Notes: a model not told the origin generated them from the letters alone. Shown: positions 1 through 62,775, numbered from the whole stretch's first letter. The stretch is 62,775 bases of DNA, filler included, from Klebsormidium nitens (GCA_000708835.1; 7 parts of 7 records of this genome joined end to end with filler, not necessarily neighbours in it); one strand, 5' to 3'. Numbers and translations: made by a program.

Positions 1-1696
1 GCCGCGGAAGACGAGACGGCGGACCGTAGATACCCCAATAGAGCGAGGCGAGCGCCCGGGGAGTGGTACCGGGCGAATATGGCGACGGAGTCGGGGGAGC
101 ACCCCAAGGGGTCGGGGGAGCATCCGGAGCCCCAAACGTATCAGAAAGCCGTAGGGGGAGAAGAGAGTTTGCTCTGGCGGAGATCGATGGACGAGGAGAT
201 GCGGTCCTTGTTGGAGAACGGGACGTGGGAGCTTGTCGAAAAACCGGAGGGGGTGAAGCCGATTCCCATGAAGTGGGTTTACAAGATTAAGCGGGATGCG
301 CTTGGGAATGTGGAGCGGTACAAGTCTCGCGTGGTGGCGAAAGGGTACCTGCAAAAGCAGGGAATTGACTTCGAGGAAGTCTACGCCCCAGTGAGCAAGC
401 ACACGACTTTGCGGGCGCTTCTTGCGGTGGTTGCGGAGCGCAACTTGGAGTTGCACCAGTTGGACGTCAACGGCGTTCCTCAACGGTGAGCTCGAGGAGG
501 AGATCTACATGCAGCAGCCGCAGGGGTACGAGCAGGGCGGACCCGGAATGGTTTGCCGCCTCAAGCGCACCTTGTACGGGTTGCGCCAGGCGCCGCGTGC
601 GTGGCACACGCGTCTGAAGGAGGAGCTCGGGAACTTCGAGTTCGTGGCGTCCTTTGCGGACGCGGCGCTTTTCTCGGGAGTGGTGAACAGGGAGCGGGTT
701 TACCTCATCGTGTGGGTGGACGACATCCTCATTGCGGCCCGAAGAGCGGAGCGGATCGCGAAGGTGAAGGCGCACTTGGCGGAGAAGTTCGACGTGCGGG
801 ACTTGGGGGAGGCGACGTACTTCCTCGGAATGGAGCTGTCGCGCGACCGAGAGGCGCGCACCCTGAAGCTGACGCAGAAGAAGCTGACGGGGGAGCTACT
901 CGCACGACACGGGTTGGCGGGCGCGCGGGCGCGCGGGCGCGCTCGGTCCCTCTTGCCACGGGGGAGAAGTTGACGAAGGAGGGGACGCCGCTTGACACGG
1001 CGAGGTTCCCCTACAGCGAGCTCATTGGGAGTTTGCTATACTTGAGTGTGTGCACGCGGCCCGATATCGCTCAGGCCGTGGGGGCACTGGCGCGCTACAC
1101 AAGCGTGCCGACGGAGGCACACTGGGCGGCGGCGCTTCGGGGTGGTGCGCTACTTGGCCGGAACGGGGGAGGCCGGGATAACCTTTGGGGGGAGCGACGA
1201 GGTTCTTGAGGGGTTTTGCGACGCGGATTTTGCGGGGGACGCGGATACAAGGCGGTCCACGACCGGATACGTCTTCCTGATGTTTGGGGGGGCGGTGAGT
1301 TGGTCGAGCCGTTTGCAGCCAACGGTGGCGGCGTCGACGGTGGAGGCAGAGTACTTGAGTGCGGCACAGGCGGTGAAGGAGGCGCTGTGGTTTCGCAAGT
1401 TGGGGGGAGACTTGGGGCTGGACCTAGGGACGGTTCAGATCTACTGCGACAACCAAGGGGCAATACGGCTCCTGAAGCATATCGGATGCTTCAGGATCGC
1501 TTCCCAGCGGTCGAAGCACATTGATGTGATTCATCACTTTGCGCGTGAGAGGGTGGCGCGGAAGGAGGTCGGATTCGCGTACTGCCGGACGGAGGACATG
1601 AAGGCGGACATTCTGACCAAGGCGCTGGCACCGGGGAAGTTCTTGAAGTGTAAGAGTGAGATAGGGGTTGCGTAGGATACTTAGTGCGTGGGGGAG

Positions 1697-2099
1697 TGTT
1701 GGATTTAGCTAGTACTCCTATCGTGTGAGTACGCCCTAAGATCCTAGATGATTTCGTAGCCGTTTTATTGAGTTTGATAGAGTGATAATTACCCCCTGGC
1801 AATTACCCCCTGGCAATTATCCCCTGGCATTTACCCCCACTGGCAGTTATCCCACTGGCAGTTACCCCCACTAGTGGTAGTTACCCCCTAGGCCAGTGTG
1901 GACCGTTAGATAAGCATCTTTGTGGAATCTTGGAGGCTAGGCCGTTGATGTATGAGTTGACTCACATAGAGCTAGAGTTGGACTCGACCAAGTAGACCTA
2001 GCCACGGATTTATGACTTGGACCATTGACTTGTATTGGTCACTCATTCCTAGTAGTTGTGCTTGACTTGAAACGCGCTCTAAGGCGCTTGCTTTCAACA
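1697..2099 (+). repeat. 3' LTR of the Copia element
   Basis: Starts TGTTGG right after the polypurine tract and ends TTTCAACA. Confidence 0.75.
1787..1892 (+). repeat. Minisatellite inside the LTR, about 7 units of 14-16 bp (AATTACCCCCTGGC)
   Basis: Direct tandem repeats visible in the sequence. Confidence 0.9.
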
Positions 2100-3544
2100 T
2101 GCATATTATCCATGCTGTCGTCGGTTTCGACAACCCAATTCACAGGATTTTCGGAATGTTGCAGCACACTCGATTCGGCAGGGGACAGCACACTAGAGCT
2201 CTCAACAATAGAATCACTATCAGTGGACATAGTATGTGACTGTGCAGAACTCCTCACGTCTGGCTCAGCCTTACCCTCAATCTCTCTCTCTCCCTGTCTA
2301 TGGGTTAGATGTCAAAAGTTATAGCTAGCACTAGCTTATGCTAACTAGAGGGAGCGGCGACTACTCTCTTCCCCCCCTGCCGTGAACTCTGTTCTGGTCA
2401 CGGCCGTCGCGCTCCTGGTTGCGCTCTCCTATTTGGTTGCGATTGTCGCATCCACGGCCACGGCCACGGCCATTGCCGCGCCACCCACCGCGTCCGCGCT
2501 AGTTATCCTAACGGTCGTCCCTACGGCAATCGTCCCAGTGGCGGTCGTCTCCGTGGCGGTCTTCTTTGCGGTCCTGGCGGCGCCGGTCTGGCGTCCGTCA
2601 CCCGAAGCCACGCAGGGGATAAACGGGTGAGATACTGAAGCGGTTTGACTGGCGAACTCACTTCGAAAAGAATTCAGCGCAAGAATGCTAGAAATAGAGT
2701 TTCGGCTAACCCAACATCTAACCGGATGCGGCGACGCGCCCCTAGAAAGGACGGTCGGCACACTGTGGGCGAGCTCACAACAAAGGATTCAGCACCTGAC
2801 CGCGAACTCGTCCGTAAGGACTTTCAGCTGGTCTCAGAAACTCAATGAAGTCGTTGTCCAAGTAGTGACAGAGCTCCATAACAAGCAAGTACGGCCACGC
2901 TCCCGGAGATTACTTGACCTCGTCAAGACCTCAGGAATGTGTTGGTTGTTGGCGTGTGCTTAGACCGTACCCCTGCACAAATCCCAACGCCGGCCTAGGC
3001 GGGGACGCTATCTAGCTATGCGTGCATAACAAGCACAGCCAATCGGCTCAAAACAAATATGTGTCCTCACTCTAGGGTGGGCTCTGGTTGGCGACGTCCT
3101 GTCCTGGCAGCCCCCAAGCTTGAACGCGAAGGCGAGGGTGGACTGCAGATGCTGCTGGATCTCCTGTGGATGCAAAGCGAGCGCAGGCCCTGGTCCACAT
3201 GGAGGTGCAGGGGCAGGTGCAGGTACGGATGCAGCTGCAACGTGGCGCTCTGGCACTGGACTCCCCTGGCGCGCCACCCTCAGCTCCTTCAGGCGCGCGC
3301 GTGCGTCACCGTACGGCTCGCGCCCCCCCTGGCCACGTGCTCCACGACGGCGGCGGCGACGTGGCCCCCTGTTGCCCTCAGCTGCAGGCGCAGGTGCACC
3401 TGGAACGTGCGCAGCTACCTCTACGTGCTTCAAGTCCAGGCGATTGGTGCGGGCAATGGGGGCGTTGAGGTCGTTTGCGTCCTTGTCAGCGCCCTCCTCT
3501 TTTTCACCCGCGTTGTCTTCCTCCGTTCCTTCTTCGTCCGACAA
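2100..3544 (-). pseudogene. Degenerate ORF, probably a retroelement gag-like gene, interrupted by the Copia insertion
   Basis: Acidic/Pro-Ala-rich N-terminal ORF 3008-3544. A downstream frame has an RG-rich tail (RGRGGWRGNGRGRGRG) broken by many TAG stops. Family not recognised. Confidence 0.4.
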
Positions 3545-4437
3545 GCCGTAGTCCAGCTCCTCTTCGTCAACGTCAGGAAGCTCTTTTTCCGGAGCACTGC
3601 GTCAGCAAGTTGTTGCTGCAACATCTGCCATGTTTAAATACAAGGATGGTTGTGCAAGCTGGTTGTCAGGTGCCAGTGGTTGGGTGGTGTAGCTATAGGC
3701 TATCCACGACAGCGCCGCGCTGATTTTGCGTAGACAACGCTGTTTCTAGAGGGTTTCCATAGGGTTTCAGCCCTCGAGAATAGTAAACAGCCGCATACAA
3801 ATTAGCGAGACACCCCCAGCGCCGATGCACTGCTGAGCACCTCACTGACAAGCGGAAGCATATCCGGATCCACGTCAATCCAGCCTGAACGCTGTGCACT
3901 GCTGGCAGCCCTGTAGCCCCTCAAAACGAGCAATAATAATCTGAAAAGAAGGCAACAATGCAAAACCCTGTGGCGCCCGGCTCCTTCGGTGTCACACGAC
4001 TAAAGCAATGTCAAACCCTTAACAAGCAAATGAAATCAGCGCTGTCCTCGTAAGCTGATCGTTGTTATACTCCAGTCGGTAATGCTACCAAAGGTCCACC
4101 ACTGCTGAAAATGCGCGGCACCCCAACATATTTGGAGCAACCACACTGCGTCTAAGCAACTCTATGAGCTAGACAGGTCACCGAATGCCAACGCTCAAAT
4201 GGCGCTAATGTCAAAAACCCAAAATCAACTCACAATCAAAGAAGGTGCTTGGCTGTACCCCAATGTCATCTCAGAAACAAAAGCCTGTGTCATGGAGCGT
4301 TTCTCCCACAGTACTTCCCGTCCCTCTTGTTAATGGCCTCGTATGCGTATGCGTAATGCCGCCCTACGTCATGAGGACAATCTCCCTTCTCTCTCCATCT
4401 GCGTCTCGTAGGCCAAGGATTCTTCTTGCGAGTCCAA

Positions 4438-7110
4438 TGTTGGAACTCACGACAAGGCTGTGATAAAAAGTGCAAACAGGAGAGGCAATGCAGAGTAGAA
4501 TACTAAGAGTGCTTGCATGGCCACCATGTCAAGGCGCCAAGACCTCCTCCACGAGAGTCTTCTCGCGAGAAGAATGATCTCCTAGCGAGAGGTCTCTGAC
4601 TAATGTATGGCGTGGTCTAGGCTACCTGTATGAGTAGCCTATCGAATCGAATACTCGCGAACTGAGATGAGTCTGTCGCAACGACTGTAAAACATGATAT
4701 AGAGTCTGCGATACTAGCTAAAGTAACCGCGTCTTTGCAAACTAGCTCGTAAGCTTGGCAAAGTCTCATAAGCTATGCAATAACAAGCAAATCATGCAAC
4801 ACCTATGCAACCGATGCTCTGCTATGCCAATGCCATACAGCGTGACAGCATTTCGAATCAGTAGGTAGGTGTACCATACCCTTACCAGCCCGGTCCATCT
4901 CTACCGCGCACTAGTCGGTTCAGTTATATGAAATCCTATCCAAGTGACCGGGTCACTATATGACGCACTTGGGCCACTATACGACTCGCTATGTGGGTTA
5001 ATTACCACTCGGACTTGTGGTCGGTATTACTATACCGAGGTGGTCGGTAGTACCGTACTACTAGGTCGGGGCTAATACACACTATTGGTCGGAGCCCCTA
5101 AATCACTCGACTCGACTGCCGATCGGCCGGTCAACATTGTGTGAATAACACACCAAATAACTTGCCATCCTACGGTCGATACTCGGCTTACCGAAGCCTC
5201 AATTGACGACTACGAATTGTCTAGGATATGAGGGCGTCCTGATCTACTCACTCAGGTAACGCCCGATTCTCAACACTCCCCCTCACACTAAGTATCCTAC
5301 GCAATCCCTATCTCGCTCTTGCACTTCGAGAACTTCCCCGGTGCCAGAGCCTTGGTCAGGATGTTCGCTTTCATGTCCTCCGTCCGGCAGTTCGTAAATC
5401 CGACCTCCTTTCGCGCCACCCTCCCCCGCACAAAGTGATCAATCACGTCGAAGTGCTTCAATCGGATGTTTTAGGAGCCGTATTGCTCCTTGGTTGTTGT
5501 AGTAGATTTGGACCGTTCCCAGGTCCAAATCTAAGTCTCCCGCCAACTTGCGAAGCCACAACGCCTCCTTCACTGCATGCCCCGCACTCATATACTCCCA
5601 CTCCACCGTTGATGCCGCCGTCGGCTAAAGACGGCTCGACCAACTCACCGCTCCTCCGTACATAAGGAAAACGTAGGTACTGGTCGTGGAACGCTGCGTG
5701 TCAACTTCCCCCGCAAAGTCCGCGTCGCAAGACGCCTCAAGGACCGTACTGCTCCCCAAAGGTTATTCCGTCCTCTGCGCGGTCCCCATCAAGTAGCGCG
5801 CACCCCAAGCGCTGTTGCCCAGTGTGCCTCCGTTGGCGCGCTTGTGTAGCGCGCCAATGCCCCCAAGGCCTAAGCAATGTCGGGCCGCGTGCACACACTC
5901 AAGTATAGCAAGCTCCCAATGAGGAGAATATAGAAGAATCTATAGGGGAATCTCGCCGTGTCAAGCGGCTCACCCTCTCTCGTCAACTTCTCCCCCGCAC
6001 TAAGGGGGACCGAGCGCGCCCGTGCGCCCCCCAATCCGTGCCGCCGAACAAGCTGTCCGGTAAGCTTCTTTTGCGGGAGCTTCAAAGGTCGCGTCGGCCG
6101 GTCGCGCGCCAACTCCATCCCGAGGAGGGACGTCGCCTTCCCCAAGTCCCGCACGTCGAACTTGTCCGCCAAGTGCGTCTTTACCTTCGCAATCCGCTCC
6201 GTTCCCCGAGCCGCCATCGTCGACCCAACGACGAGGTAAATCCGCTCCTTGTTCACCACTCCCACAAAGAGTGCCGCATCTGCAAAAAACGCCACGAACT
6301 CGAAGTTCCCGAGCTCCCCCTTCAACTGCGTGTGCCACATACGCGGCGCTTGGCGCAAGCCGTACAAGATGCGCTTGAGGTGGCAAACCAAGTTGGGCCC
6401 GCTTTGCTCGTACCCCTCCGGTTGCTTCATGTAGGTTTTGTCTTCGAGCTCACCGTTGAAGAACGCCGTATTGACGTCCAATTGGTGCAACTCCAGGTCG
6501 CTCCGCAACCACCGCTAGGAGCGCCCGCAAAGTCGTGTACTTGCTCCCCGGGGCGTAGACTTCCTCGAAGTCAATGTCAATTTTCCTTGCTTTTGCAAGT
6601 ACCCTTTCGCCACCACCCGAGACTTATACTGCTCCATGTTCCCAACCGCATCCCGCTTGATCTTGTAAACCCACTTCATGGGAACCGACGTCACCCCCCC
6701 GATTTTCTGACGAGCTCCCACGTCCCGTTCTCCAACAAGCACCGCATCTCCTCGTCCATTGAGTTCCGCCAGAGCTCGCTCTCTTCTTCCCCGACGTCAT
6801 CCTGATACGTTTGCGGCTCCGAATGCTCCCTCGATTCTTGAGGGTGCTACCTCGTTTCCGCTTAAAATTCGCCCGATACCAGTCCCCGAGCGCCTGCCTC
6901 GCTCTAGCGGGGTATTTTGGTTCCGCCGTCTCTTCCTCATCCGTTCCAACGGTCTCCTCGCTCTCGGTGCCGGCCTTCCCCATGGGGGTAACCCAACGGT
7001 GTCATACTCCTCTGGTAAACCCTCGAAAGCGTGCACAGCCAGCTCACCCTCTGAGTTGGTTTGTCCTGCCGCCTCCAAATCTAGCTTGAGCTCCCGGAAT
7101 TCCCCTAGGT
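4438..7110 (-). mobile_element. Ty1/Copia element, internally deleted and degenerate (gag fragment, RT, RNase H, 3' LTR about 4438-5275)
   Basis: ORFs 6515-6742 and 5870-6508 encode Copia RT. The RNase H end closely matches the element at 1-1696. A purine tract GAGGGGGAG precedes TGTTGAG at 5275. The left LTR boundary is less certain. Confidence 0.9.
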
Positions 7111-7118
7111 TCTCTGAG

Positions 7119-7983
7119 TTGTAAGTACGGACCGTGCTAACGTTACGCCGACATCACAAGTCCCGTACCTAAACCAAACGCGCTGCCAACTAGACTATAC
7201 CCGACTTGGCAACCCCCAACCGGAGATAGAGGACCCTACCGGAGCGCGGATGCACGAGGACGCGGCCAGAGGAGGGGACCCAGAGCCGGGGGGGAGGCCG
7301 GCCGTTGCTTATTTGGCCTGGCAAGCCTGGACCGAAGACGCTTCGGGGACCCCGGAGGGAGTGGAGCCACTCTCCTTCGAAGAGGCCGGAGGCGAGCTGT
7401 GGGAACCGGAGGACGAGATCGAGCTTCCCGTGGAGCTGCCCATGCCGGGCCTAATGGACTACGGCAGCGTGGACGCAGATGTGCAAGTTCCGACTACACT
7501 GGAGCTGGGGCAGGACAAAGCCAGAGCCCGCACCAACATCGGGGCAGATATCAACACGCTGAACTACCCTCGACCGGGGCCCTAAACCCGAATTGGAGCA
7601 AAGACGAATTGGAGCGGGTGCGCCGGAGGGCGGGGTCGTACCGCTTCAGCGACGGGGTGGTTATACACCGCCTCAACGAACACGGTGAAGAGGAGTTTCA
7701 GACCTGCGACGGAGTGCTGCTGCGCTCCCTGGCAGGGGGGAAGATGAAGGTCGTGCCAGATTCCCATCAGCAGGATAACCAGATCCTAGAAATTCACGAC
7801 TCTACCCGGCACTGGAGCGAGAAGCGCACAATGCACCTCCTCCAACGGACACACTGGTGGGCCGGGATGTACAAGACGGCCCACGACGGGGTGGCAAGCT
7901 GCCCCCAATGCGATCGGACCAAGGCAAGCTTCACGGTCAAGATGTCGGAAATGCAATCCTTGTTGAAGCCATTCACTCATGGT
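7119..7983 (+). mobile_element. Ty3/Gypsy-type fragment with an integrase zinc-binding (HHCC) domain
   Basis: ORF 7399-8106 contains IHDSTRHWSEKRT..WWAGM..VASCPQCDR, the H-H-C-C integrase N-terminal domain. Confidence 0.7.
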
Positions 7984-9150
7984 TGTAACAAGATAGGGTC
8001 CAATCCACCCTCACATACAAGCGCCTTCACAAAGAAGCGCCTTCCTCTCTTACAAGCATCACCTAGAATGAGTTGGGTTCTTTTGCTATTAGCTCAAGTG
8101 AAATAGCCTAGCTCAAGCCTAAGTTTAACTAGCAAAAGAACCCATCGGACGGCACACATCAAGTAAGAACCCAACATCGTACGGTCTCTACTAGCCTAGC
8201 TAACTAGCTAGTAACCACGGCCTAAACCAACAATTTGGCCGCCTAACCCACTATCATTTCCAACATTCCCACGCGGACTGATCGTTGAGTGCTCCTTTTC
8301 CTACCCTTTATTGTGGCCCGTCTTCTTCTTGGCCTTCGGCGTCACGATTATCCAACCCTCACTCGCCTCGCTAACGCCGTACCTGATCGGCGCCACTCGT
8401 GCCCGCTCCGGATAATGCTTGCCGCCCGTTCCCGGCGGCATCACCCCTCCGCTCTCAAGCAATTCTATTTCGAGACTCATCCGTGCTCTCAGGCGTTCCG
8501 CTGCGGTTGCTCCCACGGCTTCCGCTACATGTGCNNNNNNNNNNNNNNNNNNNNNNNNNNNNNNNNNNNNNNNNNNNNNNNNNNNNNNNNNNNNNNNNNN
8601 NNNNNNNNNNNNNNNNNNNNNNNNNNNNNNNNNNNNNNNNNNNNNNNNNNNNNNNNNNNNNNNNNNNNNNNNNNNNNNNNNNNNNNNNNNNNNNNNNNNN
8701 NNNNNNNNNNCACTAGCAAAAGAACCCAATCGAACGGCTCACATCAACTAAGAACCTAACATCGTATGGTCTCTACTAGCCTAGCTAACTAGCTAGTAAC
8801 CACGGCCTAAGCCAACAATTTGGCCGCCTAACCCGCTATCACTTCCAATACTAAAGCACCCTCACATACAAGCGTCTTTACAAAGAAGCGCCTTCCTCTC
8901 TTACAAGCATCCTCGAGAATGGGTTTGGTTCTCTTGCTATCGGCTCAAGTCATACATCCTAGCTCAAGCCTAACTTTTACCAACAAAACAACCCATTGAA
9001 CGGCTTTACTTCAATGTCAAAAGTCCATCATCAACGGCTCACATTCAGTAAGAACCTAACATCGTACGATCTTTACTAGCCTAGCTAACTAGCGAGTAAT
9101 CATGGTCTAAACCAACAATTTGGCCGCCTAACCCACTATCACTTCCAACA
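7984..9150 (-). repeat. Three copies of one LTR family (7984-8265, 8711-8850 partial, 8851-9150)
   Basis: Near-identical blocks such as CACCCTCACATACAAGCG and CAATTTGGCCGCCTAACCC, ending in TTCCAACA or TTCCAATA. The same family occurs as the solo LTR at 12537-12984. Confidence 0.8.
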
Positions 9151-9749
9151 CGGGGAGAAGGGAACCTTATGGGCGGAGGGGAGCGGCTCGGTTGAGCTGA
9201 GGTGTGCGACACCGACCGGAGAAAGTCTGATCACTCTGCACAACGTGATGTATGTCTCGGGGGTGCCGGCGAATTTGATCTCGGTGAGCAAGTCCACCGA
9301 GATTGCGTCAGCTATTCAAGGAGAAGTTGACGGGAAGGTAGTCCTTGTCGCTCGAAAAGTGAAGGGGATCTATGTGGTCAACCGGGCGGCGAACGCACAT
9401 AGTGGTCCAGGGGGGGCCGCTTTCAGAAAAGGAGCGGGAGGGCAATAAGACCCGATAACGAGTAACTCAACTACGCTACGACTCCCTACCATGAGCTTCA
9501 ACAGGTTATGGCCCACGACGCTTGGTTGTGAAGAGGGCGCACGTATTCAATTTTGGGTGTTTGGACGGCCAGATTTTGAATGCTCGCGCCAATGAGCTTG
9601 TCAGGAAAAGGAGCGGAGGATTTGGCTTCTTTGTGTTTAAGGGAGGGTGTAGTTGAGATGGCGGGAGACAATGTGTCTGTTCCGCAAGTGTGGGTGAGAA
9701 CTGGTCAACGTGGAAGGCCAAGTTCCGTGGGCTTCTTGCATACCAGGGA
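9151..9749 (+). mobile_element. Copia fragments: protease piece, then LTR end, primer-binding site and gag start
   Basis: GEKGTLWAEGSGSVEL..NVMYVSGVPANLISVSK at 9151-9300. TTCAACA followed by GGTTATGGCCC near 9497-9515. A gag N-terminus ENWSTWKAKFRGLL follows. Confidence 0.7.
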
Positions 9750-10975
9750 TGCCCTCTGCTTCCCTCCGATCTCTATCTCCCACAGGCCTCCGCGCTTGAC
9801 TCCCTACATTCGGACCACATTGTCCGTTTCGATCTGCGCGGTCTCCCCCTCGAGCACCAATCGTGCTCCCGCGTCGGTCATCCTCGTCAGAGCGAACAAA
9901 CTCGCATGTGCCCTCAGAGCGTGCCGGACCTCCCTCAAGGTTACCGTACTCACACCGCTCGGGGTCTTACATTTAAGCTCCACTTCTCCAATGTCCACTG
10001 CAATCAGAGACTCACCACAGATCCCCACGTCACGCACAAGCTCATTCTAGCTCGTGAATTGGCTCCGATCGGCCGTAACATGCTGGGTGCTGCCCGAGTC
10101 GACAATTCACACCCCTTTGCACACATCCCCGTCGTCGCCCCACGCCGTAAAGGCTACTCCGTTTGCATCCCCTGCAAACTCTCTCTCCTCTGCGCGGCCA
10201 CTTGCGCGAGCGCTCTGCCTACACACTGCCTCTGTGTGGTCCCTCTTGCCGCACTTGCGACACTCCGCATCGCACAACCTGCACTTTGCCCTCATGTGGC
10301 CCACTTTGCCGCAACAATAGCACGTTGGCGGGTTTGAGCTCCCGCCTCTCACCTCCGAGCTTTTTCCCAGCTCGTTTGAGCTTCCCCGGCCCTTCTCTAA
10401 GCTCGAGTAGCCCCTATGCTGGGCGGCATACGCCACAGCCTCATCCCTACCCGAAGTCCCCTTCAAGGACCCCGCTTCAGCCCTGAACTTTAGTTTCTGC
10501 TCTCTGTGCATGAGCTTTGGCTGGATCTCATCTAGGGTTAGCTCTTCCTCCCCGACCTTGAAGAACTCAAAAACGGTGGCATACTCCTCTGGCAAACCCT
10601 CCAAGGCGTGCACGGCTAGCTCACCCTCTGAGACGGTTTGTCCCGCCGCCTCGAAATCTATCTTTAGCTCCTGGAATTCCCCTAGGTACTCTGCAATGGA
10701 TTTCCTTTTGGTCAACCTTAGACCCGTCAGCTTCCTCTTAAGCTGAATCAAGCGCGCATTGCTCTTCTTCTCAAAGTTGTCCTTTAACTTCGTCCACGCT
10801 TTCTCCGCAGTGGATTCACCCTCAATCAACTAAGCATCTTCCGTTTGCACGTTAGAAGCAGATTTAATCGATCTTTGTGTGCATCCGCGGTCGTCAGCAC
10901 TTGTAAAGATGCTTTGCCACTTTTGTATATTGCCAGCAGAGAGTGACTGCGGTAAGGTCCAGATCTAGAAGGGTT
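9750..10975 (-). mobile_element. Copia gag-protease fragment
   Basis: ORF 10107-10829 has gag (AWTKLKDNF, GLPEEY) and zinc knuckles CYCCGKVGHMRAKC and CRKCGKRDH. The protease region continues to about 9800. Confidence 0.85.
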
Positions 10976-11332
10976 TGTTGAGAGACGGGCATTTAGAGAC
11001 CAAATATCTGGGTGATTCTGAGGTTTTAAGATCACGACGTCGACGCTACCTCGACGGTAACCAGTAGTCACGGTTACACAGTTAAATGCGCGCGGGTTAC
11101 AACGTTACACCCGAGCGACTTCGCGATAACCGTCGAAACTGACTGTGTAGGTTCGAAAATAGCCGTCGATGTACGGTATAGAGTGAAAGTTTCGGGCTTT
11201 CTAGGTGACGGTCTACTGAGCCTACTAGGCTCGAGTGTAGACCTAGAGATAGGCCGTGTGTCGGAACACTCCATATACATTGTGTGAACTTGATTGATTG
11301 AATATCACTCCCAACAACGCTGTGTTTCAACA

Positions 11333-11346
11333 GGTTATGGGCCCAC
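11333..11346 (+). promoter_or_regulatory. Primer-binding site of the half-tRNA(iMet) type
   Basis: GGTTATGGGCCC immediately after the LTR terminal CA. It matches the Drosophila copia/Ty5-type PBS, which is complementary to the iMet anticodon arm. Confidence 0.8.
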
Positions 11347-12536
11347 TTCGCTCGGGAGGAAGGACCAGCCATGGGTGCTCTCCGTGTTGCGACGACGTTG
11401 GTAAATAACCGGTCTCTTTCACTTGTAGCCATTGAGTAGGCAACACGTGAAATCCTCTACGAAGGAAACCACGTTCCGTCCAGAGGACAAGCAGCACAAA
11501 GCGGCGCAAATCAGCCTATGGTTCTCTCTTGTCAATGAAGGCATCGGTGTGGATGGTCTATTTTATCACGGGTGCTCTTTGAGGTAATTGACATTGGAAA
11601 GTCCTGTAAGGGGATCAGGTGGCGGGAAAAGCCTAAAAGGAATTTTTCCACCTTTGGCCTTGAGAAAGAGAGAAAGAGAAAGGGAAAGCAACCCTAAAAT
11701 GGCTGACGGGTTCAAAGTTCACATAGACAAGCTTGGTGTAGACAACTACATCAATTGGAGTCGTACGATCAAGTTATTGTTGACATCCAAGGATCTATGG
11801 ACCAGAGTGACAAATCCCGGAAAGCATGCATCTCACTCAACAAAAGCGTTGTCATAGAGTTGAACGTTGAGGACCATCATTTGGGGTCGATTGAGGCGTG
11901 CAAGACCGCTAAGGAGGCTTGGGATCTCCTTGAGACTACCTACAAGAGCAAATCTAATGCAAGGAAGATGCAGCTCAGGCAAGAGTTGCATTCCCTCACG
12001 ATGACGTCGGGTGAGCCATGTACGTGGCTCGGGCAAGAGATTTGTTTGGAAATTTGACAGCTACGAGTTTCGAGCTGAAGCCGGATGAGCTGGCTTGAAG
12101 CGTGTTGGCGGCATAGCCAAGCTCGTTCAGTACTCTGAAAACAATCCTAATGGCTTTGAAGGGCCACTTGAGCTCGGTGGATGCGATTCTGCCGAAGCTC
12201 TCAGTGCATGAGCAAGGAGTTAAGCTACTCAAGGATGAGGCCAGTAGTGGGTCGGCCTTCGCGGTAGCTTATGTAGCTTAGCGGAAAAGGAGGAAGGAGA
12301 AGAGCCACGGCAAGGATGAGAGCCGGGGCAAGGGGCCTAAGTGCTACAAAGTTTTGCGGTGAGTTTGGCCACATTGCTCAAAAGTGCAGCAAGCCGGATA
12401 GGCGGGAGCACAAGACGGAGCAAAGGAAGGGAGAGAAACCTTCCAAGGGAGTGGCCTTTGACGTGGTTGAGAGAGTAGCTGCCAACGAGTGGCTCGTCGA
12501 TGCGGGTAGCTCCCAGCATATAACTAGGGACAAGAG

Positions 12537-12984
12537 TGTTGACATCATACGTTCATGCGTGGAACCTACGAGGGATTCACCCTCACACACAAGCGCCTTC
12601 ACAAAAATAGCGCCCTAGCTCTCAACAAGCATCTCTTAGTATGAATGAGTTGGGTTCTTTACATGTCGTCCAAGTCTTATAGTCTAGCTCCAGCCTAGCA
12701 TTAACCCTAGGTGTTTCAATCGACAAATCGACGGTCCGTAATCGTCTTTGCCTATAAAGAACCCATCGAACGGCTACACCGAAGTACACATCACAAAAGA
12801 ACCCTTTCACAATGGACTAAATCCTGTAAATCTACGCTTCTATGGACGACTCAATCACAAGATATTAGAGCGTACTCAAGACTGGTACCTCCCAAATCTA
12901 GCATATGAAAATAGAGCGGAACTACCCTCTATTTCCGCCTAACTCTATTACAATTTGGCCGTCAAAGAACCCCGTATCTTAACA
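12537..12984. mobile_element. Solo LTR inserted in the Copia protease, with a 5-bp target-site duplication AAGAG
   Basis: AAGAG at 12532-12536, TGTTGA...TTAACA, then AAGAG at 12985-12989. Removing the insert rejoins the protease peptide ITRDK-SLFETLE. Confidence 0.9.
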
Positions 12985-14854
12985 AAGAGCCTATTTGAGA
13001 CCCTCGAGATATTCGGGGGGAGTGGCCGAGAGTTCACGTTCGGTGACAAGGGAACCTTGTGGGCAGAAGGGAGCGCCTCGGTTGAGCTGCTGTGTGCGAC
13101 ACCGACGGGAGATTGTCCGGTGACTGCACGCAAAACGTGATGTAATTCCGAGGGGTTGCGGCAAACCTGATTTTAGTGAGCAAGGCAATCGAGGTCGCGT
13201 TAGTGTTGTTCAAGGAGAACGGCAACTGTGAGCTTGAGGTTGAAGGGGAGGTAGTCCTTAGAGCTCGGACAGTGAAGGGGATCTACGTAGTCTATTGGGC
13301 GGAGAACGCATAGATTTTGAAAGTGGTCCGAGGGGGGCCGCTTTCAGAAAACGAGCGGGGGGGCGCCGCCCCGAGGGAGGACGCGTGCTTCGTCGTGAGA
13401 AAGCCGGAAACGGCCGAGCTCTGGCACCGACGGATGGGGCACGCCGGGTATGAAAACTTGGCAAAGATGGTACAAGACAACCTCGTTGAGGTTGTCGGCG
13501 TGAAACCCGGTGTGTTCAGGGCGCTCAAACTCGGCGTCTGAGCCGTGCATCATGGGGGAGCAAACGCGGCTCCCCTTCTCAAAGTTGGAATTGGTGAGCA
13601 TAGAGCCTCTCGAGCTGGTCCACATGGACGTCTGTGGGCCGATGCCGGTCCCGTCGGTCGAGGGAAACCGGTATTCTTTGACACGTTTTTGGACGACTAC
13701 AGCAAGCTCCCGTTTGTAGTCCCCATAAAGCAAAAGAGCTAGGTGGCCAAGGTCACCGAGCACGTGACTAACCGGTTCGAGTTGCAATCCGATCCGAAGA
13801 AGCTCAGATTGGTGCGGACGGATCGTGGGAAGGAGTACGTCAACAAGGCCCTCAAAGACGTGCAAGGGGACGATGCACGAGTAGGCCGCCCCCTACACGG
13901 CCGAGCAGAACGGGTCGGCAGAGCGGCTCTATCGGCAACTTGAGGAGAAGGTCCGGGCGATGCTCGAAGACTCGGGGCTGCCCAAAGAGATGTGGGCAGG
14001 GGCCGTTGTGACGGCCAACTACACCCGGAACCGGACCCCAGTGAGCGCACATGGGAGGACCCGGTGGGAGGCGCTCTACGGCAAGAAGCCCAACGTGGGG
14101 CACATGCGGGTGTTCTGGGCCCGAGCCGACAGGCACGTTCCGAAGCACAGGCGTCGGAAATTGGATCCAGTAAGCGAGCGGTGTGTGTTCGTGGGGTGTG
14201 AGCCGTCCGGACTCCAAGGCGTACAGAGTGCTCTAGGAGAGCGACGGGAGGATCATGATCTCCCGGGACGTCATCTTTGACGAGGGCGAGGGGTTGTTGA
14301 GCTGTGCTCCGACCCCACGGAGGATTTCCCATAGCCGCCGGCGAGCGCGACACCGCGCCTGCGCCCGCGCCCGCACACGCGCACATGCCCGCGAGCGACC
14401 GCGCGGCCGCGTCGTACGCACGATTTCCAAAACCGACCAAAGTGGGCAAGTTTTGGAAATGATGCGAGAGCGCAGAGCAGAGCCAAAAAGAATGGCGGAG
14501 GACATAAGGATGCCAACACGGGCTGCTCAGAGGTACCCCGCGTGAGACACATGCGCCTGAAGAGTGGCACCGCGCCAACTTGGCGGCGGATACAGAAGCG
14601 GGGGAGCACCCCAAGGAACGGGGTAGCACCCAAAACCGCAGAGTTATCAGGAAGCCGTAGGGGAAGAAGAGAGTGACCTTTGGCATAAGTCCATGGACGA
14701 GGAGATGCGTTTCATATTGGAGAACGGGACGTGGAAGATCGTCGAAAACGGGAAGGGGTCAAGCCGGTTTCCATGTAGTGGGTTTACAAGATCAAGCGGG
14801 ACGCTCACGGNNNNNNNNNNNNNNNNNNNNNNNNNNNNNNNNNNNNNNNNNNNN

Positions 14855-14866
14855 TTAATTAATTAA
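14855..14866. other. Artificial contig-joining linker TTAATTAATTAA (also at 32135, 34510, 47183, 54884 and 59586)
   Basis: The same 12-mer sits in the centre of six 100-nt N-gaps and has stops in all six frames. Confidence 0.95.
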
Positions 14867-14910
14867 NNNNNNNNNNNNNNNNNNNNNNNNNNNNNNNNNN
14901 NNNNNNNNNN

Positions 14911-17900
14911 ACAGCCAGCCCGTCGGAGTGGCCGATGATGCCGTCGTCCGAGTCGTGCGCCCCCAGGTCGTACAGCAATTCACCCCACTCGCACGGCCAG
15001 TGCTCCCACAGCCGCGGGCTCCCACCCCTCGCCGCCTGCTCCAGCTCGATCCCCTCCAGCAATCGCAGCATCGCCCGGTTCTTGTCCCGGACCATCTGGC
15101 GCTGCTCGACCAAGAGGCGGCGTCTGGTGTCTGCAGGCACCGGGCCCTCTCCATCGCCCGGAATGAAGCGGGTCACGAGCAGCACGTCCTCCCTGCCGAG
15201 GGCCTCCTTCAGACCCAGGTACTCGGCCTCGCTCAGTGGCTGGCCCAGCTTCTCGCTCACCGGTCGATGCCTGGAGACGCGTGCTATCAGCTCCCGCAGC
15301 TCGGGTTGCAGTACGAGGCGCCGTTTCATACCGCCACCCTCCAGCCCTGCAGCGCAATAGTCGCGCCCCGCAACCGATTGCTTCTCGAGCGCGGCGCCGT
15401 CTGCAGACCGCCCCGGATGCGTGAACGGCCTGCGGAAGTCGTGCGAGGTCGACCCAAGCCCCCCGGGGCGCTTCCCGCCATCGGAGTTGGCAATCCCCAC
15501 GATCCCATCGCATAGCAAGACCTGTGGGAGCACCATCGAGCAAGTTCATCAGGACTGCTGCGTCAACCGGCAGAAGCAACAGGTAATGTGGATTTATGAA
15601 GGCGTTTGATCCATATATTTGTCTTTTAAGACTTGTTTACAAATCAATCTGATCTGATGCATTTGCTACCATGTCCTTTCAGGACGAAAATGACCCATAA
15701 GGGCTGGTGTTGATTTGTACCGGGTGTCTGATCACTGCTCAAACCACTGGATAATCGGTAGAAGCAACACGTGCAAGGGCTTACGGGTTTCATCGAATGC
15801 ATGCCTTGAGTCGAGCAGCCGCTTTCCAAGCATCCAAGGGCCCTCACCAATTCAACTGCTATGCAGATCCAAGGGAGCTCATTTTCCATCTTCCAATCAA
15901 GATGCTCACCTCCGGGTGCGGACCGCATATGCTGCAGCATTCCAGGAGCTGCCGGCCAACCAGCCGGAAGAAATCGAGGCTCGCCTTCCGCCACGTCTCT
16001 TCTGACAGGACGGCGCACTCTGGTGCCCTCCAGAGGGCCTCCTGCTGCCCCTCCAGCAGCGCCCCAAAGCCCGACTGCCCCCGCTGCATCTGCTTGAGCA
16101 GCAGCTACAGGCTCTCCTGTACAACAATTGTCTGGCGGCTCCAGACATAGAGGCCCAAGTGCTCCCCGTCGAAATGGATGGTGTGCTTCCTCGGGCATTT
16201 GCAGGAGTAGTTTCTGGTGCGCACGGCCTGGCTCCAAGTGGAAGCATGCACAACCGCGTCCTGCCACAGCCCCGCCCACTCTCCACCGCACAGAGGGGGT
16301 TCGAGAGGGCACGGCGCGCTCAGCATCCCAAGGTCGCCCAGCTCATGGAAGTCCCGCCCCACCAGCTTGCTGACTCTGATCGGTCCGCACCTCAGCCGCA
16401 TCACCCACGGGTCGTGAAAGTCCGGGGCGTCGCTCAGCTGGCTCAGCTTCGGCTGCGTCACCTGGACGGCCTGCGTCTCCTGAAGCATGACCGGCGCCCT
16501 TCCCTTGCCCTCATGCTGGCATCCCCGCTGGGCACCCTCCAGCGTGCAGTTGCCGCAGGAGGAAACCCAGCATCGGATCGCTTCCTTGCCTAGCGCCTCC
16601 ATGGGTGGCTCCCGGACACTCTGGGGCGCCACGATCAAAGGAGCCCCGCCCGCGTGACTCCTATACCACTGCTTGCTCCTGCGCGCCCCCGTCCATGGCT
16701 CGCTCACGCTCAGCCCCTGAGGCGCTGATGCGGTCGGCTCAGCTACTCCGAACAATTGCTGGTGCTCTCGGCAGAAGCAGTCCGCACCAGCGCATCCGGC
16801 CGGCTCATGGCGCTGTCCTGATATGAGGCCCATCAGGTGCGCCTCCTCCTCGCTGGCCCCTTCGGAACTCGAGCGCGACTCGCTCCCCCCCTCACCCCTG
16901 CCAAGCGCTCCGTCCCATCGTTCCAGCCACTGCCTCGCCGTACTTAGGGCATCCTGCCCAAGAAGTAGCCCCTGTGCAAAATGGACCTGCCCCGCTCGGA
17001 CGGCCAAGTTCGCAGCGAGAATGTGGCTACAGTCGTGCTGCGACGGACAGCCGTCCCTCTTTCCCTGGCAGTACCAGTCGCCATCAACGCTCCGATGCAG
17101 CATCTTGTGCGCTGGGCTGACCCCCTTAGGGCTGCTTCTCACGGCAAAGAAGCGCCCCGTAGAGTCCGTACCCACCTGCTCGACCAGCCCCGCTCCCCGT
17201 CCCAACTCTCTGGCAGTGGGAAGGTCCCCTTGCTGCAACCCCGTAGAGCGGAGGGCCGCGAGCACCAGCTTATGGACGCAAGGAGCGTCCCTGGCCAGCC
17301 GGCCACGATCGCACGAGCAGTTCGAGTATCCCTGGCTATCCCACCAGCACTCCTCCAGCAGCGCCTTTTCCTTGCTGGGCTTGCCGAGAGCTTTTGGCCT
17401 CGCTCGGTTGTGATCCCAATGCGTCATGTAGAGCCGCAGGGGGCCGGGCGCACATGCGTCTACTCCAGCCGGTACGACTATGCGGCACGTGCCCTCCAGG
17501 ACGCCGCTCAGGAAGAGGCCAGCTTGGGCCGGGATGCCGAGGCGCTCCTCAGGCTGCAGGTGCCAACTAGATCTTTCAGGCAAACTTCCTGACCGCTCTC
17601 GGAAAACAACCTCACGCCTTGCTCACAGTCGGAACTGAACGAGCAGCTCAAGATCGCATCCGGGATTTTGCGCATTATCCCGCCTTTCAAGTGGCGGGCC
17701 ATGAGAAATTCCATGAACAGCATGTAGTCGGTCCTTGTGCTCCCCCTCTTAGCGTGGGCACAGGCAAGACAGTGTGTCCATCGAAATCTCAGGGGGCGTG
17801 CGCAATCGCTTGTAGACGCTTGCTGCATTGTAAATCATCATAGGTTCTATTAAGAAAATATATGCACTCACCAGCATCTCGCGCGCGCGGCTGCCGGCTT

Positions 17901-18400
17901 GCATGCCCCTGTTCAATGCGCTCTCAGCTGCCGCCTTTTTTGGCTAAGTTCTTCCTGCTTACGGTGCTCTCGTTTGAGATCACAACAGCCTCAAGCAGCT
18001 CGTTCGTGAGCTCCAGTTTTTGCCTCCAGCTCCCTGAGGCCTGGCGCTCGAACAACAGCGCATCGTGCTTGCACAGGCTCACGCTCTCTGCATCGGCGCT
18101 GACCTTCAAATCCCCCATCAGCTTGCCCACGCATCCTAGGCAAAGGATCTGCCTCCTCTGCTTGTTTTTGGGCACGCCGCAGCTGACCAAGTAGCCCTTC
18201 ATCGCGCACCTGCGGAAGCTCAGCCTCAAGCTCCCATCCGTACCGCCTGTGCCCTTCCAAACCTGCTGCCTGCAGGTGATGCACCTGCCAGAAATCTGCC
18301 CTATCTCCGCCGGTCGGACGCTATCCTCGCCTACGTAGTAAAGGCCGCGTCCGATCTGAGCTAAATCCGAAGCCAAGTAGTGCTCAGTGGGGGCTGCCAT
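14911..18400 (-). mobile_element. Spliced KDZ (Kyakuja-Dileera-Zisupton)-type transposase gene with SWIM and Cys-cluster domains; has lesions and runs into a gap
   Basis: Exons 18400-17872, 17822-17616, 17553-15910 and 15521 to beyond 14911, with phase-compatible GT-AG introns. SWIM-like CSC..CVH and C..C..CSH motifs. Splicing creates CSICGPHPE-VLLCDG. There is a frameshift in an A-run near 17940 and a TAG at 16105-16107. Confidence 0.7.
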
Positions 18401-19204
18401 GGTCGAAAACCCCCCAGCATGCACCAACATGCACAAAGGCTGTCCCTTGTGAACCAACTGGGAGCTCGACTGACACTGCCTACCTCCGACCATCTTTGTT
18501 CATCCTTCCGGCCTCTCTCTCTCCCTAAGTATGTCTCGCCTCTAGACTGGACTGCTGCCCGGGACGGCGGCCCGCCGGAAGGCTCGAAATTCGATGATAA
18601 CCGCTTCGAAGAGCTCCGGCGGGCCGCCGAGTTCGCTGCAGGGGGGCTGCTGGCGAAATCCTCTTCGGTACCGTTATCAGTCAGGTGACGCTATGCCAAA
18701 ACTCGAGTTTTCAGGACCGTCCGATCGATCGCGAGAACTTAGGGATTGGTAGGACGCATCCCGGCCGTCCGATAAGGCCGACCTTCATTTGGTTGCCCCT
18801 ACAGATATCAACACGGGCTGGTCGAACAAAACGTTAAACTCGGCCGGCTGCCGTTTCAGTGCGTCCTAAAATTAATAAACGTTCTAATATTTAGTGCCGG
18901 TCAAACTACCGGCAGGCTACCGTCTCTGCTTGCTTGCATCTACGAGAATGCGCTACCTATTTAGCCAACCAGCAGGCCTGCGCACAAATTATGACATGAA
19001 CGGGCCGCTGTGCAGCATGGGTCACTTCAACCTGCTTGAACTGGTCACAATTCTGGGAAACGCTCTTGTTTCAAAGTTCAACATCAGGGAGGGGCCCTGC
19101 CTCCAGCCCTGCCTCCTGTGCCCCTGTCCAGCTCATTCGAGGCAGCCCTTTTGCAGAAAAGTCCCCCCAAGAGATGCTGTGTTGCAAGGCCTTGACGTCA
19201 AACA

Positions 19205-22086
19205 ATGAACGGAGACAGGGCGGAGCGCCCTGAGCGAGATGCACTTTTGGAGGGGGCGGACATGCACATGGAAAGGAACAAAGCGCTGGGAGATCTGCCA
19301 ATGTACAGGCAAAGCAGCACGGCATCCGCTGTGGCACAAGGCCAACAGGTAATCTAGAGAACTTGCTAGCTTTGTGCTGCAAACACTTCGCGGTGCTGCA
19401 AACCCTTCGCGTCATTGAGGAGAGGCCAACTTGTGAAGAGAAGTCTGCTTTGATATTGCGGCGGCACCAGATAATATGTCCTTGGAATCTTAAAGATGGT
19501 CATTTCAAGGTATATGTGTTGAAAGCAGGGTGGCCGTAATGATCAGAAGAGTTCTTTGGAGATTTTGTGGAACTTTTTAGCGTGAGTGTAAGGGTCAAGA
19601 AACAAGGACTGCAAGCACTATGCCTGCTTGTGTCTTGGCAACATTGCAGTTTTCTGTCAACTCTGGCAAGCAAATTTTTGTACAACTATCATTATGCATT
19701 TTGGCCTTGATTACGTACATTTGTACGTAGGATGCTGCCAAATGGTGACATCTCCACAGCATTGTGTGAGGTTGCCAGCTACAGTGATGTTACTCATTGA
19801 TATCACCAGTGCACCATGATTGAGATTTTCGACCTCACTTTGTAGCAGAGAATGAGTAGCATTGTTTTGCTTTGGTCACCCCTCTCGGGGGGGGAATTCG
19901 TGGAATTTGTGGACCTCTTGAAGCCCAAGGAACTGCAACTTTCACATATTCTGGTCTTTGCTCCCGTCTTGTATCTCGATCTCTTCGCGCTCACTCGCCT
20001 TGCTCCTGTGCAATCTTGTGCAGGCTTGCCTCTCTCTGATAACTTCCTGGACCAGCAAGAAGTTTCTCAATGGCTGGTGAGTGCACGCCGGTGTTTCGTG
20101 GTCCGTTGTTGCTGCTTGGTTCTGTTAACTCGGTCCGCCGGCCTTTGAGTGAAAATGGGCCATGCTAACTGAATGTCGGCACGCTGCTGTCGTGCACACC
20201 TCTTGCTCCTTACCTGCACAACGGTTGCTAGTTTTCTGTTTGGTCGTAAATAGATAATCAGGAGTTTCAAATGCCCCTCCAACCCCTCTTTGATCCATGG
20301 GCCTGTGAACGGTTTCCACTTTGTCTCTGTCCAGTTGCTCACTCCTTTTTGCTATGCAGTGTCATCCTATTCCCCATGGTGGTCACATTCTACATTGCGT
20401 GGTGGTTCCTCAACTTCTTCGACGGGTTCTTCTCTCCCCTCTATGAGGCCACCATCGGCTTCCATGTCTTTGGTAAGACCTCCTAGATTGATTTGCAGAA
20501 AAAGGGGTCACATAGACGAGCGCCCTCGTTCTGCTCAGAACTTGCACTAAGATCCTCGACTTTAAAGAACCTATTTCAGTGATATTTTTCGTGACTAGTA
20601 GAGTGCTTGGAGAAGAAGTCATATGCAATCATCTGCCAAAGTGCGCTACCTCCTTTTGTTTTGAAGAATATGGAAGCGTGTGGCCACAGGAGATTCAATC
20701 ATCGAATTGTGTAAGCCTAACCAAGCTTGGCATGCGCAGGCCTGGGTTTCGTGACCTCGATGGTTTTCATCTTCCTGGTGGGAGTTATCGTATCGAGCTG
20801 GATCGGGGCGTCTATTCTGTGGGTGGGCGAGTGGTTCATCCGCAGGATGCCGCTCATCAAGCACATCTACTCTGCTTCGAAGCAGATCAGCCAGGCCATC
20901 TCGCCAGGTAAACCATTGCTCCGGCCATCAGGGACGGAAGATAGAATTTCTAGTGCTCGTTGAAAATCCCCTCAAAGAGCCAAGATGAGTCTCTTTGGTG
21001 CGATTGGTGGAAGCTGTTTCGCTCTTCAGAGACTGCCGTTCTGTCTGCACCTTGATGATTGAATAATGTGTGGTCAGCCTTTTGTCAATTCACAGCTGAT
21101 AGTCACCTTGCAGATACAGAAATTTTGAACTATTTGTCTGGAAAGAATGGTCTCGTCCATTCGTTGCATTTGATGTTTGTTGTAAATCTGTTGAAGAAAC
21201 TTCATTTCTGGTTTTGCAGAAAACTCAACGGCTGCATTCAAGGAGGTGGCCATCATTCGGCATCCACGCGTGGGGGAGTACGCTTTCGCTTTCATCACTT
21301 CTACGGTCACCTTACAGGTCGGTGTTTCGTCCTGACCCAATGTAGCAGTCCATTGTCATCAATTGCCTCTGTCTGAAGCGTGGAGGTCATATGCTTACTG
21401 TCTGAAGCGTGGAGGTCATATGCTTGCTGTAAGTTCTGACGGTTGCACAAGCCCTTTATAATCAATCTCAATGGAATGTACCAAAGGGTTGGGGTTATGA
21501 GGCTGCAGCTGGCTGCAGTTTATATGCCCATCATTGTTGCTTGCTCACATTGGACTGCACTATTGGTAGTGCCAAAAACGTCCTGAGGTTTTCTGGTCCA
21601 CAACCAAAGTGATTTCTCCTGAACTGCAGACCCCTGACGGCGAGGAGGAGTTGTATACAGTATATGTCCCCACCAATCACCTGTACATAGGCGACATCTT
21701 CCTCATACGATCTGCGGACATCATCCGACCGAATCTGTCAGTACGGGAGGGCATAGGTATGAGCAGGCCGGTTGTTTGCCCCTTCGACTCAGATTGCATC
21801 GTTGACTTTGAGATCTTCTTCCAAGTCGGACGCACTTGGTCCCACTCGACCATAATGACCCACTACTTTACGATCTGTCGTTCTGTGAAAGCTTTAGGCT
21901 GGACTTTTGTACTGTGGCATTGTGTCGTTGGCAGCCACCTCCGAAAAGGTCATCGTGTTTCGAGCCTTGGCGCCAACTAAAATATGATGATTGGAAGATC
22001 TGAATGTTTTCACTATTTTGCGTGCAGAGATCGTCGTGTCTGGAGGCATGGCGGTCCCGTCGCTAATCACACCGATCGAACCATAG
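19205..22086 (+). CDS. COV1: COV1/LCV-like (DUF502) membrane protein, multi-exon
   Basis: Spliced peptides SWTSKKFLNGC-VILFPMVVTFY, GLGFVTS, MPLIKHIYSASKQIS, FKEVAIIRHPRVGEY, VYVPTNHLYIGD and IVVSGGM. Exon 1 (19205-19348) is assigned on splice phase only. Confidence 0.9.
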
Positions 22087-23251
22087 TCACCTTTCCGGAG
22101 ACTGGTGCCAAGCGGGCGCTTCTAGTTCTCCTCACAAAGACGGGTCCAAGAACTCCTGCGGGCTTTCTTATCTGCGTTGAGCCTGATACAAGTCTGGTTC
22201 CGTAATCTTTTGAAGTATATAGATTGGTGACGATCGCACTCTGTAAGTACTGGGACGCCTCTTCTGTGGTTGCGAGGATCCACGAAAGCGACTCGGGCTA
22301 GCTTTCGAAACCCTGGAACTTGTCTGCTGAACCGTTGAGGGCGGCTAACTTAACATGCAACATAGTCTACCGCATGTGCCAAGCGGTTGCCTAATCGTCG
22401 CACCGGCCAGCCGCCTAGGCGGCAGCATTGAATTTCGGATCGAGGGCGTGGCAGTTGATTCGCTTTGGACGATTTAGCCGTCTATCTACGTCTAAGCATG
22501 GACTCAACTGCAGTGACCGCCCGCGTGACAATATGATGGACAGCGCCTGCCACGTGAAAGCTACTGCACGACGATTCAATGCCACATGCTAGCTGGGGCG
22601 TCTCAGGTTTGTGGAGCTCCGTATGCTCTGTTCATGCATGTTATGGACCTGCAACATGCAGATCGGACCGATTGAAGATCAGTTGATTAAGTTCATGTAG
22701 CCCATGCATCCGGTCCGATGCACGACGATGCCATTCTTCATAATTTTGACGGATTTGGTCGCTCAGCCTCATACGGATCGGTGCATGAATCATGCAGTCA
22801 CTGTCTTCATGGTAGTTTACTGCACATATGTTGTGTGCATGCGAAAGCGGCCCGGCAGGTATCTACTAGTATATATCCGGCCGTGCATGCCGCATGGCCG
22901 GCCGCCTTCAAAGCCTGACCATCGTGCAGGTCCACTCCCTTACACTGTTCGAAGTGTCCAAGAGATTCGAAGTTCAACCGGGCCGCGCCCGGAAGGACCC
23001 CTATGGCTTCGTTAGGAAGTCGGCCCTCATGGAAACGAGCTATGCGTTCATGTACGTACGTGGATTCGTGGAGTGACCCCAGGTGCAAACGAACTCGAGC
23101 TCATCAACGAGAAGGATTTTTTGAGAAGGCATCCGCTGCAAAAAAACAATCTCCGCCCCGACGTTGTCGTAGGTGATCAATGGCTATAAGCTCTGAGCTT
23201 GTCGCTGTCAAGCTCCGGGCGCAGGTTTGTTCTTCTGCCCTGCTTTCAAGC

Positions 23252-25543
23252 CTACTTCAAAGTCTGAAATGCCAGATTCGCATCCCGGAGGATGCCACTC
23301 GTAGTCACAAAAGCTGTACCTTGTAAGCGTACCCGGCGCGCATCTGAATCCACAATGACTTTCAGATGGCCTCCTCGTCGAGAGGCCTGCAAATGAGCAA
23401 CAGCAACAATTCAGGTGTGCAGCCAGTACGCAGCAGAGCAAAGGCAGGCGTAGACCATTGCCTTGTGGTCACAAGACCGTGTGTACACCTGGTTGATGTA
23501 CGATAGAAGCTCCTGCGTTTCTCAGATACACCCAGGACATTGAGGAAGATTCCATAGAATTAAGGCTAATCAGAAGCCGGTCTATGCTGTACTGACTGCT
23601 GCTTCGTTACTCGCTCCAGTACATGATCACTAAGAGGCCAAAAGCAACAAGTCAGAGTGACAAGAAAGCCAGGCGGCCACTGCCAACATCCAGAAGAGGT
23701 ATGCACAATGCACGAAAGCTTACCTGATAAGCCAAGAGCTCGACCTTTCCCATTTTTTCAGCCCAGTATGGTCCCAGTGTACAGTGGGCGCTGCCAGTCA
23801 CTGGGTCCTCGTCAATACCGCTTGCCGGTGCAAAGAATCGAGAGACAAAGTCCACTTGTCTCCCGTCAATTGGGGCTGTCCCTGCTGCGGCTGTCACAAT
23901 GACACCACGGCCACTGACTGCCGCCAGGCTGCGAAAGTCTGGTGTGATCCTCCTTACGCTGTCCACGTCCGTCAGCTCGACCTGAACGAAGAAGAGACGT
24001 CTGAAGGGCAAAAGAAAACAAGCCTGCGGCAACGCTCAAGAGAGATAGTGCTGGCTGGAGATTGCCAGCAGCTGTGTCCTTTCCCGGCTGCTACAAAGAC
24101 AGTCAAGCATAAAACGTCACCTGAAATGTCGTGAAGACAACGTTTCGTTCCGTACGATAGAGAGCGGCCTGTTTCAGCCCTCGAGTCAACGCAGAGGTCG
24201 CGGTGACTCAAAGGCCCTCACCAGGACATCAAAGCGGCTGCGCATGACCGCGATGATCGCCGAGGTTTCCAACGCATCTGCCACCTTGTCTTGCAAATCG
24301 GGGCAGGGTTCCGGGGCCACCGTAGGAAAGTCCAGTTCAATTGGTCCTACTTGTAGGTCTCCACTGCTTGAAGGAGAGGGGGAGTCAGAGTTCACGCGCC
24401 GAGCAGTCAGCACACCGCTGGCGGTGTGGAACCTGATGAGAGATGCTTGTGATGTGCGGCTGGCCCAGAGGAAGTGGGCGGAGGCGAGAGTGGCATGGCC
24501 GCAGAGGTCAACCTGGACACACGAGAGAAATTACTCACAGGGGGCCACTCAGCAAAGTGCTGCATCAAATCATTTGTTGGAGGATCAGAAACAACTGTGG
24601 CTAAATGCTATGGGGCAACCAAACCAAAACTTGGAAAATGTTGGCACAAGGGCCACTGAGCATTGTGCTGCATCATATCTTTTCTCAGAAGATCCAAAAC
24701 AGCTGTAGCTGGATAATATGGGCCGAATAACCTGAAACTTTTGAAAATAGGCACCAGTGAAAGTATAGATCAGAATCATTGACGAGGGTCCAAAGTGGCA
24801 GAACGCTGTTGATGGGCTGAAACAGTCAAGAGCTGGTAAGCTAGCGCATACCTCCACAGTTGGGGTGAACCACCGCAGGTCAAAGTCAGCTGACTCCTTC
24901 TCTGACGCCGGCGTGCTTGCTGAATCTTGTGACACGCTGGCAGCTACAGCCCCTCCGCTCTTGACATCGCGCTTTACTAAAAAGGCTGTTTCAGAGAGGT
25001 TGAACTCGTTTGCCACAAGCTGCAGCCATGCTGTATCTTCGGGCCAGCAGGGCAGCTGGAGTACAGCGGCCGGATTGCCCGCAAAGGGGCGGTCAGTGAA
25101 AGCATCAATCTGCAATGGCCACCAACAAGGAGCGGAGTTTTTCGGTTTCTGGACGTTTATACGAAGTGAGTCTAAGCCCACAATCACAGAGCTTGTCAGC
25201 AGCAGTTCAAGGGGTTGGGGGAGTAACCTCAAGTTCGCAGTCATGTATGTCCACTCATGCCCCTAACTTTCAAAGTAAGGTACAAACTGCACCATTGACT
25301 ATCCAATGCTGTCTGAAGGAGTGTCACTGGCCTGAACTGAAGCATTGCACTGAGGATACAGCAATAAAGTTCCAACCTGAGTGCTATAGACGGGCTGCTC
25401 ACAAGCAACATCTCGTTGTCTTCCCAATTTCGCAAGAATGATCAACTTACCACCATGTACTCCAGCCGCCCAAAAGGATCATGCCCTGATTTGTGATGTG
25501 AGGCATCATCAAATGCATTTGCATCTTTCTGAGCAGTCGCCAT
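23252..25543 (-). CDS. PhzF/phenazine-biosynthesis-like (PBLD) isomerase, multi-exon
   Basis: IDAFTDRPFAGNPAAV, EFNLSETAF, LRWFTPTVE, SRFFAPASGIDEDPVTGSAHC and ASRRGGHL. The start codon is inferred. Confidence 0.9.
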
Positions 25544-25943
25544 TGTGCATTGTACATCTGCTGGATGTGGTTGCTGAGCTTCTCCACTCTCGTCGCAGCA
25601 AGCAGGCAGTGCTGGCTGGCCGGTGTCACACCATTAGGGTTTGAAGGACCCGCTGATGGCGTCGAACGTCTTGCATGAGATTGAAACGAAACACGCGTCC
25701 TTTTCCAGGTTCGAAAACTCGTGAGCTAAATATCCTGCGAGTCCGGGTTGCATCAAAACTTGTTTAGCGTACCGAATCGGACTTCGACATTCCGTTCGAC
25801 GACGATAACATTTCGAAAGCTGGAGAAACACAAAAGCATTTTGCCTTCCTTCCTCGGCCCTTCTTTCTACAACGCTAGCAGCTTAAACTGCTTCGGTCAG
25901 GGCGCCCCTGCACCGTCGCTGCTGCTTATAACACAACGCCATC

Positions 25944-27309
25944 ATGTCGGTCTCTGAGGTTGCTGTTACCTATGCTGCCCTTATCCTGCACGACGATGGG
26001 ATCCCTATCACGGTAAGCGTTGCTTGTCGGAAATCAAGCACAGTTCAGTCGGTGCTGAAGGCGTTTTAGTTGTACAAACTATCTCTGTGTGGCTCTCTTT
26101 TTGTCATTTGTGTCAGAGTCGCTCACGATGTGGTTCCAGCTTCCTCAAGAATAGCTCTGCAGATGGGTTCTCACACAGAGTAAGAAGGAAGTCTGGGCCG
26201 GTAACGATCAAAGTTGATGGTCTGCTTTCGCGGTCATCGGAAACGGGATTGACCCTTGAACCTTTATGACATGCTTGTCATTCGTCAACAACCACTGTCA
26301 ACAACCACTAAGGAGATCCCCTTTGGCTGATAACCATTACCATCATGTGGTTGCTGAAAGATGGACTTCTTGCGCAGGCTGACAAGCTGAGCACAATTGT
26401 TAAGGCTGCTGGCATCACTGTAGAGTCATACTGGCCTGGCCTCTTCGCAAAGCTCCTGGAGAAGAGGAGCGTTGAGGACCTGATCACCAACGCTGGCTCT
26501 GGTAAGTGCTGCTCCCTTTCATGTTTATGTGTCTCCGGGCCCTGCTGTACAGGCGAATGGTAATGACAATAACAACTGTGGATAAACCTACAAAGGCCGG
26601 GAAACGGGTCAAAAAAGTGGGAACATGCAAAGAGCGGGGGCGCCAGCCCCACTAGCGAAAAGCCACTGGCATTTAAGAGGTGGTCTGTTGGTTTGTCCAT
26701 GAGTGGAACAGGACCAAGATTTCAGACGGTCTGCCTCTGAGAAAACAGTGGGATTGGACGGTCTGCCTGTAAGAGAATCCAGTATTCACCTTTGGTAGCT
26801 GAAAGTGGTGCAGCTGCACCAGCCCCTGCGTGGCAATAAGATAGAGTCTGACATCAGTCGGAAAGTGTTATCTTTTCTTGTCGTGAGATCACAATCGTTG
26901 GCTGCATTGGTTGTTTCATATTAGTGTCTGCCTTTCTTTGTTTTGGAGGCCCGGAACACTTCATTTGTGCCCAGATCATTAGTCCTTCGGATCAGGAGGA
27001 GGACACAGCCGCAGACGCATGAAGTTCGGGCAGTGGGCAGAATCATCGAAAACTCTGCCCTGCTTGTTGGAGTGGCCTTCTGCTACTTGGGCTGTGGTCA
27101 GACTGTGCTTGCAGCTGGGTGCAATTCGACCAATTTGCTGAGACTGTTCTCTGTTCCGTTCAGGTGGCGGTGGTGGTGGCGCAGTTGCCACCGGCGGGGG
27201 TGGTGGCGCCGCTGCCGGTGGTGCCGCTGAGGAGAAGAAGGAAGAGAAGAAGGAGGAGAAGGAAGAGGAGGAAGAGGATGAGGACATGGGCTTCTCCCTT
27301 TTCGACTAG
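25944..27309 (+). CDS. RPP1: 60S acidic ribosomal protein P1, 3 exons (25944-26012, 26378-26501, 27164-27309)
   Basis: [51 protein letters not shown]. Confidence 0.97.
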
Positions 27310-28473
27310 GCCTGTTCGGAATAGTCAGAAAACTTCTGATACCTGTACAAGTATTTCACTAAAAAGTTCTTCCTACCATCATATGTCTGGCGTCCGTCCA
27401 GGCTGATCCACCATTTCAAGCTGCGCTTGGTTCTATCTTCGTACTTCACATGGCGGAATAGGATAACATGTTCATTGCAAGGCAGCTGTTGTCGACAGCT
27501 CCTTGATATCCTCATTGCAGTTACTGTCAGTAGAGCTGCCGCAGGCATGCTTCAATGCAGTAGACTTACGTCATTCAAAGCAGCAAGCTGTTCTGAGGAC
27601 ATCTAATGCGCGTCATTGAAGTAATCGTCACATTACTGACATACGTCGTGCGGGCGCACCCTATAACAAGTTGTGACGAGTCAGCGACAATCGTCACTTA
27701 TTGCAAAGGTTGCGTTAATGGTTGATGCCGCACCTCTGCAATCATTTGCCCTTGGTACTGCATGTCCGAATGCCTGTTCACGTTCTTAGACAAGCCTTTG
27801 AGCTAGGTAATAGGTCGATATTAGAAAAATAAAGCTGATTAAGAGAGCACGAGTTCATCGAATGAAAACTCTTAGCCTTATGGCATGGTCTTTCCACAAT
27901 TTTACTGTACCCACATGGCCACAGCCAGTGCTTTTCATGATGGCTTGCATGTATGATGGTGAAGGCAAGCGTTGAAAGTTTGAGAATGACCGTCCCTGAC
28001 TTCTGCGCAAAGCTCGTGGCCATACATCATGGCATACACCCGGTGTTACATGCGGACTCATTTTCACACGATCCGAGAGATCTACCTGAACTGATGAACA
28101 TGCTATTGAAATACCAATTAAGGGTCACATTGGAGAGCTCTGAGAATTACGTCGCGCCAAGCTTATATGAGATGCCTGATTCGAAATCTTCGGATAGGGC
28201 CCGGCAACAAACATAACTTTCGTTGACAGCAAGCTAGCTAGAACCTGCACCGTGCACCCTTCAAACCCTTTGACAGTTTCTGACCTGGTAATTTAGACGG
28301 AGCACCTTTGACGCCTGCAACACTGTGAAGTCACGCTTGACCAAAGTGCCAATACAATGAACGACCTATTGTTGACCACTACGTCGCTTCGAGCTCTGAC
28401 TGGATGCTTCTGTTCTCAGTATCGAGCTCGTTTTTGACGAGGACAGTCCCGTATATCTCCGAAACTACGCTGC

Positions 28474-30577
28474 TCATCCTTCGTTGTGCTTCATGATGTC
28501 ATAGAACTCCATCTCGCTGACTGCAAGAAGCACAACATGTAGCCCATGCATGAGAACAAAATAGTTAGTTTAACTCCCCAAATCGTCGATTGTGCCACCA
28601 AGTGCGAGGGAGATCCACCATGGAAAGTCTCGATCGTGCACACGATGCCAAATAACCAAGAACAGTACGGTTCAGCAAGTGGTGCAAATCAGGCGTCCAG
28701 TCGGAAGGACCAAATGAAGCTCACTTTCGCCGTCACCGTCCCGGTCAACTGCATGGTCAAGGTGGTGAATCTTAGCTCATCACAAGTACAATGGATCTTG
28801 TGAAGAGGAGCAACAGCTTATCCTACCAATAGATGGTCGCGTCTTCAGTCGCCTTTTCAGCACAAAGAATGGTCGAGCCATTCTTTGAACCAATCAAAGT
28901 TGATACCCTTGACAAGTCCACACAGCATTTCGATTCAAAGAAGTCATTCTGATTCAGCCAGCCAACTCTCAATCCAGTAGGCGCTTGCGAGCTGCGTCAT
29001 GCGGAAGTGTTCGAGTCGGACGATTGCTCACACTCGTCAATCATAGCGGATAGGTCTTCGTCCGAGATGTCTTCCCCAAAGTCTTTGGCGACCTTACGAA
29101 GGTTCTTGAGCTGCAGCAACAGTGCGAGTGTCAACATGCTCTGTGGTTGTTGTGGCAGCCGTCAAGCTGAACCGATGAGCACTGTGCGCTAGCACATAGT
29201 GCCCTTCAAGATACAGCCTCGATGCAATAAAGGGTGGATGATGTCAAGGACGTTGCTTTGCAAGCGAAGCAAAAGATTGTCGACCGAGGACGGGGGACTT
29301 GCCGAGATCCTGCCCGTTGAATCGTCGTCGAAGAGCCTGAAGGCTTTCGCCAACTCTTCCATCGGATCTCGTTCACTTATCTTTTGTGACACTGCGAAAG
29401 CAAAACATGTGTCGTCAGCTAACATCAGCTGAACGTCCGGATCCATTGGTTAGTTGCTCAATTGCTTTCATATCGTTACTTTGGTCCTGATCATGCTTGA
29501 AGGGCTTCTTCTTGCAATCCAGTAGGGACTCAGGCCCGCTACTCACTTATTTCCATGAACTCTTGTAGCTCCAGTCCGCCGCCCTCATCTTTGCCATATT
29601 CGGCCATAAGCCCCTTGACCTCGGCCTTGCTCACTGCAAAGCCAAGAGCTCTCATGGCTACCTGCATGAAACATTCACACGTTTAAAGGGACTTACCCTG
29701 TACTCGGTACGTGATGCCTCAGCCCACTACTTGCATTGAAAGCAGGCGTGCAATCCATGCAGGCGAACAGGCAACAAGTCAAGCCTTACTTGCAAGAAGC
29801 TGGTGAGTGGACGTTGCAAAAAGAGCGACCGACTTACCTTGACTTCCCGATACTCAATCTGCACATACCAAATGGAAAAAGCTTCTGATTTGCTCAGCAA
29901 CCAGCCCAAGACGACAGCTTCAAAGTCCATGGCGACGATTCCAGCATTCCTGGATCTTACATTCGAAAATTCTCTCTGACCAAACGATGAGAGGGACTAA
30001 GATGGGGGTGAAGAGACTGATGGGTTCCCAGTTCTTAAGCATTGCTTCCTGTCCATCATACAATGCTGTCAAAGGAAAATGTGACAAAGTCCGGCACTGG
30101 TTTGGCACAAGCCCAACAGTGACAACAGCCTTTTCCAATCAGTCAATCAGAAAGTAGGTCTCCTCCGCAGAGAGTATTGGTGGCGATGTTTTGATGCAAG
30201 CTGCATTAGCTTCACAGGTTGATGCATGGTGGCGTGATTCAATCAGTACCGGACGAACCCATCAGCAAAGAAAAGCAGCAGATGGCCTCCTGACAAGAAG
30301 CATCCAACTTCAGTCGACCACACAAATACAATGCAATGCAACTTTTTACCTTGCCAGCCTTGTTGCTGTCGAATAGGTCAAACGCCTCCCGAATTTCCTG
30401 TTTTTCATCTTCGGTAATCTCCTTCTTGGCTCGCCGGCCCCCTCGCGAGAGAGTCCCCGACACATGGGCAAGACCAGTCATGGGCGCACTTTGACTTGAG
30501 AAGCCTGATATGGAGGGTGCGGAGCTTGTAATCCGCGGGTGCGGCTGCGTGTAGGGCAACGAGCTCCGCCGCTGCAT
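28474..30577 (-). CDS. Centrin (EF-hand protein), multi-exon
   Basis: [54 protein letters not shown] and FDRDGDGEISEMEFYDIMK, joined by GT-AG introns. Confidence 0.92.
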
Positions 30578-32190
30578 GGTGACCTAGTGTTGGCTGTCTT
30601 GCACCCGCTATCACAAATGCAATCACCGGTTGCATTCGTCAAAGCAGCCAAATGAAGAAAGCTGCTGCTCAGCGCTTTAACGAGCTCGGACAATTGCCGT
30701 AATCGGGCACAGCGGTTGTCAGCAAAGCTGATGTCGACGCGCAACTCTAAAGGTTGGATCAAACGCTCGATATTCACGTCATGCTTGAAGGTTAGCTCAG
30801 GGGTTGCCTTGAGTGTTGTGCCTGATAAGATAATCTGCAGCAATGCAAACCCTAATGGCCGAATGTCCGTGTAAAGCGCAAAGCTTTCCAACGTGAGCTG
30901 GGCGGCAGCACAGCCCCTGAAGTTGAGTCCCTGTTGATGGCGGAAATTCTATGGATCTACGGCAGTAGTGAACACGTAGTGAATTCAACCAGAAATGGGA
31001 CGAGCTGCCACAGTCCAAACTCGGACTTCGAGTGCAACCAGATGTGCAGGGGTGAAGCTGGTGGGTGGTATGGGTTATCCAGCTAGGTCTAAGTGTAGCC
31101 CGTTAAGCTTATGCCAATAACTCAGAATCTAGACACACTTCCCTACAGGTTGAGGGTTTTTAAGAGCTTGCCACTGTTCTATGGCCAGCTCACTTTTGTT
31201 GAGGGCCCATGGCAGCTGTAGCAGCTAGGCTCATGCTTCTAGCTAGCTAGCTGCTGCAGAATCTGCACCCTTTGGTGGCCTGTGCGCCTGATGAAGCGCT
31301 TTGCAACGGACCTTTCCAACACAGATTTTAATATGAAGTGGCTTGGGTAGATCGTAGGTAGAGTACGCAGGTACCTACCGTATACCGGTACACCTGTAGT
31401 GATGAGACGCTCGGATTGTCGAGCTGAGAAGCCACCAAATCGACGCCTACCAGCGGCACTATGGAGTCTGGACCCTGCATGGTACCTACAGTACCGTTCG
31501 CAGTACCGGGGTCCGGTACTACCGTATGTACAAACAAACCGTATGTAAAAGCAGTGGGTACACGCCCACACGCCCACACGCCCACAGGCAAGACTGCCTT
31601 ACGGTACGGTTACCTTTTGCAACTGCCCAGCCTCGCCTCGGACTCGTCGGAGCGCGCAGGTTTCAAAAACGCCGATCCTCACCATCCGAGTGAACTTCAA
31701 CGGACTTTGGACGGCTCACATTACTTCTGCATCTGACACCAACGTAATGATCACGTGCCTCGGACCAGTTCAATCATGTGTACCCATGATGGACTCGGAG
31801 TCAACAACTTCAAGTTCAGTGCAATGCATGCTCGAGATTATTGGTGTGGTATAGTGGCGGCATTTTCCCGGATTTTTTCCTACCATTCGTAACGCCAGTC
31901 GGCCATACATATAACATGCTGGATCACGTCGCAACATAGCGTTTCACTTAGGGTGAACACAAAACAGCGTCCTGACATGCATTTTCTGACAGGTACGTAC
32001 CGGAGATGGTATGTACTTCATCGCGCGACAAAAGGCTATTGGTATGTACCGCGGTATTAATGCGTTTCAGTGCCACGTGTTCAGCTAGCTNNNNNNNNNN
32101 NNNNNNNNNNNNNNNNNNNNNNNNNNNNNNNNNNTTAATTAATTAANNNNNNNNNNNNNNNNNNNNNNNNNNNNNNNNNNNNNNNNNNNN

Positions 32191-34260
32191 GGGCCACTTA
32201 TAGTCACGGTACTTAAGTGTGCACCCGTTTACATTGGTATTGCGAGGAAGCGATCCTTCCCCTTTCCCCTCTCTTCAAGTCTTCACTCACCTAAACCCTA
32301 AGTGTTGAGCTCCCTCTCGCACTATTAGCAGTCAAGGTGGCAGTCCTGCGCAGCCATGACGGAGCCACAGGCTGTGAACCCCGCGATGATGCTCACGGAG
32401 CTGGCGGGCCTTGTACATGGGCTGCAGGACGAGGTGCGACGCTTGGCAGAGGTGCAAGCAGCGACCGCGGCAGCTGTGCGCGAGGCCCCGCCGGTACCCC
32501 CTGTGGTACACGCTGAACCGGAACCGGTTGTGAACCGGGAGGTAACGGGGAAGCTTAAGCTTCCCCAACCCAAAACCTTTAATGGTTCCTCCACTGTGGG
32601 TGCAGTGGAGAACTTCTTGTTCGATTGCATGAGGTATTTCCGTGGCATGCACGTTTCAGCAGATGCTCATGTCGATTATGCAGTAGGTCTTCTTGAGGGG
32701 GGTGCGAAAACTTGGTGGCGCTTCATATGCATGCGTCTTGAGGGCACTCCCGAGGAGGAATTGTTGCAGGATTGGACGTATTTTCACGATGAGCTTATTG
32801 CGCGTTTCCGGGCTATTAATGCCACCCGCCATGCGAGAGACAAGATGGCAAGCCTGAGACAGGATGGCAGTGTCAGGATTTACGCTCAAAAATTCCAGGA
32901 ATTATCCATGCAGATCCCCAACATGCACGACGAGGAGCTACTTGACCGCTTCACCCGGGGGCTCAAGCCGCGCACGCGCATGGAAGTTACGGTTACCATG
33001 CGCGACCCACGCACCTTCGAGGAAACGGTCAAGCTCGCTGATCGCATGGATTCTCTCTACACCCCTGGGTTTGGTTTGGACCGGCAGCCCAAAGGGCGGT
33101 TCGCCTCAGCAGCTAACCCGACCCCAATTCCCTTCCGGCCTGCTGTCCCTGCTTCTGACCCCAGGTGTCCCTATGGAGATTGATGCATTGAGGCGTAGGC
33201 TGCCCCCGTTAACCGACTCCGAAAGGGATCGGTTACGGAAGATTGGTGGTTGCTTCAGATGCAGGCAAACCGGGCACATTGCAACTAACTGCCCAATTAG
33301 TACCTCTGCAGGACGCCCTAGTGTCAACAACGTTGATCACCGGGCGCCACCCACCGAGCACCCCGACCTCATCGACCTAAACTCCGAGCCTCGCTGCTCG
33401 GAAAACTTCACGCCCCAGTAGACGATCCCGAGACGTCCGCTGGTGGCACTGACAGGGACCGTCGGTCCCTTCCCAGGAACCGCAAGGCTAAATCACCACC
33501 CACGGGCCCTACCGGGCCCAAATCTTCTCGCTTGATTTTCTTGCGTGGTCAAGTCCTAGGTCGTGCATGCAGGGTTTTGATTGATTCCGGTTGCTCTGAC
33601 ATTGTGATGTCATCTGAGTTTGCGCGTGGTTTGAACATCGGTTTACGGTCTGACGATAGCTTGGACCCCTTAACTCTAGCCAACGGTTCACAGCAACCGG
33701 TCAAATGGACTACTCAAGCCGTGCCATTTTCGGTCGGTTCTGAGTATTCCGAGGACCTACATTTCACCGTTACAGACGTAACATATGACATCATTTTGGG
33801 TCTTCCGTGGCTAGAGTCGGGTAACAAGTCTGTCGATTGGTTAAGGCGTACCATTTTCTTCGTACATGCAAGCAGGGTTGTAACGCTGGAGGCCGGTAAA
33901 CCCTGCAAGCGCGCATTGCGCAAGGAATTTGGTGATCGCCTGCTTAACTCTGTGGAGATTAACAAACTTTTAAAAAAACAATCACCGGTCTTTCAAGTTG
34001 TTCCCAACGTTACACCTGACACTGCTTCCACGCATGCACCGGAATACGAACGTTGCGAAAAACTTAAGGCTGAATTTCCGGACCTTTTTCCTCAGGATCT
34101 ACCGGGCACTCTCCCTCCTGACCGGGGTATGCCATTCCACATTGAAACTCTACCGGGCGCTACCCCGGTCAACCGCCCCATCTACCGGTTGTCCCCCTCA
34201 GAGTTGGAAGAGTTGCGGCGCACTCTGGATGACCTTTTGGCGAAGGGGTTCATCCGCCTG
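32191..34260 (+). mobile_element. Ty3/Gypsy (chromovirus-like) gag-protease-RT start, frameshifted and truncated
   Basis: Gag 32356-33421 (PKTFNG, AKTWW, RFTRGLKP, VPMEID, CFRCRQTGHIATNC), protease LIDSGC, and RT start (YRLSPSELEEL). Confidence 0.92.
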
Positions 34261-34565
34261 TGACGTTTGCCCTAAAGCCTCAGCTATAAAGCGGCAATAC
34301 GATCAGAGAACGAAGCGGAAACTCTGTCGCCTATGCAGCAGCCATGGAAAACCTGGAAGCGCCCTCTTGCAGAAACCAGAGTTCTGTGTTATATGCTGAG
34401 TTTCGCTTCCCTTCCCCTTTTGGTGCCAGCCCGCAGACCGGACTTACCCTGGCTGGGTACTCGACNNNNNNNNNNNNNNNNNNNNNNNNNNNNNNNNNNN
34501 NNNNNNNNNTTAATTAATTAANNNNNNNNNNNNNNNNNNNNNNNNNNNNNNNNNNNNNNNNNNNN

Positions 34566-35426
34566 CAATTTTGAGAGTTCTGCCAACAAGAGCACCCTGC
34601 CGTGTGGCGGTTCCAAACTTGGGCTCGAGCAATCTTGCTCGAAGCTTGGACTTTCCACACGCCCCGGCATGGGCGCATCAATGCTTGCTCCCAAAACCTC
34701 GCCACCCTCCTCCTCATCAATTGTTGCCGCACCGGTACTATGACGTGCATGATTGTTGACCAATTCTGCAAGCCAAATGGGCATAACTTGGCACGCTTCA
34801 TAGCTGGGAGGTCCATTTATCCACTCATATGTTGCAAGCTCGCCGTGAGCATTCAAGTAGCTTGTTGGTGGAGCGAACACGACACCACCGATTCCTCTTC
34901 CATCAACGCCAAAAGTCTCGTTGTCGACCTTGAGACCTTGAAAATCTCGTCTCCACGTGAGACCTGGAGAGTCGAGCTTGAAGCACAAGTGCAATCCACC
35001 AGAGCCGGTCCTTGCTTTCAGTGTCTCCGGCTCCCCGTGGATCTCAACAAGTTGCTGCCAGAGCTCGGTCCCTGGTCGCTTGCCCCCTTTTGCAGCTACA
35101 TCAATGTCGATCACATACACTCGACTGACTCCTGCAAGTATCGCAAGCCCGTTTGCATCTGGCTTCTCTTTCATTGCTTGATTGATGGATTGCCCCCATG
35201 CCTCTGTATCTTTGATGTGTGCATACTTGTCAGGAAAGTCAGCTTGCTTCGAGCCTCTATTCCGATCCCAAGAGACGGACACTGGAAGTGTGTATAAGCC
35301 GTTGTTACAGAGTCGTTGTATCTCGTTCCTGATGCTGACGGGTCCTAGGGCCTTGGGGTCTCTGGCTGTCTGAGCCTTCCCCTAGGATCGAGAGGCGTTT
35401 GCCCGTTCAACATCCGACGTAGCCAT
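34566..35426 (-). pseudogene. Prim-Pol (bifunctional DNA primase/polymerase) domain gene; 3' end lost in a gap
   Basis: NGLAILAG..VYVIDID, RTGSGGLHL and GVDGRGIGGVVFAPPT motifs. The ATG at 35426 is followed by an in-frame TAG at 35382-35384, after which the frame is open to the gap. Confidence 0.85.
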
Positions 35427-35529
35427 TCCTTTCTATACTCCAGTGAGGAAAGAATATGAGACGATTGAAACGCGCTCTCTTGACATCTGCGTTTTTGTAC
35501 CACTTTTTTTCGAAGCTTCATTGTAGGGC

Positions 35530-35871
35530 GTGATTATGGTCCAAAACACGATTTCTTCAAGTGACACCGAGCTCTATCCATGCCATTGCCGCGTTTGTGA
35601 GACGAGTCGTGATTACCAAAAGGAACACCATGCGGAACATGCGCAGACCGTTCGAAGATATTATGGCCGCAACCGGGAGAACATTTTCATGCAAAAAGCA
35701 TACAAACGCTTGCTTGCTGGGACCACAAGAAAGCTCCACAAGGCCACAATTCAGCGCTTGATAGACGCCGGGTATGATGTGTCCCGGACGGCCGCCCCCT
35801 TGGAAACGGAAGGCGAGTCCAAAGCCCCCACCGTGTCTTTGAGTGCGTTCACAAGCATCGAAGTCTCCTGA
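35530..35871 (+). CDS. Small basic hypothetical protein (CxCxxC, then YYGRNRENI)
   Basis: 113-aa ORF filling the space between Prim-Pol and the recombinase, converging on the latter with a 40-bp gap. Confidence 0.5.
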   Translation: MIMVQNTISSSDTELYPCHCRVCETSRDYQKEHHAEHAQTVRRYYGRNRENIFMQKAYKRLLAGTTRKLHKATIQRLIDAGYDVSRTAAPLETEGESKAPTVSLSAFTSIEVS

Positions 35872-35911
35872 ATGAGGGGTAAGTGGCAAGGTGGTCGAGG
35901 AGCCAGAGCGT

Positions 35912-36964
35912 CTAGAATTGGATTCGAGATCCATCGGGTCTGTACTTGAGTTCGTAATGGCGCATTGCTACTGGAGCCGTGTGCAACATCGATCTGGCAA
36001 GCTGGTCTCTGTCCTGAAGGGATGGCGCATCCTTCATCGCATTGCTGACAGTGATCTTTCGAAGGAGGCACGATCCCAAATTTGGAATGGGGTAAATTGC
36101 CGCCAGAAACTTGGTCAAGTAGCCGGACCCCATTGGAGCGTCCGGTGTCCTCATTCGACTGAGCAGGTACTTTCGCAGAAAAATATCAAGACTTTCCGCA
36201 ATCACGTTGCAAAGCCGGACCGGTATATTAAGAACCTGCCGTCCATGCGTTTTGTCGGTTTTGTAGGAGTTCAGGTGGAGCCTATAACTGCCCTTTGCAT
36301 ACTGTAGAAGGTAGTTGCGAGATCCCGCCATCAGTTCACGCGCGGCAGTGCTCCCAACCTCTTCGAAGCGCACAATCGGAAGATCGCTCCAGTCGTTCCG
36401 AATCGCCGGCATCTGAAGGTACAGAGACAACACCAAATAGCGACACAGAGTCACTTTGTCCCCAACCGTGACCTCTTCTGGCTTTTTTGGCGCAATGGAC
36501 CGATTGACCCTCCGTTGAAGCTCAATGCGGCGTTGATTGATCTCGTCCAAGGACTTCCAGTTTTTGGCCTCACGCTCTGACATGTGCTGGGGTGGTCGAG
36601 CTTCTTCCATGGCCTTTCTAACGGCACAGTATCGTTTGAAAAGTGCCTCGTAGGTCTGTTGATCACTGGGCCATAGTTTCCGAGCAATAACAAGGAGAGG
36701 GCTGATGCTCGTTGCTTGGGTCGGTAGTTTGTCTGAAAACACGTTATCCAGATACTCTATGATCTTGGTCGTATCTCGGACCCACTCAAGTGACTCGAAG
36801 TCCTCTCTTGGAGCATGCATGCTCTTGAAGAGGCGCATGACTCGAGCACAGTACTGCTCGACCGTGTGCGGCTTTCGTGTCGAGTCATCAAAGATTTCGT
36901 GAAGCAGCCGTTCTGCTGTCGACAAAGTTGCTATAACCTTTGTGTTTGCATCCGAAGCTGCCAT
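35912..36964 (-). CDS. Tyrosine recombinase, Polinton-like-virus/virophage (OLV11-like) type
   Basis: Intact, intronless 350-aa ORF with catalytic residues in order: PAIRND (R), YKTDKTHG (K), LLRK (R), MLH (H) and RHY (Y). Confidence 0.88.
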   Translation of the reverse strand: MAASDANTKVIATLSTAERLLHEIFDDSTRKPHTVEQYCARVMRLFKSMHAPREDFESLEWVRDTTKIIEYLDNVFSDKLPTQATSISPLLVIARKLWPSDQQTYEALFKRYCAVRKAMEEARPPQHMSEREAKNWKSLDEINQRRIELQRRVNRSIAPKKPEEVTVGDKVTLCRYLVLSLYLQMPAIRNDWSDLPIVRFEEVGSTAARELMAGSRNYLLQYAKGSYRLHLNSYKTDKTHGRQVLNIPVRLCNVIAESLDIFLRKYLLSRMRTPDAPMGSGYLTKFLAAIYPIPNLGSCLLRKITVSNAMKDAPSLQDRDQLARSMLHTAPVAMRHYELKYRPDGSRIQF

Positions 36965-37225
36965 GCCTCTGGTATCAGGATACCGAGAAATTAAAGATGA
37001 ACGGCATGTGGCCGCAGAATGCTCAGATACCGAATATCCGTGTTCATCTTTGTATTCACCGTTTTGGCGGCACCTAAAAGCTTTTCATGGTTATCTTCCG
37101 CGCAAAAGCTTCTAAAAGCCGATATGGGGGCTTTGACGCCCCTCTTTTATCGGCCGATATATGACTATTGCCAGATACACGAATATGGATGTACAGAATT
37201 TCTAAAACGGGACCATTTCAGCAAT

Positions 37226-37783
37226 TCAGTATCTGGGAGACACATTGTGTGGGGATTCGGTGGCATGGCGAAGTTTGTTGGGATTTGCAAGCGCCTCTAA
37301 TTCCAAGATTGGTGCCTCGCTCCACACCATGCTACGGGCATATTGGGCACTCGATGGAGAACGGGCTCGGATGTCTGTGCAAGCGGTTGGAAGATCCGAC
37401 TCTCGCTCATACGACATGTTCTTCAATCGGGATTCTCTTGAACGTAGCTTCTTTGCTTGACGTTGAGCGCGAGACGCGTTCTTGAGGGCAACCCGCGAAC
37501 TGACCTTAACAGCAAATGGGCCATGGATGCCGCTTCGATCCCAATATGAGTGAAATCCTTCAGCATTCAGAGATCGCACGAGCGCTCTGGTAATATGACG
37601 CAAGTTGACTGGTTCTGCAAGAGCGCGGATTCCTGCAAGGGCTGCTGGATCAAGAATGGTTTCAAGCATCCCAAACTCTCTGTAAGATCTCACTATTGCG
37701 GTCTTTCCACTCTCAAAAACAGCTCGATCCATCCGCTCGATTGCAAAAGTGGTTGGAGGACGATAGCCCAAAATTGCGTCCAT
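37226..37783 (-). CDS. ORF-X, conserved hypothetical protein (copy 1)
   Basis: 185-aa ORF. A diverged paralogue at 54940-55475 supports that it is coding. Confidence 0.75.
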   Translation of the reverse strand: MDAILGYRPPTTFAIERMDRAVFESGKTAIVRSYREFGMLETILDPAALAGIRALAEPVNLRHITRALVRSLNAEGFHSYWDRSGIHGPFAVKVSSRVALKNASRAQRQAKKLRSRESRLKNMSYERESDLPTACTDIRARSPSSAQYARSMVWSEAPILELEALANPNKLRHATESPHNVSPRY

Positions 37784-37848
37784 TCAAGTCAAGGATTCTA
37801 CGGTGCACCAAGAAAAAAGGAATACACCGTTTCCATAAGGTCACCTTA

Positions 37849-38144
37849 CACTTAACCATACCACCTAATATGAGTTGAATACTGTAACTCACGGAGCGAG
37901 TCGACAGGAGGACATGACGGACATGAGATGCTCGTGTCCAAGTCCGGGTCCCACTTGACCATACCATCTAATCTGAGTGGAATATTGTAATTCATGGAGC
38001 GAGTCGACAGGAGGACCGGACGGACAGGAAATGCTCGTGTCCAAGTCCGGCTTGCACTTGACTGGACCACCGAGATTGTTTGAACATTGTGAATCTTTAT
38101 TAAACGAATTGGAGGACATGATGGACAAAAGATACATGTGTCCA
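37849..38144. repeat. 103-bp tandem repeat (2.1 copies) plus a partial third core
   Basis: Units start at 37849, 37952 and 38055. The core recurs at 38111-38144. Confidence 0.9.
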
Positions 38145-38613
38145 GCCATTTTGTGCTTTAGTCGTACGATTCCTCGTATGCTACAACCAAGCCGGCCGAC
38201 ATGTGAGAGTGGCGGCCCAACCTTAGATACATACATATTAGCAACCTCGGCCGAGATCCGAAAAGTTTATACTACAATCCGTTATAATTTCTTTCTTCTC
38301 CAGGGAAGGGATTATAACAGACTAGTAGTACAAACTTTTCCCTTTGGTTCTGGATTGATGATATGTATGTATGTAAGTTTATACCGGAAAAGATGCAATG
38401 TTGTAATGGACTTTTTGGAGAAGAGAATATAAGAGATTAGTAGTACGAAGTTTTCCTTGTGGGATCCAATTGCCAATATGTATGTATGTAAGGCCATACC
38501 GGGAAAGATACAACATTCACACTAAGCAACAGCCTAAAGTACTTAAGTTTCACTTAATACAATCAATCCTGGCCAATTTTCCAAACCACGAGTATTCAGT
38601 GGTTCCTCTCCTC

Positions 38614-41600
38614 CTATTCCGTCTTAACCTCTAGGGCTTTCAGCGCAAGACCCTTATATCCTCGCTCCGTTACGCCGCAATACTTTACACCAAGGCCAAG
38701 TTTGCTGGGCTTCTCTGGACCCGAGAAGCCGTGGTTGTTCATTGCCGACTTCAGCGACTTGGTGTCGAGCGAGCAAATATGGCCGACGCACTTGCCGCCC
38801 ACCATCCTCTGCGGGTCGTTGTACGCCTTGAGGGCATCGCTCGTCGAGATGAAGAGGTCATCGCCCTTGACGCAGCTGTTGAGGACGAAGTTGTCGAAAT
38901 CGTCCGCCGCCTCTTCGTAGTCCTGCAGGGCGTCCATGCTCCGCTTCGGCATGAGGTACAGCTGCTGTCCGTTCTGGTACCACTTCACCGCTCCTGCGAC
39001 CAGCCATGCGAGCATGTTCTGCAAGGTGCTCAGCTTGGTGAGGAGTCGCGTGTCTACCAGCCCGTGCAACGGGTTGGCCGGATCGTACCCTTTCTCGTGG
39101 GGCGAGAAGTAGCGCCGCACGAAGCAAACCAGCTGGAGGCGGCGCCGGAGGGCAACGGACCAGGTCTTGTCCGTCCGCGGGAGGTAGTTCGTGCAGATGA
39201 TTAGCTGCAAAAAGGATTCGAAAAGGGCGCAATCAGAGTTTGGCTGGCTCACTTCAACAAATCCGAGCATGCCACAAGAGATCAAGCCCTCTTGCCGCTG
39301 ACAAGAGATCAAGTCCTACTGTTGCTGATCTTCATTCAAGTGCAAGAGTTCGATCGCAATCCATGCTGTGCCATAGACTGCTGACGAACATATATTGGCC
39401 TCACCAGAACGGTTGCGGTGAACGTAACATAGTCCCGGAACAAAGGCCGAGCGGTGATGACATCGCTGCCGGTAAGCTTTTTCATACCGGCCTCGTTGAG
39501 CGAATCGGATCTGTCGGTCTCTTCGACCACCGCTAGTAGCGCTCCAGCAAGCCCTGCGCAAAAAGCAAAGATGTTCCGATAAAAACACGCAGATTGGATA
39601 GCCCAGAAGACAGGATCGAAAGGACGGACACGAGAATTTGCTGGCGGACTGATCATTGCATTTCCGACAATATTCGATGAGGTAAATGCTGAGTCAGGAC
39701 ATTGTAGTTTGCAAGACGATCAGACAGGATCGACAAGACGAACACGATAATTTGCCATCAGACAAACTGTCATGCATCCCTAAAGGAATGAGATGCAGCA
39801 TCATATTTGACTTTTGGAGAAAGAGGACGTTCTGGTAGAGTCTCACCCGCTTCGAGCGGCGAAGCGGCCCCCTTGTGGGCGGCTCGCTGCCCTTTGGAGT
39901 TCACCAGAATCTCCTTGCCGACATTCTTGAAGGCGGCGCCGAGGAGCTTGCGCAGCAGGGCGAGGAAAACGCTCTTGCCTGCACTCCCCTCGCCAACAAA
40001 GATCGGCAGTACCTGAGAAGTATTTTGAGGAAAAGACTTCACAGGGGTGCAGATGTGGAGGCCACCTTCCACGAGAGTCCTCTGTTGTGACCTTCACCAC
40101 AAAACGGGGGAAGCGCCAAGACCTTCGCATAAATGGCTGGCAGTCGATGGGCCAAAGATTCACAACCTAGTCTCACAGCATTTGGTCTTATAGCAATTGG
40201 TCAATGGCGATCCCGTGCTAATGGCCGAAGACCTCATGCGATTGTTGGGCTGTTGAAGTTTCAAGAAGCCCGTGAATACATCAAGTCCATGAGTCACTTG
40301 AAAGGAGCACATACCTGATTGCTCGTATGACCAGTCAGCCCGTACCCCAGCAGAACCTGGAGGTGCTCCAGAGCGGCCGGCCCATCCTCTCCGGAGGCGT
40401 GCATGATGTCCTCCAAGAACCGAACCATCTCGCCCCTCGGAAATGACAACCCAGCGCGGAAGTACGGCCAATCGATCACCCGGCTGTTCATGAACTGCAG
40501 TGCAAATTGCAGACCCATGAGAATGTCGGACAGCAAAGACGGCACGGACGGTCAGGTTTCCCAAAAACGTACAAATAATCGATCTGAGAAGCCGATTTAT
40601 TGTATCTATCTGAATCTCGATAGTCCTGATAGATGTAGCCAAATACTTTGTCCTTTCACCAAAATGCAAGATTGTGACCATCTACATCTGAATTGCAAGA
40701 GCAATTGCCTAAGTGATTGTTGATTGATAAAGGAGGTCCACCGTCTGGCCGGTGGACCTGGCCGATGCCTCCATGACGCGAACTTCTTGATGAAGTCCTT
40801 GAAACTAATCTGCACGGTTTTTGCGCGAGCACGGAATCATCACTCACCCGGGGGTGATGCGGGAGCAGCTCGCCAGTCCGCAAGTCGATGACGCCGTTCG
40901 CCACAGCCAGGAAGTCCTTCTGCACGTCCAGTAGGGACTGGAAGCTGGGCTGATAGAAGTACTCCTTGCATGTGCCCATGATGTTGGACATCTTTGCATT
41001 GAAGTTGACATTGATCAGCCTCTCCTCCTTCTCCGGCTTGAACTGCTTCCCGCCACCCACCGACTTCGACCTGATTGAAGGGCCTCCCTTCACCGCCAAT
41101 CCGCTGTCTTCATCGCCTGCCGGTCCGTTGGCCATGGCGATCGAACGCCCTTCTCCCTCCCCTTGTTCTGCTTCTTGCATGTAAGCGGCCTCGATCTTGG
41201 AGAGCTCCTCGCGGAGCACCCGCAGGATCCGGCCGCCGCTCTCGTCCTTGGCCCAGCAACGACCGGACCAGTAGTACGAGCCCGAGGAGGTGAAGGCGAA
41301 TTTCAGGCCCGTCCGAGCGTAGAGGCGCTCCAGGATGATGGCGCCACCAACATCCCCTGTACGTACAAGAACTTGCTGTTTGAGAAAGAAGCCTCACATG
41401 TCCTTGCCAGCAGCTAAGGGGCGCGCACTAAAGGCGAGATTCTATGAAGAAGCAAATGTAGCGACCAGTCGTAGCTCGGGAGCTACTACTGCTGTCAGAC
41501 TGAAGAACGGAAAAACGTGCGAGATTTGCTAAAAGGCAGCTGCAGGACCAATCGTGGCTCGCGAGCTACCATTGCTCTTAGATTGAAGAACAGACACGTG

Positions 41601-42559
41601 CGGAATTCATTAGAAAGCAAAAGCAGTTGTAGGGACCTTGTAGCTCGGGAGCTACTATTGCTGTCAAACTGAAGAATAAAAGGATGCAATCACACAACAA
41701 AGATGTGCGCCCTACAAGTTGTCAGGTTGTTAGAAGGCCAAACGGGCCTGCAGGTCTGCTCGAGTTGAGCGAGCAAAGAGTAAAAAATCTAGAATGCGAT
41801 TGGAGGTAGCAACCGTAGGCCTGGCCTACCACAGCATTCTCAAAGAAAGGGGCAGTATTGCAAGCTGTAACTTGATAGCTTCATAGGCGTAATTTCCAGT
41901 CACGCCTTCACGAGAAACAGTGCTGACTGACGACCATTCGACTCACCTTTCTTGATATTCAGGTTCTCTCGAAGGAAGGGCAGCGGCAGCAGCTGCCGGT
42001 CGGAGAACAGGTGGTCCCTCTCGCTGTTCAGGGGCGGGCTGTCGCCAAAGGCCGCGGCGATCGGCAGGGGGAGAACGCCCAGGCGGAAGTTGCCTGACCT
42101 CGGGGTGGCCTTGCAGCTCTCCCCGTGGCAGATGTACGTCACCTCGGACCCCCGCCGCAGGAGCCCGAAGTTGGTGCTGTCGTGCACCCTCGCGCGAGTT
42201 GCCGGGAAGTAGGGGCACGTCACGCGCCCGCCAGGCGCGTTCTGGAACCCGTAGATGACCCCAGGGCCCGTGGCGGGCGGCTTGGCGGCGCAAAAGATCG
42301 AGGTGTTGTCGCCCCAGGTCGACAGCAGCTTCTCGAGCTCGCGCACCACCTCCGACCGAAGCTCGGGGTCCGCCAGGTCTGGTTCTTCAAAAGAAGACGC
42401 CCCCTCAGAGCTCCCCTCGGCCTCCACTTCTGCGTCGGTGCCGCCCGTCCGACCCTCTTGCACCTGTTGCCCGCAAAAAGGGTCTGCGACCATCTGGCAG
42501 AGGCGAGGCGCTTTCAGTGCAAAGCCACGTGCGGCCACGACTTTCGAGGTTTCTTCCAT
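38614..42559 (-). CDS. D5-like SF3 helicase with an N-terminal Cys/His domain and five spliceosomal introns
   Basis: Exons 42559-41947, 41356-40848, 40494-40315, 40012-39847, 39553-39405 and 39204-38614 give 2208 nt in one frame. Motifs: D5_N (YYWSGRCWAKD, ANGVIDLRTGELLPH), Walker A GEGSAGKS, Walker B AVVEE, motif C IICTN and LRRRL. An upstream exon cannot be excluded. Confidence 0.9.
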
Positions 42560-43228
42560 GGGACACTGCTTTGACCAACCACTTCTGGATGTCACACCCG
42601 TAATGATTTATGGATACAACCAATTTTTCTTATCACTGGCTACAACTTTTTTAAGAATGATAACTAGGCAGATTGTAGGTAGTAAGACAAGTTGTACACA
42701 AAATGTACAAGCTGTTCACTGCGTTGATGAAGCTTGGCCTCAAGTGAGTTGTCCAGAACAAGGGCCACAGTCAATCAAGAGGTCAACCTGACTGCCGCTC
42801 AACACCAGCCTGACCGCCTGATTGGCGGCCCAGTATCAACCTGACCACATTCGTAAAATGAGGCCCACAGCAGCCCCGGAGAAGAACTACTAGGGGCGAA
42901 GCCTAAAGACGAGCTCAAAACCAGCCTTGCACTGGACCATCCTACAACGAGTCCCAGCGCCTACACAAAAGTCAATTCCGTTAGGTACCAGGGTGCAAGC
43001 AGAATCCGCTTGAAGGTACCACGACCGGGCGAAGACATCCAAAGCCAACCAAGGCATCGTGCAGAAGAGTCAGAGCCAATATTGCCCCACGAGTTGGCAG
43101 CAAGAGCGAACGAATAGCTGAATCCGTGTGATTGTACACCACCAGAATACCAATGACGATTCTGTATACATTTTTGAAAGAGCTGGTTGTATGAGCCCGC
43201 TGATGCATGAGCAAAAGCAGATGCACAG

Positions 43229-46155
43229 TCATAGTGGTGAGCGCGGGATCCTAACCCCGATGGGCATGGGGCCTGCATCGCAGGGCGCGTCCGCGCTCGA
43301 CTCTGCATCGCTGGCCCCGCCACTCTCCACCTTGTCTACGCAATTCTCAGTGCGTGTGCTCGCAACAGGCGAGCGGACCCCTTGTTCTGCCGAAGCGGCA
43401 TCCACCTGCAGAGAAAGAGCTGGAACACTGAGAATCGGCGACAGGAGAATAACGTGTTTTTGCTGTCGATCGTGTCTGCTAGGCCTAAGAAGCACGAAGG
43501 GCGACGAGCATCAGAGCGCAGAGGGGCGACAGGACAGAGACACGTCCTTAATGTCCATCCTGTCTGTCTGCTAAAGCACAAAAGGCAAAATGCATGAGAG
43601 CAAGGACGGCGACAGGAAAAAGACATTGATGTCCGTCCTGTCCTCTCTGAGAGAGGACCCCGCGTCATGGCTCACCACAGTTGTTGCGGGTCCCGCGCTC
43701 AACTGCGCCCCACCGGCCGCGCCGCTCTCCACCTCGTCCATGGGGTCGGCAGTGCGCGCGCTTACATGGGGCCGGACCTCAGGCGAGCGGAGCTCTTCCT
43801 TCGCAGAGTCGTTTCTTGTCTGCAGAGGGAGAGTGTAAGATGAGCAACGGCGGCAGAAGACATACATGTCTCTGAGCACTGTCTGACGTGTCTGCCAGAG
43901 GAGCGGAGCGCGGCTGGCGGCACAAGAACACGTGGAATTGCTTGGCAGTCTTGCCTGCCAGCCAAGCCCTGAGGAATGGGCGGTGACGAAATAATCATAT
44001 GAATATGCTGTCGTGTTTGCGAGGCAAGCAATTAAAAGCATGCGCCAGGCTCTGATGAAATGAACGATGACTTGACTGTGCACAACCAGATAAACTTGTG
44101 GTCAATAGTTGGATCAGCATGGATCCGCCTTGTATGGAGACATTCAGATGATTGGTGGAATGGCCGGGTGCAAGAGTTAACGCCAGCCTCACCACATCAA
44201 GTGCAGTGCTGTGCGGGGATTCCCCCCCACCCCCGTCATCCTGCGGCAGCGCTTCCTGGGTCTTGGGTTGTCCTTCGAGCTCTCCTCTCGCTCGGGTTTC
44301 ATCGACCTGGAGAAAGGGAGACGAAGAAGGGGCATGCATCAATTGTTTGCTGATGCTTTAAAGAGTCAGTCAGTTCCAGACTTAAGGGCGACTTCAAAAA
44401 CCACCAATCGTGAAGCTCACAATAGGTCACGTGCAGAAAAGGGTTCTCGTTCTTGCATTACACCTGAGTGCTCAAGAACCAGACTCAACCACATGCGCCA
44501 GACACTCGACGCATAATGAACATGCGCCAAATTGTGTGCGTGCACTTCAGGCATCACAAGCGCATCCGAGCCTATAACACTTTCGATTGGTCTGATGGGT
44601 CAAAAGCTGGCAAGTCTCACCTTTAATGCTTTAACGTGCAGCCGATCGCTGGCGACTGTGTCTTGCAGTTGAGGATTCTCCACGATGTTACGACGACGCT
44701 TCTTGTTTGCCAAACGCTTGGTCGACCCTTCCTCAGATGCGCTTGGGCCCGAGTAGACCGGGCTTGCAGGCTCGTACAGTCCCATCTTCTGCAATTCAAC
44801 GCGGCAAAAGGATGAGCTGGTGCTCAGTACTCATTCGCAAGCGTGGACTTTGAAACATGCATATCATGCAGCTTGCAGGCCCCACGTCCTACGGCCCAAG
44901 GTCGGCCCGAAATGAGTGCTGAATCAGCACGACAGCAGCCACGAGATTAGCCGGGTACAACAAGCAATACCAAGCAGAACACAATGAGCTTCAAATCAGC
45001 CCAACAGCAAGACCCCAAATCAGCTCCAAAACGGGCCTCAACCAGCCCACGACGGCCCCAAAATCAGACCCACAGCAGGCCCGACATCAGCCCCAAAGCA
45101 GACCCCAAACCAACCCTGGCAGCGGCCTTAATCCAGCTCCATAGGGGCACGAGCCAGCTCGGGCAGCGGGGGGCAAACAGCCCCACAGCAAGCTCGGAAT
45201 TCGCCCCACAGCAGGACCAAAAAACCCCAACAAGAAGCTTCAAATTAGCCCCCACCGCAAGTAAGACATCGGCCAACAGCGGGCTCTCGATCAGCCCAAC
45301 AGCGGGTCCAAAAGCAGCCCACAGCAGGCCTCAAGTCAGCCCGACAAAGTGCAACAAATCAGCCCCACAGCAAGCGCTAAATCAGCCAAACGACAAGCAA
45401 CACGTCAGCCCGACAGCGGGCGTAATATCAGCCTGACAGCGGGTGCAAGTCAGCTTGCGCCCTCTTGCCAATCCAGTTCATGTAGATACGAAGCTCAGAG
45501 AAGCAATATGACTTGCATGCTTTGCGCTTTTGCTGTAGAAAGTGCCCACAACACAGACAGGCTTTGGCATACTTGGTTGCATGAAAAGCTGACCTCAGAG
45601 GCACATAGAAGCACACAGTATACACCATCAGCCGGGACCCCTGGAAGGTTAAGCAAGAGGAGAAGGTTTGACTCCAAATCTTTACATGGGACGAAAAGAT
45701 CATTGCATCCACTTTCATCGAACATGTTGATACCAATCATAACACAATCAGAGACGCGCTCCAAATCAGCTCCTTAGCAAGCCTCCAATCAGCCCAAAAG
45801 CAAGCGCACAATCAGAGCAACGACAGTGGCGCCAGACCCTGGCACTTGTTTTGCATGTGCTACAATCCTTCACTTGACCAGGAAAGCAGAGCATGCAGAG
45901 CATATCAAAAACAATTGACCTGGTGACAGCACATGCAGTGGAGAGAAGGATGGTACTTACCAATCGCTGGCAAGAGCGTGCCGCTTTTATTGTGCTGTGC
46001 GTCTCTGGCCCCCGTGTCAAGACAACTAGACGTTTCTGCCTTGCCGCACTCCTTGCATGCTCTGCCCCTTGAAGATGCTTGTATGCAGGCCTAAGCTCCT
46101 CTCTCTTTCTGAAGATGTTTCTTGAATCTTCCAAGATGGGGTGGATTTTAGCCAC
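43229..46155 (-). CDS. Possible multi-exon gene of unknown function
   Basis: Several GC-rich segments with AG acceptors (about 44788, 44308, 43822 and 43410) and plausible GT donors. No recognisable domain. Confidence 0.3.
44920..45445 (+). repeat. Degenerate tandem array with a period of about 22 bp (consensus near AAATCAGCCCAACAGCAGGCCC)
   Basis: Recurrent ATCAGCCC/ACAGC motifs across about 500 bp. Confidence 0.7.
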
Positions 46156-47238
46156 ATGGCAAACATGGAAGGTGACTTGAGGCCGCCACGCCTTGCCACC
46201 ACCATGCCACTGCCTGCCGCCCCCAGCTCAACACCTACCCCTGAAAGATAGCCACCAGCTGCGGGCCTGCGCCAGCTCTTGCCAGCGCCAACTTGCACTA
46301 CCAGCTCAGACAGCAGCTGAAAAATGCCAAGCAGCATCACCTCTTGCAGCTGCCAGCTGCGCCGTGCAATGTGGTGCAACCACCTAATGATTTGCTGCGC
46401 CCTTTCATGCCACCAACAGCTGGCGCATTTAGCGCAAGTCCTTAGCAGTTTGACGCAGCGCGCCATTGCAACTGGGCTACAATGTCCAAGGCGCCACTCG
46501 CAATGACAATCCAAATTCGATTGGTGTTTGTAAAGATCGTTTTTACAGCTGAGCTTGAACCTGCTGACTTGGTTCAAAAAGTCACCCTTAAGCTGAGCTT
46601 CCAGCAAGACTACCGTACTGTAAAGAGGTTGATGTAACTGGCGATGTCGAAGAAAGGTGAGAACCCAGCTACTACGGCTCGGCCTGCCCCTGTTGGCTGA
46701 GTTAGTGGAAAAGACGGGGTCAGACAGAAGAAAGTTGCCTTTCTCCCGGCATATGATCGACCATACCTGTAGAAATGTCTGAATATTAGTATCGACAGAG
46801 CCTACAGACACGAAGACGGGACAGACAGGAGAAAGTTGTTTCTCGCGGCACAGTAGAAATGTCGGAAATTTGTAATTAAGGTGGTAGGACGGTAATTCAG
46901 GTTGGATTGACCCTGGTTTACGTTCTGGTTCATAGAATGTTCAAAACTAAACCAAATCAGGTTTCGTCTTCTCCAATGGCTTCGAGACACCCTCGGGGTC
47001 CTCTCGAAGCTCCTCTAACCACCTCGAAGTAGTTTGGGTCAGTCTGAGAAACCCTGCCAACTCCAAACAACCTGGTTCAAAGGGGTATTTCCATTGGATT
47101 TTCTGCCTGTCAACTGCCACGATAAATTTCCTTCGAAGNNNNNNNNNNNNNNNNNNNNNNNNNNNNNNNNNNNNNNNNNNNNTTAATTAATTAANNNNNN
47201 NNNNNNNNNNNNNNNNNNNNNNNNNNNNNNNNNNNNNN

Positions 47239-48430
47239 ACCGCATGATCTTGCAAGACTATGGCATGACCAGGATTGCTTGGCATGGTGCATGGCGCTCT
47301 ACTATGTGGTCGTAGTATGCAGTCCCAGAAATTGAGCTGTCTTGGACATGACTGGACGCGGCTACGAGATGCCTGCGGGCACTCCTCGAAGCGCCGCCTC
47401 TCCACGATTCAAGACTTGGCTGAACACGCAGTGGAGCAAGACATGAAACCTTGCGGGGATGATTCGAAGTGCGAATTCCCAACCAGCAAGCAGACTGTCT
47501 TGAGCAGAAAGACAACATTTTTTACAGAGCAAGCGCCTCCATCCGAGAATGCCTGCAACCATGGTTTCCGCACATGGCTGCCGTATGTGTGTTTAGTTAT
47601 CCCGCCAGCGCTTCGCTTAAGCTGGCCAACCGTCACACTACTGCTCGGACTGTGCGATTGGCAGATAACGTTGTTGGCGCGATCCTGGGTGAGGCAACTG
47701 TGTATGTTCATTTGGGAGCGTTTCACAAGCCTGTGAAGTGCTATGTTGTGAACTTGTTGTTTGAGGTTGATGTCATCCTTGGTGATGAGTTCATGACTAG
47801 GTATGATTGTATTCTACATTATGGCAAAAGTGTTGTAATGATGACGAAAGGGAAAAGATACTTGACTCTTCGTAGTCCTGCTCTGAGTCCTCGTTCACGT
47901 TTTGACGATGATGAGAAGACTAATCCCGACGTGTTGTCTCATGCGCAGTTAAAGCGGTTGGTGAAGCGTGGCGCCTGCGTGTACTTGGCCTCGCTGAAGC
48001 CTATCGACCCAGACGCTGCCACGTGTTCTACCGCAACTGTAGCAGGCTCTGTGTCTGGAGGCAACCAAGATCATGCCACTGCACTGTCTGAGCCAACCGT
48101 ACAACCAGTCCAACCGAGCGACCCTGTCTTAAGTGAGAAGAAATGGGTTTTGTCTGAGTTTTCTGATGTGTTTCACGATGGGCCTCTTCCGGTTGGTCTG
48201 CCTCTTGTTCGTGCAAAAGGTCACAGTATTCCTAGTCATTCTCCTACGTTTCGGCAGATGTACCGTTTATCTCCGCTGGAATATCGTGAGTTGGAAAAGC
48301 GGGTCACCGCGTTTTTGAAGGCTGGATTTCTGGAAGTTTCTCAATCTCCGTATGGTGCTCCTGTGCTGTTTGTCCCTAAGTCTAACGGTCATGGTCTTCG
48401 TCTGTGTGTTGATTATCGGGCTCTAAAGAC
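47239..48430 (+). mobile_element. Ty3/Gypsy protease-RT fragment
   Basis: ORF 47469-48452 contains VDVILGDEF, YRLSPLEYRELE and SPYGAPVLFVPK..LRLCVDYRAL. Confidence 0.9.
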
Positions 48431-51400
48431 GTTGTTGTCCCGCTTCCAGTAATATGATCATGTCCCGTTGATGCAACCACAATCAATCCAACCACGCCTG
48501 ATCTGCATGATCTAGATCGATATGCGCTAATAAAAAGGCGCAGGACAGTGATGTCGCATCGAAGAAGTATGTTGAAGATTATGTACGGCCGAGGCACCGC
48601 GGAGATCACATTCGGGCTCACGCCAGTTGCAACGGTCGGAAGCCTGCACGCGGTGTCCTACATGCATTTGGTTAGGTTAGTTGGTCCCTGCTTCCACTGC
48701 GCGAATGATCATGCATGGGGCCGCCAACCTACCAGCACATGCCAGTGACCGCGTCATGAAGCTGTCTCGGGACACGGCGTCGGCGTCTGATTGACGACGG
48801 TTACGTTAAAAAGTACATGGTACGGGCAATTCGTAATATGCTAGGTTATAATTGAGTTGCATGTATGGAATTCATAGTCATTCATCATCCGGGGTCGGGC
48901 CCCTTCCCTTGGTTAAAGATTGATTGAAAGGACACGATGGATTCTAAGCTGGCGCTCAAAAAAGTATGGCTGGTATATGGCACGTTCTAAACAAGCTACA
49001 TTGGAGGTGGCTTGTGCTAACATTTAAGGCAATCCCCACAGCATCCACATTGTTCGTCCGAGAGGTTCACTACCCAGTTTGGTGTTGGCTCGCATTTCAG
49101 GACTTTTGGATGTCCAAAAGGGGTTCAAGCATGGGCACAAGACAAGTACAGGCAAATGACACTTACTGATTGGATGATGGCATCACCGAAGGCGTGGGAT
49201 ATGGTGATGTCAAACAAGAAGGTAACGCTGAAGGCTATAGGGCCAATTAAGTTACTGTCGTGTTGGTACTGCTGTCGATGGTTGTCGTTCTCCTACGCCG
49301 GTGGTGTTGTCGTATTGGTACACTATTGTCGATGTTGTCTCCGGTGTCTTCGCCGGTACTGCTGGCGCCGGTGGTGAGTACTCAAGGTACTCGCCGGGTG
49401 CTGGTGTCATGCGATATAACGTCGGCGTTCGATTGACGTCGGTTACATGGTGTGACGAGACATGTGGATCGGCTAAGCGTTAAATAGTGCATGATACGAG
49501 CAATAGGTGATATGCTGAGTAAATTGGGCGGCATGTATGGAACATGTCACAAACTCGATTGAACCGGTCGACGGATTTAAACCGTTCCGTTGCAAAACGT
49601 GTTCAAGGATCTGCGCGGCTCGAAGTGGTTGGCCGTCGATCTATCATTGAACTATGTTGGTACGTTTCGCAATAAGACCCCGTAAGTTCCGATCCCGTAA
49701 GTCCACGACTCCAATTTCCGATCTCGTGTTAAAATCATCGGCGCCTGATTGATCACTTCACTTCACTGCTTGAAGGCCCCGTCAAAAGCAGCTTCTATAA
49801 CCCCAACCCCTTCGAAACAATTTAGGATGGGATAGAAACCGGCTTCCATACCCCCCCAAACTGATTTTAGACTGTCCCAAAACGGGCCTCCATGGCCCCC
49901 TTGAAAAGTCTAAAACCGGAGTTCAGTACACCACTGTAAATGTGTTTTGATACGATGCCCTAGTAGCACTAATTTTTGAAAGGAGTTTCAAACATTAAGC
50001 AACAGAACAGCATCTGCTTCTAGTATAGAGACTTCGACCTTAGCAACTAGGACAAGTGAACTAAAAGACAAAAAGAAGCTGATATACAGATCTGAAGAAA
50101 CTGTAGACCAAAAGAACAATGATGTACCAATCTGGTTTCTTCAAACGATGAACTCATAAGATCTGACATAATGAAGCACTCCCCCTAGTTGGGGGACACT
50201 GAGTATGCAGAAACAACATTTCGGATAAATTTGCAGAAATCCAAAGCTCTCGTCATAGTTGGAGCTCATACTCACTGCATCTTGGTGGCCCGGCAAAATA
50301 TAGAAACGTTTTCACGAACTATATCTGCCTGTTAGTAGCATTTCTAGGGATTGTTCAATCTGGTGGATTGAAGACTCATAGAAAGAAGCAAGTCCGAGGC
50401 TGTGATATGCATCAAAGAAGGAAGCAAGAAAACGGAGACAGTCAATCACAACTGTGCTCAAAGAAGGACATCCATCAAAATATATTCATGTGAGGCGCCA
50501 GCCGGCCATCACAAGAGATACTCAAAGATGTATTGGAGGTTTCTGCATGCAAGAGTAGGCATGCATAAGTTGAATGATCGCTTTGAACAAAGCAAAAGGG
50601 AGGATGAATAATGAAAAGGATTGTATCGACCTCATCTCATAATCAACAGCATCTATTTCCACCACCCCTGCCACGTGAAGAATCTTAGTAAGAGTCATAA
50701 CCCCTGCTTGGCACCGAATACAAATGAACGGCCTTTTCCGTTGTTCCGTTGACCATTGAATCCTATACGTTCACGAAGCAGTCAGCAAGTGATGGTAACA
50801 AAGGAAGAGAAAGTTCACAAGGGTCCCACCCAGACCCTATAAGTGAAACGTTCNNNNNNNNNNNNNNNNNNNNNNNNNNNNNNNNNNNNNNNNNNNNNNN
50901 NNNNNNNNNNNNNNNNNNNNNNNNNNNNNNNNNNNNNNNNNNNNNNNNNNNNNNNNNNNNNNNNNNNNNNNNNNNNNNNNNNNNNNNNNNNNNNNNNNNN
51001 NNNNNNNNNNNNNNNNNNNNNNNNNNNNNNNNNNNNNNNNNNNNNNNNNNNNNNNNNNNNNNNNNNNNNNNNNNNNNNNNNNNNNNNNNNNNNNNNNNNN
51101 NNNNNNNNNNNNNNNNNNNNNNNNNNNNNNNNNNNNNNNNNNNNNNNNNNNNNNNNNNNNNNNNNNNNNNNNNNNNNNNNNNNNNNNNNNNNNNNNNNNN
51201 NNNNNNNNNNNNNNNNNNNNNNNNNNNNNNNNNNNNNNNNNNNNNNNNNNNNNNNNNNNNNNNNNNNNNNNNNNNNNNNNNNNNNNNNNNNNNNNNNNNN
51301 NNNNNNNNNNNNNNNNNNNNNNNNNNNNNNNNNNNNNNNNNNNNNNNNNNNNNNNNNNNNNNNNNNNNNNNNNNNNNNNNNNNNNNNNNNNNNNNNNNNN

Positions 51401-53819
51401 NNNNNNNNNNNNNNNNNNNNNNNNNNNNNNNNNNNNNNNNNNNNNNNNNNNNNNNNNNNNNNNNNNNNNNNNNNNNNNNNNNNNNNNNNNNNNNNNNNNN
51501 NNNNNNNNNNNNNNNNNNNNNNNNNNNNNNNNNNNNNNNNNNNNNNNNNNNNNNNNNNNNNNNNNNNNNNNNNNNNNNNNNNNNNNNNNNNNNNNNNNNN
51601 NNNNNNNNNNNNNNNNNNNNNNNNNNNNNNNNNNNNNNNNNNNNNNNNNNNNNNNNNNNNNNNNNNNNNNNNNNNNNNNNNNNNNNNNNNNNNNNNNNNN
51701 NNNNNNNNNNNNNNNNNNNNNNNNNNNNNNNNNNNNNNNNNNNNNNNNNNNNNNNNNNNNNNNNNNNNNNNNNNNNNNNNNNNNNNNNNNNNNNNNNNNN
51801 NNNNNNNNNNNNNNNNNNNNNNNNNNGAACTGGCTCGGGGTTTAACTCGCGGCCGCACTACACATTAATGACACAAGTCCGCGCGACCCGCTTGCGCATA
51901 GCTACCGTGGGATCTCCGCGATGGGCTCGGAAAACTAGCGGCGTTAGAATCCTCCCCCCTTAAGAGCGAAACTCCGGAGAGCTGCAAAAGGTACAAGTCA
52001 ATGAGAGACGGGGCCCGGCGTTGAGTGAGGGCTGTAGCAGGCTGCCTAGCCCATCACTCAGCACCGGGCTTGCTTCTGGTCACCCTGTACTATGAAACAA
52101 GTCGGTAAATTTTACCTTATAAACACTGGAACTAGTGGATATAATTTCTATGGGTCCGATCGTATGGTGGACAGTGACCGCCGGTCTAATTCCGGTTCCG
52201 CGCGACGCATCGAGCGACGCAGATTTCACCGCGGAACTTAGAAGATCATCGACGGCAAAAAGTCATCCTCGCGAGGTTTGAACTTTGCCGCATTGGTATC
52301 CGGTGATCTCACGCTGCGTTCAGCAAACTTTTGCAACGTCAGCAAAACGGCTAAACCCAATGTGCAACCTAGTGTCTAACTTGTGTTGCAAATTGACTTC
52401 AGTGGTTATAGCCTAACGTGTAGAAAAACATATTTCACGTTAGCAGAAAGGGCCAGCGACCGCTTTTGCCTGGGGTGGTATGCTGCTCACCCGGTTCATT
52501 CGGTGGTCAATTGGCCCTTGGATGCTATAGCCAAAACAAGCTTATGATGTCTGCAAAAAGGAAGGGACGATCACGCTAGCGTGATGAGCAGGCCGCTCAT
52601 CCGCTCCGTCACGGGTAAAGCCTTCCCTGCAGACCTCCCGTCAGAATAAAACTTATAAACTAACGTCAGTTGTCACTCGACAATAGAGCTGAGCATCGGC
52701 GATATGTGGTAGTCTACCACTACATCCTCGATGCCCTAACTCTGCTCTGGAAGTTCCAAATTAACCCTTTATTGAAAACTTCCTGACAATGTCAGTAAAA
52801 AGGCGTTACGGAGAGTGTCAATGCTGAGTATGCTACCCAGCCTGCACTGCGTAAACCCGCCTTCCGCAATGTCCCTTTGTAAGTTTATTTCATGATCTGT
52901 GAACATCAGCAAAAGTGTAGGACGGAGTTCCGGGAAGATGGCTTTTAGACCACACTCTTAGGGGACTTAGTCCTACGTTGAGGCTAATCAACATTGAATT
53001 TATAACTTGGAATCAACGCTGCTTAGCTGATCACAGACTGTGGGAAACAGCCATGCACTTCTTGACGAACGCACATGCGTACGGAGCAAAATGGATGCTC
53101 CGGGGTTTGAACCCAGTAAGCTAGGCCTGGCTGTTTGCGGCGTTGCCGGACATCCGTCACGGGATAGCGACGCAATGTCTACTAAGTGAGCGCTCTGCGG
53201 TTGCAAAGGGGGTTACCCAACGCGGGTCAGCCTCCCGAAGGACTTGACCCCCGACTTACGAACTGATCAGTTCCCTGGAAGTTCCGGAAGCTCGTCCTAC
53301 TGAGCCTGATAACCCGCTAGGTCACCAATACTGACCAACATCCTAGTTGATTCTCAAACCCCTTGATTTCTGGTATTTAAAGACGGGTAACTTCATCGAG
53401 AAGTCTTGTGGGTCCACTTGGATCTCAACCGCCGATAATTTGACGGTTCCGCCTGGGTTCCGTTTCGTTCCACTCCAAAAAGGAATCGGGCTCAGATCGT
53501 CCCGCTTGGGAGTGCGCGTGGTGGCTAGCAACGTCAAGCTGCCATTGCCAATTATCTTCTTTGCCCGTGCTGACTACGAAGCACCAGTGCAAATATATGA
53601 AGATAACCTTCTGACTACTGTGACACTGTGGGTCTAAGAACACAGCAGAGAAGCCCACTTGATCATGACACGTGGCAGAGCAACGGTGGTAGGCATCTCG
53701 TAGAAGGTCGGCGGAACGGCAGTCGCGACCGCGCGAACTTCGTAGTCACAGAGCCTGCAAAACTTTGAATAATAACTATGTCAGAAAACAGTTGAGAGTT
53801 GGTTTACAAAAACTCTCAG

Positions 53820-54839
53820 GTCGTTCGTGCCCTCATGGCAGCCTTACGAACTGACCTGGTGACAACCTTCTGCTTCGGCTTCTTAGCCTTAACAGGTTTC
53901 ACCTGAGCTTGAGCGGACTCGGGTACACCTTTCCTAGACTTTCCCACATAAACCCAATACTCTTCGAGAATATCCTTACAGTTGGTAAGGTTCGTCTCTG
54001 GTTACCATGTATTGTGCTCGGGCCCATACCGTGACCATTTGACCAGGAACTCTGTCTTGGTGCTTTTTCCGCGTTTAATCTTGCGGTCATCGAGTACTCT
54101 TTCGACCTCATACTCCAATGAGTCATCGATTTCGATGGGTGGTGGAGGCGGCTGCACTTTGCCATCATTTCTGTAGGGCTTCACAAGATTAACGTGAAAC
54201 ACGTTATGCATCTTGAGATTTGGTGGAAGCTTCAACTTATAAGCAACCTTGCCCACTGGTTCGATCACTTGGAACGGTCCTACCCACTTAGGCAGAAGCT
54301 TGCAAGTCCCTGGATTCGCGAGCTTAAAGTTTTGTGTTGAGAGGAGTACTTTCTCCCCCTTCGCAAAAGAGACGTCCCGTCTCTTCTGATCAGCAAAAGA
54401 CTTCATACGGGATTGTGCCGCCAAAATACTTTGTTTCGCACGCGCGAGACTCATATCCATCTGTCGCACAAAGTCAGTGGCCTGGGGGACCCGAGTTTCC
54501 CTGCCCCCATCAAGAGGTGTACGTGGGTGCTGACCAGTGTTAAACATAAACGGGGTTAACCGACTCTTGCCAAGCATTGTTCACACTGAACTCTGCAAGA
54601 TACAGCCACTCATCCCAATCGTCCTGCTGCGGACTAATGTAGTGACGCAAGTAATCCTCCAGGATACGGTTAGCCCGCTCAGTTTGTCCATCGGTCTGAG
54701 GGTGGAACGCCGTGCTCATCTTTAACTGCGTTCCTAGCAGCCGAGCTAGCTCAACCCAGAACTTGCTTGTAAACCTCGGATCTCTATCCGAAACAAGTTC
54801 TACGGGAAGTCCGTGAAGTCTAAACACGTTATGCGCAAA
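53820..54839 (-). mobile_element. Chromovirus integrase plus chromodomain fragment
   Basis: SDRDPRF, FHPQTDGQTER, GPF, HNVFHV and YEVERVLD..FLVKWSRYGPEHNTW. Frameshifted. Confidence 0.92.
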
Positions 54840-54939
54840 NNNNNNNNNNNNNNNNNNNNNNNNNNNNNNNNNNNNNNNNNNNNTTAATTAATTAANNNNN
54901 NNNNNNNNNNNNNNNNNNNNNNNNNNNNNNNNNNNNNNN

Positions 54940-55475
54940 GATTTCAGAAGCTTCGTTAGCAATTCGAGCTTTCAGCGGGTTTGCAAGCAATTCTAGCCCC
55001 AATACCGGCTCGGTGTCATTCCACACAACGCTCGGAGCACGACATGAGGGTGACGGGGAGACCGCTCTTGGTTTCATGCAATTCGTGGGAGATAACACTC
55101 CCTTTTCATGCACGTCTGCATGGGTCGTTGAGATTCGCAACTTCCGTGCCCAACGTCGTGCTTGAGACGCGTGATTCAGGGCGGCTCGCCAGCTTACCTT
55201 TATTGCATATGGGCCGTTTAGATTTGTCTTGTCCCAGTATGCGTTGAACCCATCAGCGATCAGCGACCGTACAAGCTGTCTGGTGATGTGTCGAAGATCA
55301 AATGGCTCCGTAAGAGCTCGCATGCCGGCCAGAGCCGCTGCATCCAATATTGTATCTAGCAAGCCAAACTCTTGGTACGATCGTACAATAGCTGATCGAG
55401 CGCTCTCAAGGACGCATTGTCCATCTCAATGATTGCAAAGCACGATTGAGGTCGATAGCCGAGAATTGCATCCAT
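54940..55475 (-). pseudogene. ORF-X copy 2, with one frameshift near 55405
   Basis: Begins MDAILGYRP at ATG 55475, as copy 1 does. It continues AIVRSYQEFGLLDTILDAAALAGMRAL..LRHITRQLVRSL..GF..YWD. Confidence 0.8.
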
Positions 55476-55789
55476 TCGAAACGTTGAAATATGATGCACA
55501 AAAGAATCACGAGGTACCATTGCACATAGCCGTTGTTGCTTCCCGATCTTCTGATTACAAAGTCATCAAATACATTTGATCTTCAATATCAAAGACTCGT
55601 TGTCTTCCTCCTCGCTGACGTAATGAACATCATGCCTTAAGGGTCACTGTCCAGTAATACTTCATGTAGCGCGTAGTTATCTTGAACCGATTAGGCAATC
55701 TCGGGCCAACTATGTGCCAAGCTCATTCGCATTCAACCTCCACATTCCATACACTTAAGAACTTCAACACATTACGACCAGATTACTCC

Positions 55790-58700
55790 CTAGCTTGCTA
55801 ACTGACGAACCACAATCATACATTCCTCAGAATCGTCCTTGCCTGCGGGCGAGCTTAGATCCTCTAGCAAAGGGTAACCAGACGGCCTACGCAATAAATG
55901 ATCAAGATCGCTCGCATCTACCTCGTTGAGAAACCCTCTGACCGCAGGCTCTAGCTCTCCCCGATGCTGCCAAACACGAGGGACTTCACGGAACTGCAGC
56001 TTGACGAGCTTTGCCATCCTGAGAACGCTCTTCCGATCTAGCTTGTACTTGTAGTCGCTCTTTCCGGACCCCGACTCGTACTGCTTCCCCTTCCCTCGTC
56101 GCGGGCGGCGCACCTCGATCCCCTTCCCCACCTTCAGGCCCATGTGTTCCAGCACTCCGTTTATCACCCCCTTCAATTGAACTGGATCGAGTTCAGCCTT
56201 CCCCGTTCTGGGTGCTGGCAACTGAATCTGGAACATCTCGGAAACGGGCCGCTCCGACATCGCGGATTTTGCACCGACCTGCTTAGGACAGCCTCTGAAC
56301 AGCTCCGATTTCAGGAGCCTGGCTTTGAGTCCACCTGCGAGCAGCGAGCGCGTTTCACCGCCCACGTCGAAAGGGTGCGCCAGGCCCAGGTCCTTGAGCA
56401 GCCCCCGCGCGGTCTCCGCCATTTTGGGAACGTGGCTCTGGCGAGCCACCGCCCCCTCATCGAGGAACCGCCCCGGAAGTAGCACCTTTAGGAGAAAGTC
56501 GAGCTTCTTTGAGAACGGGGGCTTGTACTCGGCCTCCGTTTCCTTGAAGAAGTGCTCGTCAAGGTCCTTCAGGCCGTAGTACTGGCAGGCCTCGTACCTC
56601 ATCACCTCGACACTCTGCGCCCCCCTGTCCCTCTTCACATCTCTCAATTTCCTCAACTCCTCATACTCCGCCGCATCGATCGCCCTCGCCCCAATAATCT
56701 TCAGCGNNNNNNNNNNNNNNNNNNNNNNNNNNNNNNNNNNNNNNNNNNNNNNNNNNNNNNNNNNNNNNNNNNNNNNNNNNNNNNNNNNNNNNNNNNNNNN
56801 NNNNNNNNNNNNNNNNNNNNNNNNNNNNNNNNNNNNNNNNNNNNNNNNNNNNNNNNNNNNNNNNNNNNNNNNNNNNNNNNNNNNNNNNNNNNNNNNNNNN
56901 NNNNNNNNNNNNNNNNNNNNNNNNNNNNNNNNNNNNNNNNNNNNNNNNNNNNNNNNNNNNNNNNNNNNNNNNNNNNNNNNNNNNNNNNNNNNNNNNNNNN
57001 NNNNNNNNNNNNNNNNNNNNNNNNNNNNNNNNNNNNNNNNNNNNNNNNGTCCGGAAGAGGGGGCCGTCCTCGATCAGCCGGACAACTTTGCCCGGGTCCT
57101 CGGACCTCGACGGGACTCGCCTCCATGCAGCCGTCACTTCGCTCATGCAAGCTTGCAGAAACTGCAGCGTCTCCGCCGTGGTCACGCGCCGTGGGGGGCC
57201 GAAGAATCCCTGCAGAAAGGAACCTCGAATTGAGCGAATCTTCATCGAAGCTCTGCCACAATCAAATGTTGTCATCTCCATCGGATTTGGAGGTTGCCCA
57301 AAAGCTCCTAAAATCCATGGCCCTCACAAAACTGCCCCCCAAACTGGCCCTCAACAAAGCTAGCCTCTGAACAGGCCCTAAAGTGGGCCCCTCGAAAGTA
57401 GCCCACCAAAGCGAGCGCTAGAGGAATCGGGCCCAAACGCGGCCCTACAAAACCGGCCAAGGGCCGAAATGGGCCTCACAAAACTGTCGCGCTATGTACG
57501 AAGACTTGCTCACTGTGTCCTTTGCAAAGCCATGCAAAGCCGGACAGTCGGACAAAGTCTAACGCAGGCACGATGATCTTCACTTCCCACCTTGAGTCGC
57601 TCAGAATGTTGGCCACAGGAGGCCCCCACGCCAGACTGGGAACCGGACGCCCGATTGAGAGGGGAATCGACAGCCACTTGCTGGTCCAGACGGTCGCCAT
57701 CAGCATGCTGCGAGTGAAAAAAAAAGATTAGTCATGTCTAATTCCCAGCAATGGAGCACGTGTCTCAGGCAGCATTGTCAACACCTTTGCAGACAAATAC
57801 TTCTGGAGGGCCGTCAAGCAGCATTCCCGAGGAGCACAGGATTGGACGATCGGACCTGAATCGCTGTGCGTTGCATGGCTCGACTCGAGCAAGACAAGAA
57901 GCGATGCGCATAGTGAGAGAGACAGACGAGATGGAACGAATACCTGCAAAGCAGACTCGTCGGCCGCGTCCGATGCATGCGGTGCCATAGCCGTCGTTCC
58001 CTGCACGTCAAAACCAAGTTGACTCCCTGATAGCGCACCAAATTTGGAGACGCAGACTTCAGCTTGAAACAAAGGCAGTGGCTTCTGCAGATTGAGCACG
58101 ATCCAAAGTTACGTGCTCAGCATCAAGCGAGTAACCTGAAAGAGCAAAGGGCAAGTGGCTTCTCCAGCTCAAGAACAATCCGCTCATTGATTGCCTAACT
58201 TGAAGCGAGTAACCTGGACGAGCTAGGCACCACATGCAGTCTCCTCACCTGCTGTTTCGGGGCGCAGAGTCGCGCGGCCGGTACCTCTTGCGCACAGTCC
58301 AGCATCACGGAGATGGACGACTGAACGAAGCAGTGGACCAGCGCGCTCTCCGTTTTCCGCACCCGCAGCGTCGCCTGCCAGGCTGCCCGAGCCGTCGTGC
58401 TCTTCTTGCACATGTAGAGGAACTTGGTGTGGAACCAGGGAACGTCGAAATTTACCCCTGCCTCGACAGTGGGGCTGTACATGAGCAAGCGAACCTTCCA
58501 GTTTTCTGCAACGTTTTTCAGGAGAGCCGTCGTTTCGCCGCCGCTCAAGGCCTTATGGATGAGGATCTCTGTGTCTGCAAGCACGAGCGAGTGCCGCGAC
58601 ATGACTTGGTCCCGGATGCGGTCCAGGACCTTCGCGGACATGCTGACGACGACCACGTTCTTGCCGGCTGCGAGGTCAGCGACTATTCGGTCCAGCCAAG

Positions 58701-59541
58701 TCTTCTCGTCCGGACCGATGCGGAACGTCAGAGGCACCTGCGCATGAAGCGATGCACAGACAATCAGCGCGCTAGGAGCTGCTTATGTGCGAAAGAGCAT
58801 TGTGTACCAAGAAAGTCCGTTTTTGAATCTAGGAACACACAAATTGTGCTATCAAACACTACTTCCAAAACAAAGGTGACGGTATGGCCGGGCCCTGTTA
58901 GCGTGCAAGGAATGCCTCAAGGTGGTCAACGCAGCACGTACCGAGACAGATCTGCCTTCTAAGGCGCTTAAAAAGGAAAGGCCGCGGCGAAAAGGCCCAA
59001 GATTCCAATCCTTAAAACCTGTTTCTATTCCCTTCGACCAAAGCAGGACGCAGCAGAGCAAGCATGCTACGTCGAGCACTTCCAAACAGCCACAGTCTAA
59101 ACGGCCGAAGCTTTGAACAACGACCGGTCCTCTCAAAGACGCGTTTCCGCATAAGCTATCATCGCTGATGAGATGCGATCAATTGGTGCCTACCGCTGCC
59201 CTTCTTGTGTTGACGACGAGCTTCCCAGGCACGTTCGCGAGTCGAAAAAAGTCGTGCTCCCGCTGCCCGTACCCGTCGTCCATGGCCAACACGCGCTTCG
59301 CCCGCTGGACAATTTCCAGGAACAGCTCACTGGTCTCCATGCCGTTCCTCAAGGTTGCCGCGGAGAGGTGCGCGAGGATGCTTGCCACCTCGTCCAGGAT
59401 TACGAGGTCGAACGGGGCAACCTCACCGATGCCGCCCGGCCGCAGGTTCAGGAGGCTGTCCACCTGAACCACAATTTCAGGGAAGTCCTTGCGGGACCGG
59501 AGGGCCGTCAGGAGGTTGTGCTTGTCGTTGGGATCCTGAAA
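55790..59541 (-). CDS. UL9/replication-origin-binding-protein-like SF2 helicase, intron-containing; 5' end lost in a gap
   Basis: Exons from at least 59541 to 59194, 58737-58249, and 57209 through an N-gap to 55790. Motifs VQVDSL, VILDEVASIL, LAMDD, YSPTVEAGVNFD and WQATLRVR, plus a basic C-terminal domain. Confidence 0.8.
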
Positions 59542-59839
59542 NNNNNNNNNNNNNNNNNNNNNNNNNNNNNNNNNNNNNNNNNNNNTTAATTAATTAANNN
59601 NNNNNNNNNNNNNNNNNNNNNNNNNNNNNNNNNNNNNNNNNCTCGTAGCTCTACATACTAACATTAGTCGACATATCCAATAATGACTATTATCGAACAT
59701 TACTTCGACTAATTAATACTGTGCCACGTGTCGCTAATAGACAGTGGACTTAGATTGACACGCGTCGCGTACCCATTGAATAGGTGAGCGTCGTTTAGAT
59801 CTGTGGGTTTGAGCGGTTAGACTTAACCATAGCCCAAAT

Positions 59840-61770
59840 GTCACATGCCTAGTACCAATAAGCTCCGTCACCCCTTTCCAAAATGCACTCGTGAACTGTG
59901 TATCACGATCTGTAATAAACTCCTTGCTCAGGCCGTGCAAACGCCAGACCTGATCAACATAGAGCTCTGCGAAATCCTTTGCAGATTAGTCTTCGCGGCA
60001 AGCTACAAAGTGCACCATCTTTGTCAGCTTATCCACAAAAACACAAATAGTCACCGTTAGTGTAATTCCCACGAGCCGTCTTAGGCAACTTGACAATAAA
60101 GTCAAACGTGACAGTCTGCCAAGCCTTTTCAGGAACGGGAAGAGGCTGCAATGCACCAAACGGCCTGTGGCGACGGGCCTTCCCTCTTTGGCACAAAACA
60201 CAGCAGGAGATATACTTGGTAACATCCTCTGTCAAAGAAGGCCACCAAAACAATCGACCAATTGCCTGTTTGGTTTTAAGTATCCCATAGTGTCCCGCGT
60301 AGTAAGTATCATGATACTCAGAGACAATCTTTCTACGCAGATCAACGTCATCAAGGACAACTCTTTGGGATTTCCTTTTTAACACAAAACCTTCCCAGGT
60401 GGTACTCAATTAGTTTGAGTCCGCCCAATTTGCATCTCGCTGGACTTTCTCAGACAACTCCCGACTGCCTTCAATAAGGGGCTTGAGCAAGAAAGGACTC
60501 AAGTCAAAAGCCGGACTATAAACACTTTGGCCACCACGAACAGAAAGAGTCTGGCCGGACATACTTCTGTTCTGGAACATTCCTCGGTTTGGTGTCGGCG
60601 GCTACACCAGCAGCAGCGAATATTGCACCGAAAGGCTGAGCCTTATCAGAGTCAACGCTCTGTAGCTGACTGGCAGTCACATTCCCCCTGCTTAACGCAT
60701 CAGCTACATTACGTTGGCCTTTAAGGTATTCCCACTTAAACACCCCAAAGCGCTGAATGAATTCTGACCAACGTGCTTGTCGCCGTGACAAACTAGGTTG
60801 CTTCTGAGAGAATGTGTTCGACACGTGGTCTGTGAACACCGTAAACTGAGCTCCTTCCAGATAGCACCGCCACACTCGCAAAGCATGAACAACAGCCAGC
60901 ATCTCCTTTTCTGTAACTGTGTAATTAAGCTCTGCCGGGTTTAACTTACGGGACTCAAACGCAATAGGATGACCCTCTTGCAGCAACACAGCACCAAGAC
61001 CGTAGTTAGCAGCATCCGTAATAACCTTATAGAGCTTCTTCTCATCAGGAGTCCTAAGCAACGGAGCTTCTATCAGAATACGTTCAAGCTTCTCAAAACT
61101 TGAAAGCATCTTGACACCGCCCAGTCCAATCCCAGCCAACAGACTTTTTCGTAAAGTTCGTCAGAGGCACTGCTATGGCCCGAAGAGAAGTGATCAATGA
61201 ACTTGCAAAAATAGTTACAGAGCCCCAGAAACGATCGTACGTCGTGAACGTTCTTAGGTACAGGCCAAGACTGAACAGCACTAACTTTCCTGGGAACATG
61301 ACGAATGCCCTGTGCATTTACAATATGCCGCAGATACTGAATCTCAGTCTGAGCAAACTTGGATTTCGCTTTTGTCGTGAACGTAGTAAAACTGTTCGCG
61401 ACGCAAGACATTCAGAACAAGCCGCACATGCGCTAGCTTGACGTTCTTTCTCAGGCTTCGAAAAGATCAGAATGTCGTCCAAGTACACAACGACAAACCT
61501 TTTTAGATAAGGCGCGAAGATTGAGTTCATCACTGTCTGAAACCTCGCCAGAGCATTCGTCAGACCTTTGGCAATCAACACCTTGAAACCGAAAAGTGTC
61601 CAAACGGCGTACGAAAAGCTGTCTTCGGACGATTTTCCTCAGAGATTAGGATCTGATGATAACCAGACGTCAGATCCAAAGAGGTGAAATACTGCGATCC
61701 ACTCACAGCATCGAACAGATCATCAATACTTGGAATCGTACATCGATTCTTAACACTAAGAATGATGGCT
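59840..61770 (-). mobile_element. Ty3/Gypsy RT-RNase H-integrase, degenerate
   Basis: [53 protein letters not shown] and ITDRDTQFTS. Many frameshifts. Confidence 0.93.
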
Positions 61771-62775
61771 AACCGTAAAATATATGTTACGCTTAAAATC
61801 TGTGCAAAAATCGCATACGCCTTTGGACTCATATTCTCAAAATCGGTCATAAGCAAGTAAAAAAGGTGTATAAGACAATGATATAACCCCAATATTCAAT
61901 TTGTGTCTAAGTTGGTCAAAACCCGCAACCATATTGAAGGGGTAAAAAGTGCCAAAAATAAGGCGTAACATGTATGTTACGCTTAAATATTCAGGTGCCA
62001 TATGATAGCTGAACCACTTTTGATGATATTATGGTGCATATGGGCTTCACTAAGGTTGTTTAGATGCCCAGATGCGGTTATGCGAGAAAATTTGGAAAAA
62101 TGGGTCCGGGCGGCAATGGTTATGTGGTTAGAAACCCGGATTTTGAGAATATCCAGGCTTTTTAGCCCCTTCAGACTTGGCTATTTCAACCATTGGGTCC
62201 GTGGTGACCCAAAAGCTCTTCAGTGGGGTCACATATGGGTATATCTTTGCTATGAACGCCCGGTTATGGTGCTTTCAAGGCAGTTGAATACTGTATTGCA
62301 TGTTATTTTGGGACAAAATGGGTGATTTTGGGGCACTGAAAATGTGGGAAATGTTAGGGCTAACCAACATTGGGTAAGATGTCATTGTTTTTGCAACATA
62401 TAAGCAATGTAGCAGTACCATAGCCCCCGTTTGTGCTTGTTGGGGTCCAAAATCCTCCCGGTAGGTACTTTGAGGGTTAAATTACCGCTTCAGGAGCATT
62501 CTGAGAACCCCAGGGTTAGAGTTAGTTAGCACAACCATACTCGGTTAACTTAACCAGCCAAACACGGGCCCCAAACCCCAGATGGAACATACAAGTGGAC
62601 TGATGGTCAATATCGACCCGGTCCATGGTTCTAAACCGAAGAATTCAAACCCGTTCGTTAAGCGTACCATATATGTAACGGCGGGTTAGCGGTGAAACGC
62701 GTGAACCCGTATACGGTCCGAAGCGGAGCGAAAAATCGACGCAATAACCCGGCCGCGACGCGCGGACGGCCGACG

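Follow-up and report, generated by a model that had tools for sequence, protein, structure and literature searches.

Replication and recombination genes that are probably the interior of a giant DNA transposon in a Klebsormidium-like alga

The genes described here lie in one part, positions 34566-47138, of a longer stretch of DNA. That whole stretch, 62,775 nucleotides with filler, is called the window. An earlier note had read from the sequence a Prim-Pol, a small basic ORF, a tyrosine recombinase, ORF-X, a repeat block and a D5/SF3 helicase, and profile, alignment and repeat checks recover all of them. The features are as follows.

34566..35426, minus strand: Prim-Pol-helicase B, its N-terminal part with the AEP primase-polymerase domain; the remainder lies beyond the edge of the piece.
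35530..35871, plus strand: small basic Cys/His ORF (Zn-ORF), 113 codons, pI 8.9, oriented opposite to its neighbours.
35912..36964, minus strand: divergent tyrosine recombinase (YR), 350 aa, intact and intron-less, identified by transitive family evidence.
37226..37783, minus strand: ORF-X, 185 aa, intact, the conserved partner of the recombinase.
37849..38144, no strand: about 2.9 tandem copies of a 103-bp unit, with many GGACA/TGTCC pentamers (TRF and a repeat finder).
38219..38513, no strand: AT-rich block, GC content about 39%, containing a pair of 94-nt direct repeats and inverted arms of 24-26 nt.
38614..42559, minus strand: helicase A, six exons, D5_N and SF3 helicase (Pfam, PHROG and NCBIfam matches on pieces).
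Exons of helicase A, minus strand: 42559-41947 (from the first ATG), 41356-40848, 40494-40315, 40012-39847, 39553-39405 and 39204-38614.
42608..47138, no strand: right flank, not recognisable as belonging to the family, with degenerate 23-nt repeats at 44909-45804.

The four genes on the left (Prim-Pol, Zn-ORF, YR and ORF-X) are tightly packed, with gaps of about 40-260 bp, and the Zn-ORF is the sole plus-strand gene among all those listed, as had been claimed.

The minus-strand frame at 34566-35381 matches the Pfam Prim-Pol family (PF09250, E 2.5e-14) and a PHROG DNA primase profile (E 4.5e-11). The left edge of the piece cuts this gene, and the visible part has one in-frame stop. The region shares 79% nucleotide identity with the related locus L009, and the protein is 57% identical in amino acids to the Prim-Pol of locus L003, where the gene continues into a D5_N/DUF5906 helicase. 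In the PDB, helicase B of L003 matches a C962R-type protein (E 1.8e-8) and, more weakly, D5-type primases.

The Zn-ORF has no match in a Pfam search. It is kept in six related loci (L001, L003, L005, L006, L008 and L009) at 31-50% amino acid identity, and its C-x-C...H pattern (C19, C21, H38) is invariant across them. It is probably a zinc-binding or DNA-binding accessory protein. A minus-strand ORF at 35557-35934, which overlaps it, was rejected as the small gene; it is not conserved.

ORF-X has 13 homologues with 52-90% identity, and the distant locus L005 carries one at the same position that is 38% identical. The dN/dS between copies is 0.15-0.32. Its AF2 model has a pLDDT of 51 and gives MarR/GntR proteins as the best Foldseek matches, all with E > 0.2, a weak hint of a winged-helix fold.

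The YR protein of the window has, by itself, no direct match in Pfam or the PDB. A profile search brings in 2362 relatives. In an alignment of 76 sequences, R189, N217 and K235 are invariant and R302, H328 and Y337 are present in at least 90%, so that the C-terminal domain has the catalytic order R...K...(H)xxR...H/W...Y; in the close family, Cys299 replaces the usual His ahead of R302. The family profile matches the PDB integrases 3nkh (E 5e-6) and 4a8e (E 2e-3). Nine of the 76 relatives match Pfam Phage_integrase (PF00589), and some match SAM-like N-terminal domains. Foldseek lists many Cre entries for the AF2 model (pLDDT 52), all with E > 0.6. Because of the family profile, the catalytic residues and the PF00589 matches of the relatives, the ORF at 35912-36964 is identified, transitively, as a tyrosine recombinase of the phage-integrase superfamily.

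There are at least 23 distinct YR copies with 50-89% identity, among them K. nitens KFL_014070010, and dN/dS against other copies is 0.07-0.13. The earlier note had said that single-copy genes with no conserved linkage would count against a mobile element. The family is multi-copy and its linkage is conserved, so this objection does not apply. One YR relative, at L004, lies beside EsV_1_7_cys, SET, JmjC and TnpB-like genes, a giant-virus-like context.

Helicase A matches D5_N (E 8e-11) and NCBIfam TIGR01613 ("phage/plasmid primase, P4 family"), and four minus-strand pieces give, in consecutive order, matches to the P4-type primase C-terminal profile and to PHROG primase profiles. A Walker A motif lies in exon 4. 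When joined, the exons give 751 codons with zero internal stops, and a single collinear alignment with an unspliced paralogue spans four exon junctions. The introns are of host type, as the earlier note had it: all five are GT-AG, at positions identical in the window and in the diverged copy L009. Between these two copies the exons are 66-77% identical and the introns 21-35%, with a dN/dS of about 0.17.

A family-profile search found no second Prim-Pol domain in helicase A of the window, whereas its counterpart in L009 has one in exon 1. The Prim-Pol and the helicase had been read as a single split kit. By sequence they are two different genes: the Prim-Pol on the left begins its own Prim-Pol-helicase, and the intron-bearing helicase A is a second, distant paralogue of it. 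The features of D5/P4-type primase-helicases are found across the two, with the AEP Prim-Pol in the fragment of gene B and D5_N followed by SF3 with Walker A in helicase A.

In the 103-bp array the GGACA/TGTCC pentamer reaches 27 per kb, compared with 2.5 across the whole piece, and arrays with units of 101-105 bp occur at the same place in L003, L006, L008 and L011. L011, L006 and L001 have blocks homologous to the AT-rich block, about 200-600 bp inward of their left terminal inverted-repeat core (described below). The right flank (42608..47138) has no match in Pfam, PHROG, Rfam or tRNA searches and no blastn or tblastx similarity to the related loci compared; its sole match is a weak 35-aa tblastn hit between 43250-43333 and an ORF of L009.

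Klebsormidium nitens and Klebsormidium-like metagenome contigs supply the closest proteins. Since the introns are spliceosomal and K. nitens is the closest source, the setting is a eukaryotic nuclear genome, which agrees with the earlier reading.

That reading also reported no capsid, packaging ATPase or pPolB. Pfam and PHROGs, which are weak for eukaryotic double-jelly-roll capsids, give no match to any of the three anywhere in 34566-47138. In five relatives (L003, L008, L009/L011, L012 and L005), no viral hallmark gene has a Pfam match within about 10 kb on either side. The double-jelly-roll major capsid protein, penton protein and FtsK-type ATPase of Polinton-like viruses and virophages were thus not found in the piece or these flanks, nor was there a Pfam match corresponding to a Polinton/Maverick in the window or related loci. 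Of the Nucleocytoviricota core set, neither the major capsid protein nor A32 ATPase, PolB or VLTF3 was found in the window or the five relatives, and only the primase-helicase type is shared. No close relatives of the family were found among IMG/VR viral contigs. The confirmed genes and these negative results support the idea of a replicative and integrative kit that lacks a capsid. The other finding that the earlier note named as contrary, capsid and ATPase genes nearby, did not turn up in these Pfam and PHROG searches either.

These searches bear on one alternative, that a large DNA virus or polinton-like virus was endogenised and then decayed, its capsid and packaging genes lying outside the piece or having been lost, and that segmental duplication later multiplied what was left. 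Prim-Pol, D5_N and SF3 do form the architecture of giant-virus D5-type primase-helicases, in keeping with the PDB matches of helicase B in L003. The neighbours of the YR relative at L004 point the same way, and giant-virus endogenisation is on record for Klebsormidium (PMC11244446). Such an origin is nevertheless very unlikely, given that no viral hallmark has a Pfam match in those flanks, the purifying selection between copies, the old spliceosomal introns shared by one helicase, and the common sharp ends with an inverted core described below.

Known viral systems differ accordingly. Polinton-like viruses and virophages share an integrase (YR) and a Prim-Pol/D5-type helicase module and integrate into protist and algal genomes, whereas in the Klebsormidium element no capsid protein, major or minor, no protease and no packaging ATPase was detected, and it has instead a putative DDE transposase, introns and a unit of about 25 kb bounded by inverted repeats, with no IMG/VR relatives. 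The D5-type primase-helicases of large DNA viruses share the domain order AEP Prim-Pol, D5_N, SF3. Identity to them is low, however, and the Klebsormidium element has two paralogues, one with five spliceosomal introns, in what is probably a transposon context.

The fuller copies show a larger unit of about 20-25 kb. Its order, read together with collinearity from L003, L008, L009/L011 and L012, is helicase A, arrays of repeats of about 100 bp beside an AT-rich block, ORF-X, YR, Zn-ORF, Prim-Pol-helicase B and, on the other strand, a putative KDZ transposase gene. The window is collinear with L009 over helicase A, ORF-X/YR and Prim-Pol B. The position of helicase A relative to the repeat block is one way in the window, L003 and L008 and another in L011, which indicates that the family is rearranged and mosaic.

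At both boundaries of homology there is an inverted-repeat core of about 22 bp, CCAAATGAAGTTCGGnCTAA. L011, L006 and L001 carry it on the left and L003, L008 and L009 on the right, so that the relatives have terminal inverted repeats like those of KDZ elements; the core was not found inside the window. Both ends lie on one contig in the L011/L009 element, about 25.5 kb apart. No target-site duplication was seen at this element, the sole one with both ends, whose exact ends are uncertain by a few bases. The left end begins with 4 bases that, in two of three copies, also finish the right end. This would fit the crossover core of a recombinase, and also chance.

Could this be an ordinary host gene cluster, segmentally duplicated and immobile? 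The host-type introns and open frame of helicase A would fit, as would the purifying selection on the genes (dN/dS 0.07-0.32 across the family). The copies, however, number in the dozens; they have diverged, sit on separate contigs between unlike flanks, and many are broken or truncated. Homology stops sharply at the inverted repeat, and the unit includes a putative transposase gene. A host cluster is therefore scarcely credible.

The transposase-like gene lies at the same place and in the same orientation beside Prim-Pol-helicase in every informative long copy (L001 as a remnant, L003, L008, L009, L012 and L005). It has 49 homologues, 14 of them from K. nitens. Eight of 10 homologues contain CxC4 and/or KDZ Pfam domains, in canonical order where both are present, with best E values of 7e-5 for CxC4 and 2.5e-5 for KDZ, all matches being below the gathering threshold (best 24.5 bits vs 26.6). 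One homologue is named "Transposase" in UniRef and a neighbour "SWIM-type". The K. nitens model of this gene includes the small ORFs upstream as exons. A Pfam search of the ORFs at this position in L012 and L005 gave no match; a KDZ-family profile matches the equally placed and oriented ORFs of L012 (E 8.5e-9) and L005 (E 2e-7) and the L001 remnant (E 3e-27). This long, multi-exon, opposite-strand gene is thus a putative CxC4 and KDZ (Zisupton-like) DDE transposase, present in the relatives only and not in the window. The linkage of YR, Prim-Pol-helicase and KDZ holds down to 27% YR identity.

The earlier note proposed a self-replicating, recombinase-mobilised element or viral satellite. By comparison with its relatives, the piece is not self-contained but the interior of the larger unit, next to whose Prim-Pol-helicase the Zisupton-like gene lies. 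Because that unit has inverted-repeat ends and a KDZ-like transposase gene, mobilisation by the YR alone is not the simplest reading. Nothing ties the element to a helper virus, so the term "satellite" is one of analogy.

In a version of that proposal, the module of ORF-X, YR, Zn-ORF and Prim-Pol-helicase would be an integrative replicon that is autonomous and has no capsid. The repeat block would serve as its origin, and the YR would move it through a circular intermediate, possibly as a virus satellite; the KDZ transposase and inverted repeats would then be a separate, associated transposon. The module is compact and lacks introns, which helicase A and the transposase gene have, and no other part is conserved as deeply: all four of its genes can be recognised in L005, with 27-38% identity. 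The surroundings of the L004 relative and the 4 bases shared by the ends, which chance also fits, could be read in the same sense. Homology between copies, however, is unbroken from the module through the constantly placed transposase gene to the common end, nothing points to a helper virus, and no close relatives turned up in IMG/VR. No module-specific boundary or att-like repeat, of the kind the earlier note proposed to look for, was found. A separate replicon is on balance unlikely.

P4-type satellites, PICI and prokaryotic integrative elements share an integrase, a primase/SF3 helicase (TIGR01613), an iteron-type origin and the absence of capsid genes. The satellites differ in being bacterial, dependent on a helper phage and mobile by integrase only, whereas the Klebsormidium element is eukaryotic and has a putative transposase and no known helper. 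The likeness extends to the gene kit only, capsid-redirecting genes being absent from the Klebsormidium element. Cryptons too are eukaryotic DNA elements encoding a tyrosine recombinase. They encode essentially a YR alone, as sole mobility gene, and have no inverted-repeat ends, whereas the Klebsormidium YR family resembles the phage-integrase type (nine of 76 relatives match PF00589) and always occurs with replication and transposase-like genes inside inverted-repeat ends.

Giant DNA transposons probably form a multi-copy family in a Klebsormidium-like streptophyte alga, and what the window contains is probably an inner stretch of one member, partly truncated. It is assigned to the composite unit because it is collinear with the relatives, itself having neither an inverted-repeat end nor the transposase gene.

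One precedent is that KDZ/Plavaka transposons of giant size are known to carry accessory genes as well as tandem arrays (bioRxiv 10.1101/2025.02.11.637652). Giant KDZ-group transposons (Zisupton, Kyakuja and Dileera; Plavaka of red algae and fungi; KDZ1-3 of Cryptococcus) have in common with the Klebsormidium element terminal inverted repeats and a long, intron-bearing CxC4 and KDZ transposase gene, putative in Klebsormidium; they too exceed 10-20 kb, have accessory genes that are conserved, and bear tandem arrays near an end (bioRxiv 10.1101/2025.02.11.637652; PMC11343200). Their accessory genes are different, namely TET/JBP, methylase/SET and ParB-like proteins, and no paper found describes a YR with two Prim-Pol/SF3 helicase genes. 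In Klebsormidium, moreover, the KDZ assignment is by sub-threshold matches and no target-site duplication was seen.

Another precedent is Amoebidium, where YR gene clusters are flanked by Plavaka transposase (PMC11244446). These giant repeats share a YR and a KDZ-related transposase in large, repeated, intron-poor eukaryotic units. They differ in being tandem gene clusters of up to 50 kb for which a primase-helicase is unmentioned, and the likeness is one of description. No published description was found of the combination of a YR, two Prim-Pol/SF3 helicase genes and a KDZ transposase.

The roles in replication and recombination are those predicted from homology. The DDE-type KDZ transposase would excise the unit and insert it at its inverted-repeat ends. 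At the GGACA-rich arrays and the AT-rich block, the Prim-Pol/SF3 helicases may unwind the DNA and prime its synthesis, leading to replication of an excised or nascent copy, and no particle would form. Finally, the tyrosine recombinase, assisted by the two small proteins of DNA-binding type, may resolve or re-integrate circular or multimeric copies, as in plasmids and integrative elements.

The piece at 34566-47138, which contains no Ns, is probably the conserved replication-recombination interior of a family of giant, inverted-repeat-bounded DNA transposons of the KDZ/Zisupton-like type. Its features are as follows.

34566-35381, minus strand: Prim-Pol domain (PF09250, E 2.5e-14; PHROG DNA primase, E 4.5e-11)
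35530-35871, plus strand: Zn-ORF, a small Cys/His ORF between the recombinase and Prim-Pol, full length, with C-x-C...H invariant in six loci
35912-36964, minus strand: putative tyrosine recombinase (YR), 350 aa, full length
37226-37783, minus strand: ORF-X, 185 aa, full length
37849-38144: tandem array of a 103-bp unit, between ORF-X and the helicase
38219-38513: AT-rich block with 94-nt direct repeats and 24-26-nt inverted arms (GC ~0.39 vs ~0.52)
38617-41393, minus strand: four helicase pieces (D5_N, E 8e-11) matching successive parts of the P4-type primase C-terminal and PHROG primase profiles

The Prim-Pol, ORF-X, D5/SF3 helicase and intervening repeat block described in the earlier note are thus all present. 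That note also listed a small basic ORF. A conserved small ORF does exist here, on the plus strand (Zn-ORF); the minus-strand ORF overlapping it shows no conservation.

The Prim-Pol frame is open-ended at the left edge of the piece, and its visible part contains one in-frame stop. Since this Prim-Pol is 57% identical to that of helicase B (a Prim-Pol-D5_N-SF3 gene) in the related locus L003, the gene extends past the edge. Helicase B shares only a family-level resemblance with the primase-helicases of D5/C962R type in large DNA viruses. The earlier note had seen no capsid, packaging ATPase or pPolB gene, and Pfam and PHROG searches across the whole piece likewise detected none; no tRNA or Rfam family was found there either. 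A decayed endogenous virus is an improbable source of such a gene set.

Neither the 350-aa ORF nor ORF-X has a direct family match in Pfam, PHROG, NCBIfam or the PDB. A protein search recovered 23 homologues of the 350-aa ORF (50-89% identity), mostly from two JGI samples and one from Klebsormidium nitens, and a profile run against 1.8 billion representatives recovered 2362 relatives. Scans of the metagenome_contigs and IMG/VR collections with the YR alignment found none. Across an alignment of 76 sequences, R189, N217 and K235 never vary, and R302, H328 and Y337 hardly do. The family profile matches integrases in the PDB (3nkh, 5e-6; 4a8e, 2e-3), and Pfam Phage_integrase is matched by 9 of the 76 members, SAM-like N-terminal domains by five. 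Judged by these catalytic-type residues and family matches, the ORF is a divergent tyrosine recombinase of the phage-integrase type, which bears out the earlier assignment. The AF2 models (pLDDT 52 for YR, 51 for ORF-X) are too poor for a fold search, and no Foldseek match fell below E 0.2. Both genes are under purifying selection, with dN/dS of 0.07-0.13 for YR and 0.15-0.32 for ORF-X.

Relatives of YR also occur in other surroundings. At L004 10001-20942, a 313-aa relative (28% identity) has neighbours with EsV_1_7_cys, Methyltransf_24, DUF5901, SET, JmjC and Cas12f1-like/TnpB domains. This gene content suggests a giant-virus-like or Fanzor-bearing region, in the same JGI sample. At L013 1-20948 (ENA ERZ15185595) there is a large palindromic gene order with no Pfam matches, in which a 315-aa relative and a 411-aa ORF each occur in two facing mirror copies and runs of small ORFs are mirrored too.

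The four helicase pieces belong to one spliced gene, helicase A (38614-42559, minus strand). The window is collinear with the related locus L009 over six conserved blocks, separated by unalignable stretches of differing length. In both copies the blocks end at G|GTRWG and start after YAG|. Joined unaltered, with joining confined to the five introns common to the two copies, the six exons give 751 codons, without internal stops, and reach a terminal stop codon; in L009 the corresponding frame is interrupted by one stop. Between the two copies the exons are 66-77% and the introns 21-35% identical, with dN/dS ~0.17. The joined protein aligns collinearly, in a single alignment spanning four exon junctions, with the unspliced L003 paralogue (363-716 vs 296-646). 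Exon 4 encodes the Walker A motif, and the first ATG is found at 42559. Intron 1 holds a 37-nt unit in three copies at ~85 nt spacing (41471-41676), each opening with a 16-nt palindrome (GTAGCTCGGGAGCTAC).

Exon 1 of helicase A opens with a Prim-Pol domain in L009. That domain is missing from the window copy, which is an open frame, and searches with PHROGs, Pfam and a family-specific profile found no second Prim-Pol upstream of helicase A or elsewhere in the piece. A recent tandem duplication as the origin of helicase A and Prim-Pol B was considered and rejected, because their Prim-Pol domains are only ~30% identical and just one of the genes has introns. Homology to relatives ends at ~42470. 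GC peaks at 66% (vs ~52%) over 42066-42565, in helicase A exon 1, where the L009 homology stops and Prim-Pol is absent.

The right flank (42608-47138) has no DNA or translated similarity to any relative, except for a weak 35-aa tblastn match of 43250-43333 to an L009 ORF. It includes a degenerate array of ~23-nt units at 44909-45804 (motif ...ATCAGCCC.ACAGC...), which yields a long low-complexity plus-strand ORF with no homologue in any fetched locus.

The larger unit can be seen in loci fetched around homologues of these genes. With YR on the plus strand, the recurrent order is a spliced Prim-Pol-helicase A, arrays of 101-105-bp repeats, two or three more ORFs in some copies, ORF-X, YR, Zn-ORF on the opposite strand, helicase B as a single continuous Prim-Pol-D5_N-helicase ORF, and a long opposite-strand gene. 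For the last, 49 homologues were found, K. nitens accounting for 14; one homologue is labelled 'Transposase', and a neighbour is labelled 'SWIM-type'. CxC4 and/or KDZ Pfam matches occur in 8 of 10 tested homologues and, wherever a homologue has both, they follow the canonical order; all fall below curated cut-offs. In Cryptococcus, which has large KDZ elements, the combination of CxC4, KDZ and SWIM has been named the Zisupton architecture (PMC11343200). Four small ORFs adjoining this putative transposase ORF were considered as capsid candidates and rejected, since a K. nitens gene model includes them as exons of that same gene. An RVT_1 fragment between helicase A and ORF-X (L009 7769-7954, equal to L011 15574-15759), absent from the window, is probably the remnant of a nested retroelement.

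The relatives also share boundaries. Homology starts at a common point in L011, L006 and L001 and ends at a common point in L003, L008 and L009. A core of ~22 bp at the left ends recurs inverted at the right ends. A search with the outermost 19-30 nt found no terminal repeats, because the core sits 7-12 nt inward of the homology boundary. L011 and L009 lie on one contig, which gives a unit size of ~25.5 kb. No target-site duplication was seen at the ends of this unit, whose exact positions are uncertain by a few bases. Set against the inverted cores and shared boundaries, a non-mobile cluster of host genes is a highly improbable reading.

More distant loci keep the arrangement. Gene order is retained in L012, where YR is 50% identical. 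In L005, from a different eukaryotic assembly (YR 27%, ORF-X 38% identity), an upstream DUF5906 helicase is followed by ORF-X, YR, Zn-ORF and a Prim-Pol-helicase; the flanks hold a Ty3-type retroelement and an RPO41-type gene. Pfam alone gave no match to the opposite-strand ORF in the same place in L012 and L005; a transposase-family profile matches both (E 8.5e-9 and 2e-7, respectively) as well as a remnant in L001. The linkage of YR, Prim-Pol-helicase and transposase is therefore old. Within the piece itself, both the element ends and the transposase gene are absent, and its content could be taken for an autonomous replicon, mobilised by YR and merely associated with a transposon; beside the old linkage, this is rather unlikely. 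Among the upstream helicase paralogues, those of L005 and L012 have precomputed Pfam Herpes_ori_bp matches, and L012 also has a DUF8368 ORF; window helicase A has neither match.

The repeat block can be read in two ways. It could be an iteron-type origin next to an AT-rich unwinding region, as the earlier note proposed, or it could equally consist of subterminal transposase-binding repeats, like those of other giant KDZ-group elements. GGACA/TGTCC is enriched 11-fold in the 103-bp array of the window and 3-6-fold in the arrays of other copies, despite their diverged units, and the block sits internal to the left end by a few hundred bases in L011, L006 and L001. These data fit both readings alike. 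In addition, ~100-bp arrays in both orientations flank a helicase A remnant in L003 (4104-4502 and 6097-7038) and L008 (2400-6176), and the order of helicase A and array varies between copies, which suggests array-mediated rearrangements.

For the transposon interior favoured here, the roles of the proteins go beyond the observed structure, linkage, selection and introns. The transposase would act at the element ends, the primase-helicases would copy the element from the arrays, and YR with the two small proteins may resolve or integrate circles. More tentatively, the family might be an undescribed eukaryotic 'transposon-plasmid hybrid', in which a giant DDE (KDZ) transposon is equipped for replication by an AEP primase-polymerase/SF3 helicase module and an iteron-type origin of its own, and also encodes a tyrosine recombinase. 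Its copy could be replicated as an episome and then resolved or re-integrated. Such an element would correspond to the self-synthesising Polintons and casposons, with a primase as the basis of its replication, and would occur widely across algae and other eukaryotes.

Comparable components are known separately. In red algae, giant Plavaka/KDZ elements have been reported to carry accessory genes and tandem arrays (bioRxiv 10.1101/2025.02.11.637652), and in Amoebidium a Plavaka transposase flanks YR gene clusters (PMC11244446). None of the papers searched describes a DDE transposase combined with YR and Prim-Pol/SF3 helicases in a single eukaryotic element.

Purifying selection, an age sufficient for shared introns and relatives of 27% identity in another eukaryote indicate that this type of transposon is probably widespread yet unannotated. 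Unless the family is recognised, surveys of algal genomes will wrongly score its genes as giant-virus insertions. Provided that the module works, cut-and-paste transposons, integrative plasmids and polinton-like/giant-virus replication modules would be joined in one nuclear element, and the family offers a concrete case for asking how capsid-less replicons and viruses swap genes.
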